Below, in pieces: positions 1 to 64,000 of a stretch of DNA of 64,000 nt. How positions within the stretch are numbered: the stretch's first letter is position 1; each line of letters opens with the position of its first letter. Source of the stretch: Bacteroidaceae bacterium (GTDB lineage Bacteria; Bacteroidota; Bacteroidia; Bacteroidales; Barnesiellaceae_A); contig JAGBHF010000090.1 of assembly GCA_017935645.1 (NCBI GenBank), positions 3,387 to 67,386 on the forward strand, written 5' to 3'. The translations under genes and the position numbers were made by a program. The notes beneath the pieces are model-generated. The model was not told the DNA's origin. It worked only from the letters and a program-made list of their open reading frames with translations, and ran no database searches.

Positions 1-1538
1 TATCCCATATTATACTGCGCCAACGCTACCATGGCATCATCGGCTATAATATTACTTGCGGCAACTTGCCTGTAGCATTGGAGTGCCTCGTTGTATGAAC
101 CATTGCGATACCTACACTCGCCCAACCAATAGACAGAGCGAACTTGATACTCCGGAGCGTAATCGCCCGCATTGGCAGCTTGCTCAAACCACTTACCCGC
201 TTCCGAAATACGGTTGTTGGCAAAAGCCTCTGTTCCGAGCATGTATAATATCTGCTGACGTTGCTTGAGTATGTCGTGCGACGGTTGCTTAATTCGGTTG
301 ATATAATCAAGAGCGTCGGAATAGTTGCGCGACGAAAGGTGAAGTTCCGAAATACGACTATTCACGTCGTCGGTATAACGAGAGTGGGGATACTCACGGA
401 TAAAATTCTCAAACAGAGCCAATGTACTATCAAACAAGTTAGGCTTGGCATCGTAGGCACAGAGAGCTTGGTTGTAAAGGGCTATTTCGCGTATGGCATC
501 GTCACAACGGCTTTCGGCGGCACAAGTAAATGCTTCATAAGCATTGTGCATATCATCGGCTTGCAGATAGGCCAATCCTTTATGCAAATAGGCATTCTGC
601 GATATATGATCATCCTCGCCAACGACTTGATTCAGCAACTCGATTGATTTATCATACTCCTTGGCACGATAAGACAATATACCGGCTATATACAGAGTAG
701 TACGGTATGGGGTATCGGCTGTGTCCAAATAACGGCTGATGTACGACATAGCCTGCTCATCATTGCCCAATTGGTAATGACTCTCACCTGCAATGCGGTA
801 CAACTCGGTGCGATAGGCCTCACCGATATTACTATTTATAATAGGGTCGCACGATGCCACACACTGAGCATACTGCTTGTTGGCAAAATCGATATTAAGC
901 AACAAATAGCGAGCCTCCGACAGATACTCCGAATTCGAATGTACCTGCGTAAGATTGCGACGAGCATTGTCATAATCGCCCTCATCGTAATATATATATC
1001 CGCTATAATATCGGGCGGCATCGCCATATTGGGCAGAATTTTGTACCAACGCCCTCAACAAAGGCTGTGCTTTGTCGTACTGACGGGTGTGGATATAGCT
1101 CATGGCCAAGCGATAGGCGTAGTCGTCCTGCTCACTACCATTGATGCTGTTGAGATCGATTTTCAACAACTCGTCGACAGCCTTGCTATATTCACCCTCA
1201 TTGTAATAATAGTAACCCAATTCAAGATTTATTTCACTATGATGTAGCGAATAGGGGTACTCCCACAGGTAGCGAGCCAAGAGTTCGGGTGTGCGCTTCA
1301 CACCACGTTTGGCTTGCGACATGACAACATAAAATGCCGCCTCTTCATGATATTGCGAGGCATCTTCACGCTGCAACAATGCCGACATTACATCGTAACA
1401 ACCGGCATAGTTACCATCGCAATACATGGTATAACCCCTATCATAGTCCGATGCAGCGTCGGTTGTATGCAACGACTGGGCACACACTGCAACAGCGCAG
1501 AGCATGAGCATCGATAACATTGTATATAGCCTACTCAT
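1..1538 (-). CDS. Exported tetratricopeptide-repeat (TPR) protein. The 5' end is complete and the 3' end runs off the left window edge (512 codons visible).
   Basis: Absent from the supplied ORF track because there is no stop inside the window. Hand translation of the reverse strand from ATG 1538-1536 is open all the way to position 3: MSRLYTMLSMLMLCAVAVCAQSLHTTDAASDYDRGYTMYCDGNYAGCYDV...NGSYNEALQCYRQVAASNIIADDAMVALAQYNMG. It has a signal-peptide-like N-terminus and recurring TPR-like helices (GEYSKAVDELL, GDYDNARRNL, KEYDKSIELL). The + ORFs 261..647 and 771..1247 are its antisense shadows. Confidence 0.8.
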   Translation of the reverse strand, partial: MSRLYTMLSMLMLCAVAVCAQSLHTTDAASDYDRGYTMYCDGNYAGCYDVMSALLQREDASQYHEEAAFYVVMSQAKRGVKRTPELLARYLWEYPYSLHHSEINLELGYYYYNEGEYSKAVDELLKIDLNSINGSEQDDYAYRLAMSYIHTRQYDKAQPLLRALVQNSAQYGDAARYYSGYIYYDEGDYDNARRNLTQVHSNSEYLSEARYLLLNIDFANKQYAQCVASCDPIINSNIGEAYRTELYRIAGESHYQLGNDEQAMSYISRYLDTADTPYRTTLYIAGILSYRAKEYDKSIELLNQVVGEDDHISQNAYLHKGLAYLQADDMHNAYEAFTCAAESRCDDAIREIALYNQALCAYDAKPNLFDSTLALFENFIREYPHSRYTDDVNSRISELHLSSRNYSDALDYINRIKQPSHDILKQRQQILYMLGTEAFANNRISEAGKWFEQAANAGDYAPEYQVRSVYWLGECRYRNGSYNEALQCYRQVAASNIIADDAMVALAQYNMG

Positions 1539-1550
1539 AGTGAGGGTCTG

Positions 1551-2801
1551 TTATTGTTTCCTATCGGTGTTAACCCACTTATACAGCTTGTCGGATGGTC
1601 GTATTTTCTTGTCAAGTTTAATAGAGAAGTGCTGACCTTTAGTAACTTTATCGACACTCTTCAGCGCCACACGAATCTCCTCAACAACCACAAACAAAGC
1701 ACCTGTTGTAGGACCGGTAACGAGTATCTCTTCACCTACCGACAATTCGCCACTTTCGAGCAAGAACTCTGCCACGCCCAAGTTAGAGAAGTATTTGACA
1801 CCCTTACCTATATACTCCTTGCGCTTGGTAGCCGACGAGCCATAGTTCTTCGACCATTCACCAAGACGTTGTCCCAAGTAGTAACCATCCCAGAATCCAC
1901 GGTTGAACACGGTAGTCAAGCGGGTATTCCACTCCTCGATGCGCTCGTCGGTAAATGTATCGTTGAGACAAGCCTCAATAGCTTCGTTGTAGCACGAAAC
2001 AACCGTGCTTACATACTCGGGGCCACGAGCACGGCCCTCAATCTTAAACACTCTCACACCCGAGTCGATGAGTTTGTTGAGGAAGTGTATGGTCTTGAGG
2101 TCCTTGGGCGACATGATATATTGGTTCTCTATGGCCAGTTCCTCGCCGGTCTCACGGTCGGTAACTTGGTATGAACGGCGACATATCTGCATGCAACCGC
2201 CACGATTGGCCGAATGATTCATTTGATGCAAGCTCAAGTAACACTTACCCGATACAGCCATGCACAATGCACCATGACAGAACATTTCGATGCGTATAGG
2301 CTTTCCGGCAGGGCCCACGATATTCTCTTCCTCGATGGCTCGATAGATATTGGCCACCTGATCCATATTCAACTCACGAGCCAATACCACAACATCGGCA
2401 AATTGTGAGTAGAAGCGCAAAGCCTCTACATTCGATATATTGAGCTGAGTAGACAAGTGCACCTCAACACCAATACTGCGTGCATAAGTCATAGCAGCCA
2501 CGTCGCTGGCAATAATAGCCGAGATACCGGCATCGCGAGCTGCATTGATAATGCTACGCATCAACTCCATATCATTGTCATAGATAATAGTGTTGACAGT
2601 AAGATAGCTTTTCAAGCCATTCTGGTCGCATATTTGAGCTATATTGTGCAGGTCGTCTATGGTAAAGTTTACCGACGAGCGTGCTCGCATGTTCAAGCCT
2701 TCGATACCAAAATATATCGAGTCGGCTCCTGCTTGTATGGCTGCTTGCAACGATTCGTAGCAACCTACAGGAGCCATAATTTCAAAATCTTCTCTCTTCA
2801 T
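1551..2801 (-). CDS. Peptidase U32 family protein (collagenase-like/PrtC-type)
   Basis: The ORF 1551..2825 translation has U32 hallmarks (EIMAPVG...AGADSIYFG...; E..CHGALC..SG.C). ATG at 2801 (MKREDFEIMAP) is preferred over the TTG at 2825 because the -7 box at 2837-2844 leaves almost no room upstream of the TTG. Confidence 0.8.
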   Translation of the reverse strand: MKREDFEIMAPVGCYESLQAAIQAGADSIYFGIEGLNMRARSSVNFTIDDLHNIAQICDQNGLKSYLTVNTIIYDNDMELMRSIINAARDAGISAIIASDVAAMTYARSIGVEVHLSTQLNISNVEALRFYSQFADVVVLARELNMDQVANIYRAIEEENIVGPAGKPIRIEMFCHGALCMAVSGKCYLSLHQMNHSANRGGCMQICRRSYQVTDRETGEELAIENQYIMSPKDLKTIHFLNKLIDSGVRVFKIEGRARGPEYVSTVVSCYNEAIEACLNDTFTDERIEEWNTRLTTVFNRGFWDGYYLGQRLGEWSKNYGSSATKRKEYIGKGVKYFSNLGVAEFLLESGELSVGEEILVTGPTTGALFVVVEEIRVALKSVDKVTKGQHFSIKLDKKIRPSDKLYKWVNTDRKQ

Positions 2802-2836
2802 ATCTCTATATATGTATTTTTGCAAATTCTATTGTG

Positions 2837-2844
2837 CAAAGATA
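2837..2844 (-). promoter_or_regulatory. Bacteroides-type -7 promoter box (TATCTTTG on minus strand) for the U32 peptidase gene
   Basis: Exact match to the TAnnTTTG consensus, 36 nt upstream of ATG 2801. Confidence 0.4.
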
Positions 2845-2864
2845 GCGATAATTTTCTATTTCTC

Positions 2865-4538
2865 TCAATACTTAAAGCTACTGCCACCAAGGAACTCGCG
2901 CAAGAGCGATGTGGGTGGAATCTCCTTCTCGGGCAGAGAGCGGAAATAGTGCAAGAACTTGAGCAATCGGGCAGCCTCGGCATACTCGGGGCAGTTGCGC
3001 GGTACTGAACGCAATACGGGTACAGCATAGTCGCGTATTACAGCCAACTCAAAGAGCAACGACGAGTTGAACATGGCATGAGCATTCTCCTGATAGGGGA
3101 AAATCCATTTGTCCTCGCCACGGCGCACACTCGGCCAGCGAGCGATGGTATCTTTGGGCGATACACCACGAGTCTTGGCATCACGCACAATGCGACGCAA
3201 CAAGCGATTGTCGGTCGAGGGTATGCAGTTGTGGTCGTCGATAGACAGCGAAGTGAGTGCCGACGCATAAATACCATACTTCTGTTCATCGGGGATAGAG
3301 GCTGTCATCTCGGGATTGAGAGCATGAATACCTTCCAATATAAGCACCGTATTGGGTGTAAGTTGCATACTCTTTGCACCCTCAACACGTGAGCCGCTCT
3401 TGAAATCGTAGGTAGGCAGAGAGACCAACTCGCCATTAAGCAGGCGTTGCAAATCGCTGTTGAAGCGTTTCAGGTCGAGAGCATACAACGACTCGTAGTC
3501 ATATTCGCCCTCTTCATCGAGGGGTGTATCTACACGGTTGACAAAATAATCGTCGAGCGAGATAGCTGCCGGAATGAGACGATTGGTCATCAACTGCACC
3601 GACAAACGCTTCGAGAATGTTGTTTTGCCCGACGAAGAGGGGCCCGAAATGAGCACAATGCGTGCGCCTCCTTGATGAAATCGATTGGCTATATCTTCGG
3701 CAATAGCAGCAATTTGCTTTTCGTGCAAGGCCTCAGCTACTTGTATCAATACCGACGCTTTATCCTCCTCAATGGCACGATTGAGACGACCTACACCACT
3801 GAGACCAATAATCTGATTGAAGGTGTTGTATTTATCGAACGCTACAAGCATCTTCGACTGGTCGATAGGCGTAGCGGGTCGCGACAGGTCGTTCTTATCG
3901 GGAGGCAGGAGCAACATGCCATTGGCATAAGGTTGCAGGTCAAACACCTTCAAGTATCCGGTCGATGGTACCAACCAACTATAATACATATCGGCCAGTC
4001 CGTCGAGTTCATAATAATCGGTATACAGGTCGCCGATTGTGTTTAAGAGGTCAATCTTCTTTGTAAGCCCCTGTTTCTCAAATATCTTTACCACATCGGT
4101 CGTATGAGCCATCTTTTGTTCAAAGGGGAGGTCTTTATCGATAATCTCTTGCATACGAGTACGTAAGGCAGCGACCTTGGTCGGCTCCACCGGTAGCTTG
4201 GCATCGCCCAACAGGCAATATTTGCCATTGGATATAGAGTGCTCGATACGCAACGATTCGCCGGGGAAAAGCTCATGAACAGCCTTATACAATACAAAGC
4301 TGAGCGAACGTTCATAGGCACGCATACCCGAAGCATCGCTAATATCGACAAACTCCACGTCGCAGGTGTTATATACACGGAAGTTGAGACTCTCCGACTT
4401 ATTATTAACACGCGCTGTAACAGCAGGATAGGGCATATTAAGGTCGATGCGATTATAGATGCTCAATAGCGACTCACCGCCTTCAACCTCGATTTTTTCA
4501 CCTGTATTGCAACAGTAAATTGTGATGTACTTATCCAT
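2865..4538 (-). CDS. Uridine-kinase/PRK-family P-loop nucleoside kinase with an N-terminal TGS/ThrRS-like domain
   Basis: Walker A GPSSSGKTTFSKRL followed by uridine-kinase-like DDYF...YD..SLYALD motifs. The N-terminal ~250 aa resembles the TGS/second-additional-domain region of ThrRS. Start chosen at MDKYITIYC (ATG 4538) rather than the upstream AT-rich extension. Confidence 0.7.
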   Translation of the reverse strand: MDKYITIYCCNTGEKIEVEGGESLLSIYNRIDLNMPYPAVTARVNNKSESLNFRVYNTCDVEFVDISDASGMRAYERSLSFVLYKAVHELFPGESLRIEHSISNGKYCLLGDAKLPVEPTKVAALRTRMQEIIDKDLPFEQKMAHTTDVVKIFEKQGLTKKIDLLNTIGDLYTDYYELDGLADMYYSWLVPSTGYLKVFDLQPYANGMLLLPPDKNDLSRPATPIDQSKMLVAFDKYNTFNQIIGLSGVGRLNRAIEEDKASVLIQVAEALHEKQIAAIAEDIANRFHQGGARIVLISGPSSSGKTTFSKRLSVQLMTNRLIPAAISLDDYFVNRVDTPLDEEGEYDYESLYALDLKRFNSDLQRLLNGELVSLPTYDFKSGSRVEGAKSMQLTPNTVLILEGIHALNPEMTASIPDEQKYGIYASALTSLSIDDHNCIPSTDNRLLRRIVRDAKTRGVSPKDTIARWPSVRRGEDKWIFPYQENAHAMFNSSLLFELAVIRDYAVPVLRSVPRNCPEYAEAARLLKFLHYFRSLPEKEIPPTSLLREFLGGSSFKY

Positions 4539-4622
4539 GATGTGATCTTTTATGTGAATGTTAAATTTTGAAATAAAGTTAAAATACACCGCACAAATAT
4601 GGTGCGAATATTTTTATTTATT

Positions 4623-4630
4623 TATTTTTG
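4623..4630 (+). promoter_or_regulatory. -7 promoter box TATTTTTG upstream of the Na/Pi cotransporter gene
   Basis: Exact TAnnTTTG match in an AT-rich divergent intergenic region, 88 nt upstream of ATG 4718. Confidence 0.35.
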
Positions 4631-4717
4631 CAAATAAATTTAGATTACTATTTTTATGGTGATAAAGGTAGTATATTAAAGCGAAAAATACAATAAATAT
4701 ATTCTAAATTAAACACA

Positions 4718-6481
4718 ATGAACTACTCGTTTTTCGATTTCTTGACGCTGATAGGTGCGCTGGGAATGTTCCTTTATGGAATGAAAATCATGAGCGAAGG
4801 TTTGCAAAAAGCAGCCGGAGATCGCATGCAGAAGATTCTCTCATCCATGACCAATAACCGCATCATGGGTGTGTTTACCGGTATGCTTATCACAGCTCTT
4901 ATTCAGTCATCATCGGCAACAACCGTCATGGTAGTAAGTTTTGTCAATGCCGGACTTTTATCGCTCACTCAGTCTATTGCCGTAATCATGGGTGCCAACG
5001 TAGGTACTACCGTAACGGCTTGGATTATCTCTCTCTTTGGTTTCACAGTAAAGATTGCCGATGTGGTCTTCCCCGTTATGGCTATCTCTATCCCCTTGAT
5101 ATTCTCTAAGAACAACCAACGCCGCTATTGGGGTGAGTTCCTTATCGGTTTCTCACTACTCTTCTTGGGTATGGAGTTTATGAAGGAGTCGGTTCCCAAC
5201 TTGCAAGAGAACCCCGCAGCCTTGGAGTTCCTCAACAACTACACCAATATGGGCTACGGCTCGGTATTGTTGTTCTTGCTTATCGGTTCTATCCTCACTA
5301 TCATCATGCAGTCGTCAAGTGCCACCATGGCCATTACACTTATTATGTGTAGTCAAGGATGGATATCATTTGAGATTGCCGCCGCTATGGTACTTGGTGA
5401 GAATATCGGTACAACCATCACCGCCAACATGGCAGCCCTCTCGGCCAACGTATCGGCTAAGCGCGCCGCCTTTGCACACTTCTTGTTCAACATGTTCGGT
5501 GTGTGCTGGATGCTTATATTCTTCTTCCCTTTCACACGCATGATTATTGCTCTTGTAGGACACTTGAACGGCATGTCGACCGACGAAGTAAACTACTTGT
5601 TAAACTCATCGGCAGCATTACTTCCTCCCGAAGAAGCAGCCAAAGCCGCAACCACCGTATCGTTCTCGTTGGCTCTGTTCCACTCAATATTTAACGTGTG
5701 CAACGTGCTCATCATGATATGGTTTGTGAAACTATACGAGAAGATTGTTACCTCTGTAATCAAACAAAAATCGGCTACCGACGAGGAGTTCCAACTCAAG
5801 TATATCAATACCGGTATGATGGGTGCATCGGAATTGAACCTCCCCCAAGCCCGCCAAGAGATTGTGGTATATGCCGAGCGCGTACGTCGCATGTTTGGCA
5901 TGGTACAAGACCTCTTGCACGAGAAAGAGAGTAGCGAGGCCTTCTCTAAGTTGTACAGCCGCATCGAGAAGTATGAACAAATATGCGACCGCATGGAGAT
6001 TGAGATTGCCTCATTCTTGAACAAAGTGGTAAGCGGTCGATTGAGCTACGACGGTAAGTTGCAAGTAAATTCAATGCTTACCATGGTGACTGAGATAGAA
6101 AGCATTGGTGACTGCTGTTACAACTTGGCTCGCACATTGGTGCGCAAGCAAGAGGCCGGTGTGAAGTTCAACGATGAGATCATGAGCAATATCGATGCTC
6201 TTATGGCACTTGATTCCGATGCTCTCGAAAGCCTTATCGCTGTATTGTCGAAAGGTGAGAATGCCGACATTATTGCAACATACAACAAAGAGAACGAGAT
6301 TAACAACTTCCGCAATCAGTTGCGTGCCACCAACATGGATAATATCAATGCCAAGCACTACGACTATCAAGAAAGTATATACTACATGGATATCGTGGCT
6401 GAGGCCGAGAGCTTGGGCGATTATATCGTAAATGTTGTGGATGCTGTTAAGCAACAATCTCACCACAAGTTGAAAGTATAA
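4718..6481 (+). CDS. Na+/phosphate cotransporter family protein (NptA/YjbB-like) with C-terminal PhoU-like domain
   Basis: Duplicated Na_Pi_cotrans signature (LIQSSSATTVMVVSF... and IMQSSSATMAITLIM...), polytopic membrane N-half, helical PhoU-like C-half. Confidence 0.85.
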   Translation: MNYSFFDFLTLIGALGMFLYGMKIMSEGLQKAAGDRMQKILSSMTNNRIMGVFTGMLITALIQSSSATTVMVVSFVNAGLLSLTQSIAVIMGANVGTTVTAWIISLFGFTVKIADVVFPVMAISIPLIFSKNNQRRYWGEFLIGFSLLFLGMEFMKESVPNLQENPAALEFLNNYTNMGYGSVLLFLLIGSILTIIMQSSSATMAITLIMCSQGWISFEIAAAMVLGENIGTTITANMAALSANVSAKRAAFAHFLFNMFGVCWMLIFFFPFTRMIIALVGHLNGMSTDEVNYLLNSSAALLPPEEAAKAATTVSFSLALFHSIFNVCNVLIMIWFVKLYEKIVTSVIKQKSATDEEFQLKYINTGMMGASELNLPQARQEIVVYAERVRRMFGMVQDLLHEKESSEAFSKLYSRIEKYEQICDRMEIEIASFLNKVVSGRLSYDGKLQVNSMLTMVTEIESIGDCCYNLARTLVRKQEAGVKFNDEIMSNIDALMALDSDALESLIAVLSKGENADIIATYNKENEINNFRNQLRATNMDNINAKHYDYQESIYYMDIVAEAESLGDYIVNVVDAVKQQSHHKLKV

Positions 6482-6507
6482 CTTTTACAATCGATACAAT
6501 GAACGAA

Positions 6508-6543
6508 GGATACCGGCTCGCAAAGTCGGTATCCCTTTTTTTT
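6508..6543 (+). terminator. Rho-independent terminator after the Na/Pi cotransporter gene
   Basis: GGATACCGGCT...AGTCGGTATCC stem followed by a T8 run. Confidence 0.7.
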
Positions 6544-6605
6544 ACTATCGGCATATCGAGAAATAAAATCGGCAACAGAAGTGCTATTTTTCCAAAAAAG
6601 AGTCT

Positions 6606-6613
6606 TACTTTTG
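6606..6613 (+). promoter_or_regulatory. -7 promoter box TACTTTTG
   Basis: Exact TAnnTTTG match, 27 nt upstream of ATG 6641. Confidence 0.5.
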
Positions 6614-6640
6614 CGTCACTAATAGGAAATTAAAAGAGAT

Positions 6641-7705
6641 ATGAAAAAGAAGACTATTCTTATTGTAGCATGTGTAGTGGTGGCAATTTTGCTTGTTGCA
6701 GTAGGCATCGTGGGATATGGCTTTATGAACGATGCACGCATTAAGGCTGCACGTAGTATTACCCAGATAGACGAGGGATTGTATACGATGACTTATGAGG
6801 GAGATTATGGTTTTGACACCTTCCTGCAACAAGGCGGCGCCTCGTCTGATGCAGCTATGGCACAATATATCACCAACTTTATCATGCAGGGTTTTGGTGC
6901 GCCCAATGCTCAGCCCGACACAACAGCCGAAATGGGTTGCAGTACATTTGTTGTTCACAACGAACATGGTATCTTGTTTGGGCGTAACTTCGACTTTCCA
7001 GCGGTACAAAAGGCTATGATTGTAAAGGCTCGCCCCGACAATGGCTACGCCTCAATATCAACAGCATGTCTTGATTTTATGGGAATGCCGGCCGAGTGGC
7101 AACCCGATGGCGATATACCATCGCGCATGGCTGCTATTACAGCACTATATCTACCTCTCGATGGTATCAATGAAATGGGACTGTGCGTATCGGACCTTGT
7201 TGCAGGCGACGAGGAGGAAACACACCAATCGACCGATAAGCCCGACCTTACCACCACATCGGCAGTGCGTCTGTTGCTCGATAAAGCGGCCAATGTACAT
7301 GAAGCTATCGAGTTGCTACGCAATCACGACATGAATACCTCCATAGGCACATCGCACCACTTGGCTATAGCCGACGCTACAGGAGCATCGGTTGTTGTGG
7401 AGTATATCGGTGGCGAAATGTTTGTTACACCGGTTGAGATTGTTACCAATCACTACTTAACACCCGGCGAGAAGTGTGGCATAGGAAACGAGCTGTCGCA
7501 TGAACGATATGCAACTATAGCGCACATGAGTAGCGTACTGCCTTATAAGACATCACCGCAACGAGTTATGGAAGTACTCCGCGCGGTATCGTACAGCGAA
7601 TATACCCACTGGAGCATCGTGTTTGACACCGAGGTGTGCGAGGCACAATACGTGTGGAAGTGTGGATTTGACAAGAAGAAACACATATTCGGTATATTTG
7701 AGTAA
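6641..7705 (+). CDS. Membrane-anchored Ntn-hydrolase of the peptidase C45 / isopenicillin-N acyltransferase-like family
   Basis: N-terminal TM anchor (ILIVACVVVAILLVAVGIVGY). Internal Gly99-Cys100 (AEMGCSTFVV) followed by GRNFDF, the pattern of self-processing C45 Ntn hydrolases. Confidence 0.6.
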   Translation: MKKKTILIVACVVVAILLVAVGIVGYGFMNDARIKAARSITQIDEGLYTMTYEGDYGFDTFLQQGGASSDAAMAQYITNFIMQGFGAPNAQPDTTAEMGCSTFVVHNEHGILFGRNFDFPAVQKAMIVKARPDNGYASISTACLDFMGMPAEWQPDGDIPSRMAAITALYLPLDGINEMGLCVSDLVAGDEEETHQSTDKPDLTTTSAVRLLLDKAANVHEAIELLRNHDMNTSIGTSHHLAIADATGASVVVEYIGGEMFVTPVEIVTNHYLTPGEKCGIGNELSHERYATIAHMSSVLPYKTSPQRVMEVLRAVSYSEYTHWSIVFDTEVCEAQYVWKCGFDKKKHIFGIFE

Positions 7706-7729
7706 GGTAATCATCTCATAGCATATTTT

Positions 7730-7780
7730 TCTACACGCTATGCCACCGATACGCGGGGGCACAGCGTGTAGATTTATTAT
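7730..7780 (+). terminator. Possible terminator hairpin after the C45 hydrolase gene
   Basis: TCTACACGCT...AGCGTGTAGA stem with an inner TGCC/GGCA pairing, followed by the weak T-tract TTTATTAT. Confidence 0.35.
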
Positions 7781-7859
7781 AGTACTTTACAAATGGTTGA
7801 TAAATGGCAAAGTATGAAAAATATCGGCGCGTAGTAGCGGTATTGTCGATAGAAAAAAC

Positions 7860-7867
7860 TACCTTTG
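7860..7867 (+). promoter_or_regulatory. -7 promoter box TACCTTTG for the hydrolase/Mur-ligase/ddl operon
   Basis: Exact TAnnTTTG match, 24 nt upstream of ATG 7892. Confidence 0.5.
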
Positions 7868-7891
7868 TAGATTGATTATGAAAGACTAAAT

Positions 7892-8668
7892 ATGTTGGCT
7901 CAAATAACACTCAACGGCACACGTGTACAATATAAGGTAACGGGCGAAGGTGCACCGGTTATATTGTTGCATGGCTGGGGTTGCAATATTGCAACAATGG
8001 CTTCGATAGAGGCTATTTTGGCTCCACACTTTAAGGTATATACGCTCGATTTTCCAGGATTTGGTGGCAGTGACACCCCTACTGAAGTGTGGGGTGTAGA
8101 GGAATATACACAGATGTTGGAACGTTTTGTGAACGAACAGCATATTGAAAACCCCATACTCATCGGACACTCATTTGGAGGCAGGGTCTCAATACTCTAT
8201 GGCTCGCGCAATGAGGTACGCAAGATAGTACTTGTAGATGCAGCCGGAGCCAAGCCCCGACGTCCGTTGAAATATTATTGTAAAGTATACTCATATAAGT
8301 TATACAAGAGATTCTTGTACCTCACAATGGGCAAAGAGCGCGCCGAGGAGAAGTTGGAGGCCCGTCGTCGCACCGCCGGTTCAGCCGATTATAATGCCCT
8401 CACAGGCATGATGCGTCGCATTCTTGTCAAGGTAGTGAATGAGTATCTCGAAGAAGAGATGACCCGGATTAAGTGTCCGGTGCAATTGATATGGGGTGCT
8501 AATGACAAAGACACCCGATTGCGCGAAGCCAAAGTGATGCTCAAGCGCATCCCCAATGCCCGCCTCGACGTAATAGAGGATGCCGGTCACTATTCGTTCC
8601 TCGACAACCCGTTCCGCTTCCGATCATATCTCACAGCTTTTTTGAAGCAAGAAATTTATGGCAAATAA
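7892..8668 (+). CDS. Alpha/beta-fold hydrolase
   Basis: HGWG oxyanion motif, nucleophile elbow GHSFGG, C-terminal DAGH. 258 aa. Confidence 0.8.
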   Translation: MLAQITLNGTRVQYKVTGEGAPVILLHGWGCNIATMASIEAILAPHFKVYTLDFPGFGGSDTPTEVWGVEEYTQMLERFVNEQHIENPILIGHSFGGRVSILYGSRNEVRKIVLVDAAGAKPRRPLKYYCKVYSYKLYKRFLYLTMGKERAEEKLEARRRTAGSADYNALTGMMRRILVKVVNEYLEEEMTRIKCPVQLIWGANDKDTRLREAKVMLKRIPNARLDVIEDAGHYSFLDNPFRFRSYLTAFLKQEIYGK

Positions 8669-8678
8669 TTGAACAATA

Positions 8679-10250
8679 ATGATAACACTCATCACTCAAA
8701 TAGTATTAATTATCACACTCATTTTATATGTGGGTGTAGCGCTGAAGTATGAGTTGCAAATGATGCAACAAAACAGCTATCGCAACAAACGTTACTGGAA
8801 TTGGATGACAAAAAACGGCGACTCATCATCACCCCGACGTCTCACCGTTTACTTCCTCTTGTTGATGTCATGCACTCGATTTACTCCCGAGATTATACAT
8901 CCCTTTATCGCGGTGATATTGTTGGTATTGGCAGTGCGTGAGTTGCGCATGAAGTACAAGAAACCCGTGGTATTTACCCAACGTGCCACACGCTTGTATA
9001 TAGCCTCGTGGGTGGTTGTATTGCTACACACAACCTTGTGGGCATCCTTGACACGATTTGATTTAAGTGTTATACCCATACTCATGCTCTGTGCGGCAGC
9101 CTTCTCATGGGTAGTGATATTGCTGGCCAACCTGCTTATGCACCCCATCGAGATGCAAATCAATCGTGGTTTCTACAACGAAGCGAAGAAGATACTTGAA
9201 GCCATGCCCAACCTTCGCATCATTGGTGTGACCGGCAGCTATGGCAAGACAAGCACCAAGCATTACCTATATCGCATCCTCAGCGAGAAATACAACGTAT
9301 TGATGACCCCCGGCAGCTACAATACACCCATGGGTGTAATACGCACCGTACGCGAAATGATGAAACCTTATTACGATGTGTTTATCGTAGAGATGGGAGC
9401 CAAACAACTGGGCGACATCAAAGAGATATGCGACCTTGTATGCCCCACAATAGGTATCGTAACGGCTGTGGGCGAGCAACACTTGGAGTCATTCAAGTCG
9501 ATAGAAAATGTACAACGCACCAAGTTTGAGTTGGTCGATGCCCTACCGGCCGACGGGTTGGCGGTTGTAAACAACGACTTTGAATATATTGCCAACCGCA
9601 CCGTGAGCAATGTACCCGTGAAACGATATGCCCTCGCCCCCGGAGCCGATTATCATGTAGAAGATGTAGAGTATGGCGAGGTAGAGACCCGTTTTGCCAT
9701 AGTAGGTGAAGGTCGTCGCATAGAACTTGCCACCAAGTTGGTAGGTGACTGCAACTTGTCGAACCTCATGGCATCGGTTATCGTTGCATTACACCTTGAT
9801 GTACCTGAGAAATCGATACGCTACGGTGTGAGCCAGATAGAGCAAGTAGAACATCGCTTGAATATGAAACGCACACCCGGAGGCTTGTCGATAATCGACG
9901 ATGCCTTCAACTCAAACCCCGATGGCGCACGCATGGCACTCGACGTGCTCGGTCGCATCAAGACAGGCAAACGCATTGTTATCACACCGGGTATGATAGA
10001 GCTGGGCGATAAACAAGTGGAATATAACAAGCGATTGGGTGTACAAATGGCTTCGGCCGCCGACTATGTAATGGTGGTGGGAGCATACAACCGCGATGCT
10101 ATACTCGCCGGTCTTGCCGAAGGAGGCATGCCCGAGGAGAAGATTTTTGTAGCCGACAGTTTTGCCACGGCACAAGCTCGTCTGGTACAGATAGCCCGCG
10201 CGGGTGATGTGGTGTTGTACGAAAACGACCTGCCCGACACATTCAAGTAA
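8679..10250 (+). CDS. Mur ligase family protein (MurF-like) with an N-terminal ~165-aa polytopic membrane domain
   Basis: Central P-loop GVTGSYGKTSTK plus a Mur-ligase C-domain (DDAFNSNP...). The usual soluble MurF N-domain is replaced by about 4-5 hydrophobic helices. Confidence 0.7.
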   Translation: MITLITQIVLIITLILYVGVALKYELQMMQQNSYRNKRYWNWMTKNGDSSSPRRLTVYFLLLMSCTRFTPEIIHPFIAVILLVLAVRELRMKYKKPVVFTQRATRLYIASWVVVLLHTTLWASLTRFDLSVIPILMLCAAAFSWVVILLANLLMHPIEMQINRGFYNEAKKILEAMPNLRIIGVTGSYGKTSTKHYLYRILSEKYNVLMTPGSYNTPMGVIRTVREMMKPYYDVFIVEMGAKQLGDIKEICDLVCPTIGIVTAVGEQHLESFKSIENVQRTKFELVDALPADGLAVVNNDFEYIANRTVSNVPVKRYALAPGADYHVEDVEYGEVETRFAIVGEGRRIELATKLVGDCNLSNLMASVIVALHLDVPEKSIRYGVSQIEQVEHRLNMKRTPGGLSIIDDAFNSNPDGARMALDVLGRIKTGKRIVITPGMIELGDKQVEYNKRLGVQMASAADYVMVVGAYNRDAILAGLAEGGMPEEKIFVADSFATAQARLVQIARAGDVVLYENDLPDTFK

Positions 10251-10280
10251 CAAGAAAATCGACAATAGAAAACTGAAATA

Positions 10281-11477
10281 ATGAAAACAACTGTAGGAGT
10301 ATTTTTCGGAGGTCGCTCGGTAGAGCATGAAATTTCGGTGCTTACAGCCCTCCAAGCCATGTATGCTTTTGATAGTAACAAATATAATATAGTACCTGTA
10401 TATATATCGAAAGAGGGTCGCTGGTATAGTGGCGAGGCTCTTATGTCGGTATCGAACTTCCGCGACATGAATGCCCTCAAAGCACAATGCGAGGAGGTAT
10501 ACATGAACCCCGAGTATGGCGATTACAACCTCTACCGTCGCAAAAAGAAACTCTTCGGCAACCCCATTGTAGCCACGCTTGATGTAGTGATACCGGCATT
10601 GCACGGTACAAATGGCGAGGATGGTGTATTCCAAGGTTTGTTGGAAACCATCGGCATACCCTTTGCCGGATGCAACACACTCTCGGCAGCCATCGGTATG
10701 GACAAGATTGTGATGAAAATGGTACTTGAGAGCTGCAATATACCCATTGTCGATTATGTGTGGTTTACCGACAAGCAATGGTTTGCCGACCGTGACCGTT
10801 GGGCTGATGAGGTAGAACAAAAAATAGGCTACCCCGTAATCGTAAAACCCGCCAATTTGGGTTCAAGTGTAGGTATTTCACGTGCCGACAACCGCGCCGA
10901 ATTTATGACCAAGGTCGACGAGGCAAGCCGCTATTCGACTCGCTTGGTAGTTGAGGACTTGGTAGAGAACCTCAAAGAGATAAACTGCTCGGTACTGGGC
11001 GACTGCGACGACTACATGGCATCGGTATGTGAAGAGCCTATCAAAAGTGGCAAGATACTCTCGTATGAGGACAAATATATGGGTGGTAGTCAAGGCGAAA
11101 GTGGCATGCAAGCCAGCGAGAAACGCATCCCCGCCGATCTCACTCCCGAACAAACAGCCCGCGTACAATTCCTTGCCGGCGAGACTTTCCGTGTACTCTC
11201 TTGTCACGGTGTAGCTCGTGTCGACGTGATGATAGACGATAATACCGGCGATATATATGTAAACGAAATCAATGCCATCCCCGGCTCATTGTCGTTCTAC
11301 TTGTGGGAAGCCACCAAAGTACCCTTCGACGAATTGATGGATCGCATGGTACAACTCGCCCTCAAACGCAAGCGCGAAGCTGCCAACAAGACCGTAAGCT
11401 ATACCCAAAACATCTTTGCCCTCGGCGGTGGCGGCGTAAAAGGAGCAAAAGGCGCCAAAGGCGCTAAGCTGAAATAA
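10281..11477 (+). CDS. ddl: D-alanine--D-alanine ligase family ATP-grasp enzyme (long form with a Gly/Ala/Lys C-terminal tail)
   Basis: The N-terminus VGVFFGGRSVEHEISV, HG..GEDG..QG, the ATP-grasp core and EINAIPG are all typical of Ddl. The C-terminus ends GGGGVKGAKGAKGAKLK. Confidence 0.8.
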   Translation: MKTTVGVFFGGRSVEHEISVLTALQAMYAFDSNKYNIVPVYISKEGRWYSGEALMSVSNFRDMNALKAQCEEVYMNPEYGDYNLYRRKKKLFGNPIVATLDVVIPALHGTNGEDGVFQGLLETIGIPFAGCNTLSAAIGMDKIVMKMVLESCNIPIVDYVWFTDKQWFADRDRWADEVEQKIGYPVIVKPANLGSSVGISRADNRAEFMTKVDEASRYSTRLVVEDLVENLKEINCSVLGDCDDYMASVCEEPIKSGKILSYEDKYMGGSQGESGMQASEKRIPADLTPEQTARVQFLAGETFRVLSCHGVARVDVMIDDNTGDIYVNEINAIPGSLSFYLWEATKVPFDELMDRMVQLALKRKREAANKTVSYTQNIFALGGGGVKGAKGAKGAKLK

Positions 11478-11500
11478 TCGTCAAGACTTCAATTATAAAC

Positions 11501-11542
11501 AGGAGGTGTGTCAAAAACAAACAAGACACACCTCCTTGTTTC
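11501..11542 (+). terminator. Rho-independent terminator after ddl (GGAGGTGTGTC-type hairpin)
   Basis: AGGAGGTGTGTC / GACACACCTCCT 12-bp stem, 12-nt loop, then TGTTTC. Confidence 0.65.
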
Positions 11543-11677
11543 AAGAATAGATACAGCAAGCCTCATATTTGTATGGTTTCGCTGAAAGCGATAAATTACG
11601 CTTTTCAATTTTAATCAGACAGTAATATTTATATGTTGTGATTTAGCGATAGAATTTGATTTCTAAACAATTTTGTT

Positions 11678-11685
11678 TATTTTTG
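11678..11685 (+). promoter_or_regulatory. -7 promoter box TATTTTTG placed 4 nt from the antitoxin ATG (leaderless geometry)
   Basis: The sequence reads TATTTTTG-CACC-ATG. Confidence 0.45.
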
Positions 11686-11689
11686 CACC

Positions 11690-12211
11690 ATGGATAATAG
11701 GATAAACATATTAAAAGGGCTACATCCCGGAATATTCCTTCAACGCGAATTGAAAAAGCGCAAGCTCAAGAGTGGTCAATTTGCAGAGTCTATTGGGGAG
11801 CATCCGCAAACAATGAGTGCCATTATTCGTGGTCGTAGGTCCATGAACACACCGCTATCACTACGTATAGAAAAGGCTCTCGAACTGGAAGAAGGCTTCC
11901 TAATGTCTTTACAAATATTTTATGATATAGCCTTAGAGAAGCAAAAAACGGCAATAAACAATCGCCCGGATATATCAAAATTCAGCCCCACTCTTTTTTG
12001 GGACACAAGCATTGATAATATCAACTTTGCAGAGCATAGTAAGTTTGTCATCAACCGCGTATTTGAGCGTGGAACAGAATCTGAGATTTATGAGATAATA
12101 CGTTTCTATGGACGTGAAAAGATTTTGAGCGAGTTAGATATAACACAACACTCGCCATTTGCAATAAATATTAGGAAAAACCTAAAACAGTACCTCAACT
12201 ATGAAGCATAG
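11690..12211 (+). CDS. HigA-like XRE-family HTH antitoxin with an extra C-terminal domain
   Basis: The N-terminus LHPGIFLQRELKKRKLKSGQFAESIGEHPQTMSAIIRGRRSMNTPLSLRIEKAL is a HigA/VapI-type HTH. The ~85-aa C-terminal extension (FWDTSIDNINF...IIRFYG) is of the kind seen upstream of AbiEii-type NTases in Bacteroidota. Confidence 0.7.
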   Translation: MDNRINILKGLHPGIFLQRELKKRKLKSGQFAESIGEHPQTMSAIIRGRRSMNTPLSLRIEKALELEEGFLMSLQIFYDIALEKQKTAINNRPDISKFSPTLFWDTSIDNINFAEHSKFVINRVFERGTESEIYEIIRFYGREKILSELDITQHSPFAINIRKNLKQYLNYEA

Positions 12212-12262
12212 AAGTTTACAATATAATACAGTGAAACCCATTCTGCGCACCACTCTCGGCGA

Positions 12263-12850
12263 TTGATGTTGATTGAGGAATTCGCCCCATTTCGGCTTGT
12301 AGGTGGCACATCGCTCTCTTTACGATATGGACATCGTATGTCGGACGATATTGACTTGTTTACAGACGCAACATACGGCTCTATTGATTTTCAGAGTTTA
12401 CAGAATATTTTGCAAAAAGCCTTTCCCTATTGTATAGGCGATTGTGGGTACAATGTTAGCTTTGGAGCATCTTACATCGTAGGTAACTCGAAAGAGGAGT
12501 GTGTAAAATTGGATCTGTTTTATACTGATACTTTTATACGACCTGTAGAAAAACATGACACTATTCGCATGGCTGCCGTTGATGATATTGTAGCGATGAA
12601 AATAGATGTAATAAGTAGAGGCGGTCGAAAAAAGGACTTCTGGGATATACATCTATTACATAATGAATATTCGATAGAACAAATGGTATCGCTGTATGAA
12701 GAACGATATCCTTTTGGAGCCAATCGAGATGAGTGTATAGCCGGATTTACCAACTTCTCACTTGCTGATGCAGAACCTAACCCTATTTGTTTACAAGAGA
12801 AAAAATGGCAGTTGATAAAACTTGATTTTACAGAGTGGATAAGTTATTGA
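12263..12850 (+). CDS. Nucleotidyltransferase AbiEii/AbiGii-family toxin-like protein (short form)
   Basis: FRLVGGTSLSLRYGHRMSDDIDLF is the minimal-NTase G[GS]...DxD motif of DUF1814/AbiEii. The start is TTG 12263 or ATG 12266. It lies 52 nt downstream of the HTH gene. Confidence 0.65.
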   Translation: MMLIEEFAPFRLVGGTSLSLRYGHRMSDDIDLFTDATYGSIDFQSLQNILQKAFPYCIGDCGYNVSFGASYIVGNSKEECVKLDLFYTDTFIRPVEKHDTIRMAAVDDIVAMKIDVISRGGRKKDFWDIHLLHNEYSIEQMVSLYEERYPFGANRDECIAGFTNFSLADAEPNPICLQEKKWQLIKLDFTEWISY

Positions 12851-12861
12851 TAATATTTTAC

Positions 12862-12869
12862 TATATTTG
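12862..12869 (+). promoter_or_regulatory. Possible -7 box TATATTTG far upstream of the lipoprotein gene
   Basis: Exact TAnnTTTG match, but 268 nt upstream of ATG 13137, so the assignment is weak. Confidence 0.25.
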
Positions 12870-13136
12870 CAATGTGTAGGCGTTGTCCTATACAAGACAT
12901 TTTAAAAATATTTGCTCAATAGCCTTCAGAATCACCACCTCGGAAAGTTGCGAGCGAAACAATACATATTGGGAGTGTGTACTATAAAGTGCAGGCTCGA
13001 ACCAATTGTATTGTGGTTTGTGGTGAACCTTGAAGGCGTTGGCAAAAGTCTGCGCTTTCCTTTTATAGTTAGTGCAGATAAAAACAATGGCAATATTGAG
13101 GTTGATTGTAAATGTTTAACACTAAAATATTATATC

Positions 13137-14408
13137 ATGAAAAAGTTTATTTTTTTAGTAATGACAACATTCACACTTGCACTGTGGAGTTGTGGAAAAT
13201 ACAACGACATTCCAGGTAATGAAGGTGAGCTATCAGAAGATCTTATCGTTTCGGTTGAAATTGAACAAATCGAGCAATATATGATGAGTTTTCGTATAGA
13301 CTCTACTAATGCTGAGAAAATCTCATATGTTGTAATAGAGTACTCAGAAGAGGTACCCTCCGCATCATTCGTTTTACTCAATGGCGAGTCAGTACCCATT
13401 GATAGCAAAGAGCCGGTTGTGGTTACAGATCTGTCGAGCTTTACCTGTTATAAGCTACTTATTGCAGCCGAAGGTGCAGGTAAAACAACTATGATTAATC
13501 CTATCACGTTCCGTACTAAAGCTGAAGGATATATTACATTTCGCAGCACTATATCATCTATAAGTGCCGCCGAATCAAAGGATGGTGTTGTTTCTACTAT
13601 CGAGCTTCCCATTCAATGCGTTTCATTTGAAGACATTACAGCTTCGGTAAACTTCGCCACTACAGATACAGCTTATGCAGAAGATGTTCGTGCTAAAGAA
13701 GGTACGGATTATATAGTGAAGAGTGTTACTACTTACAACCTCGACGCTACTAAAAATCGTATCAACGAAGTTACTACCGACTTGACTGTAGCCGGTGTTG
13801 AAAGAGTTATCAACTTCGATGCCGAGCATTGTTATGCAACTCTTGTTATCGAAACTATCGACAACTATACAAAAGATGGCAATAAGAAATTTGATGTAGT
13901 TCTTACAACTGCTAACGGTTGTAGCCTCACTAGTTACAATAGAATTGCTATCATAATTGCCGACGATGAGAACCCCTTGAGCCAACTCTTCGGTACTTAT
14001 ACAGCTACTGCAGTTTCTGCTTCCAACGGTTTTCCCCCCAATGTAAACTGGGAAGTAACTATCACTGCCGATGACGAGACAGAAGATAAGATATGGATTC
14101 ACCCCATCTGCTTGTTTGGTGGCTTGAGTGCACATGACATCTACCCCGTTTATGCTACTGTTGACCTCGCTCAAGGTATCATCCAAATGCCTTATGGTCA
14201 ATGCTTATACGGCGGTAATAATCATAAATACAACTTGGTTACGGCCGGTCTTGGAGACGAGCCTATCTTGTCAGGTGAAAACATTGCGACACTTACAATG
14301 GGTGATGAAGTTGTAATTGAATGGCAAAGTGACCTCGGTGTTGGTAACACTAATGCCAACGAGTGGTGGTATCAAGCTATTAAAGAGATTGTCTTTACAA
14401 AAAAATAA
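13137..14408 (+). CDS. Lipoprotein with an Ig/Fn3-like N-domain, a Calx-beta-like domain, and a C-terminal uncharacterized NEWWYQAI domain
   Basis: Lipobox MKKFIFLVMTTFTLALWSCG. The Calx-beta-like segment is AEDVRAKEGTDYIV...FDVVLTT...IAIIIADDENP. The C-terminal ~140 aa is paralogous to two domains of the 36557..38404 protein. The upstream part of track ORF 12912.. was rejected. Confidence 0.7.
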   Translation: MKKFIFLVMTTFTLALWSCGKYNDIPGNEGELSEDLIVSVEIEQIEQYMMSFRIDSTNAEKISYVVIEYSEEVPSASFVLLNGESVPIDSKEPVVVTDLSSFTCYKLLIAAEGAGKTTMINPITFRTKAEGYITFRSTISSISAAESKDGVVSTIELPIQCVSFEDITASVNFATTDTAYAEDVRAKEGTDYIVKSVTTYNLDATKNRINEVTTDLTVAGVERVINFDAEHCYATLVIETIDNYTKDGNKKFDVVLTTANGCSLTSYNRIAIIIADDENPLSQLFGTYTATAVSASNGFPPNVNWEVTITADDETEDKIWIHPICLFGGLSAHDIYPVYATVDLAQGIIQMPYGQCLYGGNNHKYNLVTAGLGDEPILSGENIATLTMGDEVVIEWQSDLGVGNTNANEWWYQAIKEIVFTKK

Positions 14409-14516
14409 TCTATTAACCAATAGTGTTTAACGAACTCCCTTTTTATCATCAAGAATGTAAATCAACCGGTCGTTTCGAAAAAACGCTATTAGGACTATTT
14501 AAGTAGGAACATAAAC

Positions 14517-14557
14517 GGAGGGTGTGTCGAAATGAAAATTTTGACACACCCTCTTTT
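14517..14557. terminator. Bidirectional terminator hairpin between the lipoprotein gene and gadB (GGAGGGTGTGTC-type)
   Basis: GGAGGGTGTGTC / GACACACCCTC stem, with a T-run on the + side and an A-rich flank on the other side. Confidence 0.6.
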
Positions 14558-14576
14558 AAGCAATTGGCACTAAACA

Positions 14577-16010
14577 TTATTTCTTCCTGCACCCGGTGTG
14601 GGTGAACATCTTGTTGCAATGATGTTCGTTGCGTTCCATTGCGAGGCGCGAGGGCGTGGGATGCTCGAGTTTCTCGAGGTCGGCAATGGCGGCGCGCATG
14701 TCGTCGAGTAGCATATCGGCCATGTCGCGGCTGAATCCCTGTCGCACGACAATACGCATTACCACCATTTCTTCTATATCCTTGGGCATGGTATATGCCG
14801 GCACCATCCAACCACTCTGTTTCAACTTGTCTTGCAAGTCGTATAGTGTCCACTTGGCGGTCTTGCTGTAGGTGCGACACATAAACCATATAAAGAGCGG
14901 ATTGACAACCTCTTGGCAATAATTGACAAACGGTGTCATCTTGCCTATCTCTTGATGCAAGTAGCGGGCTATCTCCATCGAGTTGTGTTGTACTTGCTTG
15001 TAACCCTCATATCCGAGTCGGATGAATTGATAATACTGACCCAATATTTGTGCCGCAGGTCGTGAGAAGTTCAAGCCTACCTGTGTAATGTCGGCTCCCA
15101 GATAGTTGACCGAGAACGACATCTTGCCGGGCAAGTACTTCTTATCCTTCCACACTACCCAGCCAAGTCCGGGGTATACAAGACCATATTTGTGACCCGA
15201 TGTGCTGATAGAGAGTACCCATTTGAGGCGGAAATCCCAACGTTTCTCGGGATAGAGGAAGGGGAGAATAAATCCGCCCGATGCTGCATCGACATGGATA
15301 GGAATGTCGTGGTGAGTGCGGGCATTGTACTCATCGAGAGCCTTATCCAACGCCTCTACATCGTCATTGAGTCCGGTCCATGTAACACCTTGAATGGGTA
15401 CAACACATATCGTATTCTCATCGCAACGCTTGATAACCTCTTGTGGGTCGAGAGTGGGTTTTTCGAGCGATAGAGGTACGGTGCGCATCTCTATTTGCCA
15501 CAAGTCGGCAAACTTTTCCCACACCACTTGGTAGCCGGTAGAGATAATAAAGTTGGGCTTATCGGTAGGTTTGCCTTGCGCCATGCGACGCTCCTTCCAG
15601 CGCAACCAAGCCGCTACACCACCCAACATACAAGCCTCGGACGAACCAATAGCCAGTGCACCGGTTTTCCACTTATTCTGCTCGGGCGAGTTCCACAAGT
15701 TGGCCACAATGTTTATACACTTGGCATTCATCACAGCCACACGCGGATATTCGGTCTCATCGATATAGTTGATAGCAATAGCCTCATTCATGAGCTTGGT
15801 GGCAAAGGGATCCATATAAGTAGTAACAAATGTGGCCAAGTTGAGACGAGGCTGTGTTTGTGCAAAAGTCTCGTCTTTAACCATTTGATAAGCAATCTCG
15901 GGCCGAGTACCATGTTGAGGAATAGTATCGACAGGTGAGGGTTTCAACATCTCTTCCGAGCCGAATACGGCAGCATGATCGCAGCAATTTTTGTTGTCTG
16001 ATTTTTCCAT
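14577..16010 (-). CDS. gadB: Glutamate decarboxylase (PLP-dependent)
   Basis: Full-length similarity pattern to GadA/GadB: NLATFVTTYMDP, NYIDETEYP, the PLP-lysine motif SGHKYGLVYPGLGWVVW, and a C-terminal THTG-type tail. Confidence 0.9.
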   Translation of the reverse strand: MEKSDNKNCCDHAAVFGSEEMLKPSPVDTIPQHGTRPEIAYQMVKDETFAQTQPRLNLATFVTTYMDPFATKLMNEAIAINYIDETEYPRVAVMNAKCINIVANLWNSPEQNKWKTGALAIGSSEACMLGGVAAWLRWKERRMAQGKPTDKPNFIISTGYQVVWEKFADLWQIEMRTVPLSLEKPTLDPQEVIKRCDENTICVVPIQGVTWTGLNDDVEALDKALDEYNARTHHDIPIHVDAASGGFILPFLYPEKRWDFRLKWVLSISTSGHKYGLVYPGLGWVVWKDKKYLPGKMSFSVNYLGADITQVGLNFSRPAAQILGQYYQFIRLGYEGYKQVQHNSMEIARYLHQEIGKMTPFVNYCQEVVNPLFIWFMCRTYSKTAKWTLYDLQDKLKQSGWMVPAYTMPKDIEEMVVMRIVVRQGFSRDMADMLLDDMRAAIADLEKLEHPTPSRLAMERNEHHCNKMFTHTGCRKK

Positions 16011-16184
16011 AATCCTAATGTCGTTTTATAAGATTTAGCAATGACCTGAAAACGTTCGCTCCATCATGATGGTTGACTGCGATAAGTATTATTAGCCCTT
16101 TTTGTGTTTTGTGAACGCCCTGAATATCTATATCGAACTTAAGAGCCCGATAGTGTGTTATTACTGCCACAAAACTATAATATT

Positions 16185-17402
16185 ATGAAGATAGAAACCG
16201 GACGAGGATACATTCCTCTTATAACCTTGTTGGGAATATGGTCTATCTCGGCACTCAATGCACTGCCGGGACTGGCTGTTTCGCCTATTTTGGGTGAGTT
16301 ACAAAAAATCTTTCCTCACGCGACCGAGTTGGATATACAGATGCTCTCCTCATTACCTTCGCTAATGATTATCCCATTTGTGCTATTGTCCGGCAAACTC
16401 ACCGAGCGCATCGACAACATCCGCTTATTGCAAATAGGTCTGGTTATTTTCGTATTGAGCGGAGTGCTATATCTCATGTCCGACAAGATGTGGCAACTTA
16501 TAGCAATCAGCGCTTTACTTGGTGTTGGTTCGGGTCTTATCATTCCGCTATCGACGGGCTTGATAGGCCGATTCTTTGTAGGTCGCTATCGCACCAAACA
16601 ATTTGGTCTGAGCTCGGCTATTACCAATCTTACTTTAGTAATAGCTACTATAATAACCGGATATTTGGCTGAGGTAGAGTGGCACTTACCCTTTATTGTC
16701 TACTTGTTTCCTATCATATCCATTGTCTTATCATTCCAGTTGCGTAAGGCACTGTCACAAGAGCCCGAGCCATCGACCCACGACAAGCAAACCGACAACG
16801 GTCTGCGTCCGCATGTGCAAGTAGGAGATAACGGTATCGCCATGCATCATCTTGTTGAAGTGATGTTATTCTATGGTTTGGTAACCTATCTCGTGGTGAT
16901 AGTCAGCCTCAATTTGCCCTTTCTTATCGAAGAGCGAGGCATGAATGCCGGCTTGTCCGGAACTTACATATCGCTCTTCTTCTTGGCCATTATGGCGCCC
17001 GGATTTATGCTCAACCGCTTTATCGATGCATGGGGTCGTGCCACACAACTGTGGTGTATGCTCATGATTGTGGTAGGACTGGGGCTGGTGGTTGTCACAA
17101 GCAATGTGTGGCTGGTAGGATTGGGGTGTGTGCTTGCGGGTGTAGGGTATGGCATCATACAGCCCATCATGTACGACCGCACGACTCACATCGTTTTGCC
17201 ACACAAGAGCACTTTGGCTCTTGCCTGTGTCATGGCAATGAACTATGTAGCCATCTTGGCATGTCCGTTTATTGTCAAGTTCTTCAAGCTTATAATGCAC
17301 GATACAAGCGAACTGTTTGCCTTTCAGCTCAACACATTCTTGGCTGCACTCACACTGTTAGTAGCCTTTATCTACCGCAAGTCAGCCCTATTCGATAACT
17401 AA
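16185..17402 (+). CDS. MFS transporter
   Basis: About 12 hydrophobic segments and an MFS loop motif (GKLTERIDNIR). ATG 16185 (MKIETGRGY) is preferred to GTG 16155. Confidence 0.7.
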   Translation: MKIETGRGYIPLITLLGIWSISALNALPGLAVSPILGELQKIFPHATELDIQMLSSLPSLMIIPFVLLSGKLTERIDNIRLLQIGLVIFVLSGVLYLMSDKMWQLIAISALLGVGSGLIIPLSTGLIGRFFVGRYRTKQFGLSSAITNLTLVIATIITGYLAEVEWHLPFIVYLFPIISIVLSFQLRKALSQEPEPSTHDKQTDNGLRPHVQVGDNGIAMHHLVEVMLFYGLVTYLVVIVSLNLPFLIEERGMNAGLSGTYISLFFLAIMAPGFMLNRFIDAWGRATQLWCMLMIVVGLGLVVVTSNVWLVGLGCVLAGVGYGIIQPIMYDRTTHIVLPHKSTLALACVMAMNYVAILACPFIVKFFKLIMHDTSELFAFQLNTFLAALTLLVAFIYRKSALFDN

Positions 17403-17407
17403 AAGGG

Positions 17408-18304
17408 CTATTTATAGCGTTCGAGAGCCGCTTGCAACTTGTTGCGCATCTCGTTACGCAACTTGGCAGGCGATACAACCTCTATTTCTCGTCCCAGCGA
17501 TAGCAACTCTTGTATGAGGTCGTAGGTGATGTACATGTTGTAAACAAAGTCGACATAGCCATCGCCCACCTCATACTCGCGTTGCGAATGGTGCAAAGGC
17601 AGGGCACGCAGGTATTGCGCCTGTCGCATTGTGGCTCGCAGACGTATTGTCTCGGGGTGCTCGTCACTTCGTATTACACCAAACGATTGTGCAAAGTAGT
17701 CGGCAGGAATGAAGTCGGCAGGAAACTCAAAGGTATCGGTCGTGAGAGACAAGTCGACAACACGGTCGAGTGCATAGGTCTTGATTTGTCGATCCTTTCG
17801 ATTGTAACCTACTACATACCAACGTTTACGGAATGCTTTCACAAAATATGGCTCCAACTCGACTTTCTGCGCCGACATCTTCCAGAAGGCGTGATATACC
17901 ATGCGTATTACTCTACCCTCTTGCATAGCCTCGGCGATAGAGGTTACATAGTCATTTCCCGAGGGGATATGTTCAGGAATAATACGATGCGCCATATCGG
18001 AGCCGTGACGCATAAGATAATTGACCGAAAGGGAGTCGAACAGCCACTTTTGCAAGTCGGAGCTTCGGTCGGGTTGCGCTTGTTCGATATAATATTCGTA
18101 GGTCGATGTGTCGCACAGGATGTTAACGTCGAAGAGTTTCTCGGCACCTTCACGATAGTTACAAAAGGTGCGTCGTGTGAGAGGATTGCCCTCCGAGAGG
18201 TCGCTCTGCAACCATAGGCGTTCAATCTCACCCCGCGTGATGCGCTTGTAACGCCACACGGTATCGAAAAACCACATATATCGTTGTATAACAATCTGCG
18301 ACAT
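17408..18304 (-). CDS. WYL domain-containing transcriptional regulator
   Basis: N-terminal wHTH-like region, central WYL motif (FRKRWYVVGYNRKDRQIKTYALDRV), C-terminal WCX-like domain. 298 aa. Confidence 0.75.
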   Translation of the reverse strand: MSQIVIQRYMWFFDTVWRYKRITRGEIERLWLQSDLSEGNPLTRRTFCNYREGAEKLFDVNILCDTSTYEYYIEQAQPDRSSDLQKWLFDSLSVNYLMRHGSDMAHRIIPEHIPSGNDYVTSIAEAMQEGRVIRMVYHAFWKMSAQKVELEPYFVKAFRKRWYVVGYNRKDRQIKTYALDRVVDLSLTTDTFEFPADFIPADYFAQSFGVIRSDEHPETIRLRATMRQAQYLRALPLHHSQREYEVGDGYVDFVYNMYITYDLIQELLSLGREIEVVSPAKLRNEMRNKLQAALERYK

Positions 18305-18307
18305 ACT

Positions 18308-19129
18308 TTATAGGATTGTTACGGGAGATTTTCGTTTCTTGAAGCATTGCGACAATACGGGTGCATAGGGCGTGTCGAGTGTGCGTGCCTTGGCAGGACA
18401 ACCCTTGACACACGCACAGCACTTGATGCAACGTGAGGTATCGGTATGTAGGTAATCACCGGTTGCAATAGCACCTGTAGGGCATAGTTTGACACACTTG
18501 CCACAAAGTTTACACTTATCGGCATCCACAACAACCTGTGGTTTTGCAACCGACTTCAGTCGGCGTTGCTTTTTTATAAAGTGAACAAATCGCAACATCG
18601 AGAAGAACGAGTTGCGAGGAGCCTTCAACGAGGCTACGTCTATGGCTTCGGCCGATGCGCTTTGAGCAACCTTGGCAGCAATGTTTTTTCCCCACGCGCG
18701 AGCATCGGCCAGGTCGTCAACATCGGGACGTCCCGTAGCAATGGGATATCGGGCAGTACTGTAAGAGTGTTCGCCAACAAAAGCTCCTGCAGCAATGGGA
18801 ATAAATCCACGTTGATGCACAAACTCGTTGAGCTGTGTGAGAGCCTCTTCATAAGCACGATTACCATACACCACAATAAGTACAATAGGGGTATTGCTAC
18901 CTCGCATGGCATCGAGACGTTGCAATGCAAGAGGAGCAACCTTTCCACCATACACAGGTACAGCTACGACAAGCAATTCGTCGGACTTATAGCACATACC
19001 GGAAGGGGTGCTATAGGTTGCATCAACAACACGATTTTCGAGCGAGAGGCTGTCGGCAACAGCCATTGCCACCTTGCGCGATGTGCCGGTGGGCGAAAAC
19101 AATACGGTAGTAACAGTCGTTATATTCAT
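18308..19129 (-). CDS. Flavodoxin-like / 2x[4Fe-4S] ferredoxin fusion protein (EFR1-type)
   Basis: N-terminal flavodoxin-like fold ([13 protein letters not shown]...VVAVPVYGG). C-terminal [12 protein letters not shown] and [12 protein letters not shown] cluster motifs. Confidence 0.7.
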
Positions 19130-19133
19130 AGTA

Positions 19134-19141
19134 CAAAAGTA
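19134..19141 (-). promoter_or_regulatory. -7 box TACTTTTG placed 4 nt from the ferredoxin-gene ATG (leaderless geometry)
   Basis: The minus strand reads TACTTTTG-TACT-ATG. Confidence 0.45.
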
Positions 19142-19317
19142 GTAAATAGCCCGTCGAGAACAAAAAAGTATGCTTGTTTTTTTGCATTACAGGCAAGTTC
19201 TACAACTGATGTGCAATTTGCAAACTGCACTTTGCAAACCATGCTTAGATTTAAAAATTTTAGCATCTATTCAGGAAAAAATTATTTAATAAACCGTTTT
19301 CTTGCAGAAAAAAGCAC

Positions 19318-19325
19318 TACTTTTG
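19318..19325 (+). promoter_or_regulatory. -7 promoter box TACTTTTG for pckA
   Basis: Exact TAnnTTTG match, 71 nt upstream of ATG 19397. Confidence 0.5.
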
Positions 19326-19396
19326 CAATGCTTGAAAAAAGAGCACATAACAAGGTAAGAAAGATTAGTTTAACCAACCAAAAAGATTTATTAGAA

Positions 19397-21004
19397 ATGG
19401 CAACATTAGACTTGACAAAGTACGGTATTAACGGAACAACCGAAATACTGCACAACCCCTCTTATGACCAACTCTTTGCCGAGGAGACTCTTCCTGGTCT
19501 TGAAGGCTATGAAGTAGGTCAAGTAACAGAATTGGGTGCTGTAAACGTAATGACAGGTATCTACACCGGTCGTTCGCCCAAAGATAAATTTTTCGTGTAT
19601 GATGAGGTTTCTAAAAACACTGTTTGGTGGACCTCTGAAGAATATAAGAACGATAACAAACCCGTTTCGCAAGAGACTTGGTCGGCATTGAAAGACCTCG
19701 CCATCAGCGAGTTGTCTAACAAGAAACTCTACGTTGTAGATACTTTCTGCGGTGCTAACGAAAACTCTCGTCTCAAAGTTCGCTTCATCGTTGAGGTTGC
19801 ATGGCAAGCTCACTTTGTAACCAACATGTTCATCCGCCCCACAGCCGAGGAATTGGCTAACTATGGCGAGCCCGACTTCGTTGTTTACAACGCCTCTAAA
19901 GCTAAAGTTGAGAACTGGAAAGAGTTGGGTCTTAATAGCGAGACTGCTGTTGTATTCAACCTCACCAGCAAAGAGCAAGTTATCATCAACACATGGTATG
20001 GTGGTGAGATGAAGAAGGGTATGTTCTCTATCATGAACTACCTCCTTCCCTTGCGTGGCATGGCTTCAATGCACTGCTCGGCCAATACCGACATGAACAA
20101 CGAGAACACAGCTATCTTCTTTGGCCTCTCGGGTACAGGTAAGACAACTCTCTCTACCGACCCCAAACGTCTCCTTATCGGTGACGACGAGCACGGTTGG
20201 GATGACGAGGGTGTATTCAACTTCGAGGGTGGTTGCTATGCAAAGGTTATCAACCTTTCAAAAGAGAACGAGCCCGACATCTACAACGCTATCAAACGCG
20301 ACGCTCTCCTCGAGAACGTAACTGTTGATGCCAATGGTAAAATCGACTTCAGCGACAAGTCGGTTACTGAGAACACTCGTGTATCATATCCTATCTTCCA
20401 CATCAACAACATTGTACGTCCCCAATCAAAAGGTCCCGCTGCTAAGAGTGTAATCTTCCTCTCGGCCGATGCCTTTGGTGTATTGCCTCCCGTTTCTATC
20501 TTGAACGCAGAGCAAACCAAGTACTACTTCCTCTCGGGCTTCACTGCTAAGTTGGCCGGTACAGAGCGTGGTATTACTGAGCCTACTCCCACATTCTCAG
20601 CTTGTTTCGGTGCTGCATTCTTGTCATTGCACCCCACCAAATATGCCGAGGAATTGGTTAAGAAAATGGAAAAATCGGGCGCTAAGGCATACCTCGTAAA
20701 TACAGGTTGGAATGGTACCGGTAAACGTATCTCTATCCGCGATACTCGTGGTATTATCGATGCTATCCTCGATGGCTCTATCGATAAAGCTCCCACTAAA
20801 CAAATTCCTTTCTTCTCATTCACTGTACCCACAGAGTTGCCCGGTGTTGACCCCGCAATCCTCGATCCTCGCGACACTTATGCTTGCGCTTGCGAGTGGG
20901 AAGAGAAAGCCAAAGACCTCGCAGGTCGCTTCATCAAGAACTTCAACAAGTTCACAGGTAACGAAGCCGGTAAAGCACTCGTGGCTGCAGGTCCCCAACT
21001 CTAA
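19397..21004 (+). CDS. pckA: Phosphoenolpyruvate carboxykinase (ATP)
   Basis: [11 protein letters not shown]...TGRSPKDKF..., kinase-1a [21 protein letters not shown]. 535 aa. Track ORF 18566..21004 is an artefactual 5' extension. Confidence 0.95.
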
Positions 21005-21032
21005 TAGAGAAAAGTTATACTCTATACATCGA

Positions 21033-21067
21033 ACAGACCGTGCCGTTGGCACGGTCTGTTTTTTTAT
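21033..21067 (+). terminator. Rho-independent terminator after pckA
   Basis: ACAGACCGTGCC / GGCACGGTCTGT stem followed by T7. Confidence 0.8.
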
Positions 21068-21174
21068 TCACCTGTAGCACAAATAATTATTGTATCCGAC
21101 AATTCCTCAATATTAACAGCCTATGCCATGAATTTGCCTGCCCTACTCACACTCATGATATTTTCTCGCACATC

Positions 21175-21225
21175 TTGTTAACAAATCAAAATTACCCCCC
21201 CGATTGTTAATATTTATTAACAATC
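21175..21225 (+). promoter_or_regulatory. Operator-like palindromes (TTGTTAACAA and GATTGTTAATA-TT-TATTAACAATC) flanking a C7 tract, upstream of the T9SS cargo gene
   Basis: 10-bp perfect palindrome at 21175-21184. 24-bp palindrome at 21202-21225 (11-bp perfect arms). C7 homopolymer at 21195-21201. Confidence 0.4.
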
Positions 21226-21298
21226 ACATTATACTATTGACTTTCTCACAATGTTTCAATAAACTTGTAAAAAAAATCAACCCTTAATGTTTTATATC

Positions 21299-23422
21299 AT
21301 GAAACGAATTTTATTTTTATTATCAGTCCTGTTGGCTCTATCGGCATACGCCGAGCATGAGTATATACCCTTTGTAGAGGACGGGAAAGTGTGGGTGGAC
21401 TATAACTATCAAGGTAAGCACAACCAACTTGGTATAAATGGAACTACTACAATAGACCAGAAGGAGTACTACAAGCTATATATAGAAAGTTTCAGTGAAT
21501 ATGGTGGCACACAAACGCCAACCGACCACTCGCAACTGCATGGATATATTCGAGAAGAGAACAAACGGGTATATAGGCGAAGTATCAATGATGAACAAGA
21601 GCACTTGATATACGACTTCGGAGCACAAGTGGGCGATACAATAGAATGGGATACCATAACATACACTTGGAGCGAAGATACTATCAAACGCTATATTGTG
21701 GTAGATAGCATCAAGACAACATTGTATTATGGTAAAGAGCGGAATGTATATTACGTAACCTGCATCGAAAGAGAATTTGATAAAAACGGTGTAGAAAACT
21801 TCGAACATGGAGGCCCAATCTATTTCTATGATGAGTGGATTGAGGGTGTAGGAACACTCCGGCAACCCAGTCTTGACGACTCATTCAGATGGGGCGCCAC
21901 CGGCATGATATACTTTGAGTACTGCTACGACTATAACACTCAAGAAATATTCCCTACAAATAAAACACCGAGAGCCGAATTTTCATATCCCGGTGAGAAG
22001 TATATCCCATGCCTACAAGAAGGTAATGCTTGGGTATTCGAAAACACCCCTCCGGGCCTATTGGTACAACGCCACATCGGCAGTACAAAGGTTATAGATG
22101 GCGTAGAATATCACGTACTTTACAAAACAATCTTCTACCCCCAATCGTGGAGCGCAGGTGAGCCTATCGAGGCCGGCTATATGCGCGAGGAAAACGGCAA
22201 GGTATACATGGGCGCCGGGGAGAAAGAAAAACTCATTATCGACTTCACCTTGCAAAAGGGCGATACCGCCTATTGGGATACCGATAAACATGTGTACATC
22301 AAGGACGTATCGTACTCCGTGATAGCCGAAAAAGAGCGCAAGGTAATGCAAGTAGAGACCCGCGGATTGGGTCCGGAAGGCGAAACAACAAACAACGAAA
22401 CTTGGATAGAAGGTATAGGCACAACACACAACATCTTTGATGCCGAGTCATACAGATGGTATGACTTTTCGGGTCTCTACACTCGGTTTAAGTATTTCTA
22501 TAACTATCCTACGCAGACTTGCTACCCCGAGAATGCCGAGCAATTCGATTTCGGCACACAATCGAAGTATGAGTATATCCCATTCCTTCAAGAGGGTAAT
22601 GCGTGGGTGCAAGAAAGTATTGAAAGTGATTATGGTCGCAATATGATAACAGACACTGTTACGATTGACGGAAAAGAATACTGTGTTTTATCATTTAGGG
22701 CATTAAATATATACGAAAGCATAATTTGGGATTCGCATTATAAAACCTACCTACGCGAAGAAGGGAAAAAAGTATACAGATACCATTATGATGAAAGTTT
22801 TGTACCGACATGGAATAATACCGAACACCTTTTCTTCGACTTTGGAGCACAAGCGGGTGATAGCATTGTAGTTGCCGATTGGGAAGAATACAAACTAACC
22901 CTTGTTATAGACAGCGTTTGCCAAAAAGTATTGGACAACAAAGAAAGAGATGTGTTCTATGTTAGCTACATGAAATTATATAAGGAAAGAGAAGAAACTT
23001 ACATAGAAAACCACGATGTATGGATTGAAGGTATAGGACCTACCCAAACAGCTACATTCGACGAAATGGTATGTAAATGGGGATTAGCATGCGGCGCTTC
23101 ATTATTCTACTGCTACCACAATTACAACACCGGGTATACATACCCCGAGGATAAAACTATGATAGACTTCAGTGCCGTACATGCCACACCGGCCGATGCA
23201 AACACACTTACTTTACATCGCAATGGCAATGCGTTGATGGCGGTATTCCCCACAGCATCGGCAGGCGATTCTATCACGCTCTACGACACAACAGGCCGAG
23301 TGGTAGCAACACAAGCCGTGCAACAAGGTGCTACAACTGCTACGATAGATATAACAGCACTCCCCGCAGGCGTATACATCGCCCGCCTCAACAGTGGAGC
23401 AACCGCCAAGGTGGTGCTGTAG
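21299..23422 (+). CDS. Secreted T9SS cargo protein made of three ~210-aa tandem repeats plus a C-terminal sorting domain
   Basis: Signal peptide MKRILFLLSVLLALSAYA. The repeats begin EYIPFVEDGKVWV / KYIPCLQEGNAWV / EYIPFLQEGNAWV, and each contains WIEG(V/I)G(T/P). The C-terminal ~70 aa (ITLYDTTGRVV...LPAGVYIARL...AKVVL) matches the T9SS type-A CTD pattern. Confidence 0.75.
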   Translation: MKRILFLLSVLLALSAYAEHEYIPFVEDGKVWVDYNYQGKHNQLGINGTTTIDQKEYYKLYIESFSEYGGTQTPTDHSQLHGYIREENKRVYRRSINDEQEHLIYDFGAQVGDTIEWDTITYTWSEDTIKRYIVVDSIKTTLYYGKERNVYYVTCIEREFDKNGVENFEHGGPIYFYDEWIEGVGTLRQPSLDDSFRWGATGMIYFEYCYDYNTQEIFPTNKTPRAEFSYPGEKYIPCLQEGNAWVFENTPPGLLVQRHIGSTKVIDGVEYHVLYKTIFYPQSWSAGEPIEAGYMREENGKVYMGAGEKEKLIIDFTLQKGDTAYWDTDKHVYIKDVSYSVIAEKERKVMQVETRGLGPEGETTNNETWIEGIGTTHNIFDAESYRWYDFSGLYTRFKYFYNYPTQTCYPENAEQFDFGTQSKYEYIPFLQEGNAWVQESIESDYGRNMITDTVTIDGKEYCVLSFRALNIYESIIWDSHYKTYLREEGKKVYRYHYDESFVPTWNNTEHLFFDFGAQAGDSIVVADWEEYKLTLVIDSVCQKVLDNKERDVFYVSYMKLYKEREETYIENHDVWIEGIGPTQTATFDEMVCKWGLACGASLFYCYHNYNTGYTYPEDKTMIDFSAVHATPADANTLTLHRNGNALMAVFPTASAGDSITLYDTTGRVVATQAVQQGATTATIDITALPAGVYIARLNSGATAKVVL

Positions 23423-23449
23423 TGAAGAAAATACCTTTAAACACAAACA

Positions 23450-23484
23450 TTGCCCCACAGAATATTTCCGTGGGGCAATTTTCA
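23450..23484 (+). terminator. Rho-independent terminator after the T9SS cargo gene
   Basis: TTGCCCCAC / GTGGGGCAA stem followed by TTTTC. Confidence 0.6.
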
Positions 23485-23496
23485 TATCTCGCAAGG

Positions 23497-23566
23497 TAAT
23501 CTTTTCTCCCCATGTGTTTTCCGCACGGAAAATATAGGGGGAGTGGCTGCAAGCCGAGGGGGTTGG
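23497..23566 (+). repeat. Intergenic structured repeat unit A, copy 1 (70 bp)
   Basis: TAATCTTTTCTCCCCATGTGTTTTCCGCACGGAAAATATAGGGGGAGTGGCTGCAAGCCGAGGGGGTTGG. It contains nested stems CTCCCC/GGGGAG, TTTTCCG/CGGAAAA and GGCT/AGCC. Confidence 0.8.
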
Positions 23567-23720
23567 TGGATGTCACCGAACATAGGGATGTCAATAAACC
23601 CCTCAGTCACTTGCGTGACAGCTCCCCTATCTCTACGAGCAGAGGAGCAAAAATATACCACCCGACACACAAAGAAACATGTCCTTATGTTCTTATGTCT
23701 TAATAACAATACACACATGG

Positions 23721-23790
23721 TAACCTTTTCTCCCTCTGTGTTTTCCGCACGGAAAATATAGGGGGAGTGGCTGCAAGCCGAGGGGGTTGG
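23721..23790 (+). repeat. Intergenic structured repeat unit A, copy 2 (70 bp, about 4 mismatches to copy 1)
   Basis: TAACCTTTTCTCCCTCTGTGTTTTCCGCACGGAAAATATAGGGGGAGTGGCTGCAAGCCGAGGGGGTTGG. It is flanked by the inverted repeat TTCTTATGTCTTAA (23690-23703) / TTAAGACATAAGGA (23810-23823). Confidence 0.8.
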
Positions 23791-23820
23791 AAGAAGACAG
23801 AATATTTTTTTAAGACATAA

Positions 23821-23869
23821 GGACAGAAGAGACATATAAAAGCGTGCGAAGCACGGGTCGTAGCTCCGT
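23821..23869 (+). repeat. Intergenic repeat unit B, copy 1
   Basis: GGACAGAAGAGACATATAAAAGCGTGCGAAGCACGGGTCGTAGCTCCG followed by a GCTCC-GTAA-GGAGC hairpin. Confidence 0.7.
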
Positions 23870-23978
23870 AAGGAGCGAGAATGAATAACCCCGTACGAGC
23901 CTACGAGCGTAGCGAGTGGCGAAGTGCGGGGTATCGTCACCATCCCCGTGCAATCGTCTGAAAGACGGGAGTTTTTAT

Positions 23979-24028
23979 GGACAGAAGAGACATATAAAAA
24001 ACATGCGGAGCACAAGTCGTAGCTCCGC
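23979..24028 (+). repeat. Intergenic repeat unit B, copy 2
   Basis: GGACAGAAGAGACATATAAAAAACATGCGGAGCACAAGTCGTAGCTCCGCAT. The first 21 nt are identical to copy 1. It contains the 9-bp hairpin ATGCGGAGC/GCTCCGCAT. Confidence 0.7.
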
Positions 24029-24056
24029 ATGCAATAAAATCCCTCTATATAATCGG

Positions 24057-24833
24057 TTATCCTGCGACGTTGATATCAATACCAAGGGCTTTGACACGCT
24101 CGCCTATGGCACGCAATTCCTCAACGGGAACTTTCTCAAGCGACTGTTCGGGTGTCTTGCGGTCAATAGAGTATATCTGCACTTGACGAGGACGAATGCG
24201 CTCGATAGCACGCAACCAGTCGGCAATCTCCTCTTCGGTAGTGTTGTCTACTCGCTCGCCGTCATGCTCGCCACGGGTAAACATGGTTTGTACAATGCAT
24301 TTACCTTCGAAACGCTCTATCGCACGCACTACACGCTCGGGGTCGCAATGTCCGGCAGGGACATTCATCAGGCGCATGGTGCGAGCATGCATAGTGTCGA
24401 GTTTAAGGCAGTTGTTGTCTATCTTACACAGCGCACGAAATACGCTATCGTCTTCGAGGCGGGTAGAGTTGGTAAGTACTGTAATCTGAGCCGAAGGATA
24501 CAACTCATCACGCAAAGCTATGGTGTCATTGATAATACCCTCAAACTCGGGATGCAACGTAGGCTCGCCATTACCGGCAAAGGTAATTACATCGAGCGGA
24601 CTATCTTCGCTGCGCATCTGTGTGAGCTTGTTACGCAAAGCTGTGCGCACCTCGTCGCGAGTGTGTATCTTGCGGTCGTCACGATTATCGGCGTTGTAGC
24701 CACACTCGCAATAAATACAATCGTAGGAACACCATTTGCCATTGAGAGGCAGAAGGTTGACACCCAACGATACGCCCAAACGACGACTGCGAATGGGACC
24801 AAATATTATCTCGTGAAAAAGAACGGTAGACAT
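24057..24833 (-). CDS. Radical SAM protein (function unknown)
   Basis: CxxxCxxC cluster motif CSYDCIYC near the N-terminus, GNGEPTL SAM-binding-like motif. 258 aa. Confidence 0.75.
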   Translation of the reverse strand: MSTVLFHEIIFGPIRSRRLGVSLGVNLLPLNGKWCSYDCIYCECGYNADNRDDRKIHTRDEVRTALRNKLTQMRSEDSPLDVITFAGNGEPTLHPEFEGIINDTIALRDELYPSAQITVLTNSTRLEDDSVFRALCKIDNNCLKLDTMHARTMRLMNVPAGHCDPERVVRAIERFEGKCIVQTMFTRGEHDGERVDNTTEEEIADWLRAIERIRPRQVQIYSIDRKTPEQSLEKVPVEELRAIGERVKALGIDINVAG

Positions 24834-24857
24834 GGTTGTAAAATTTTATGTTTACAG

Positions 24858-24865
24858 CAAAGGTA
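24858..24865 (-). promoter_or_regulatory. -7 promoter box TACCTTTG for the radical SAM gene
   Basis: Exact TAnnTTTG match on the minus strand, 24 nt upstream of ATG 24833. Confidence 0.5.
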
Positions 24866-24941
24866 AGCATTTTTGAAACAATACAATGATACCCATGAGG
24901 CAAAATTAAAATATCATGTTACACGACAGTAGCATTATCTG

Positions 24942-24976
24942 AAAAAAAGGTCGAGCCACATAAAAATGACTCGACC
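24942..24976 (-). terminator. Rho-independent terminator after dcp (minus strand)
   Basis: The minus strand reads GGTCGAG...CTCGACC followed by T7. Confidence 0.6.
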
Positions 24977-25000
24977 CGAATATCGTAAGATTGATAAATC

Positions 25001-27094
25001 TTATTTCAAACCACGACCACGAATGAGAGCTTCGGGGTTGGGCTCAGCACCACGGAATTGGATGTAGAGCTTCATGGGGTCTTCGCTTGAACCGGCCTCA
25101 AGAATGTTGATGCGGAAAGCATCAGCTGTTGCCTTGTCGAAGATACCATTCTCAACAAATGCATCGAAAGCATCGGCATCGAGAACCTCAGCCCAGAGGT
25201 AGCTGTAGTAACCTACTTCATAACCACCTGAGAATACATGGTTGAAGTGCATGCTGCGGTAGCGGTAAGTAATCTCGGCGGGGAGACCAAGCTCGGCAGC
25301 AACTTTCTTCTCAAACTCGCGAGCGTCGAAGCCCTCGTAGTTATCCAACTCATGCATGCGCATATCGAGAAGAGCAGCAGCAACCAACTCGGTAGTAGCA
25401 AAACCTTGGTTGAAGCTTGAAGCACGCTCCATCTTAGCAATGAGTTCGTCGGGAATTACTTCGCCTGTCTCATAGTGATGAGCATACATCTTCAATACCT
25501 CGGGGTGAGTAGCCCAGTGCTCGGTGATTTGTGAAGGCAACTCAACGAAGTCGCGAGCTACGTTTGTACCGCTGATACCATAGTAGTCGACGCGAGTGAG
25601 CATGCCGTGCAAGCCGTGACCAAACTCGTGGAAGAGAGTCTCAACCTCGTCGAGAGTGAGCAAAGAGGGAGTCTCGGCTGTGGGTTTGGTAAAGTTACCA
25701 ACGTTGTAAACCAAAGGACGTACCTCGTTGCCATTGGCGTCAACATAAGACTCACGGAAGTTGCTCATCCATGCACCTGAACGCTTGCTTGCGCGGGGGA
25801 AGTAGTCACAGAAGAATACAGCAAGGTGCTTGCCTTCGGCATCAAACACCTCGTAAGTGCGTACTTCGGGGTGGTAAGAGGGAATATCGGTGCGCTCTTG
25901 GAAAGTGATACCATAGAGTTTCTCGGCTACCATGAATACACCATTGAGAACCTTATCGAGAGAGAAGTAGGGCTTCAACTCATCTTCGTTGAGAGCATAT
26001 TTCTCTTGACGTACCTTCTCGGCATAGTATGCATAGTCCCAAGGAGCAAGCTTGAAGTTACCACCTTCACGGTCGATAATCTTTTGCATATCGGCAATCT
26101 CCTCTTTGGCACGAGGCACAGCATATTTCCAGATGTTGAGCAAGAGGTCGTTTACAGCCTTGTCGGTCTTGGCCATACGATCGTCGAGAACGAAGTCAGC
26201 ATAAGTCTTGTAACCAAGGATTTGAGCCTTTTGCAAGCGCAATTCGAGGATGCGTTTGATGTTGGCCTTGTTATCGTTTTCGTTATCGTTATCACCACGC
26301 ATTACATAAGCAGTGTAGAGTTTCTCACGCAAGTCGCGGTTATCGGCATATTGCAAGAATGGTATACGGCTGGGAGCTGAGAGGTTGAACAACCAACCCT
26401 CTTTACCTTGAGCAGCAGCCTCTTCTTTGGCAGCAGCTATAGAACCGGCGGGAAGACCTGCGAGGTCGGCTTCATCGGTGATGAGAAGTTCAAAACCGTT
26501 GTTCTCGGCCAATACATTGTTACCAAAGCTGAGAGAGAGTGAAGACAACTCACAGTTGATACCGCGCAAAGTCTCTTTATCCTCGGCTGAGAGGAGAGCA
26601 CCTGAGCGAACAAAGCTGTTGTAGTATTTCTCCAAAAGACGCTCTTGAGCACGGTCGAGATTTTCGTTGGCACGATTGTCATAAACAGCTTTGATACGAT
26701 CAAAGAGAGCCTCATTGAGCATGATATCGTCGCCATGAGCAGTGAGCCTGGGAGTTACCTCGGCAGCGATATCGCGAAGGGTGTCGTTAGACATTGCCTC
26801 GGTGAACGAGAAGAATGTAAGCTCGACATTGCGCAAAAGCATACCACTCAAGTCGAGAGCCAAAATAGTATTCTCGAAAGTGGGAGCTTCGGGGTTATTT
26901 ACGATAGCCTCTATCTCGGCTTTTTGTTGCTTGATACCCTCTTCAAATGCGGGCATGTAGTGCTCGTTCTCGATTTGCTCAAAAGGAGGCACATCGAAGG
27001 GTGTGTTGTAAGCACTCAAGAACGGATTGCTTGATTGTTGTTGACATGCGGTCATCATAAGGCAGATGATTGCAGGTAAAAATAGACGTTTCAT
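25001..27094 (-). CDS. dcp: M3-family zinc metallopeptidase, peptidyl-dipeptidase Dcp-like lipoprotein
   Basis: Lipobox LMMTAC. HEFGHGLH zinc motif with a downstream E. 697 aa, the size and pattern of Dcp/oligopeptidase A. Confidence 0.85.
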   Translation of the reverse strand: MKRLFLPAIICLMMTACQQQSSNPFLSAYNTPFDVPPFEQIENEHYMPAFEEGIKQQKAEIEAIVNNPEAPTFENTILALDLSGMLLRNVELTFFSFTEAMSNDTLRDIAAEVTPRLTAHGDDIMLNEALFDRIKAVYDNRANENLDRAQERLLEKYYNSFVRSGALLSAEDKETLRGINCELSSLSLSFGNNVLAENNGFELLITDEADLAGLPAGSIAAAKEEAAAQGKEGWLFNLSAPSRIPFLQYADNRDLREKLYTAYVMRGDNDNENDNKANIKRILELRLQKAQILGYKTYADFVLDDRMAKTDKAVNDLLLNIWKYAVPRAKEEIADMQKIIDREGGNFKLAPWDYAYYAEKVRQEKYALNEDELKPYFSLDKVLNGVFMVAEKLYGITFQERTDIPSYHPEVRTYEVFDAEGKHLAVFFCDYFPRASKRSGAWMSNFRESYVDANGNEVRPLVYNVGNFTKPTAETPSLLTLDEVETLFHEFGHGLHGMLTRVDYYGISGTNVARDFVELPSQITEHWATHPEVLKMYAHHYETGEVIPDELIAKMERASSFNQGFATTELVAAALLDMRMHELDNYEGFDAREFEKKVAAELGLPAEITYRYRSMHFNHVFSGGYEVGYYSYLWAEVLDADAFDAFVENGIFDKATADAFRINILEAGSSEDPMKLYIQFRGAEPNPEALIRGRGLK

Positions 27095-27142
27095 TGATTA
27101 TTGATTTAAAAAATTAATATGTCTTGTGTTTTTCTTGCGATG

Positions 27143-27150
27143 CAAAAATA
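27143..27150 (-). promoter_or_regulatory. -7 promoter box TATTTTTG for dcp
   Basis: Exact TAnnTTTG match on the minus strand, 49 nt upstream of ATG 27094. Confidence 0.45.
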
Positions 27151-27215
27151 GATATTTTTGTAGACATACAACAATATTTAGCACAAAGAAATGTTATTAC
27201 AGCACTAATAATGTG

Positions 27216-28361
27216 TTATTTCCACTCAAATTCGGCATAAACAGGGTAGTGGTCGGACGAGCGTTTCTTTATGACATTGACATATCGAGCCTCCATATCA
27301 CCCTCGTACAAGAGGTAGTCGATGCGCACCCACATGCGATCGGCCATGTAAGTGTAGCCGGGTCCCGAGCCTAAATCGAGATAGGCATCACGACGATTTT
27401 GGGTAAGAATATGGTAAGAATATGAATTGGGAGTATCGTTAACATCGCCACACAAAATAATATTACCACCTATGCTACGAGCCAAGGAGTCAACAGCCTC
27501 AACCTGCAATGCTCGTTGCTGAAATGCATCAAGAAGTTTGTGAGTGAGTTGTTTGGCACCTCCTATCTTACCTTCGATACTATCGGGTTTGGTGGTCAAC
27601 TCGACATACAGGTCCTTGTCGTCCTTGGTAAATCCTATCGACTGGAGGTGATTGTTTATGATTGTCACCTTGCGACCCTCAATATCCACCTCATACACCG
27701 ATGTAAAGGCCGTCTTGCTATAGATAGTATCCGACAACAATCGAACAGGATATTTTGAAAGGATAGGCCCGCGACCTTTATGTATCTGATAGGGATAGAG
27801 TTTGTTGATTTGCTCAACCTGTTCGGCGGTGAATTTCAATCGCTTATTTACTTGAAATTGTGAATACGACTTCTCTTGAATAGCGACTATATCGGCATCG
27901 GCATTGATAATGTTTTGCAGTGTTCGATTATAATCTATTTTGTCGTTTAGCAACTCACCCTCAACGTCTACAAAATGGAAGGTATTGTAAGTAAGTATCG
28001 AAAAACCGGGACGATTGGTTACAAGGCGGTCATTACCCTTGTTGATAGGGAAATATTGTCGCATGGCCGGAAACGAAAGCAACAACGCCGCAAGCGACAC
28101 AAATATGTATCGTGGATATATTATCAACAGCAAGAGGAAAAAGAGTAGTGTTGACAGAGCAAAGACAGGAAATGCAAGCCCCAACAACGCCGGCAATGGA
28201 TGTACCTCGGGAGAGAGATACTCGACATAAGCCGCCGTTACAAGAGCCAACGACGATACAACAGACAGCACCAATACAAGAGAGGCAACTATCTTTCGCA
28301 GTGGATTAACCTGTTTTTTGCTCGATTTATCCCTACTCGATTTTTTAGTTCTTTTTGGCAT
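27216..28361 (-). CDS. Endonuclease/exonuclease/phosphatase (EEP) family protein with an N-terminal membrane region
   Basis: Lys-rich N-terminus plus about 3 TM helices. EEP motifs (ILTYNT, DIVAIQE, GDVND, SDHYPV). Confidence 0.75.
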   Translation of the reverse strand: MPKRTKKSSRDKSSKKQVNPLRKIVASLVLVLSVVSSLALVTAAYVEYLSPEVHPLPALLGLAFPVFALSTLLFFLLLLIIYPRYIFVSLAALLLSFPAMRQYFPINKGNDRLVTNRPGFSILTYNTFHFVDVEGELLNDKIDYNRTLQNIINADADIVAIQEKSYSQFQVNKRLKFTAEQVEQINKLYPYQIHKGRGPILSKYPVRLLSDTIYSKTAFTSVYEVDIEGRKVTIINNHLQSIGFTKDDKDLYVELTTKPDSIEGKIGGAKQLTHKLLDAFQQRALQVEAVDSLARSIGGNIILCGDVNDTPNSYSYHILTQNRRDAYLDLGSGPGYTYMADRMWVRIDYLLYEGDMEARYVNVIKKRSSDHYPVYAEFEWK

Positions 28362-29274
28362 CGAATAATCGTTGTTTTTCTTCGGTGGTAAGGGCTGTAT
28401 AACCCGATTTCTTCACCTTGTCAAGTATTTTATCAATCTCTTCGGCTTCTCTCTTTTTACGAGCGAGATACTCGCTATCACTTTCGGGACGCTTGTGAGT
28501 GTAAGATGTCTTTTTGTGCTCCGATGTATGAGTAAAAGGCTTCTTCTTGGCAGGACGGCGTATCTTGATATGAGGGCGATGACACAACGACACCAACTTA
28601 TCAAGGAGCCTGTTGATAGGGTGGAGTATATCCTTACCTTTGCTCCAATAAAGTGCAAATATCACACCCATCAGTGCTCCTCCAATGTGAGCAAAATGGC
28701 CTCCGGCATTGCTCGATGTCATACTCAGGAAGTCAATAAGAATTGTTACGAGAGCTATATACTTGAGCGATACAGTACCTATAAACATCAAGTTTATCTT
28801 GTAGTTGGGTGCTCGCAATGTCGTTGCAAAAACAATGGCCATGATAGAGGCCGAAGCTCCACACATCAGGCTCTCTTTTCCTGCGAAATAGGGAAAAACA
28901 TTGTACGAAATGAGGTACAGTGCCGCACCGGCCAAGCCACCCAACACATAGAGCACGCCGAGATGTTTTTGAGAAAAATATTGCATGAATATAGTACCAA
29001 ACCAATAGAGCCACATCATGTTGAAAAGGATGTGCCACAGGTCGTAGTGGACAAACATATAGGTAAAGAGAGTCCACACCCGGTAGGGCAATATATGCAG
29101 TGCCGAAGGCACCTCAATATACGACAACCATTGCATCGTGTCGATATTAAAGAGCATGAGCACCACCGACACCAAGTGAACGGCAACAAACACTGCAACA
29201 TTGATGTATATCAGTCGCTTAAGCGTAGGTGCGCTATCGAATTGATATTTAAGTCTATCAATAATACCCGCCAT
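28345..29274 (-). CDS. Rhomboid-family intramembrane serine protease
   Basis: GASASIMAI (catalytic Ser) and HIGGALMG (catalytic His) in a polytopic membrane protein. Basic C-terminal tail. Confidence 0.8.
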   Translation of the reverse strand: MAGIIDRLKYQFDSAPTLKRLIYINVAVFVAVHLVSVVLMLFNIDTMQWLSYIEVPSALHILPYRVWTLFTYMFVHYDLWHILFNMMWLYWFGTIFMQYFSQKHLGVLYVLGGLAGAALYLISYNVFPYFAGKESLMCGASASIMAIVFATTLRAPNYKINLMFIGTVSLKYIALVTILIDFLSMTSSNAGGHFAHIGGALMGVIFALYWSKGKDILHPINRLLDKLVSLCHRPHIKIRRPAKKKPFTHTSEHKKTSYTHKRPESDSEYLARKKREAEEIDKILDKVKKSGYTALTTEEKQRLFDAKKN

Positions 29275-29956
29275 TGCCTATTCCTTTTTTTCTCCAATAG
29301 AGTATGAGTAACACACCTACCAGCATACCCCCCAAGTGGGCAAAGTGTGCAATACCATCACTTGTAGCACTTACGCCCAAGAAGAGTTCTATAAGACCAT
29401 ATCCCAGCACAAACCATTTGGCCTTGATGGGAACAGGAATGAACATCAGATAGAGAGGCACATTGGGGAACATCATGCCAAAGGCCAACAAGATGCCAAA
29501 CACAGCACCCGATGCACCTATGGTAACAAGTCCGTTAAGTGCCATAGAGGCTTGTTGCCAACCATACACTTCGACTACCTGCGATATATATCCAGCATAT
29601 TCAATATACCATGCAGCCTCTTGTATGATACCTGCACCCAATCCGGTAGTAATGTAGTAAAACAAGAATCGCTTACCTCCCCACACCTGTTCGAGTGTAC
29701 GTCCGAACATATACACCGAGAACATATTGAAGAATACGTGCGCAAACGACGATGGGTCGTGCAGGAACATGTAGGTAATAAGTTGAGCAACATTGAATTT
29801 AGAAGCTCCGAAAAGGTGGAGTCCCATCCATTCAACAAGTCTATAACTACCGGTTTCGGGGTTGATACCGATAGCGATTGTGGCAAACCACATCAAAACA
29901 TTTATAATCAGCAGGTTCTTTGTAACCGGCGGGATTGAGTTGAAAAATGAACGCAT
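29258..29956 (-). CDS. Rhomboid-family intramembrane serine protease
   Basis: GASGAVFGIL and HLGGMLVG motifs, 6-7 TM helices. Confidence 0.85.
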   Translation of the reverse strand: MRSFFNSIPPVTKNLLIINVLMWFATIAIGINPETGSYRLVEWMGLHLFGASKFNVAQLITYMFLHDPSSFAHVFFNMFSVYMFGRTLEQVWGGKRFLFYYITTGLGAGIIQEAAWYIEYAGYISQVVEVYGWQQASMALNGLVTIGASGAVFGILLAFGMMFPNVPLYLMFIPVPIKAKWFVLGYGLIELFLGVSATSDGIAHFAHLGGMLVGVLLILYWRKKGIGNGGYY

Positions 29957-30022
29957 AGTATATCCTATTTATTAACAATGGGATAGAGGTCGTTTTGCAC
30001 CTCTATTCATTTTTTGGCAGTG

Positions 30023-30030
30023 CAAAGGTA
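30023..30030 (-). promoter_or_regulatory. -7 promoter box TACCTTTG for the rhomboid-rhomboid-EEP operon
   Basis: Exact TAnnTTTG match on the minus strand, 66 nt upstream of ATG 29956. Confidence 0.4.
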
Positions 30031-30243
30031 ATAAATAATTATCACCCTACTTGCTATTGTATGTTTTATTAATAAAAACCAAGGTTTTGTTGGCTTAAAT
30101 TTATTAAAATTAAGAACTCTCACAAGATAAAAACAACGTTGCCGACAAAATAGCTCTATACAATATGCCTATATTTATGAATTATTACGCATGGAAAGAG
30201 TTTTTTCATAGAGATAAAGGCATATATATCAGTACAAAATGAT

Positions 30244-30251
30244 TATCTTTG
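30244..30251 (+). promoter_or_regulatory. -7 promoter box TATCTTTG for argS
   Basis: Exact TAnnTTTG match, 25 nt upstream of ATG 30277. Confidence 0.55.
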
Positions 30252-30276
30252 CACGCTTATTATATATTATAGAAGT

Positions 30277-32070
30277 ATGAAGATAGAACAAATTATAGCA
30301 TCGGCTACAGCCAAGGCTGTGAAAACCCTCTATAACGTAGAGGCCGACACCAATAGCTGTATGCCGCAAAAGACAAAGAAAGAGTTTGAGGGCAACCTCA
30401 CAGTAGTAGTATTCCCCTTCCTGCGTGCATCGAAGAAAGCTCCCGAGGCAACAGCACAAGAGATAGGCGAATATCTTGTAGCCAATGAGCCTGCCGTGGC
30501 CGGTTTCAACGTAATCAAAGGTTTCTTGAACCTCGTTATAGCCCCCGCCTTCTGGGCCGGCATGCTACATGAGATAGAGAACGACCAACACTTTGGTATC
30601 ACTCAAGCCACCGACGAATCGCCCTTGGTAATGATTGAATACTCATCACCCAATACCAACAAACCATTGCACTTGGGTCACGTGCGCAACAACCTGTTGG
30701 GCTATAGCCTCTCGCGCATCATGGAAGCCAACGGCAATCGTGTAGTGAAGACCAATATCGTAAATGACCGTGGTATTCACATCTGCAAGTCGATGCTTGC
30801 ATGGCAAAAGTGGGGTAATGCAGTTACCCCCGAGAGCGCGGGTAAAAAAGGCGACCACTTGATTGGTGACTTCTATGTACTCTTCGACAAGCACTACAAA
30901 GCCGAGGTTGCGGCTCTCATGGAAGAGGGTAAGAGCAAAGAGGAGGCTGAAGCAGCATCGCCCCTCATGGCCGAGGCTCGCGAGATGTTGCGTCGTTGGG
31001 AAGCCGGCGACGAAGAGGTACGTGGCGTATGGCGCATGATGAACGAGTGGGTATATGCCGGTTTCGACGAGACATATCGTCGCATGGGTGTTGATTTCGA
31101 CAAGATTTATTACGAAAGTGAGACCTATCTCGAAGGTAAAGACAAGGTACTCGAAGGACTTGAAAAGGGCATCATGTATCGCAAAGAGGATGGCTCGGTA
31201 TGGGCCGACCTCACCGGCGAGGGACTCGACCACAAGTTGTTGTTGCGTAGCGACGGTACTTCGGTATATATGACACAAGATATAGGTACTGCCAAGTTGC
31301 GCTTTATCGACTATCCTATCGACAAGATGATATATGTAGTGGGTAATGAGCAAAACTACCACTTCCAAGTACTCTCTATCCTACTCGACAAGTTGGGCTT
31401 CAAGTGGGGCAAAGACCTTGTTCACTTCTCGTACGGTATGGTGGAACTTCCCGAAGGCAAGATGAAGAGCCGCGAAGGTACTGTAGTAGATGCCGACGAC
31501 TTGATGGATGAGATGGAAGCAACAGCTCGTGAAACATCGGCTGAACTGGGCAAACTCGATGGTTGCACAGCCGAGGAGGCCCGCGAAATATCGCGTATCG
31601 TAGGTTTGGGTGCGCTCAAGTACTTTATCCTCAAGGTCGATCCTCGCAAGAATATGACTTTCAACCCCAAAGAGAGTATCGACTTCAATGGCAATACAGG
31701 CCCCTTCATTCAATACACCTATGCCCGCATACGTTCGGTAATGCGCAAGGCAGCCGAAGCCGGCATAGAGTATGGCAAGATAGATATGACAAGTGTAGTT
31801 CCTGCCGAAAAAGAGATTGACCTCATTCAACGCTTGGCATCATATCCTGCCACAGTAGCCGAGGCCGGTCGCCTATATAGTCCTGCTCAAATTGCCAACT
31901 ATGTGTATGACCTTGTAAAAGAGTACAACCAATTCTACCACGACTTCTCGATACTGAAAGAGGAGAACGAGGCTGTACGTGCCTTCCGTTTGATGCTTTC
32001 GGCCAACGTTGCCAAAGTAATAGCTTCGGGCATGAGCCTCTTGGGTATCGATGTACCCGAACGCATGTAA
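30277..32070 (+). CDS. argS: Arginine--tRNA ligase
   Basis: Class I HIGH-type motif (SPNTNKPLHLGHVRN), MSTR-like KMKSREG, anticodon-binding DALR C-domain. 597 aa. Confidence 0.95.
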   Translation: MKIEQIIASATAKAVKTLYNVEADTNSCMPQKTKKEFEGNLTVVVFPFLRASKKAPEATAQEIGEYLVANEPAVAGFNVIKGFLNLVIAPAFWAGMLHEIENDQHFGITQATDESPLVMIEYSSPNTNKPLHLGHVRNNLLGYSLSRIMEANGNRVVKTNIVNDRGIHICKSMLAWQKWGNAVTPESAGKKGDHLIGDFYVLFDKHYKAEVAALMEEGKSKEEAEAASPLMAEAREMLRRWEAGDEEVRGVWRMMNEWVYAGFDETYRRMGVDFDKIYYESETYLEGKDKVLEGLEKGIMYRKEDGSVWADLTGEGLDHKLLLRSDGTSVYMTQDIGTAKLRFIDYPIDKMIYVVGNEQNYHFQVLSILLDKLGFKWGKDLVHFSYGMVELPEGKMKSREGTVVDADDLMDEMEATARETSAELGKLDGCTAEEAREISRIVGLGALKYFILKVDPRKNMTFNPKESIDFNGNTGPFIQYTYARIRSVMRKAAEAGIEYGKIDMTSVVPAEKEIDLIQRLASYPATVAEAGRLYSPAQIANYVYDLVKEYNQFYHDFSILKEENEAVRAFRLMLSANVAKVIASGMSLLGIDVPERM

Positions 32071-32103
32071 TTGTAAATAGTAAAAATCATAAAACAAAAG
32101 TAT

Positions 32104-33195
32104 ATGAAAAAAAGTCTTTTTCTCACCGCTCTCATTATGAGCGTTGTATTGGTAGCATGCAATAACAATAGCTACACAATTACAGGTACCATTGAAGGTG
32201 CAACCGATAGCACCGAAATTTATCTATTGGACTATAACGAAAACGCACCCATAGACACAGCAGTTATCATCAACGGTAAGTTTGCCTTCGAAGGCAACAC
32301 CGATAAGAGCCTCATGGCTATGGTTGCCAATATGGAGAACAATATGCCCGTAATCATCGAGCCGGGCTGCAATGTTGAGATAAACCTCAGCAATCAAGAG
32401 TTTGTCAAAGCCAACAAGATGAACAAAGACTTTGGCTTGTTCCTCGAGAGCTTCAACCAACTCAACGAGCGTTACATGGCCATCAGCGACAGCCTCATGG
32501 CTTTGATTGAAAGCGGCTCTCTTACAATGGATGAGGCTCAACCCATTTTCATGGAGAAGGTTGAAGGTATCGACCAACCCGTTATTGAAGTTATGGAAGA
32601 ACTCCTTGTTCGCCACAACAACGATATATTGGGTATTATGTTGCTCGAAACATACATCTCGACAGGTGCCGACGATGAGAAAATTGATGCTATCTTGGAA
32701 CAAATGGGCGACGTAGTGCTTACAAGTCCCAAAATTGCACCCGTTGTTGAGTCACGCAACAAGATGAAGGCTACAGCTACCGGTTCTCAATTTGTAGACT
32801 TTACCATCGAGCAAGAAGATGGTACAACAGTATCATTTAGCGACTATGTAGGTAAGGGCAAATATGTTTTGGTAGATTTCTGGGCTTCATGGTGCGGCCC
32901 TTGTCGCAAAGCTATCCCCGGCCTTATTGAGTTGTACAATGAGTACAACGCCAAGGGTCTGGAAATATTGGGCGTAGCCGTATGGGACAAACCTGCCAAC
33001 ACGCTCCAAGCTATTGAAGAAGAGAAAATGCCTTGGCCTCAAATCATCAATGCACAAGAAATTCCCACCGACATATACGGCATTACCGGTATACCTCACC
33101 TCATCTTCTTTGCACCCGACGGTACTATCGTTACTCGCGGATTGCCCACAGATGAGTTGTTTGATACTGTCAAAGCTGTTTTTGACCAAGAATAA
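32104..33195 (+). CDS. TlpA/AhpC-TSA family thiol:disulfide oxidoreductase lipoprotein (DUF4369-like N-domain)
   Basis: Lipobox LVACN. C-terminal thioredoxin fold with WASWCGPC. Confidence 0.8.
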   Translation: MKKSLFLTALIMSVVLVACNNNSYTITGTIEGATDSTEIYLLDYNENAPIDTAVIINGKFAFEGNTDKSLMAMVANMENNMPVIIEPGCNVEINLSNQEFVKANKMNKDFGLFLESFNQLNERYMAISDSLMALIESGSLTMDEAQPIFMEKVEGIDQPVIEVMEELLVRHNNDILGIMLLETYISTGADDEKIDAILEQMGDVVLTSPKIAPVVESRNKMKATATGSQFVDFTIEQEDGTTVSFSDYVGKGKYVLVDFWASWCGPCRKAIPGLIELYNEYNAKGLEILGVAVWDKPANTLQAIEEEKMPWPQIINAQEIPTDIYGITGIPHLIFFAPDGTIVTRGLPTDELFDTVKAVFDQE

Positions 33196-33212
33196 CCCCC
33201 TTTGCACTGGAT

Positions 33213-34349
33213 ATGAAGCATAAAAATATTCTTATCGCATCTTTGGCAACACTGTTGCTGGCTGCCTGTGGTGGTAACGACAATACCTGTAAGGTAGAGG
33301 CTGTGGTCGACAACATGCCTCAAGGCAAATTTTACTTGATTGACAAGATGACCAACGAGGTTGTCGACAGCGCATTTGTTGCCGATGGCGTTATCGTATA
33401 TACCCAAGCGGTCGACACAGCCTACGAAGCAGTAATTGTAGATGTTACCAACGTAGCACCCGGTGTACGATATAGCATCAACGACACCACCATTCATTTC
33501 GCCTTTATAGCCGAGCCCGGTGGTAACCTCAAAATCGACCTCAATAAAGGTGAGTTTATTGAAGCATCACCGCTCAATATCGATTATAAAACCTTCAGCA
33601 ATGCATATAAGGAGTTGAACAACCGTATTCAACAGTTGGACGACAGCCTTACACAGTTGATTGAAAACAAGACATTGAGCCTCGAAGATGCCGAGAATGC
33701 ATTCTACACCGAGCGCGACAATCTCAATGCCGAATATGTCGAGCAACTCGAAGCAATGCTTGCCACACACCCCAACGACATTGTGGGCGCGATCGTGCTC
33801 AACTCTTTCTTGTCGAAGTGCGACGATGACGAGCGCATCGATGCCACACTGGCTACCATGAGCGATTATGTAATGGAACACCCCGCCGTGAACAAACGCG
33901 TGCAACGTCGCATCAAGCTCAAGGAGACAGCCGAGGGTATGCCCTTCAAGGACTTCTCGGTTGAGCAAGAAGATGGCACTACCGTATCATTGAGCGACTA
34001 TGTAGGTAAAGGCAACTATGTGCTGGCCGACTTCTGGGCTTCATGGTGTCCTCCCTGCCGTAAGTCGATGCCTCTGCTGAAAGAACTCTACAACGAGTGT
34101 CACGATAAAGGTCTTGAAATATTGGGTCTTGCCACTCGCGATAAGGTAAAGGATAGCTTGCGTGCAATTGAAGAGGAACAAATGACTTGGCCTCAAATAT
34201 TGAGCGACAACAGCCCTGCCGCCGACACATACGGTGTCAATGGCATACCCCACCTCATTCTCTTTGCGCCCGATGGCACTATCGCATTGCGAGGCTATCC
34301 CGACGAGACTTTCCTTAACCAAGTAAAAGAATTGATTACCAAACAATAA
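33213..34349 (+). CDS. TlpA/AhpC-TSA family thiol:disulfide oxidoreductase lipoprotein (paralog of 32104..33195)
   Basis: Lipobox LLAACG, WASWCPPC, and colinear similarity to the upstream gene throughout. Confidence 0.8.
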   Translation: MKHKNILIASLATLLLAACGGNDNTCKVEAVVDNMPQGKFYLIDKMTNEVVDSAFVADGVIVYTQAVDTAYEAVIVDVTNVAPGVRYSINDTTIHFAFIAEPGGNLKIDLNKGEFIEASPLNIDYKTFSNAYKELNNRIQQLDDSLTQLIENKTLSLEDAENAFYTERDNLNAEYVEQLEAMLATHPNDIVGAIVLNSFLSKCDDDERIDATLATMSDYVMEHPAVNKRVQRRIKLKETAEGMPFKDFSVEQEDGTTVSLSDYVGKGNYVLADFWASWCPPCRKSMPLLKELYNECHDKGLEILGLATRDKVKDSLRAIEEEQMTWPQILSDNSPAADTYGVNGIPHLILFAPDGTIALRGYPDETFLNQVKELITKQ

Positions 34350-34361
34350 GATATATACGAT

Positions 34362-35834
34362 ATGGAAAATCCTTTGTTTATATACAATACGCTCAAGCGT
34401 AACAAAGTACCGTTTATTCCGCTCAATGCACCCCACGTGGGCATGTATGTGTGCGGTCCTACAGTATATGGCGATGGTCACTTAGGACATGCTCGTCCGG
34501 CCATTACATTCGATATATTATTCCGTTACCTCACCCACTTAGGCTACAAAGTACGTTACGTGCGCAACATTACCGACGTAGGTCACTTGGAGCACGATGC
34601 CGACGAGGGTGAAGATAAGATTGCCAAGAAAGCTCGCTTAGAGCGTCTTGAGCCTATGGAAGTAGTACAACACTACCTCAACCGCTACCACAAGGCTATG
34701 GAAGCGCTCAATGTATTGCCCCCCAGTATCGAGCCGCATGCTTCGGGCCACATCATTGAGCAGATAGAGTATATCAAGAAGATATTTGATGCCGGCTATG
34801 CCTATGAGAGCGAAGGCTCGGTATACTTCGATGTAGAGAAATACAATGCCGACCATCACTATGGCAAGTTGTCGGGTCGCAATATCGAGGAGTTGCTCAA
34901 TACCACACGCGACCTTGACGGACAGAGCGAGAAACGTCGCTCGTTCGACTTTGCATTGTGGAAGAAAGCCGCACCCGAACACATCATGCGTTGGCCCTCA
35001 CCATGGAGCGACGGCTTCCCCGGATGGCACCTCGAATGCTCGGCTATGGGTACAAAGTATCTGGGCGAGGAGTTTGACATCCACGGTGGTGGTATGGACT
35101 TGCTCTTCCCTCACCACGAGTGCGAGATAGCACAATCGGTAGCAGCACAAGGTCACGAAACTGTACGCTACTGGATGCACAACAATATGATAACCATCAA
35201 TGGACAAAAGATGGGTAAATCGCTCGGCAACTTCATCACACTCGATGAATTCTTCACCGGCAATCACCCCTTGTTGCAACAAGCCTACTCTCCCATGACC
35301 ATCCGTTTCTTTATCTTGCAAGCACACTATCGTAGCACGGTAGACTTCAGCAACGAGGCATTGCAAGCATCCGAGAAGGCTTATAACCGCCTGATGGAGG
35401 GCTGGAACAACTTGGCTAAAATCACTCCCTCAGCCACATCGACTATCGACGTAAAAGAGTTGCGCAACAAGTGCTACGAGGCCATGAACGACGACTTGTC
35501 TACCCCAATCGTCATCTCACACCTCTTCGACGGTGTACGCATCATCAATACCGTGTTGGCAGGCAACGCCACCCTGTCACAAGCCGACCTCGACGAGTTG
35601 CGCGAAACAATGCGTATGTTCATGTTCGACATCCTCGGTCTTGTCGAGAGCAAGCAAGCCGACAACAATGGCAACGAAGCCTATGCCAAGGCCATAGAGT
35701 TGCTCCTTGATATACGCCGTGATGCTAAGGCTCGCAAAGACTGGGCTACCAGCGACCTCATCCGCGACCGTTTGGGTGAAATAGGATTTGAGCTCAAGGA
35801 TACCAAGGAAGGTACTGAGTGGAAACTTAAATAA
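34362..35834 (+). CDS. cysS: Cysteine--tRNA ligase
   Basis: [18 protein letters not shown] (HIGH), KMGKSLGN (KMSKS), zinc-binding Cys/His pattern. 490 aa. Confidence 0.95.
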
Positions 35835-35865
35835 TAGCATCGTTACACATTATATTATATAATAT

Positions 35866-35906
35866 AGGAGGTTGTGTCAATAGACTTTGTCACAACCTCT
35901 TTTATA
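35866..35906 (+). terminator. Rho-independent terminator after cysS (GGAGGTTGTG-type hairpin)
   Basis: GAGGTTGTG / CACAACCTC stem followed by TTTTAT. Confidence 0.6.
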
Positions 35907-36079
35907 TTCCATTACCACAATTAAATGTCAAAAAAATTGTTAAAAAACACAAATTTTCAAAAATATGCAATAAAATATTGTATATTTACAAATTAATTAG
36001 CAAGACAATTTTGTTTTACAACGGGTGTTTTCTAAAAGAAAAAAGAACTTTATTAATTAACCTAAATAGTAATAAGATT

Positions 36080-36550
36080 ATGACAAAAAAATTACTTTTG
36101 TTGTGTGCTGTAGTAATGATGTGCGTAGGTCGCATTGCAGCACAAAATGAATGGCACGTTGTAGCAGATAATCAGTATTATGTGCCTGTAAGCGAGGTTG
36201 CTTATATGTTGTTCACTGATGACTCTGAAGAGTTTGCTATTGTAAAGACCGATGGTGAAATGATGGTAGGCGTAAGCGAAGTAACATTCAGCCAATCAGT
36301 TCCCGAGTCAGTAGAGGGTGTAGATGCCGAGCGTCTGGCTGTAACACTCTTCCCCAACCCCGTAACATCTGAGCTCCGCTTGCAAGGTCTCCTTGAGAAT
36401 GCACAAGCTCGTGTACTCAGCCTCGATGGCGCTTTGCTTATCGAAGCTACTCTTACTCCCAACAATGGTCGCATCGACGTATCGGCTCTTGCTGCCGGTG
36501 TATATTTGTTGCAAGTAAACGAAACTACCGTTAAATTCCTCAAAAAATAA
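36080..36550 (+). CDS. Small secreted protein with a T9SS C-terminal sorting domain
   Basis: Signal peptide MTKKLLLLCAVVMMCVGRIAAQ. The C-terminal LFPNPVTSELRL...LDGALL...IDVSALAAGVYLLQV matches the type-A CTD. ATG 36080 chosen within track ORF 35978... Confidence 0.7.
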   Translation: MTKKLLLLCAVVMMCVGRIAAQNEWHVVADNQYYVPVSEVAYMLFTDDSEEFAIVKTDGEMMVGVSEVTFSQSVPESVEGVDAERLAVTLFPNPVTSELRLQGLLENAQARVLSLDGALLIEATLTPNNGRIDVSALAAGVYLLQVNETTVKFLKK

Positions 36551-36556
36551 TCCATC

Positions 36557-38404
36557 ATGAAAAGAATATTCACATTATTGACAATAGCTTTGGGCTTGAT
36601 GTTGCCCATGCAAGCACAATATGCACCTATCAGCAATATTGTTAAAGCTAAAAAGAGTATCGAGCACAAGATGATGCGCAAAGCTCCTGCTGCTGACATC
36701 ACTGTTGATGACATTGTAGGTATCTATGAGGCATCGGCCAAGAGTGGATTCGAAGGTAAACCCGATGAAGCATGGACTGTTTCTATTACAGCAGACGAAG
36801 CTGATGCAAGCAAAGTATGGATTCAACCCGTATGTCTCTTTTCAGGCCTTGATGCCGAGTACATTAACCCCGTATATGCAACATTGAATGGTAATGGAAC
36901 ACTCGCAATGCCTTTGGGACAAATATTGTATGAAGAGGGTGCCGAATACCAATTTATTATCGGTAGTTCGGCCGATGGCAGAACTATCGACACAGAAGGT
37001 GAGATAACAATGTCGGTCGTTAAAGACGAAAAAGGTGTTGTAATTTCATTTGCTGAGGAAACATTCTTCGGTGTTGGTAACGCAATTGGTAACGAATGGT
37101 GGTATCAAGCCATTTACAACGTTACTTACGCTAAAGAAAACCCCATTCCCTTCGTATACATCTATGAGAAGGGCGGAGAGTCACCTATCCGTGTAAAAGC
37201 ATCACAACTCTACTTCAACGAGGTTGAAGGTGAGATGTGTGTAACTAATACTCTCAATTATACCAATGATGCTATCAGCGGTACTTATGCAGCATATGCA
37301 CATAGCGCATTCGAAGGTTATCCCGACGAAGAGTGGACAGTTACTATCACTCGCGATGAGGCAGACAACAGCAAAGTGTGGATACAACCCATTTGTATGT
37401 TTGGCGGTCTTGGTGCCGAAGATATCAACCCCGTTTACGCTACTTATGATGAGGCAAAAGGCACACTCACTATGCCTTTGGGTCAATCTCTCTATGAAGG
37501 TCAAGGCGTTAATATGATTACCGGTACTTCGGTTGATGGCTCAACAGTTGATACAAAAGGTAATGTTGTTATGGAAATTGCCGACGACGTAATTTCATTT
37601 GCTAACGAATACATCTTCGGTGTTGGTGATGGTCTTGCCAACGAATGGTGGTATCAAGCTATTATCGAGGTTACACTTACCAAAGAGGCTACATTTGCAA
37701 TGCCCATTGCCAATATAGAGAGAATCACAAGAGAGAAAGCTGATACTCCTGCAGGCGACTTCACTTTCTTTAATCCCGGTGCTTATGTATGGAACTTTAA
37801 TGTTCCTGTATCTGAAACTGAAACTCAACCTTTCTCTACAAAATGCAATCTTGTAGCAGAAGGTACATTTGATCTCTCGGAAATTTACGGTTCAGAAGCA
37901 AGTGGTATAACCGGTATAGACTGGAGCATGTCGGGCTTCATGGCCGATGCCGGATTGTTGAATGTTGCAAATGACAACGTGGGTGCTGTAAGCTATACCA
38001 TGGAAGATGAGGATGTTTTATATGAAATTCTCTCGTTTGTAGATAAAGACGCCGATAGCGAGTACCTCTATAGTGGTATTGGTACTACTACCATGGAAGA
38101 TGAAGCAGGAAATGAATTTGAAGTAGAACTCTTGCTGGGTGATTTGTCAGAGAATAGTATCTATATGCTTGAGTTTGTTGCACTCTCTGATACCGAAATA
38201 GAGTGTGACGCCACACAAGCTGTATTTTGGTTCATTTATGAAGGTAATGCTTATCTCTTCACATACTTGTATGACGTAACTCTTGAGCCTGCAGACAATG
38301 GTGCTGCTGCTCCCAAGCGTATTAAAGCTGCTATGGGTGAGATACCTACTTCAATAGAGCAATGTGCTCCTTTGAAAATTGGCGAAATCTCACTTCGCAA
38401 ATAA
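36557..38404 (+). CDS. Secreted protein with two tandem NEWWYQAI domains and a ~240-aa C-terminal region with no recognisable motifs
   Basis: Signal peptide MKRIFTLLTIALGLMLPMQAQ. The domains at about 36703-37138 and 37268-37686 are similar to each other and to the C-terminus of the 13137..14408 lipoprotein. It starts 6 nt after the preceding gene. Confidence 0.7.
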   Translation: MKRIFTLLTIALGLMLPMQAQYAPISNIVKAKKSIEHKMMRKAPAADITVDDIVGIYEASAKSGFEGKPDEAWTVSITADEADASKVWIQPVCLFSGLDAEYINPVYATLNGNGTLAMPLGQILYEEGAEYQFIIGSSADGRTIDTEGEITMSVVKDEKGVVISFAEETFFGVGNAIGNEWWYQAIYNVTYAKENPIPFVYIYEKGGESPIRVKASQLYFNEVEGEMCVTNTLNYTNDAISGTYAAYAHSAFEGYPDEEWTVTITRDEADNSKVWIQPICMFGGLGAEDINPVYATYDEAKGTLTMPLGQSLYEGQGVNMITGTSVDGSTVDTKGNVVMEIADDVISFANEYIFGVGDGLANEWWYQAIIEVTLTKEATFAMPIANIERITREKADTPAGDFTFFNPGAYVWNFNVPVSETETQPFSTKCNLVAEGTFDLSEIYGSEASGITGIDWSMSGFMADAGLLNVANDNVGAVSYTMEDEDVLYEILSFVDKDADSEYLYSGIGTTTMEDEAGNEFEVELLLGDLSENSIYMLEFVALSDTEIECDATQAVFWFIYEGNAYLFTYLYDVTLEPADNGAAAPKRIKAAMGEIPTSIEQCAPLKIGEISLRK

Positions 38405-38428
38405 TATAAGATTATTGTGATATAGAGT

Positions 38429-38462
38429 GGAGGTTGCATCGCGCGATGCAACCTCCTTTATT
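38429..38462. terminator. Bidirectional terminator hairpin between the secreted-protein gene and queG
   Basis: Perfect 14-bp palindrome arms GGAGGTTGCATCGC/GCGATGCAACCTCC followed by TTTATT. Confidence 0.65.
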
Positions 38463-38479
38463 ATATATAGATGTGTATA

Positions 38480-39424
38480 CTATTCAAACAACTTGGGGTC
38501 TAACGCCTCGACATTGCGCATGAGACCTTGATACTTGGCTCGCTTTACTGCCGAGCGGGCAAAGATGCGACTGAAATCGTCCTGTGTGAGTCGACACAGA
38601 CGTTGATAGGTGAGGGTTGAAAACTCTTCATTGGGCTTGAACGATTCTACGGTCGTGGGGGTGGCTTGGCTGTTATGCGGGCACACTTCTTGACAAGTAT
38701 CACATCCATATACCCTACGCCCCATGCGTTGTGCCACTTCGGCAGGTATTACGCCACGATTCTCTATCGTTTGACACGATATACAACGACGGGCGTCGAT
38801 ACTCCTATCCTCGGATATTGCACCTACAGGACAGGCATCGATACACTTACGACAACTACCACATTGCGACAATAGGGGTTGTGAGGCAGGAAGTTCAAGG
38901 GTCGTGAGTACCTCACCCAAGAAGAAATAACTACCATGGTCGGGAATTATCAGCTGACTGTTGCGCCCTATAAAGCCGACTCCGGCTTGTACTGCCCAAT
39001 AACGCTCGAAAATGGGAGCTGTGTCGCAACAACATCGACAATCGCAACATTGCAACGATTGTATATACTGTACCAGCTCACCCATCATTCGGCGCATAAC
39101 GTCATGATAATCCTCTCCATAAGCATACCGGGCAAAGCGAGGATTAGCGGCAGGCATACTCTCGGCCGGATAATAATTGAGAGCCAACGATATAACCGTA
39201 CGTGCACCGGGTAACAGCTCTTGCGGATTGCGACGCAACGCAGCATGCCGCTCCATGTAGCTCATCGAGGCATGCTTGCCGGCGGCTATCCACTCCTGCC
39301 AATGCTTATATACAGCATCGGGCACATCGCCTACCGATGCAAAGCCACATGCCGCGAAGCCTATCTCCTGTGCCTTCGCACGTATGGCATCAACGATATC
39401 AGAGTATCTCGAATTGGTATCCAT
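38480..39424 (-). CDS. queG: tRNA epoxyqueuosine(34) reductase
   Basis: The N-terminal GFAACGFA...MSYMERH pattern and two 4Fe-4S motifs (CGSCRKCIDACP, CDTCQEVCP) are typical of QueG. Confidence 0.85.
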   Translation of the reverse strand: MDTNSRYSDIVDAIRAKAQEIGFAACGFASVGDVPDAVYKHWQEWIAAGKHASMSYMERHAALRRNPQELLPGARTVISLALNYYPAESMPAANPRFARYAYGEDYHDVMRRMMGELVQYIQSLQCCDCRCCCDTAPIFERYWAVQAGVGFIGRNSQLIIPDHGSYFFLGEVLTTLELPASQPLLSQCGSCRKCIDACPVGAISEDRSIDARRCISCQTIENRGVIPAEVAQRMGRRVYGCDTCQEVCPHNSQATPTTVESFKPNEEFSTLTYQRLCRLTQDDFSRIFARSAVKRAKYQGLMRNVEALDPKLFE

Positions 39425-40007
39425 TGTCGCGTAACCACTCTATAGCTCGTGGCAGTGCATAACGCAGATTTTTTTCGGCCTTAAGAGAGTCGTGAAAAAC
39501 AATAATAGAGCCGTTGCGCGTGTATTTACGCACGTTGTCGAGCACCTGCTCTCCATTGAGATTGCGACTATAATCGCGCGTAACAACATCCCACATCACA
39601 GTCATATACTTCTCCTTGATAGCCGTAAATTGGCTGGGACGAATAAAACCATGCGGCGGACGGAACAGCGGACTCTGGATAAGGTCATGCGCCTTCTCAA
39701 TGTTACGCATATAATCGGGAGTGTTCATATTGATCCCCTTGACATGACTCATGGTGTGGTTGCCAACCTGATGTCCGGCGGCACGCAACGATGCAAACAG
39801 GTGAGGATTGCGAGCTACATTGTCGCCTGTACAGAAGAATGTGGCACGCACACCATATTGAGCCAACACCTCCAGCACCCATGGGGTAACTTGAGGTATA
39901 GGTCCATCATCGAAGGTCAGATATACCGTCTTTTCCTTTCGGGGCACACGCCATATTGCCTCCGAAAAAAACATTCGATATAAAATGGGAGGGCGCTCTA
40001 TAAACAT
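39399..40007 (-). CDS. Polysaccharide deacetylase (NodB/CE4) family protein
   Basis: TFDDGP motif 1, H..H metal motif (GNHTMSH), RPPHG motif. Overlaps queG by 26 nt. Confidence 0.8.
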   Translation of the reverse strand: MFIERPPILYRMFFSEAIWRVPRKEKTVYLTFDDGPIPQVTPWVLEVLAQYGVRATFFCTGDNVARNPHLFASLRAAGHQVGNHTMSHVKGINMNTPDYMRNIEKAHDLIQSPLFRPPHGFIRPSQFTAIKEKYMTVMWDVVTRDYSRNLNGEQVLDNVRKYTRNGSIIVFHDSLKAEKNLRYALPRAIEWLRDNGYQFEIL

Positions 40008-40022
40008 ACAATCGAAAAGTAG

Positions 40023-40060
40023 AAAAGAGGTGTGACCTCACGAGCCACACCTCTCTGTTT
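40023..40060 (-). terminator. Hairpin (GAGGTGTG-type) immediately after the DUF2723 gene
   Basis: GAGGTGTG / CACACCTC stem with T-rich flanks on both strands. Confidence 0.45.
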
Positions 40061-43000
40061 TTATAATATTCCGTTGGCTTGAGCCTCGGTAATAATCTCT
40101 TCGGCTGTGGTTTGCATGCCGTTTTCATATAGTAGTGTGAGTCCGGCTTGCATGATATATTGATGCAAATCCTTATCACCTACCGAGCGGTATTGCGAGG
40201 GTGTGAGTGTTTGATACCAACGCAAGTACTGCAAGCTACGATTGATATTGTCGACAAGCAACTCTTTGGCCTTTTCGTTCTCACCCAAGGTGATGTAGTT
40301 GTTGGCCATTTGTATCGACAAGGCTTCGTAAGGAATCAACCATGCGGGCATCTTCTCGTTGATAAAATCCAATGCCTTGAGGGCTTTTTCGTTTTGGCCT
40401 TCGACAATGAGTTGATCAATCAATTCACCAAACATGACACGTGTGGTTTGACACATGCGACGAATATTCTCATCCAGATAGATGGGATCTTCCTGGGTAG
40501 CCTCCTCAAGACCGCCCCAACGGAACTTGTTCATCATGTTGTCATACATACGCTCGGTGTCGACACCACCACAAGCCGCTGTCTTCATGGGTACTACATG
40601 ATTGGCCAAACCGGTGAGTGCAAAATACTCATCCAAGCCCAAGTAAAGGTCGTTCGATACGGTTACAGCATAGTATATTGGACGTTCCCATCCTTGTTGG
40701 ATATTGTTGTTAATCATATCCAATGCTGCAATCTCGTAGAAATAAAGACCATTCTTACCTGTAAACTTAGGCGTAATTCTGCCAACCACGTGCTCTTCAT
40801 ATCCGGCAGGCATACCGGCATTAGCCACAGCAGTGGCCGAATCGACAGGACTATAAATCTTGTCGGTGGGCAAGTAGTTCAGCTCGCCATATTGAGTCTT
40901 TTTGGTACGAGGATCCTTGCTATACAAGAAGTTGAGAGCATCGGTTGCCGACAACGAGAGATTCTCGTTAACCGGCAATAGATAGGCATAAGACATCTTG
41001 TCGTGAGCATACACATCGCGAGTAGCTGTTATGGGCAGCGGCTCAGATTCGTAGGCAGGACGCTTCATTTGGTCGGCATACCAGTCGGTTTGGAAATACG
41101 ATAGGTTGCATACACGCACATCGGTACGGAAGCCCTCTACCTCTTGTGCATACCACAAGGGGAAGGTATCATTATCACCATTGGTGAATATGATAGCATT
41201 GGGCTCGACACTCGACAGGTAGTTCATACCGAAATCACGCGCAACGTAACGACCCGAGCGGTCGTGATCGTCCCATGTTTGGCTCACCATTTGCAAGGGC
41301 ACACACAAGCACACAATCGATGCAATAACGGCAGGGATGGTGCGGTTGTTGAGACGCGCCTTCTCAAACACCCACTCCAGTGCACGAGTCACAGCAATCA
41401 CACCCAAACCAATCCAGATGGTAAAGGCATAGAACGAGCCGGCATAAGCATAGTCGCGTTCACGAGGTTGATAGGGTGTTTGATTGAGGTATATGACAAT
41501 AGCTATACCTGTCATAAAGAAGAGGAAGAACGTTACCCAGAACTGCTCAATACCATTCTTACCCGCAAAGGCCTGATACAAGAGGCCTATAATACCCAAG
41601 ATAAGGGGCAACATATAGAATACGTTGCGACCGGGATTATTGGCCATATCGTCGGGAAGGAGCGATGCATCGCCCACGCGGAACTTATCGATAAAGTTAA
41701 ATCCACTTATCCAATTGCCTTTATCCACCTCGCCATGACCTTGTATATCATTTTGACGACCGGCAAAGTTCCACAAGAAATATCGCCAATACATGTGATT
41801 GAGCTGATAATCGAAGAAGAACTGCATGTTTTGTGCAAAAGTAGGCTTCACACCGGCCGAAGCACCCGACCATTCGCGATAGGCCGAGATGTGATTCGGT
41901 TTGCTGCTGTGCATGCGGGGGAAGAACATTTGCGACTCACTCTCGTAGATGTAAGTCTCCTTCTTTCCGGTAACTACATAGTGGTCGCGCTCTTCGGGTG
42001 TAGCTTTTACAGCCTTTTGATAGATGTTTTTACCCTCTTTAATTTGAGCCTCGCCATTCACACGCTTTACTTTCGAAACGAATGTTTGGCCATACAACAA
42101 CGGTGTTTCGTCATATTGTTCACGGTTCAAGTAACTGCCAAGAGTAAAAATATCCTCGGGAGAGTTTTGGTCCATCGGGGTATTGGCAGCCGAACGTATA
42201 AGGATAAGCGCATACGATGAGTAGCCGATAAGTATCACCAAGAGACAAGCCAACACAGTATTCATCAAGCGGAACGAAACCTTCTTGAACACCATTACAG
42301 TAGCAATAATCAAGCCACACATTACCAATCCTACAAGGATATTGTCGGTAATGAAAGGCATACCCGAAAGGATGATACTGCACAAGAAAAGAATGCGTGT
42401 ACGCATGATACTCTTGCCCGAGAATGTCTCGTAGATTGACCATGCTATAACGCTCATAGTTATCAAGAAATAGATGATAACACCGGTATTATAAGGCATA
42501 CCCAACACATTGACGCACAGGAGTTCAAACCAACCTGCCACCTTCACAAATCCGGGTACGATACCAAACAACAACAGGGCTATAACGACAAACGACACCA
42601 ACAATGCAATGAGTGAACCTTTGGCACTTACGTTGTCGAACTTGCGATAGTAGTAGACCAATACAATAGCCGGTATACACAACAAGTTGAGCAAGTGCAC
42701 GGCAATAGAGACACCCATGATATAGGCAATGAGAATAAGGAAGCGGTTGGCATAAGGCTCGTCGGCTACACTCTCCCACTTGAGGATGAGCCAGAATACC
42801 ACAGCTGTACAGAATGATGAATAGGCATAAACCTCACCCTCGACAGCCGAGTACCAGAATGTATCGCTCCATGTATAAGCCAAAGCACCTACAAGACCAC
42901 TTGCCAAGATGGTAATCATGCGAGCAACAGTCATCTCCTTACCTTGCGGAACAACCAACTTCTTGGCCAAGTGTGTGATGGTCCAGAAAAGGAACAAAAT

Positions 43001-43267
43001 AGTAGCCGCACTAAGCAGTGCCGACATCAAGTTGAGCATGTAAGCAACCTGAGTGGGGTCGGATGCAAAGTTGGCAAAGAAACGACCTGTAAGCATAAAG
43101 ATAGGGTTGCCGGGAGGGTGACCCACTTCGAGCTTGTAAGCCGATGCAATAAACTCGCCACAGTCCCAAAAACTGGCTGTTGGCTCCAATGTGAGGATGT
43201 AGGTAACAGCCGCTATGGCAAACACTACCCAACCCATCACGGTGTTCAGTAAATTGTACTGTTTCAT
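40061..43267 (-). CDS. DUF2723 / GT117-like giant polytopic membrane protein (predicted glycosyltransferase C fold) with a TPR-like C-terminus
   Basis: The N-terminus TLEPTASFWDCGEFIASAYKLEVGHPPGNP is the conserved DUF2723 signature. More than 10 TM helices. 1068 aa. Confidence 0.75.
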   Translation of the reverse strand: MKQYNLLNTVMGWVVFAIAAVTYILTLEPTASFWDCGEFIASAYKLEVGHPPGNPIFMLTGRFFANFASDPTQVAYMLNLMSALLSAATILFLFWTITHLAKKLVVPQGKEMTVARMITILASGLVGALAYTWSDTFWYSAVEGEVYAYSSFCTAVVFWLILKWESVADEPYANRFLILIAYIMGVSIAVHLLNLLCIPAIVLVYYYRKFDNVSAKGSLIALLVSFVVIALLLFGIVPGFVKVAGWFELLCVNVLGMPYNTGVIIYFLITMSVIAWSIYETFSGKSIMRTRILFLCSIILSGMPFITDNILVGLVMCGLIIATVMVFKKVSFRLMNTVLACLLVILIGYSSYALILIRSAANTPMDQNSPEDIFTLGSYLNREQYDETPLLYGQTFVSKVKRVNGEAQIKEGKNIYQKAVKATPEERDHYVVTGKKETYIYESESQMFFPRMHSSKPNHISAYREWSGASAGVKPTFAQNMQFFFDYQLNHMYWRYFLWNFAGRQNDIQGHGEVDKGNWISGFNFIDKFRVGDASLLPDDMANNPGRNVFYMLPLILGIIGLLYQAFAGKNGIEQFWVTFFLFFMTGIAIVIYLNQTPYQPRERDYAYAGSFYAFTIWIGLGVIAVTRALEWVFEKARLNNRTIPAVIASIVCLCVPLQMVSQTWDDHDRSGRYVARDFGMNYLSSVEPNAIIFTNGDNDTFPLWYAQEVEGFRTDVRVCNLSYFQTDWYADQMKRPAYESEPLPITATRDVYAHDKMSYAYLLPVNENLSLSATDALNFLYSKDPRTKKTQYGELNYLPTDKIYSPVDSATAVANAGMPAGYEEHVVGRITPKFTGKNGLYFYEIAALDMINNNIQQGWERPIYYAVTVSNDLYLGLDEYFALTGLANHVVPMKTAACGGVDTERMYDNMMNKFRWGGLEEATQEDPIYLDENIRRMCQTTRVMFGELIDQLIVEGQNEKALKALDFINEKMPAWLIPYEALSIQMANNYITLGENEKAKELLVDNINRSLQYLRWYQTLTPSQYRSVGDKDLHQYIMQAGLTLLYENGMQTTAEEIITEAQANGIL

Positions 43268-43333
43268 ATAGTTCTTATCTTATTGTTTTTGCATTGATAG
43301 CCTCACGCGCACGCGCGTATTCGTAACAAGTTG

Positions 43334-43341
43334 CAAAGATA
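43334..43341 (-). promoter_or_regulatory. -7 promoter box TATCTTTG for the DUF2723 gene
   Basis: Exact TAnnTTTG match on the minus strand, 66 nt upstream of ATG 43267. It sits inside the inverted repeat ACAAGTTG...CAACTTGT (43326-43352). Confidence 0.4.
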
Positions 43342-43445
43342 GCACAACTTGTTGTCAATAAGAAAAATTTATACAGTTTTTAAGTTTAATATGCGTAGCT
43401 TTGCTAAATATTGCACCACAAATTTTGTTGTTGCGATAAACTTGC

Positions 43446-43453
43446 TAATTTTG
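43446..43453 (+). promoter_or_regulatory. -7 promoter box TAATTTTG for the CHASE2-caspase operon
   Basis: Exact TAnnTTTG match, 29 nt upstream of ATG 43483. Confidence 0.5.
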
Positions 43454-43482
43454 CAAACGATAAATATTATTTATAAAAAATA

Positions 43483-44685
43483 ATGAGCAAGGGGAAAAAC
43501 ACTGTGAACATAAGGCAAATTGCTGTTTCATGTGCACATTGCATCGTCATGACATTGCTTATAGGAGCAATCTCATGGTTGTTGATGATAGTACTGCCCA
43601 ATTGGGGAGCACTCGACCCGCTATCGCAATCGTTCGATAGATTTTCGTTTACCGACCTCTATTATTCGATTTATCGCAACAACCACGAGGCCGTTCCTAA
43701 TGATCGTATTGTTATCGTCGACACCTCCGACAAGACCCGTGGCGAGATAGCATCCACCATCGACCGGCTGATGTCGTGCGAGCCTGTTATTGTGGGACTT
43801 GATATTATCTTCGACCGCCCCACAGGCGACACCTTGGGTACTCTGCAACTGCGCGAAACCCTTGCTCGACACAACAATGACATTGTAGCAATTGCCAAAC
43901 TTACTCGTTACAACGAAGAGACAATGCAGTTTGAGGGCATTACCCCCTCGATACTTGACGATGTAGCACCACAACGCGCCTACAGCAACCTCAAGAATGT
44001 AGGTGAGGGAGGCTTTGTGCGCAACTACACCATAGCACGCAACGTCGGCGGCGACACCCTTTACTCTTTCGCATCGGCTCTGGCCTCGCATTACCGAGGA
44101 GCCTTTGGCGGAAGCACCACCCCTCGCACAACCGAGGATGGCATCATAGACTTTATGCCCCAAAGTTTCAACATTATAGATGCCGACTCATTGACGGCTC
44201 ATGTAGATGAAATAATAGGTCGCATCGTACTTGTGGGCAATATAAATAGCGAAGAAGACCGCCATTACACCCCTATAGGCGCTATAAATGGCACAATAAT
44301 ACATGCTTACACCATTGACACACTCTTGGATAAACCCACCCAAACGGTGGCAAAGGGCTGGGTGGCATTGCTCGAGATACTGGTACTATGGTGCATGGTG
44401 ATAGTATATTGGGGCATTTCGAGATTTTGCGATACACGCCATTACAAGACCCTCTTGGCTATCGTCAATTGGATATATCCCGTAGCCACAGCCCTGCTGG
44501 TAGTGTGCACAAGTGGTTGGATATTCATATCATCACACCGCTACATTTCGCCATTGGTATTAATGGCAGCCATGGCTCTACTACCCAATACAGTAGAACT
44601 GTATATGGTAATAAAAGAGACATTGCCCGAGAAAATAAAATCTTTTATTCACAAAATAAGAACTCACAAAAACCGCAAGATATGA
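43483..44685 (+). CDS. Stand-alone CHASE2 domain membrane protein (no cytoplasmic output domain)
   Basis: N-terminal TM helix. The extracytoplasmic region carries the CHASE2 core pattern (DRIVIVDTSD...EPVIVGLDIIFDRPTGD). Three C-terminal TM helices are followed by only ~25 basic residues. The stop TGA overlaps the next gene's ATG. Confidence 0.7.
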   Translation: MSKGKNTVNIRQIAVSCAHCIVMTLLIGAISWLLMIVLPNWGALDPLSQSFDRFSFTDLYYSIYRNNHEAVPNDRIVIVDTSDKTRGEIASTIDRLMSCEPVIVGLDIIFDRPTGDTLGTLQLRETLARHNNDIVAIAKLTRYNEETMQFEGITPSILDDVAPQRAYSNLKNVGEGGFVRNYTIARNVGGDTLYSFASALASHYRGAFGGSTTPRTTEDGIIDFMPQSFNIIDADSLTAHVDEIIGRIVLVGNINSEEDRHYTPIGAINGTIIHAYTIDTLLDKPTQTVAKGWVALLEILVLWCMVIVYWGISRFCDTRHYKTLLAIVNWIYPVATALLVVCTSGWIFISSHRYISPLVLMAAMALLPNTVELYMVIKETLPEKIKSFIHKIRTHKNRKI

Positions 44686-47600
44686 CAGTCGCATATAAGT
44701 TTGATAATATCATTAGAAGAACGATTGTTGCAACAATCTTCTTGTTGCTTTCTTTTGGTGTAGCTGCCCAAGTAACCATTACCGGATATGTATATGATGA
44801 GAATAGAGAACCCATCATAGGTGCATCAGTTATAGAAAAAAATGGCTCAGCCACTATGACCAATGTAAATGGTTGGTTCAAAATAGAATCGTCGGGAGAA
44901 AAGCCTCTTACCGTAGCCTTTATTGGATGCAAACTTCTTGAAATCAATGAAAAAGAAGATAAATACGTTGAAGTCACATTGATGCCCGATAAATCAAAAA
45001 GAGAGTCTTCATACATCGCTATCAATGCAAAGACCTACCAAAAGGCTATAGAAGGAGACGCTCAATCGCAATTTGAAATGGCTGAAATGTATGCAGATGA
45101 CCTCAATTATACAGAAGCTGCCGGATGGTATGAGAAAGCAGCCAATGGAGGGCATGCCGAAGCACAACATTGGTTGGGTTTTTATTATGCTAAAGGTAGA
45201 GGTGTTGAGCATGACATGAAGAAAGCGTTCCAACTCTATAAAAAATCAGCCGAACAAGGTTTTGCTTTAGGATACTATGCCATGGGCGTTTGTTACACTT
45301 CAGGTGATGGTGTACCTAAAAACACCAAAGAGGCTGTGAGAAACTTCAACTTAGCAGCCGAACTTGGCGATGCAGAATTGGTAAACAGAGTAGGCGTGCG
45401 CTTTGCTACCGGCACATTTGCTCCCAAAGATGAAAAATTGGCTGTAAAATGGTTTACCAAAGCTGCAAAATTGGGCGATAGTACTGCACAATGCAATTTA
45501 GCAGGTTGTTATTTGGATGGTCGAGGTATAAAACAAGATTTCAAGGAGGCTGTAAAGTGGTATCGTAAAGCAGCTGAACAAGGTAATGCTGAGGCACAAA
45601 ATAATTTAGGTGAATGTTACTATTATGGTTACGGTGTAACAAAAGACTACACCGAAGCGGTGAAATGGTTCCGCAAAGCAGCCGAAAAAGGTAATGCCGT
45701 GGCACAAAATTATTTAGGCAATTGCTACTATGCTGGTGATGGTATAAAACAAGATTACACCGAAGCCGTGAAATGGTATCGTAAAGCAGCCGAACAAGGT
45801 GATGCTGAGGCACAAAATAATTTAGGCAATTGCTACTATGCTGGTTATGGTGTAACAAAAGACTACACCGAAGCCGTGAAATGGTTCCGCAAAGCAGCTG
45901 AAAAAAGTAATGCCGAGGCACAAAATAATTTAGGCAATTGCTACTATGCTGGCGTTGGTATAAAACAAGATTACACCGAAGCCGTGAAATGGTATCGTAA
46001 AGCAGCCGAACAAGGGCATGCCATGGCACAGAGCAATCTGGGATGTTGTTACTATGCTGGTGATGGTGTAACAAAAGACTACAACGAAGCTGTAAAATGG
46101 TTTCGCAAAGCTGCCGAACAAGGGAATGAATGGGGGCTATTTTATTTAGGAGAATGTTACTTTGATGGTTATGGTGTAACAAAAGACTACACCGAGGCGG
46201 TAAAGTGGTATCGCAAAGCTGCCGAACAAGGGCATGCCATAGCTCAGAACAATCTGGGATATTGTTACTATAATGGTCATGGTGTAATAAAAGATTACAA
46301 CGAGGCTGTAAAGTGGTATCGCGAAGCTGTCAAACAAGGAAATGCAGCATCTCAGAACAACTTAGGAAAATGCTACTATTATGGTCATGGTGTGACAAAG
46401 GACTATACCGAAGCAGTAAAATGGTTTCGAATAGCTGCTGAGCAACAAAGCATCAAGGCTCAAAACAAATTAGGCGATTGTTACTATTATGGTCACGGTG
46501 TAACAAAAGACTTCAAAGAGGCGGTGAAGTGGTATCAGTTAGCTGCCGAACAAGGTAATGCTGAGGCTCAAAATGCCTTGGGACATTGCTATGCCATGGG
46601 CGAAGGTGTGCCTTACGACATGGAGGAGGCTGTGGCGTGGTGGACTTTTGCTGCCAATCAGGGTAATATCGAAGCTAAATTGGCGTTAGAGAGTCTCGAA
46701 AAAGAGAGAGAGAAAGGGGTAAATCCACCGACATCACTTCCAACATTGCTCACAGGAGTATCATCATACGACACTGAGAAGGATTCTCAACAAATTGAAG
46801 AGGCTATACAAGACCAAGCAGCCAACGCACCGGCTCCCTATATCGAGCCTTTAACCTCGACTACAACCTATACCGCTCCCCAGGTCGAAGCACCCCAACT
46901 CCGTGTCCTTTCTGACTCGAAAGTCACCTTTAGCGACACTCGCCAAGAGGTGCGATTTGCTATATCGGACGACTCACACACTATCAAATACCGCATAGAT
47001 GGCGGTGCGACAACAACCCTACCGGCACAAGTAGTGCAGGCCGGTGTATGCGAGATAGAACTACCTCAACGCGACTGCCTGCTAACGATGTGGTGCGTGG
47101 GTGGTGAACCGCACACCATACAGTACATATACGACAGTGTATCATCGGCACGAAAGTCGGCTACACTGCACATACTTGCCATAGGTCTCAACGACTATCA
47201 AGACCCCAACCTCGGCAACCTCAACTATGCCGAGAAGGATGCTCGCGATGTGATATCGACTATTCAGAAGAAACACAAACACACATTTGCCAACATCGAT
47301 GCTCAACTGCTCGTGGGTCGCGACGTGACAAGCGAAATGATATCGGAGAAAATCAACAACTTGGCCGATAAAGCTACGGCTACGGACATGGCTGTTATCT
47401 TCTTTGCCGGACACGGACTGGTCGATGAGCGCGACCGTTACTACCTGTCGACCTACAATATTACCAATGCCAACACTCCTCGTCGCGGTGGCTACAGCGC
47501 AAGTCAGTTTGTTGAAGACATCAGCTATATCAACTGCAAACTACTGGTTTTCATCGATGCCTGCTATTCGGGCAAACTCCTTGAAGGCTATCGTGGCTCG

Positions 47601-47900
47601 GTATCGAGCGAGAACTTCTTCCGTGAAATGAACAATACCCCCAACGGCACTTGCATCTACACATCGAGCAACAAGGATGTTAAGTCGAAGGAGTCGGCAA
47701 AGTACAAGCACGGAGTATTTACACAGGCTCTTATCGAGTCGTTTGAGTTTGAAAACTCCGACGTCGATGGCGACAACCGCATATCGGTAATAGAGGTGCG
47801 CAACTATCTCGAAAAACGCATCCCGCAACTCACACAAAACAAACAAAAACCTATATATCGCAACGTCGAGGAGATTGACTTCCCCTTGTTTATCAAATAA
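44682..47900 (+). CDS. Exported multidomain protein: signal peptide, CarboxypepD_reg-like domain, about 15 Sel1-like repeats, beta-rich linker, and a C-terminal caspase-fold (peptidase C14) domain
   Basis: Signal peptide RRTIVATIFLLLSFGVAAQ. QVTITGYVYDENREPIIGASVIEKNG is CarboxypepD_reg-like. There are 36-aa repeats of the type AVKWYRKAAEQGNAEAQNNLGNCYYAGYGVTKDY. The caspase p20-like core is HILAIGLNDY...AVIFFAGHG (His codon 47412-47414) ...LLVFIDACYSG (Cys codon 47562-47564). ATG 44682 chosen; track ORF 44388.. overlaps the CHASE2 gene out of frame. Confidence 0.8.
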   Translation: MTVAYKFDNIIRRTIVATIFLLLSFGVAAQVTITGYVYDENREPIIGASVIEKNGSATMTNVNGWFKIESSGEKPLTVAFIGCKLLEINEKEDKYVEVTLMPDKSKRESSYIAINAKTYQKAIEGDAQSQFEMAEMYADDLNYTEAAGWYEKAANGGHAEAQHWLGFYYAKGRGVEHDMKKAFQLYKKSAEQGFALGYYAMGVCYTSGDGVPKNTKEAVRNFNLAAELGDAELVNRVGVRFATGTFAPKDEKLAVKWFTKAAKLGDSTAQCNLAGCYLDGRGIKQDFKEAVKWYRKAAEQGNAEAQNNLGECYYYGYGVTKDYTEAVKWFRKAAEKGNAVAQNYLGNCYYAGDGIKQDYTEAVKWYRKAAEQGDAEAQNNLGNCYYAGYGVTKDYTEAVKWFRKAAEKSNAEAQNNLGNCYYAGVGIKQDYTEAVKWYRKAAEQGHAMAQSNLGCCYYAGDGVTKDYNEAVKWFRKAAEQGNEWGLFYLGECYFDGYGVTKDYTEAVKWYRKAAEQGHAIAQNNLGYCYYNGHGVIKDYNEAVKWYREAVKQGNAASQNNLGKCYYYGHGVTKDYTEAVKWFRIAAEQQSIKAQNKLGDCYYYGHGVTKDFKEAVKWYQLAAEQGNAEAQNALGHCYAMGEGVPYDMEEAVAWWTFAANQGNIEAKLALESLEKEREKGVNPPTSLPTLLTGVSSYDTEKDSQQIEEAIQDQAANAPAPYIEPLTSTTTYTAPQVEAPQLRVLSDSKVTFSDTRQEVRFAISDDSHTIKYRIDGGATTTLPAQVVQAGVCEIELPQRDCLLTMWCVGGEPHTIQYIYDSVSSARKSATLHILAIGLNDYQDPNLGNLNYAEKDARDVISTIQKKHKHTFANIDAQLLVGRDVTSEMISEKINNLADKATATDMAVIFFAGHGLVDERDRYYLSTYNITNANTPRRGGYSASQFVEDISYINCKLLVFIDACYSGKLLEGYRGSVSSENFFREMNNTPNGTCIYTSSNKDVKSKESAKYKHGVFTQALIESFEFENSDVDGDNRISVIEVRNYLEKRIPQLTQNKQKPIYRNVEEIDFPLFIK
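45033..46720 (+). repeat. Array of about 15 Sel1-like repeats (108-bp period, partly organised as a 216-bp higher-order unit)
   Basis: 36-aa periodicity in the translation. 45579-45794 and 45795-46010 differ at about 16 of 216 nt by hand alignment. Confidence 0.85.
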
Positions 47901-47908
47901 CGAACTAA

Positions 47909-48790
47909 ATGAAACACACCATATTATCAATAGCCATGCTGTTACTGACCGCGCTGCTATGCGAGGCCAAGGAGTATTGTGTATACACAATCTACGGCAA
48001 AGTGACATGTGGCGAAAACAACCGAGCTGTGCGTGTCAAAGAGTATATTGATGAAGATGAATTCGTGACCATACACGATGGTGGCTGTCTTATACTGTAT
48101 GACGAAAAGAACAGCAAAGGCCGTCGCATTGCTCTCAAAGAGATAGGTCGTCAACGCATTAAAGTACTTGTAGAACGTGCCGATGACAACAGTATGGAAA
48201 ACTTTATGAGTTTCGGCAAGAAGCTGATATCAACTCTTATCTCGGGCAAGACACCCACCAATACAGGTAGAGACATGTCGTCGCAAGGGGGCAGCTACCG
48301 TGCCGATGACGACAACAAAGTCCTACTCGCAAGTGTCGCCAACTATCACAATCAATATCATAGCAACAATACTCCGGAGGTTGAGTATCCTATTACCTTT
48401 ACACTCAAGGACAGCAACGGAACAGTCGCTACCCGCATAGACAGCAATGAACTCTACACCATAGGCATCACCAATGGCAGTAGCGAATTCCTGTTTGTCA
48501 ATGCCTTACTTATAAGACCCGACGGTAGCAAAGTACTGTTGCTACCCATTGACACAAGCAACAACTGTTGTGCGCACCTGTGTATTCCACCCTACTCAAC
48601 TATCGACTTTACGCAATATGCCCGATTTATCTCAGCCCCTGCCGGTGCCGAAATTTTAGTGGTTGCATCACCGGTCGAAGTAGATTTTTCTATTCTGTAC
48701 CAAGACTTCGACTCGATAAATGCCAACACCGACGTAGAGCCTACATCGAAGATAGGTTGTATTATACAACGCTACGAAGCTGTAGAATGA
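47909..48790 (+). CDS. Exported protein with a DUF4384-like C-terminal beta domain (a family commonly linked to bacterial caspase homologs)
   Basis: Signal peptide MKHTILSIAMLLLTALLCEA. The C-terminal segment YTIGITNGSSEFLFVNALLIRPDGSKVLLLP...IPPYSTIDF...APAGAEILVVASP follows the DUF4384 pattern as I recall it. The N-terminal ~70 aa is a small Cys-containing beta module. It starts 8 nt after the caspase gene. Confidence 0.5.
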   Translation: MKHTILSIAMLLLTALLCEAKEYCVYTIYGKVTCGENNRAVRVKEYIDEDEFVTIHDGGCLILYDEKNSKGRRIALKEIGRQRIKVLVERADDNSMENFMSFGKKLISTLISGKTPTNTGRDMSSQGGSYRADDDNKVLLASVANYHNQYHSNNTPEVEYPITFTLKDSNGTVATRIDSNELYTIGITNGSSEFLFVNALLIRPDGSKVLLLPIDTSNNCCAHLCIPPYSTIDFTQYARFISAPAGAEILVVASPVEVDFSILYQDFDSINANTDVEPTSKIGCIIQRYEAVE

Positions 48791-48830
48791 GAAAAACATC
48801 GTAAAGGTAGGTTTATTCGTTTTTAATGCC

Positions 48831-48838
48831 TAATTTTG
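48831..48838 (+). promoter_or_regulatory. -7 promoter box TAATTTTG for the 48863 hypothetical gene
   Basis: Exact TAnnTTTG match, 24 nt upstream of ATG 48863. Confidence 0.5.
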
Positions 48839-48862
48839 TAGCAAAATTAAGGATTGAGAGAT

Positions 48863-49348
48863 ATGGCATATAACTTTGGCATAACACTTGATGAGTTGTA
48901 TCGCGCTATAGGGCGTGAGGTATACGAACAGTGCATCGAGAACAAATCATTGGCACGCATCGATGAGCGTGGCCTCTTTCCCACTCCATACGTCCGCAGC
49001 GACTACGACAAGGCCGATGGTCGTGCTCGTGGACAGAACTATGCTTCGTTGCAACTTGCATGCGAGGTGATAGACGAGGAGGGCAATGCAATTGCTCGCG
49101 AGGGATTTGCCTCTTTTGCCGAAATGAATGTCGAGGTGTGCGACTTACTCAATGAGTTTCCCGAGGGTCACTTTACCCGCGTGGTGATACAGTTGGTAGC
49201 CTTTGTCAATATCTACCAACGCATGAGCAACAGCTACTATACCGCTCGCGTAGTTTCGAATGTAATAGATATGCCCCTCGACGAGAGCCCCAATCGCATC
49301 ATGCGCATCGATTGCCAACGACTCTTGTACCCCAACAAGGTTAAGTAA
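48863..49348 (+). CDS. Hypothetical cytoplasmic protein (161 aa, no recognisable motifs)
   Basis: Clean ORF with its own -7 box and a strong downstream terminator. MAYNFGITLDELYRAIGREVYEQCIENK... No signal peptide or TM segment. Confidence 0.55.
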   Translation: MAYNFGITLDELYRAIGREVYEQCIENKSLARIDERGLFPTPYVRSDYDKADGRARGQNYASLQLACEVIDEEGNAIAREGFASFAEMNVEVCDLLNEFPEGHFTRVVIQLVAFVNIYQRMSNSYYTARVVSNVIDMPLDESPNRIMRIDCQRLLYPNKVK

Positions 49349-49366
49349 GAAGACATAAATATAATA

Positions 49367-49400
49367 GAAACGGGCTGCACACAAGGATGCAGCCCGTTTC
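49367..49400. terminator. Bidirectional terminator between the hypothetical gene and the HAD hydrolase gene
   Basis: GAAACGGGCTGCA / TGCAGCCCGTTTC 13-bp stem. Confidence 0.7.
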
Positions 49401-49424
49401 GGTATATATGGCGGTAATCTATAA

Positions 49425-50258
49425 CTACTTGAAATCTTGCTCCAAGAACTCTACCACACCGTCTTTATCATTCGATGCGATGACTTGTGTGGCACGCTGT
49501 TTCACAGCATCGAGTGCATTGTCGGGCGCGTATGAACGGTGCGCAATGTCGAACATGGGAATATCGTTGACGTTATCCCCAAACACAACAATCTCGTCGG
49601 CTTCGACAAGGCGTGCCAATTGTTTAATGGCGGTAGCCTTAGATGTTCCTGCAGGGTAAATCTCAAGATAACCCTGCTCGGGTTGCAAACTATCGCAATA
49701 CAGATAACTGCGATGACCGGGTATGGATGCAATGCGGTCGTGCACCTGTTGTAACTTGCCATACTCACCCATGAAAAATATCATCACAGTCATAGGCGGA
49801 GCTGCGAATTCACCTTCTACTTCGACATATTTCTTATAAGGAGTACCCATGCGACACTCCATAAAAGCACACTGACGCGCATCGTCGGTGTGGCGATAGG
49901 CTACATGCAGCAGTGAATTGTCGATATAATAGACCATAGGCGACAGGTCACTATCGGCAACGGCATCAATGAGTTGCGATGAAACTTCGTGTGGAAATGA
50001 TGAAACAGACAAGTAGCTGTTGGTGGCTATATCGTATATCAACGCACCCGTCATGAGTATTGCCGGCATCTTAAGCCCCACATTCGACATCAACTCCACT
50101 ACAGTGGCCGGTGTGCGAGCCGTAGCAATTGTAAAGATCATGCCATTGTCAATAAGCCTATTGAGCGACTGTGCCGTAGTGTGCGTGATACGAGAGTCGC
50201 CGTCAAGCAAAGTACCATCAAGGTCGCTGATGTAGAGAGTGCGCTTGTGCTGTGTCAT
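49425..50258 (-). CDS. Cof-type HAD-IIB family hydrolase (sugar phosphatase-like)
   Basis: Motif I ISDLDGTLL at the N-terminus when started at ATG 50258. C-terminal GDNVNDIPM motif. The longer track ORF (to 50327) runs into the tRNA-Asn gene. Confidence 0.8.
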   Translation of the reverse strand: MTQHKRTLYISDLDGTLLDGDSRITHTTAQSLNRLIDNGMIFTIATARTPATVVELMSNVGLKMPAILMTGALIYDIATNSYLSVSSFPHEVSSQLIDAVADSDLSPMVYYIDNSLLHVAYRHTDDARQCAFMECRMGTPYKKYVEVEGEFAAPPMTVMIFFMGEYGKLQQVHDRIASIPGHRSYLYCDSLQPEQGYLEIYPAGTSKATAIKQLARLVEADEIVVFGDNVNDIPMFDIAHRSYAPDNALDAVKQRATQVIASNDKDGVVEFLEQDFK

Positions 50259-50263
50259 AGTAG

Positions 50264-50301
50264 ATAAAACAAAAAGACCTGCACCGTAGTAGCAGGTCTT
50301 T
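50264..50301 (-). terminator. Hairpin plus U-tract immediately 3' of the tRNA-Asn pair (minus strand)
   Basis: The minus strand reads AAAGACCTGC...GCAGGTCTTT followed by TTTTTGTTTT, ending about 5 nt before the HAD ATG. Confidence 0.5.
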
Positions 50302-50303
50302 TG

Positions 50304-50377
50304 CTCTTCAGGTTGGACTTGAACCAACGACCCTCTGATTAACAGTCAGATGCTCTAACCGACTGAGCTACTGAAGA
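50304..50377 (-). tRNA. tRNA-Asn (anticodon GTT), copy 1
   Basis: The reverse complement folds as a cloverleaf: acceptor TCTTCAG/CTGAAGA, D-arm GCTC-AGTCGGTTA-GAGC, anticodon arm TCTGA-CTGTTAA-TCAGA, T-arm GTTGG-TTCAAGT-CCAAC, discriminator G. CCA is not encoded. Confidence 0.9.
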
Positions 50378-50400
50378 ATAAAAAAGTGTTTAACAAGTTG

Positions 50401-50474
50401 CTCTTCAGGTTGGACTTGAACCAACGACCCTCTGATTAACAGTCAGATGCTCTAACCGACTGAGCTACTGAAGA
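50401..50474 (-). tRNA. tRNA-Asn (anticodon GTT), copy 2, identical to copy 1
   Basis: The same 74-nt sequence, 97 bp upstream of copy 1. Confidence 0.9.
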
Positions 50475-50497
50475 AGATTTTACCTCGAAAGGCGGTG

Positions 50498-50505
50498 CAA
50501 AGATA
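50498..50505 (-). promoter_or_regulatory. -7 promoter box TATCTTTG for the tRNA-Asn pair
   Basis: Exact TAnnTTTG match on the minus strand, 23 nt upstream of the 5' end of copy 2. Confidence 0.55.
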
Positions 50506-50692
50506 AGGCGTTTTTATTAATTGTGCAATAGATAGCATGATTTTTTTTCGTTTATATTCAAAATATTCTCTTTTTTACCTCAAAACGGGTGTGTAAGGAG
50601 TTGTAAAGAACTCGTTTTTGAACAAATAACGTTAAAAAAACGGCATTTGACACGAATATTCACTATCTTCGTAGTATCAAACTACCGAATTT

Positions 50693-52348
50693 ATGAAACG
50701 TATCACTCTACTTATATTATATATAGCCGCTGTAAGCTATGCTGTAGCCAACGAGAATAAGATGTTCGCATATTCGCAAAACATCGAAGTATTCTCGGAT
50801 GTACTCAAGCAACTCAATATCCACTATGTCGATACGGTAGATATTGACAAGAGCGTTAAGCATGGTATATCGGCCATGCTGTCTACTCTCGACCCCTACA
50901 CCATCTACTTTACCGAGGAGGAGGCCAAGCAGTTTGCCGAACAAAATACGGGCGAATATGCCGGTGTGGGTTGCACCATCATGCAACGTGACAGTGCCGT
51001 GTATATATCAGAGCCTTTCGATAACACTCCGGCGCAAGAAGTAGGCCTGAAAGCCGGCGACAAAATTGTGATGATAGACAACGACACTGTATTGACATGG
51101 AAGAGCGACGAAGTAAGTAAACGCATGCGCGGACTGCCCAATACCAACCTGCGCATGGTCATAGAGCGCCCCGGTGTCGACTCGCTGATGGAAGTAAATA
51201 TCACACGACGCATCATCCAACGCAACCCTGTTGTGTACTACGGTACTATAGCCGACGGTGTGGGATATATAATGCTCGAAACATTCTCGGACAAAGCCTC
51301 AGAGGAGGTGCGCAAGGCATTTATTGACCTAAAGAACAACTACGGCATCACCTCGCTGGTACTCGACCTGCGCGACAATGGTGGCGGATTGGTGGGCGAA
51401 GCCATAAAGATACTCAACATGTTTCTACCCCGCGGCACTACCGTATTGGAGTCGCGAGGAAAGGTGGAAAACAGCAACCACACCTACAAGACCGAGAAAG
51501 AACCCATCGACACCAAGATACCCATAGCTGTACTTATCAATGGCTACACAGCATCGGCCTCGGAAGTGGTAGCCGGAGCCTTGCAAGACCTCGACCGTGC
51601 AGTCATCATTGGCGACCGCTCATTCGGCAAAGGACTTATACAACAAGTATTTCCCCTTCCGTTCAACCGTCAGTTGAAGATTACCGTATCTTACTATTAC
51701 ATACCCAGTGGTCGTTCGATACAAGCCATCGACTACACCAAGCGCGATGCCGACGGACGAGTAGCACGCATGCCCGACTCACTCACCAACGAATTTCGCA
51801 CTGCAGCCGGTCGTATAGTACGCGATGGTGGTGGTATCACCCCCGACATAACCGTTAAGTCCGACACGATGAGCCACCTGCACTACTACCTCTACACCGG
51901 TCAGCACATCTTCGACTACGCTACCAACTATGCTCGTCGCCATGAGAACATAGCCCCAGCCAATGAGTTTCGCCTTACCGATGCCGACTACGAAGCCTTT
52001 AAAGAATTTGTACACTCACGCGACTTCAAGTACGACAAGATGAGCAGCAAACTACTCGAAGAGCTACGCGAAGCCATGACCTTCGAAGGCTATATGGACG
52101 AACAGACCTCCGAAATGGTTAAGTCGATTGAAGAGCGATTGCAACACAATGTAAACAAAGACCTCGACACCTTCCGTCGCGAGATAGAACTATCGCTCAC
52201 ACAAGAGATAGCCTCGCGCTACTACTACCAACAGGGCGCTATTATTGTAGGACTGCGCGGTGAACCCGTCACACAACGAGCCATAGAGATACTGCAGTCG
52301 CCACAACAATATAACGAAATACTCTCAGCAAACAAAAAGGCTAAATAA
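50693..52348 (+). CDS. S41-family carboxyl-terminal processing peptidase (Ctp/Prc-like) with a PDZ domain
   Basis: Signal peptide, PDZ segment (GLKAGDKIVMIDN), S41 catalytic region (INGYTASASEVVAGALQD...GDRSFGKGLIQ). Confidence 0.85.
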   Translation: MKRITLLILYIAAVSYAVANENKMFAYSQNIEVFSDVLKQLNIHYVDTVDIDKSVKHGISAMLSTLDPYTIYFTEEEAKQFAEQNTGEYAGVGCTIMQRDSAVYISEPFDNTPAQEVGLKAGDKIVMIDNDTVLTWKSDEVSKRMRGLPNTNLRMVIERPGVDSLMEVNITRRIIQRNPVVYYGTIADGVGYIMLETFSDKASEEVRKAFIDLKNNYGITSLVLDLRDNGGGLVGEAIKILNMFLPRGTTVLESRGKVENSNHTYKTEKEPIDTKIPIAVLINGYTASASEVVAGALQDLDRAVIIGDRSFGKGLIQQVFPLPFNRQLKITVSYYYIPSGRSIQAIDYTKRDADGRVARMPDSLTNEFRTAAGRIVRDGGGITPDITVKSDTMSHLHYYLYTGQHIFDYATNYARRHENIAPANEFRLTDADYEAFKEFVHSRDFKYDKMSSKLLEELREAMTFEGYMDEQTSEMVKSIEERLQHNVNKDLDTFRREIELSLTQEIASRYYYQQGAIIVGLRGEPVTQRAIEILQSPQQYNEILSANKKAK

Positions 52349-52421
52349 CACAACAACAGAGAGTTTGAAAATAAACGCAAAATTTTTGAATAAAAAATTT
52401 GCACAGTCCATACAAAAGCAT

Positions 52422-52429
52422 TACCTTTG
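52422..52429 (+). promoter_or_regulatory. -7 promoter box TACCTTTG for tRNA-Leu
   Basis: Exact TAnnTTTG match, 10 nt upstream of the tRNA 5' end. Confidence 0.6.
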
Positions 52430-52439
52430 CCACGCAAAA

Positions 52440-52523
52440 GCCCAGATGGCGGAATTGGTAGACGCGCTGGTCTCAAACACCAGTGGATTCACTTCCATGC
52501 CGGTTCGATCCCGGCTCTGGGTA
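52440..52523 (+). tRNA. tRNA-Leu (anticodon CAA), class II with a long variable arm
   Basis: Acceptor GCCCAGA/TCTGGGT, anticodon arm CTGGT-CTCAAAC-ACCAG, long variable arm, T-arm CCGG-TTCGATC-CCGG, discriminator A. Confidence 0.9.
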
Positions 52524-52525
52524 CA

Positions 52526-52560
52526 AAAGCCTCGAAGTCAATGACTCCGAGGCTTTTTTG
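52526..52560 (+). terminator. Rho-independent terminator after tRNA-Leu
   Basis: GCCTCGAAGT...ACTCCGAGGC stem followed by T6. Confidence 0.75.
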
Positions 52561-52790
52561 TTTCCTTACACGCATCATGCTCTGGTTAAGGGTTAATCGA
52601 GCAGGGTAGTCAAATATCCCCAAACAATCAAACGCAAAACTTTATAAAAAAGCGCTCAAGTATGGGGATGATTTGCAGAGTTTTCAGTACATTCGCATAA
52701 TAATTTGGGATAGTGTGGCACAGTAGGGCTTGGTGGCTCGGTAGTGTGCCGGTATCTCGCTGATTATTAACCATACAAAACTCTACAGAT

Positions 52791-53231
52791 ATGTCAGTAA
52801 AAGTATCTATTATCAATCGTTCGCATCATGCACTTCCTTCTTATAGTACACCTCTGTCGGCGGGTATGGACATCCGCGCCAATCTTGAGGAACCCATAAC
52901 CTTGCAACCCGGCGAGCGTCGCCTTATCCCTACCGGATTGTTTATTGCCTTGCCCGAAGGCTACGAGGCTCAAATACGCCCTCGCAGCGGATTGGCTATC
53001 AAGCATGGCATTACCGTACTCAACTCGCCCGGCACTATCGATGCCGACTATCGCGGTGAAGTGGGTATTATCCTTATCAACCACTCGGACAAGGCGTTTG
53101 TTATTGAGGATGGCGAACGTGTGGGTCAAATGGTGGTGGCTCAATACAGCCGTGTAGAGTGGAACGAAACCGACACACTCGACGAAACCGAACGCGGTGC
53201 CGGTGGCTTTGGTCACACAGGTGTAAAATAA
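52791..53231 (+). CDS. dut: dUTP diphosphatase
   Basis: The [22 protein letters not shown] and GFGHTG motifs of trimeric dUTPase. 146 aa. Confidence 0.95.
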
Positions 53232-53243
53232 TTCTACAATCGC

Positions 53244-54971
53244 ATGAAGAGACTGTTGTACATAATACTGTTTTGCATCATAGGTGGCATGGTTATGCAC
53301 GCCATTGGTGGCAAGCAACCTCGCAGTGGCGAGGCTGATGTGGCATTGTACAACTACTTCTATATGGAGGGTGAAAAGCAACACGCATTGGGCAACTTTG
53401 ATGCAGCAATGGCATTGCTTACCGAAGCCTCACGCATTCACCCCGAAGGCTTGGCAGCGCAATACAGCCTTGCCAAGTTGTACATGATGACCAATAGGGT
53501 CGACACCGCCACACAGATGCTGAAACGGGTTGCCGACAGCGACACGACACACTTCTGGTTCAATCTGGGATATGCCAACACGGCTATACACGCGCAACAG
53601 TATGACGAGGCTCGACGCATCTTCAAGCGATTGATAGCCAATCATCCCGACCACCCCGAGCTGTACAATTCGTTGGCAGCGCTTTATGCCCGCAACAAGG
53701 AGTACAAAGAGGCTCTCGCCTGCTACGATTCGGTAGAGATTTATATGGGCAACTCGCCCGAGTTGGTGGGTAATCGCATCAGTCTGTACGACATGTTGGG
53801 CGACACGGCTACAGCTATAGCCATGGCCGAGGAGCTGGTGGCCAAGCAAGCCGACAATATCTACTATATGCTATACCTGACCGACGTGTATCGCCACTAT
53901 GGGCTTAACAATCAGATGCGCGAGACACTACAGAAGGTACAGCAAGTAGCCCCCGAAGAGCCGTTGGTGTATATACAAATGGCTTCATACTACCTCTTGG
54001 AGAAAGACACCGCTGCTTACTTTAACGAGTACGACCGCCTGCTCAATAACGAGAATATCACTTGCGAAGTCAAGTTCAATGCACTCGAAAATTTTGCCAA
54101 CGAAGCTACTCGCTTTACTACCGACTCGGTTATCATCGACTACTACCGTAAGTTGGTAGAACTATACCCCTACGAACTTGCGCCACGCGACAGCTATGCA
54201 CTTATGCTCATATACACACAACGTCTGGATGAGGCCTGCAAGCAACTATCCATCATAGCCGAGCAATCGGACAAGAACGGTCAAGTGTGGGAGCAAATCA
54301 TGACGATATGCATAGACTTAGGTAAGTTCACGGATGCTATCGATGCCGGTCGCAAGGCTATTGAAGCCGGCCGAAAAGAGTGCTCGACCTATGTGTACTT
54401 GAGTAATGCACTACTTGTCGATAAGCAATATGAAGAGGCCGAGAAGTGTGCCCGAACAGCTATTGACAGCATTTGTACCCCCACAAACCGACACGAACGC
54501 TCATACTTATATGGCATACTTGCCGAGGTATATTCCAACAGGGATGAACTCGAAAAGTGTTATCAATACTACGACTCGGCATTGGTGTATAACAGCAACA
54601 ATGCCATGATACTCAACAACTACGCCTACAAACTTGCCACCAACGATGGCGACCTGCTCAAGGCCGAGACCATGAGCAACAAGAGCATCAGCTTAGACCC
54701 CGACAACACAACATTCATAGATACCTATGCATGGGTGTTGTTCAAGATGCGTAGCTACTCGCTGGCTCGCATATACATGGAAAAAGCCCTTGACAAACTC
54801 TCGCCCGAGGAGGAAGGCTCGGCCGAATACTATGAGCATTATGGCGATATACTATCCATGCTGGGCGAAACCGACAAGGCCATAGAACAGTGGAAAAAGG
54901 CTCTTGAACTCTCCCCTGAGCGTACAATCATTGAGCAGAAAATCACGCAAAAGCAATACTTGGAAGAATGA
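53244..54971 (+). CDS. TPR repeat protein (conserved dut-linked gene of Bacteroidales)
   Basis: N-terminal TM/signal anchor, then multiple 34-aa TPR-like repeats along 575 aa. Confidence 0.7.
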   Translation: MKRLLYIILFCIIGGMVMHAIGGKQPRSGEADVALYNYFYMEGEKQHALGNFDAAMALLTEASRIHPEGLAAQYSLAKLYMMTNRVDTATQMLKRVADSDTTHFWFNLGYANTAIHAQQYDEARRIFKRLIANHPDHPELYNSLAALYARNKEYKEALACYDSVEIYMGNSPELVGNRISLYDMLGDTATAIAMAEELVAKQADNIYYMLYLTDVYRHYGLNNQMRETLQKVQQVAPEEPLVYIQMASYYLLEKDTAAYFNEYDRLLNNENITCEVKFNALENFANEATRFTTDSVIIDYYRKLVELYPYELAPRDSYALMLIYTQRLDEACKQLSIIAEQSDKNGQVWEQIMTICIDLGKFTDAIDAGRKAIEAGRKECSTYVYLSNALLVDKQYEEAEKCARTAIDSICTPTNRHERSYLYGILAEVYSNRDELEKCYQYYDSALVYNSNNAMILNNYAYKLATNDGDLLKAETMSNKSISLDPDNTTFIDTYAWVLFKMRSYSLARIYMEKALDKLSPEEEGSAEYYEHYGDILSMLGETDKAIEQWKKALELSPERTIIEQKITQKQYLEE

Positions 54972-55789
54972 AAAAGAATATTTGGATAGCATTGGGTATC
55001 CTTCTCATATCACTCGTTGCAGGATGTAAAGGAAATAAAGAACTTACATCCGACAGCGAAACTGTTATACCACAGAAGGGGCAAGAGAAGGTATGCTACA
55101 ACGAAATGATGGAGACCTATGGAACATGGGAGACTTTTGTAACCAAAGGCGAGATTTCGGTGGATGGTTTCTCTTCATCATTCGAGTTGCGCATGATTCG
55201 CAACAAAGCCATACAAATATCTTTGCGACCTTTCTTAGGCATGGAGGTAGCACGCATGATTATTACCCCCGACAAGGTATATATCTATGAGAAATTGAAC
55301 AAGAGGAGCTCTTCAACCGACTTCGGCAACATACAAGAGAAGCTACCTTTCACGCTATCTTTCAGCAACTTACAGAGTATATTTCTGGGCAAAGCATTTA
55401 TATTGGGTAATGAAGATATTACAACCGATAACTTCACAGATTTCGATATAGAATTGGCCCTGCCTCAATGGATAATGACACCCAAGAAAAAGAGTGCAAG
55501 TGTTGCATATATGTTTAACTTCGAGAACAAGCAGCTTACCTACATAAGCGGTGGTAAGTCGACTGCATCACAACCATTTGAGTGTAAGTACAGCGACTAT
55601 AATGTTGTCGATGGTCATATATTGCCAACCACTATTCAAGTAACTATAAAGGATAGCAGCAAAAGCTATTCGAGCGAGATTGTATACACCTCGGCTTCAT
55701 TCAACACTCCGACAAACATCGACGATAGTCCGTTCAAGAACTACAACGAAGTATACATGTTAGACCTAATCAAGTCATTCGTCAAATGA
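54968..55789 (+). CDS. DUF4292-like (LolA-fold) lipoprotein
   Basis: Lipobox LISLVAGCKG. The size and position between the TPR gene and the M23 peptidase gene match the conserved Bacteroidales arrangement. 4-nt overlaps on both sides. Confidence 0.55.
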   Translation: MKKNIWIALGILLISLVAGCKGNKELTSDSETVIPQKGQEKVCYNEMMETYGTWETFVTKGEISVDGFSSSFELRMIRNKAIQISLRPFLGMEVARMIITPDKVYIYEKLNKRSSSTDFGNIQEKLPFTLSFSNLQSIFLGKAFILGNEDITTDNFTDFDIELALPQWIMTPKKKSASVAYMFNFENKQLTYISGGKSTASQPFECKYSDYNVVDGHILPTTIQVTIKDSSKSYSSEIVYTSASFNTPTNIDDSPFKNYNEVYMLDLIKSFVK

Positions 55790-57120
55790 ATTTTCTCAAA
55801 AAGATATTCTCCCTATTAGCGGTATTGCTCCTCTTGTGTATCGGAAGCGCAACAGCGCAAAATGTCGAGGAATTGCGACACGACAAGGAATTGGCCGAAA
55901 GCGAGCTGCGCAAGACCAATCGTGAGTTGCAAAAGACCTTGAAGAGTGCCAATAGCATGATAAAGGAGATGGAACTGCTCAATGCCGAGATAAAAGACCA
56001 AGACAAGTTTATCAAAAAGCTCAATAATGAGGTGTCGCGCCTCAACCGCCAACAACGTGCCATGCAAGACTCGATAGCCTTGCTCAAGAAAGAGTTGAAG
56101 AATAAACAAAACTCCTACGGCAAGGCCATACGCAACATGGGTCGTCGAGGCAATCACTATGATCAATTTTTGTTTATCTTCTCGGCCGAGTCTTTTCAGC
56201 AGTCAATTCGCCGCATGCGCTACCTCAAGGAGTTCTCGCAATGGCGCAAGCGACAATCGCAAGAGATTGTTGTAAAGCAAGAGGAGCTGGCTCAACAACA
56301 AGTTCGCCTCGACTCACTTATTGCCGAGCGTAAGAGTGTGATAGAATTTCGCACCCAAGAGGCCAACCAACTCAAAGGCAAAAAACGAGAAAAGAACGAA
56401 TTTGTAACACAGTTGCGCAAGAATGAAAAGTCCCTGCGCAAAGAGGCCGATAAACAACGTGCACGCATCAACAAACTCAATAAACAGATAGACGACATCA
56501 TTGCCGAAGAGGCTCGCAAAGCAGCCGAGAGAGCACGCGCTGAGGCTGAAGCCGAGGCCAAACGCCTTGCAGCAGAAAAAGCTGCATCGCAAGGTGAGAG
56601 TACACCTAAGACAGAGGATAAAAAAGAGTCGGATAAGAAGAAAACCGACAAAAAGACAACCAACTCTCAATACCAAATGACTCGCGCCGACCGTGAGCTG
56701 TCGGGTAGCTTTGAGAAAAATAAAGGCAAACTTCCCTTCCCCATACAAGGGCAATATCGCATTGTAGGACACTTTGGCTTACAGAAGCATCCCGAGTTTA
56801 AATACCTCGACAAGAACAACTTAGGTATAGACATCGAGACAACACCCGGCACAAAGACCCGCGCCATATTCGATGGCGAGGTAGCACGAGTATTCTCATT
56901 CGGTGGTGCCGAAAAGGCTGTTATGATACGACATGGTAATTACTACACCGTATATACCGGTCTTATTGAGGTGTATGTTAAGGCCGGAGACAAGGTCAAA
57001 ATCAGGCAAGACTTGGGTGTAATATACAGCGATCCCAAAGACAACAACCGCACTCGAATGTCCTTCCAAATACGTAAGGAGATGGAGAAACTAAACCCCG
57101 AGCTATGGCTCGATATTTAA
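55786..57120 (+). CDS. Coiled-coil M23-family peptidase / EnvC-like murein hydrolase activator
   Basis: Signal peptide, ~270 aa of heptad-rich Lys/Glu/Gln coiled coil, C-terminal LytM/M23 domain (GIDIETTPGTKTRAIFDGEV...VMIRHGNYYTVYTGL). Confidence 0.8.
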   Translation: MNFLKKIFSLLAVLLLLCIGSATAQNVEELRHDKELAESELRKTNRELQKTLKSANSMIKEMELLNAEIKDQDKFIKKLNNEVSRLNRQQRAMQDSIALLKKELKNKQNSYGKAIRNMGRRGNHYDQFLFIFSAESFQQSIRRMRYLKEFSQWRKRQSQEIVVKQEELAQQQVRLDSLIAERKSVIEFRTQEANQLKGKKREKNEFVTQLRKNEKSLRKEADKQRARINKLNKQIDDIIAEEARKAAERARAEAEAEAKRLAAEKAASQGESTPKTEDKKESDKKKTDKKTTNSQYQMTRADRELSGSFEKNKGKLPFPIQGQYRIVGHFGLQKHPEFKYLDKNNLGIDIETTPGTKTRAIFDGEVARVFSFGGAEKAVMIRHGNYYTVYTGLIEVYVKAGDKVKIRQDLGVIYSDPKDNNRTRMSFQIRKEMEKLNPELWLDI

Positions 57121-57141
57121 CCCACACAAGACCTTAATATC

Positions 57142-58086
57142 ATGACAACGGCATACGAAATAAGAAGATACACCCCCCAAGACAAAGACGCATGGGATAC
57201 CATGGTCGAGTGTTCGGCCAATGGTACATTCTTGTTTAAGCGTGACTACATGGAGTATCACGCACACCGTTTTGTCGACTCTTCGCTGATGATATACAGC
57301 AAAGACAAATTGGTGGCGATCCTTCCTGCTACACTCCACAACAACGAGATAAACTCACATGGGGGGCTTACATATGGAGGTTTTGTTTCGCAAGCGCAAC
57401 TCAGCTCTGTCCAGATTCTCGAAATCTTTGAAGCCGTATCGCACTACTTCCGTGAACAAGGTATTGCCTGTTGGAATTACAAACCCGTACCACACATTTA
57501 TCATACTTACCCACACGATAGCGAGCAGTATGCCCTCTATCGCCTGCAAGCCGAACGTACCGCATGCAACCTCTCGTCGACTATCGACCTGACTACGCCA
57601 TTGCGATATGCCAAGTTGCGTCGTCGAGGTATTAAGCGTGCACAGAAGTGCGGTGTCACAATTACGCAAAGTGATGATTTTGCGCCTTTTTGGAAGGTTT
57701 TAGAAGAGAATTTGCAAGAGCGACACCAAGTATTACCCGTACACTCACTCGACGAAATAACTTTGCTACACAGCCGTTTCCCACAACACATACAACTACA
57801 CACAGCCCTACTCAATGACCAAGTGGTTGCCGGATGTGTTGTGTTCAATACCGGACAAGTAGCACATGCCCAATATATCAGTGCATCGCCCGAGGGTAAA
57901 AAGTGTGGTGCGCTGGATATGCTCTTCGCACACCTTATCGAGCAGGTATATAACACAAGCCGTTACTTTGACTTCGGCATCTCGACCGAGGAGGGTGGTA
58001 AATACCTCAACAGCGGACTATTGTCGCAAAAAGAGGGATTCGGTGCACGTGGAACTATTTACGAAACATATCGCATAAACTTATGA
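57142..58086 (+). CDS. GNAT/FemAB-like acyltransferase family protein
   Basis: 314 aa with a duplicated acetyltransferase-like fold pattern. It sits at the head of a flippase/glycosyltransferase cluster. The assignment rests on general similarity only. Confidence 0.45.
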   Translation: MTTAYEIRRYTPQDKDAWDTMVECSANGTFLFKRDYMEYHAHRFVDSSLMIYSKDKLVAILPATLHNNEINSHGGLTYGGFVSQAQLSSVQILEIFEAVSHYFREQGIACWNYKPVPHIYHTYPHDSEQYALYRLQAERTACNLSSTIDLTTPLRYAKLRRRGIKRAQKCGVTITQSDDFAPFWKVLEENLQERHQVLPVHSLDEITLLHSRFPQHIQLHTALLNDQVVAGCVVFNTGQVAHAQYISASPEGKKCGALDMLFAHLIEQVYNTSRYFDFGISTEEGGKYLNSGLLSQKEGFGARGTIYETYRINL

Positions 58087-59531
58087 GCCAACCCTCCGAC
58101 AACAACCTATATCGTGTCATCACCAAGGCGGCAGCTATCTTTGGAGGTGTGCAAGTGGTGAGCATCCTATGCTCGGTCATACGCACAAAGGTTATTGCTG
58201 TGCTATTGGGTAGTGTAGGTATAGGTATTATCGGACTCTATAACAATGCTATCGAAACCATCACAGCACTCACCGGGTTGGGTATCCGCAGTAGTTCGGT
58301 GCGAGAAATATCGGAGGCTCATAATCGTGAAGACGACAACGAATTGTCGCGCATTGTGACCATTGTGCGCCGTTGGTCGTGGTTTGTCGGCTTATTGGGA
58401 GCTGTTGTACTCATAACACTCTCACCCCTGCTTAGCCAATACACCTTTGGCGATGATGAACACATATGGGGTTTTGTGTGGTTATCGTGCACCCTGCTGT
58501 TCAATGCTCTTGCTTCGGGCGAGCAGGCTATTCTGCAAGGTACCAAACAACTGAAACGTCTGGCTCGTTGCTCGGTATATGGCTCTATTGCAGCACTGAT
58601 TGTGTCAGTACCACTCTATTACTTTATGGGGGTAGACGGTATTGTACCTTCGCTCATACTTTATGCAGCGGCCACACTCATTGTCACCTTATTATACAAA
58701 GACCGTACAATAGAACAGTCTGATATATCATTACAGCAAACAGTACATCAAGGTCGTGATATGGTAACGTTAGGTGTATTTATGACCGTAAGTTCGTTTA
58801 TCACTACCCTCTTCTCTTACATCTTTGCCGCCTACCTCAATGCCCGCAGTGGTGAGGCTACCGTAGGATATTATCAGGCCGGATTTACCCTCATGAACAA
58901 ATATGTAGGATTGATTTTTACGGCAATGGCTATGGAGTACTACCCTCGATTGTCGGGTGTAGCTAACGACAATGTAAGTCTATCGCAGTACGTGGGCAAA
59001 CAGGTTGAGATGATGCAGCTCATGTTGGCCCCTATTATAGCAATCTTTATCGTGTTACACCCTATAATGGTGCAACTGCTGTACACATCCGACTTTTTTA
59101 CAATTAACGGCTATCTGCTACTTGCCATACAAGGTATTTCGTTCAAGGCAATCTCGTGGTCTATCGGATTTGTATTATTAGCCAAGGGTAGTGGCAAGCT
59201 CTACTTCATTACCGAATTACTATCCGACACCATTACCCTCGCGCTGAATATTGTTGGTTATCACTATTGGGGATTGGCCGGTGTGGGAGCATCCTACACC
59301 ATAGGATTTATACTTTATCTCATTATCATCTATGCGGTGTGCCGACACAACTATCACATTGAACCGGGTCGCAAAGCATGGATGGCAACAGCTATCACCA
59401 CACTTATTGCCGTGGCAACACTCGTGAGCTACCTCTATGTACGCCCATTAGCATGGATTATTACCCTTGCAGCAACTACGGCAAGTGGTATACTCCTATA
59501 TCGCAAGTGGAAAGGCAATGAAATGGGGTAA
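58083..59531 (+). CDS. Wzx-type oligosaccharide flippase (polysaccharide biosynthesis protein, MOP superfamily)
   Basis: About 14 TM segments. The N-terminal pattern and size (482 aa) are typical of O-unit/EPS flippases. Confidence 0.7.
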   Translation: MSQPSDNNLYRVITKAAAIFGGVQVVSILCSVIRTKVIAVLLGSVGIGIIGLYNNAIETITALTGLGIRSSSVREISEAHNREDDNELSRIVTIVRRWSWFVGLLGAVVLITLSPLLSQYTFGDDEHIWGFVWLSCTLLFNALASGEQAILQGTKQLKRLARCSVYGSIAALIVSVPLYYFMGVDGIVPSLILYAAATLIVTLLYKDRTIEQSDISLQQTVHQGRDMVTLGVFMTVSSFITTLFSYIFAAYLNARSGEATVGYYQAGFTLMNKYVGLIFTAMAMEYYPRLSGVANDNVSLSQYVGKQVEMMQLMLAPIIAIFIVLHPIMVQLLYTSDFFTINGYLLLAIQGISFKAISWSIGFVLLAKGSGKLYFITELLSDTITLALNIVGYHYWGLAGVGASYTIGFILYLIIIYAVCRHNYHIEPGRKAWMATAITTLIAVATLVSYLYVRPLAWIITLAATTASGILLYRKWKGNEMG

Positions 59532-59534
59532 TTC

Positions 59535-60632
59535 CTACTTAGACCAGAAATCGACAAATTGCTGAGCTACTTTACGGTAATCGTGATGTTGCTCAACAAA
59601 CAGACGGCTGTCGCGACACATCTGTGGAATACGTTCGCGATGCAGGATAAGGTCTTCCAATGTCCGGTATACAGCATCGGCATCGGGCAATACATTTACC
59701 ACCGGTTGCAGGTCATGAGCACCTATAAAATCGCAATACTCCGGCTCTGCACCACTAACAGCTACAATACCTTTGGCCATAGCCAATAGGGCATTGGTTG
59801 CCGGCGTATAAGAGTAGAGTTGGTCTATAAGTACATCCGACTCATACATCACACGATTGTACTCCTTATAAGGTAGGCTCTCAACGGCTGTAACATGACA
59901 TTCGTTCTTATAATCTTTCTGCAACTGCTTAAGCACATCATACATCACATCAGTACCCTTGAGAATGGAGCGATCATGCTGGATGCCTATAAAGAAGCGT
60001 AGTTGTTCAATCTTGTCGGGAATGTTACGCAAGGGGTTCTCATCAAGGTTAATAGGGATAGGAATGTATGCCAATTTATGAGCGAACTCCGGCTCATACG
60101 CCACATAATACTCCCACAAACAGGCTGCGATACCGTTACACTCCTCGGCCATGGCAATATTGGCATCGCGATTAGCGCCTTCAAGATATGCCTCACGCTC
60201 TTTGTTGTAATTGGGGCGATTAAGAGGTTTATCACCTACAAAGTAGTCGGAGTAACGATAGGTCGTTCCATCAAAACAAGCCTTGGTATAATAATGGTCG
60301 GTAGCCAAAGCCTCCATAAATATACGCTCATTCTGACGGCGCAATTGACGAAAAATAGCCAAATTCTTCTCGGGACGAAGGCTGAAAAATCCATGACCTG
60401 CAATCTGCACAACATCATAATTACGCCATGAGGGCAACAACGACATAATCTTGGTAAGGTACATCATCGAATCAACAGGGCCATAGCTTTTGCGACGGAT
60501 AGCAATATCGCAATTGGTACTCATCCATCCGCCACCATTGGACACTACGGTTACTTGATGTCCAAGTTGACGCAAGCCTTGCGACAACGTCCAATGGAAA
60601 TTACTTGCGTCACCTACCAATAGGATTTTCAT
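59535..60632 (-). CDS. GT-B fold glycosyltransferase (GT1/GT4-like)
   Basis: The MKILLVGD... N-terminus is typical of the Rossmann N-domain of GT4-type enzymes. It lies in the polysaccharide locus. Its stop is 3 nt from the flippase stop (convergent). Confidence 0.55.
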   Translation of the reverse strand: MKILLVGDASNFHWTLSQGLRQLGHQVTVVSNGGGWMSTNCDIAIRRKSYGPVDSMMYLTKIMSLLPSWRNYDVVQIAGHGFFSLRPEKNLAIFRQLRRQNERIFMEALATDHYYTKACFDGTTYRYSDYFVGDKPLNRPNYNKEREAYLEGANRDANIAMAEECNGIAACLWEYYVAYEPEFAHKLAYIPIPINLDENPLRNIPDKIEQLRFFIGIQHDRSILKGTDVMYDVLKQLQKDYKNECHVTAVESLPYKEYNRVMYESDVLIDQLYSYTPATNALLAMAKGIVAVSGAEPEYCDFIGAHDLQPVVNVLPDADAVYRTLEDLILHRERIPQMCRDSRLFVEQHHDYRKVAQQFVDFWSK

Positions 60633-61440
60633 AGCGTACTACCTTTCTATAATAATCTATACCCTTAAAAGTATTGCGTAACAACACATCGAAGCGACCT
60701 TGACGCGACAAGGCCGAAGTAAGGGCAAACTTAAACATTCTCAACCACGACGTTACTCCATGTAAGTAGTAGTGCACAGCACCCTTGGCCATCATTACCT
60801 TTTCATCGGTATATGTGCGCATGCCTGTACTGTCCGACGGTGCTTCTACTGCATATTCGGGGAAGAATCGTATCGTGAGCCCCATGTGATAAGCATCATA
60901 AAAGAGCACTTCCTCCTCGCCACAAACAAAATAGGGCGAACCCAACCCAAAGCGTTCATCAAAAAACAGGCGACCTTGCACCGAGGCTACTCGCAAGGCT
61001 ATTTCGGGCGATGTTACATACATGCCTTTGGCCACACGTGGATAGGTGTAGGAGTATTGGGGATAGTCCTTGATATATCCTCCATCAAGAGCTTTTATCA
61101 TGAACTGAGCAACATCGAGCTTTTGGTCTTTCGCAAAGGCAGCTATAACTCGGTCGAAATACTCATCACAATATCGCACATCGTCGTCGGCAATAAGAGC
61201 AATATCGCCGGAAGCATGCTTCAGGGCATTATTGCGATTACGTGACAAACCTTTGCCCGGCAAGGTTACAACACGCACGTCGGTACGCTCATGCAATACC
61301 TGTGGTATTTGTTGCAAATATGCCTCTTGCGTATATTGCATCGACACAATATAGTCTACATCGGCACGCTGAGGTAACAATATATCCGACACCTTAGCAA
61401 TGCCTTCGTTAAGAGTACATATAAGCACATTTAATTTCAT
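60610..61440 (-). CDS. Family 2 glycosyltransferase
   Basis: MKLNVLICTLNEG..., DDD motif (IALIADDDV). ATG 61440 chosen within track ORF 60610..61479. Confidence 0.7.
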   Translation of the reverse strand: MKLNVLICTLNEGIAKVSDILLPQRADVDYIVSMQYTQEAYLQQIPQVLHERTDVRVVTLPGKGLSRNRNNALKHASGDIALIADDDVRYCDEYFDRVIAAFAKDQKLDVAQFMIKALDGGYIKDYPQYSYTYPRVAKGMYVTSPEIALRVASVQGRLFFDERFGLGSPYFVCGEEEVLFYDAYHMGLTIRFFPEYAVEAPSDSTGMRTYTDEKVMMAKGAVHYYLHGVTSWLRMFKFALTSALSRQGRFDVLLRNTFKGIDYYRKVVRYENPIGR

Positions 61441-61444
61441 ATTG

Positions 61445-61452
61445 CAAACATA
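61445..61452 (-). promoter_or_regulatory. -7 box TATGTTTG placed 4 nt from the GT2 ATG (leaderless geometry)
   Basis: The minus strand reads TATGTTTG-CAAT-ATG. Confidence 0.45.
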
Positions 61453-61550
61453 AGAAAAAAAACGAACAATCACTATCATTATATATGATAGGATGCGGTT
61501 CGGAGTAAAAAAATCAAGTAAACTTGTTTTTTTATTCTCTCACCTTTCAC

Positions 61551-61558
61551 TATCTTTG
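61551..61558 (+). promoter_or_regulatory. -7 box TATCTTTG placed 4 nt from the GT2 ATG (leaderless geometry)
   Basis: The sequence reads TATCTTTG-ACAC-ATG. An alternative in-frame ATG lies at 61575 (MSIVIPVYN). Confidence 0.45.
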
Positions 61559-61562
61559 ACAC

Positions 61563-62525
61563 ATGAATGAAGTAATGAGCATAGTGATACCGGTGTACAA
61601 TCGTGCCGTGGAATTGCCCCGTACAATGGCATCTATCGTGGCACAAGACTACCGACCTCTGCGGGTGATATTGGTGGATAATAACTCTACCGATAATTCA
61701 CTGGCGGTGTGTCACAACATGCAACAACTTTATCAAGAGGAACAACTGTGCATAGAGGTCGTACAACAAATGCGACCCGGTGCATCGGCGGCACGAAACA
61801 GAGGTCTGGAGCTGGTAGACAGCCGATACATGATGTTTTTCGATAGCGACGACGAGATGCATGGCGACACCGTTTCGCGCTACATGCAAGCCTTCGCATC
61901 ACACCCCGATGCCGACATAATAGGGGCAACTATCAACTTCCACAACGGCTCAAAGACCTTTCTTGCCAAGGCAGTCTTCTCATCCGACCCCGAGCCACAC
62001 ATCATACATGGCACACTATCGACTCAACGTTTTGCCGTACGCACACAACTCATCCGCGAGGTAGGAGGTTGGCAAGAGGCGTATAACGGTTGGGAAGATT
62101 GGAACTTGGGATTGAGACTGCTCCTTTACACTCAAAGGATTTATTGGTTTAAAGAATCGCCCGTTGCCAAAGTGTATCTGCACAAAAACACCCTCACAGC
62201 ACGTACCAACATCGACGGATATCGAAATTTCTACCAAGCTGTACGACACACGCTGAAGGATATAGCATCGATAGGACACACACGCAAGCACCGATTGATG
62301 CGACTTGTACTATATCGCCAAGTCTTATTAGCGGCACATATACAGCGTGAGGCTCACAAACAGAACAATGACGAGCTACGCCAATTTGCACAGCAAATAT
62401 ACAAAGAGGCTATGAATGACCGACTCACCACAAGAGCTATGCGATGTTTTTTCCCAATATGTCGCCTATATGCCTCACATGGAGGTCGTGGCAGTGGTAC
62501 AATAGCCCAATGGATTATCCGATAG
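61563..62525 (+). CDS. Family 2 glycosyltransferase
   Basis: SIVIPVYNRAVELPRTMASIVAQDY...ILVDNNSTDNS and the DSDD motif. Confidence 0.8.
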   Translation: MNEVMSIVIPVYNRAVELPRTMASIVAQDYRPLRVILVDNNSTDNSLAVCHNMQQLYQEEQLCIEVVQQMRPGASAARNRGLELVDSRYMMFFDSDDEMHGDTVSRYMQAFASHPDADIIGATINFHNGSKTFLAKAVFSSDPEPHIIHGTLSTQRFAVRTQLIREVGGWQEAYNGWEDWNLGLRLLLYTQRIYWFKESPVAKVYLHKNTLTARTNIDGYRNFYQAVRHTLKDIASIGHTRKHRLMRLVLYRQVLLAAHIQREAHKQNNDELRQFAQQIYKEAMNDRLTTRAMRCFFPICRLYASHGGRGSGTIAQWIIR

Positions 62526-62600
62526 GATTCCTTTAACAGCATATAACACAAAAGCCCATCGTTGAGGAGAAAAATCGCGTGTGTATTGAGCAAAAATTCG

Positions 62601-62608
62601 TACATTTG
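62601..62608 (+). promoter_or_regulatory. -7 promoter box TACATTTG for dgt
   Basis: Exact TAnnTTTG match, 20 nt upstream of ATG 62629. Confidence 0.5.
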
Positions 62609-62628
62609 CATAAAGATTATACACGACA

Positions 62629-63987
62629 ATGATGCCTGACAAAGATACCCCCAAACGCATGAGCTGGGAAAAGCTCATTACCGCCAAGCGATTTGGCATG
62701 GAAGAGTTTCACGATGAACGAATACACACACGCACCGATTTTCAGCGCGACTACGACCGTCTGATATTCTCGGCACCGTTCCGTCGTTTGCAAAACAAGA
62801 CGCAGGTGTTTCCGTTACCGGGCAGTATCTTCGTACACAACCGACTCACACACAGCCTTGAGGTATCGTGTGTAGGTCGTTCATTGGGCACAAATGTGGC
62901 AGTAGCACTTGCATCGAAATATGCCGGCACGCCAGCCGAAGAGAAACTTCCGCACATGGGTTCAATCGTTGCTGCAGCCTGCTTGGCTCACGATTTGGGC
63001 AATCCTCCATTTGGTCATTCGGGCGAACGCGCTATCGCCACCTACTTCTCAGAGGGAAAAGGTCTTGCATTAAAGGATATGCTCAGCGACTGGGAGTGGA
63101 ACGACTTTACCCACTTTGAGGGCAATGCCAACGCATTCCGACTGCTCACTCATCAATTTACGGGTCGTCGCAAAGGCGGTTTTGCACTCACATACTCTAC
63201 TTTGGCATCTATCGTCAAGTATCCCTATGCCTCAACACTTTCGACCAAGAAAGGCAAGTCGGGCTTCTTCTGCTCAGAGAGTGACGATTTCCGCCGAGTA
63301 GCCACCGACTTGGGCATGCTGCCCGACGGTGATAGTGGATTGCGCTTTCATCGACACCCATTGGTATATCTTGTTGAAGCCGCCGACGACATCTGTTATC
63401 AAATCATGGATATAGAGGATGCTCACAAGCTAAAATTGCTCACAACCAACCAGACCAAGGAGTTGTTAATGGAATTCTTCGAGCCCGAGAAGTTGCCACA
63501 TATTCATGAAGTGCTGAAAATTGCCGATGACCGCAATGAGCAGATAGCCTACTTGCGCTCACGTGTTATAGGACTGCTTATCGATGAATGTTCGCAACTC
63601 TTTGTCGACCATGAGGAGGAACTCCTTAGCGGAAAATTTGAAGGTTGCCTCATCGACCGCATATCCGAAACACCTCGCAAAGCATACGCACACTGCTCGG
63701 AGGTTGCTTGGGCCAAGATATACCGCAGTAGCGATGTACTCGACATCGAGTTGGCCGGTAATCGCATCATAACCGAATTACTCGACAAACTTATCGATGC
63801 GGTACTCTACCCCGATAAAAACTACTCACAACTCATTCTTAATAAAGTTCCTCAACAGTACGAGACCCGCGCCGAGAGTCTTTATGGCAAGTTACAGGCC
63901 GCTGTTGACTATATATCGGGCATGACCGACGTATATGCCCTCGACCTATATCGTAAAATCAATGGCATGAGTCTGCCGGCAGTATAA
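62629..63987 (+). CDS. dgt: dGTPase-family HD-domain deoxynucleoside triphosphate triphosphohydrolase
   Basis: RTDFQRDYDRLIFSAPFRRLQNKTQVF, HNRLTHSLEV, and HDLGNPPFGH motifs. 452 aa. Confidence 0.9.
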   Translation: MMPDKDTPKRMSWEKLITAKRFGMEEFHDERIHTRTDFQRDYDRLIFSAPFRRLQNKTQVFPLPGSIFVHNRLTHSLEVSCVGRSLGTNVAVALASKYAGTPAEEKLPHMGSIVAAACLAHDLGNPPFGHSGERAIATYFSEGKGLALKDMLSDWEWNDFTHFEGNANAFRLLTHQFTGRRKGGFALTYSTLASIVKYPYASTLSTKKGKSGFFCSESDDFRRVATDLGMLPDGDSGLRFHRHPLVYLVEAADDICYQIMDIEDAHKLKLLTTNQTKELLMEFFEPEKLPHIHEVLKIADDRNEQIAYLRSRVIGLLIDECSQLFVDHEEELLSGKFEGCLIDRISETPRKAYAHCSEVAWAKIYRSSDVLDIELAGNRIITELLDKLIDAVLYPDKNYSQLILNKVPQQYETRAESLYGKLQAAVDYISGMTDVYALDLYRKINGMSLPAV

Positions 63988-64000
63988 AACAAAATAATTA

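Follow-up and report, generated by a model that had tools for sequence, protein, structure and literature searches.

Modular intergenic repeats include BOX elements of Streptococcus pneumoniae, ERIC/IRU elements of enterobacteria and Correia/NEMIS elements of Neisseria. Repeats of this kind follow a boxA-boxB(n)-boxC style of construction, with internal modules that vary in number. They fold stably, lie in intergenic space near gene ends, do not encode their own transposase and may influence transcripts. PATEs, in turn, are non-autonomous derivatives of IS200/IS605 elements with hairpin-rich ends, devoid of classical terminal inverted repeats and of target-site duplications, and their folding is specific to the top strand and involves G.T mispairs. 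The REP/BIME/REPIN repeats of Proteobacteria, which go together with RAYT proteins (TnpA-REP, HUH Y1), are extragenic, multi-copy imperfect palindromes organized in mosaic arrays. They often lie directly 3' of genes and are structured on one strand. Moreover, their subfamilies coexist in a genome, and their arrays are hot spots of rearrangement. RAYT subclasses 2.4 and 2.6 are reported from Bacteroidetes; "atypical secondary structures", of which the genome holds additional copies, flank subclass 2.6 (PMC6006769). Within the Bacteroidales, BrickBuilt elements occur in multiple copies of variable length, exclusively between genes, and have a limited host range (PMC4596501). They combine a core of 23-nt tandem repeats with leader and tail subunits that flank it and bear small inverted repeats, and promoter activity has been reported for them (PMC4596501).

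In this study, we analyzed a 64-kb stretch of DNA (hereafter, the window) and, within it, a non-coding spacer of ~630 bp (23423-24056). Our results indicate that this spacer is likely one locus of a multi-copy, non-coding hairpin-repeat family of uncultured, ruminant-gut Prevotella-like "Bacteroidaceae". The family is lineage-restricted and would constitute a new example of the familiar REP/BIME/MITE-like class of intergenic repeats. The spacer separates a gene for a T9SS-tail protein (21287-23422, + strand) from a radical SAM protein gene (24057-24833, - strand), and the two genes face each other, in keeping with the convergent arrangement of the original prediction. The four structural features claimed for the spacer were all recovered where they had been placed, far above chance, and its folding z-scores against shuffles are -9.4 and -9.1 on the two strands.

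The spacer is composed of the terminators of both genes and three kinds of repeat module, namely unit A, M modules and an arm of a B block. The intrinsic terminator of the T9SS-tail gene (23449-23483, + strand) is a 14-bp hairpin (ATTGCCCC...GGGGCAAT, 23449-23479) followed by TTTT, and is outside the repeat family. That of the radical SAM gene (23996-24031, - strand) has a 10-bp stem (24002-24011 with 24022-24031), a 10-nt loop and a T6 run (23996-24001) on the minus strand. It is kept in all same-species contigs (L001-L009) and amounts to the second half of copy 2 of a repeat named unit B in the original prediction. Only these two outer hairpins combine a G+C-rich hairpin, a T run and a position directly after a stop codon, and intrinsic terminators leave units A, M and B unaccounted for. 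The outermost hairpins of the structured region are thus the terminators of the flanking genes, and not all of them belong to the repeat. GC skew across the window is too flat to give the direction of replication.

Unit A is a nested-hairpin element of 126-150 nt, with five helices organized as two inverted half-units. As anticipated, it occurs twice in the spacer; the repeat so formed measures 84 nt instead of the proposed 70 bp, with copies at 23492-23575 and 23716-23799 that are 90% identical and share an identical core of 53 nt. Shuffled sequence yielded no match of this kind. The full copy, of the alpha subtype, extends over 23496-23648 on the + strand, and the covariance model matches it at 23496-23623 with 126.8 bits. 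It comprises, on the + strand, H1 (23506-23543), a 17-bp stem including 2 G.U pairs; H2 (23545-23555), GGCT-GCA-AGCC; H3 (23556-23604), in which GAGGGG...CCCCTC closes around a variable loop; H5 (23606-23619), GTCAC-TTGC-GTGAC; and H6 (23621-23648). The nested stems expected for this unit are therefore present as H1 and H2. The right half of the full unit repeats the left half, imperfectly, in inverted orientation, and this internal palindromy is evident from the covariance model, which also matches the antisense strand, at full length, with 35-52 bits. The second copy (23720-23790, + strand, 80.3 bits) contains the left half only. Its H1 (23730-23767) and H2 (23769-23779) are followed on the + strand by GAGGGGGTTGG, and the copy ends exactly at the start of the H3 loop. 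It is probably a unit interrupted in this loop by the modules lying 3' of it. In locus L039, two M modules reside within the H3 loop, beyond which the unit continues as AACCCCTC-H5-H6. Unit A is often interrupted or truncated.

Between the two units lies an A-rich linker (23649-23719, + strand), with three tandem 8-mers followed by TAATAACAATACAC. These 8-mers (ATGTYCTT / TTATGTCY, 23679-23702) were scored by Tandem Repeats Finder as 3.1 copies of period 8, and the linker is also present in L001, L011, L014, L015, L039 and L040. The half unit is followed by an M module (23791-23841, - strand), which consists of an 8-mer run (GACAGAAG / GACATAAG type, in + strand reading) plus an A/T run and includes the head of unit B, copy 1. 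The window has a tandem period of 8 nt, whereas L037 has periods of 50, 171 and 275 nt, and M modules stand in tandem there with a period of ~50 nt. The predicted inverted repeat around the second copy of unit A was found at 23684-23706 and 23807-23829 (23 nt, 87% complementary), with its left arm in the linker and its right arm in the M module. Unit B, too, occurs twice as proposed, at 23818-23868 and 23976-24027 (52 nt, 86.5% identical). The B block is represented by its left arm only (23842-23975, + strand). This arm carries hairpins at 23843-23855 (CGTGCGAAGCACG) and 23863-23876 (GCTCC-GTAA-GGAGC, with GTAG before it), the long hairpin foreseen at 23889-23931 and a terminator-like hairpin at 23954-23968 that precedes TTTTT, all on the + strand. 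Elsewhere, a complete B block joins the left arm to an inverted right arm in a palindrome of ~330 nt, which we found in L005, L041 and L042 and three times in L037. A second, short M-like module (23976-23999, - strand, TATGGACAGAAGAGACATATAAAA) corresponds to the head of unit B, copy 2.

Unit A is not confined to this locus. The covariance model detected 24 sense copies in 13 sequences, so that at least 24 copies exist across them, all of them intergenic. Five copies occupy one 2.5-kb non-coding region of the metagenome contig L037, and another ruminant MAG holds at least six occurrences of the repeat modules. When species-representative genomes were scanned for an exact pattern, six loci were recovered, of which five belong to a single MAG and several lie at the end of a contig. 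In addition, about 20 further metagenome contigs with the repeat were found via spurious ORFs called on it; 21 clusters of such metagenome ORFs match the repeat, and most of the contigs measure ~1 kb. Ten same-species contigs terminate within the spacer, which they enter from either side. The alpha and beta subtypes both recur in another genome (L015, L014), and near-identical subtypes are found at unrelated loci and in different genomes, beside unrelated genes. Between genes, units A, M and B form clusters and are nested in one another, in general directly after the terminator of a gene. At five other loci, the first unit A comes directly after a terminator-like hairpin or the stop codon of the upstream gene (L011, L014, L015 and L039, together with L013, which has no obvious terminator). 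L040 holds unit A copies in both orientations. Some short metagenome contigs, L040 among them, may be chimeric. Searches of the 64-kb window with BLAST at word size 7 and with the covariance model gave no further copies, and thus a single cluster. Exact patterns of the unit A core and of the linker had no match in JGI metagenome contigs, and the viral contigs scanned and a plasmid collection had none to the repeat. The sole match in a phage collection covered 34 nt of a GC-rich contig.

The structure of the locus varies between strains, and at least four structural alleles exist among closely related ones. The window allele reads T1, alpha unit, linker, half unit. The L001 allele has a beta unit in place of the alpha unit and 49 nt extra, and the L041 and L042 alleles have a single half unit and are 224 bp shorter. 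Both arms of the B palindrome are found in L005, L041 and L042, and one arm in the window and L001. Alleles thus differ by the presence of a 224-bp unit, an alpha-to-beta swap, the presence of an M module and the presence of one B-palindrome arm. Judging from the alleles compared, every polymorphism seen could come from recombination between existing copies, and the loci include no clean pair of filled and empty sites with defined ends. Sister lineages with 76-90% identity in the radical SAM protein have a spacer of 28-100 bp without similarity to the array; among them, species with a flanking radical SAM gene of 83-90% identity have one of 78-100 bp. Four sister neighbors of the radical SAM gene were examined at the DNA level and proved to be RsgA, a C10 peptidase, a 609-aa protein and SLT. 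The array sits at a synteny break between sister lineages.

The hairpins of unit A show compensatory changes, in support of the proposed conservation of secondary structure. In the alignment of the units, 94.8% of the cells are paired and 11 of the 32 pairs changed on both sides. The covariation score is 0.213, as compared with 0.095 in shuffles (0 of 500 reach 0.213) and at most 0.065 in slid controls. These statistics are inflated by the fitting of the alignment to the model and by the close relatedness of several copies. Compensatory changes maintain H1, H2, H3 and H5. Moreover, 93 cells, distributed over 15 pair positions, hold G.U and only 3 hold A.C, which indicates that the + strand is the structured one. 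RNA-parameter folds favor the + strand over the - strand by 7-22 kcal/mol in eight of nine units, whereas with DNA parameters both strands fold almost equally well (-32.1 versus -29.6). Compensatory change coupled to a one-strand bias argues for selection on, or a mechanism acting through, a folded single strand.

The view that the spacer holds no credible ORF was corroborated. A 182-aa minus-strand ORF (23482-24030) has no Pfam match, and the only relatives it has in databases are ORFs predicted on further copies of the repeat, in all three frames. A coding reading of this ORF and of a 103-aa ORF was rejected. Unit A is considered non-coding because all three frames are open and used by different called ORFs, and there is no Pfam match. 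The spacer matches no Rfam 15 family at the gathering threshold; three tRNAs were the only matches in the whole window, none of them within the spacer. At E <= 10, the spacer gave chance matches of microRNA type only, with 15-19 bits against thresholds of 47-98. We also discarded several other classes. A CRISPR array is at odds with repeats of 84 and 52 nt, spacings of 224 and 158 nt and intervening sequence that is conserved elsewhere. An attC site would require AAC and GTT motifs in the opposite order. A diversity-generating retroelement does not fit mismatches between copies that are not A-specific, and an invertible promoter was rejected after inspection of the sequence.

Like REP/BIME/REPIN repeats, the repeats described here are extragenic, multi-copy imperfect palindromes, often directly 3' of genes and structured on one strand, with coexisting subfamilies and with arrays that are sites of rearrangement. 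Their many dispersed extragenic copies, clustered in mosaics, are what is expected of a REP/BIME family. Unlike REPs, which are hairpins of 20-40 nt, unit A spans 126-150 nt with five helices, its helices showed no GT[AG]G foot, the hallmark of canonical REPs, in a motif scan, its units are mostly in direct rather than alternating orientation, and no RAYT gene was found in the sequences in hand. As to BOX, ERIC/IRU and Correia/NEMIS, our repeats are similarly modular, stably folding, intergenic near gene ends and without a transposase of their own, but they have no sequence relationship to those elements, a different set of modules, a large palindromic B block and a host of another phylum. With PATEs they share hairpin-rich ends, the lack of target-site duplication and strand-specific folding with G.T mispairs. 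They differ in that no left- or right-end cleavage motifs were identified and no TnpA or TnpB lies nearby, and their tandem and nested organization is atypical of PATEs. The resemblance to BrickBuilt, judged by architecture alone, includes the bacterial order, strict intergenic location, multiple copies of variable length, limited host range and short tandem repeats with flanking subunits that bear small inverted repeats (PMC4596501). Here, in contrast, the 8-mer is part of a module of ~50 nt, and long nested hairpins dominate. In the full-text literature, we found general precedents and no description of such an element in Prevotella or Bacteroidales. Together with the lack of an Rfam match, this makes the family appear to be new.

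The modules would be non-autonomous and would have been multiplied and reshuffled via single-stranded hairpin intermediates. A trans-acting enzyme of the HUH/Y1 kind (RAYT, IS200-like) is proposed as the driver of this spread, and the HUH/RAYT step by itself is considered somewhat less likely than not. Canonical GTAG-footed REP palindromes adjoin unit A arrays in L013, L039 and L040; examples were recognized by the scan in L013 and L020 and by direct reading in L039 and L040. The GT[AG]G-foot scan of the window returned one weak case, a GTAG at 23860 followed by a 5-bp stem. A search with HUH/Y1 motif patterns in six frames of the window and of all fetched loci found no transposase, and Pfam analysis of 10 genes neighboring five of the other genome loci (L010-L015) found ordinary housekeeping genes and no transposase or integrase. 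Further reshuffling may result from homologous recombination, gene conversion or slippage between copies, and from the loss of palindrome arms. Once settled, the modules would probably be passive, acting as extra 3'-end stem-loops that insulate or terminate transcription, and, as substrates for recombination, they may also give rise to synteny breakpoints.

The original prediction had left the choice between mobile or REP-like repeats and structured non-coding RNAs. Its repeat-family branch is borne out, whereas the MITE version is weak and the small-RNA version has no conserved promoter. Could unit A nevertheless act as an RNA, either as a cis-acting 3'-UTR module or as a small or guide-like RNA encoded on repeated DNA? 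In the 3'-UTR version, it would be transcribed by read-through of the terminator and would block exonucleases, insulate convergent transcription or terminate it. We regard an RNA role as unlikely. In its favor, the asymmetry of G.U over A.C pairs (93 versus 3) is strong and of RNA type, matched by RNA folds that favor the + strand where DNA folds are nearly equal. However, single-stranded DNA hairpins of HUH enzymes tolerate G.T mispairs too. The maintenance of H1, H2, H3 and H5 by compensatory changes is also what a functional RNA would display, and unit A is co-oriented with the upstream gene in every tandem or convergent locus where that gene is known (the window, L011, L013, L014, L015 and L039) and, in most of these, directly follows its terminator; this orientation evidence amounts to about four informative loci. 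A + strand terminator-like hairpin with a T5 run closes the B arm (23954-23976). On the other hand, no Rfam family was matched even at E <= 10, and no conserved Bacteroidetes-type promoter (TAnnTTTG) could be read in or before unit A, which leaves the small-RNA version without direct support; the single minus-strand match to this motif is not conserved in L001, L015 or L039. Divergent genes flank the 2.5-kb array of L037, and no transcription is known to enter it, the copies of L040 face both ways, and unit A is frequently truncated or interrupted. In a distinctly improbable extension of this idea, unit A would spread as mobile DNA while acting strand-specifically, either as a functional RNA or as a recognition module in single-stranded DNA. 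It might then be a transposable cassette that insulates or stabilizes 3' ends, or it might provide a partner of HUH, TnpB or recombinase type, in ruminant Prevotella-like bacteria, with a scaffold or guide-type RNA. If this were true, the five-helix fold of unit A would be selected for function and not merely tolerated.

It is highly improbable that 23684-23829 is a classical MITE, that is, a deletion derivative of an insertion sequence moved by a DDE transposase through 8-mer-rich terminal inverted repeats. The bracketing of copy 2 by an inverted repeat of 23 nt and 87% complementarity is real, similar inverted clusters of 8-mers lie on both sides of the last unit in L001, L011 and L015, the size range is compatible, and BrickBuilt in Porphyromonas gingivalis offers a Bacteroidales precedent with internal mini-repeats (PMC4596501). 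Yet no direct repeat adjoins the arms in the window (23676-23683 versus 23830-23840) or in L011, as a target-site duplication would, and copy 2 looks like an interrupted unit rather than a bracketed element. The left arm is missing from the first unit of each array, the 8-mer clusters of L014 share one orientation, and those of L039 lie inside the unit and not around it. The 8-mer modules behave instead as a tandem mini-satellite with a period of ~50, and neither a transposase nor a longer element with the same ends appeared in the loci, nor did the collections of phages, plasmids and viruses yield one. The array could otherwise be a passive by-product, with terminator hairpins duplicated at a recombination-prone synteny breakpoint and copied from locus to locus solely by general homologous recombination or gene conversion, in which case no element-specific machinery would be involved. 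Its position exactly at the synteny break of sister lineages agrees with this, several modules resemble terminators, and unequal crossing-over at the 84-nt repeat, gene conversion or loss of a palindrome arm could explain every allele difference seen. This origin is nonetheless very unlikely, given that near-identical subtypes occur in different genomes at unrelated loci beside unrelated genes, that compensatory change with a one-strand bias keeps the hairpin stems, and that modules are nested within one another.

A dispersed hairpin-repeat family remains our preferred explanation, and since such a family belongs to a well-known class, it leaves the general picture unchanged. For the study of mobile DNA, the points of interest are the marked one-strand G.U bias with compensatory changes in a unit of ~126 nt and the fact that a compact genome holds non-coding arrays as long as 2.5 kb. 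They prompt the question of whether a HUH/RAYT-type enzyme of Bacteroidota or an RNA function lies behind them. Furthermore, the repeats explain why assemblies of abundant ruminant gut bacteria break at such spacers, why gene callers report "hypothetical proteins" there (at least 21 clusters in public databases, in all three frames) and why gene order changes at such points between sister lineages. Finally, the structural alleles could serve as strain markers.

The spacer at 23423-24056 lies between two convergent genes, one for a protein carrying a C-terminal T9SS sorting domain (21287-23422, +) and one for a radical SAM protein (24057-24833, -). The flanking proteins are identical to entries MBP3350622-24 of an uncultured MAG labelled "Bacteroidaceae bacterium", and the G+C content of the window is 45.7%. 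We found that all four features claimed for this spacer in the original prediction are present. The 70-bp unit, hereafter unit A, occurs twice and extends over 84 nt (90% identity, with an identical 53-nt core). The second repeated unit, "unit B", is also found twice (52 nt, 86.5% identity), and the inverted repeat around the second unit A measures 23 nt. Neither unit was matched in dinucleotide-preserving shuffles, and no further unit copies were found elsewhere in the 64-kb window. The spacer as a whole folds with z values of -9.4 (+ strand) and -9.1 (- strand), and its outermost hairpins are ordinary terminators of the intrinsic type, one for each flanking gene. A search of Rfam returned no match to the spacer, whether gathering thresholds or a cut-off of E <= 10 was applied.

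As predicted, the spacer holds no credible ORF. The sole long ORF, of 182 aa on the minus strand, is without a Pfam match, and the relatives it has in databases are themselves ORF calls on other repeat copies, in three frames of the same DNA (PTPSACSHSPYIF, QPPRLAATPPIF and NPLGLQPLPLYF); therefore, this ORF is not a gene. When used as a protein query, this spurious ORF retrieved 21 further metagenome ORF clusters, mostly on contigs of ~1 kb; the contigs L037 and L039 described below come from this set. At least 21 public "hypothetical protein" clusters are translations of the repeat family in three frames (window 23482-24030, -), and a 170-aa gene in the same-species contig L003 exemplifies the miscalling. 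These "hypothetical proteins" are annotation artefacts. Elsewhere in the window, the PEP carboxykinase ORF (18566-21004, +) spans 812 aa from a TTG when called mechanically and 535 aa on related contigs, and its upstream extension is probably untranslated. The three tRNA genes of the window are unrelated to the array; two are in tandem, 97 nt apart and with identical scores (50304-50377 and 50401-50474, both -), and the third lies at 52440-52523 (+).

Outside the window locus, unit A recurs in other MAGs and in metagenome contigs. An exact scan for the core of hairpin H1, with one genome per species, gave six loci; a single MAG from sheep rectum holds five of them, and the sixth is in a MAG with the label Barnesiella. 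Three of the six sit at contig ends, and the contigs related to the window come from metagenome assemblies. Reading of these loci revealed a true repeat period of ~224-290 nt. Each period runs from H1 through H2, H3 (whose loop varies) and H5 to H6, followed by an A-rich linker that contains TTATGTCY 8-mers; in some cases, a further module of 76 nt stands between H5 and H6. Unit A is in itself a large imperfect palindrome: when reverse-complemented, H3'-H5-H6 scores 35-52 bits against the H1-H2-H3 model. Unit B stands as a repeat, but not as a single unit. It is a composite of an M-type 8-mer module joined to the start of a B arm in one case and to the radical SAM terminator in the other. In the window, the B hairpins (23842-23975) make up the left arm of a ~330-nt palindrome, which is complete in one same-species contig (L005), in two further contigs of the window locus (L041 and L042) and in the metagenome contig L037. 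The second unit A had been proposed to be a MITE-like element bracketed by the inverted repeat. This copy ends exactly where the H3 loop starts and, in the metagenome contig L039, the H3 loop holds two M modules, after which unit A resumes. Hence, it is better read as a unit A interrupted by nested modules. The most extensive array fills a 2.5-kb non-coding region of L037 (ENA ERZ27318246 k141_165729, a 109-kb contig; positions 1905-4393), made wholly of family modules: five unit A, three complete B blocks (~330 nt) and tandem M modules (~50 nt). This is unusually long non-coding DNA in a bacterial genome.

A covariance model built from eight units recovered 24 sense copies of unit A in 13 sequences. 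In the model-fitted alignment of these copies, standard pairs make up 94.8% of cells and both partners change in 11 of 32 pairs, counts that are biased towards the model and include several closely related copies. The hairpins covary, with a score of 0.213 as compared to 0.095 in column shuffles (0/500 reaching 0.213) and at most 0.065 with slid partners. Every pair of H2 and H5 changes on both sides, and loop-proximal pairs of H1 change from CG to AU and from CG to UA. Whole-stem swaps may represent a few subfamilies rather than many independent events. There are 93 G.U cells, at 15 pair positions, as against 3 A.C cells, at 3 pair positions. With RNA parameters, the + strand folds 7-22 kcal/mol more stably than the - strand in eight of nine units; with DNA parameters, the strands are nearly equal (-32.1 versus -29.6 kcal/mol, z ~-4.4 for both). 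We also noticed that 34 nt of the H5 region (23596-23629, CCCCTCAGTCRCTTGCGYGACAGCTCCCCTA) are 94% identical to positions 601-634 of MT835937.1, a "Bacteriophage sp." contig from human faeces (blastn E 1e-4), both differences being compensatory within the stem. The match lies in a spacer of this GC-rich contig, which carries other GGGGAG/CTCCCC hairpins and looked Firmicutes-like by base composition and coding sequence. This similarity may reflect convergence or a much wider motif; no more matches to the stretch were found in viral contigs.

The locus is structurally polymorphic among contigs that share the radical SAM protein of the window in identical form, or that carry an identical or closely related T9SS-tail gene. 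These contigs represent at least four structural alleles: the window form; that of L001 and L002, in which the first unit is of the beta subtype (+49 nt); that of L041 and L042, with one half unit only (224 bp less); and forms in which the B palindrome retains its two arms. The beta subtype has CCAC/GTGG instead of GGCT/AGCC in H2, GGGC/GCCC instead of GTCAC/GTGAC in H5, and another H3 loop. Both alpha, the subtype of the full window copy, and beta recur in another MAG (loci L015 and L014, respectively). Ten same-species contigs end in the spacer interior; the 84-nt internal repeat accounts for some of these breaks, but not for those in the linker or the long hairpin.

Every copy of unit A is intergenic. 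The first unit lies 3' of the upstream gene and co-oriented with it in the window, L011, L013, L014, L015 and L039, and begins directly after a terminator-like hairpin in all of these except L013. In L039, a T9SS-like gene and its terminator precede a unit nearly identical to the first unit A of the window. The L037 array is flanked by divergent genes, for a DUF456 protein and a 1170-aa protein. L040, a 1.5-kb ENA contig, carries unit A in both orientations with GTAG REPs in between and is nearly one large palindrome, a form that may reflect a genuine inverted array or a chimeric assembly. As informative loci number only about four, the co-orientation with transcription is no more than suggestive.

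The closest known kinds are REP/BIME/REPIN elements, the modular repeats BOX and ERIC and, within Bacteroidales, BrickBuilt, a MITE/minisatellite of P. gingivalis (PMC4596501). Unlike REPs, unit A lacks a GT[AG]G foot and is much larger; unlike in MITEs, the terminal repeats are inconsistent and without a flanking duplication. Thus, we class unit A as working like both rather than as a member of either. The family appears to be new, but of an already known kind of element, and was to be expected since large censuses already put MITE-type repeats in Bacteroidota at tens of thousands (PMC11602168).

Altogether, these are dispersed, structurally dynamic, hairpin-constrained repeats, and the data do not establish the route by which copies move. 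No HUH/Y1 motif was found in the window or the fetched loci, no transposase among the neighbour genes tested, and no target-site duplication flanking the 23-nt inverted repeat. We favour an HUH-type enzyme that would mobilise the copies in trans, acting on the folded top strand, because canonical GTAG-footed REPs adjoin arrays of unit A in L013, L039 and L040 and because Bacteroidetes are reported to carry RAYT subclasses 2.4 and 2.6, the latter with "atypical secondary structures" that recur at other sites of the genome (PMC6006769). Further reshuffling would come from homologous recombination, from slippage and from the loss of palindrome arms. The G.U bias and the co-orientation leave open a role at the RNA level, such as extra 3' stem-loops behind leaky terminators, which is compatible with HUH-type mobilisation. 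Unit A showed no conserved promoter motif of the Bacteroidetes type. A reading of the unit as an RNA or guide-type element has a low probability.

Sister lineages with 76-90% identity in the radical SAM protein have a spacer of 28-100 bp, which lacks similarity to the array and forms a simple hairpin wherever length allows. In one sister species (L020, radical SAM identity 85%), convergent genes enclose a different cluster of hairpins (6186-6802). It comprises RTAAGT 8-mer runs and, in both orientations, four canonical 9-bp palindromes with a GTAG foot (GTAG-GAGACACGA / GAGACGCAA); its layout is analogous to that of the window array, but the sequences are not homologous. The gene adjoining the radical SAM 3' end (24057 in the window; L016-L032 in sister lineages) varies by lineage: T9SS protein plus PEPCK, RsgA, a C10 peptidase, a 609-aa protein or SLT. 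Given these short, unrelated spacers and changing neighbours, the array marks a synteny breakpoint. Moreover, the C10 peptidase beside the radical SAM gene in L023 adjoins the unit A array in L011, so that the repeats coincide with recurrent points of rearrangement.
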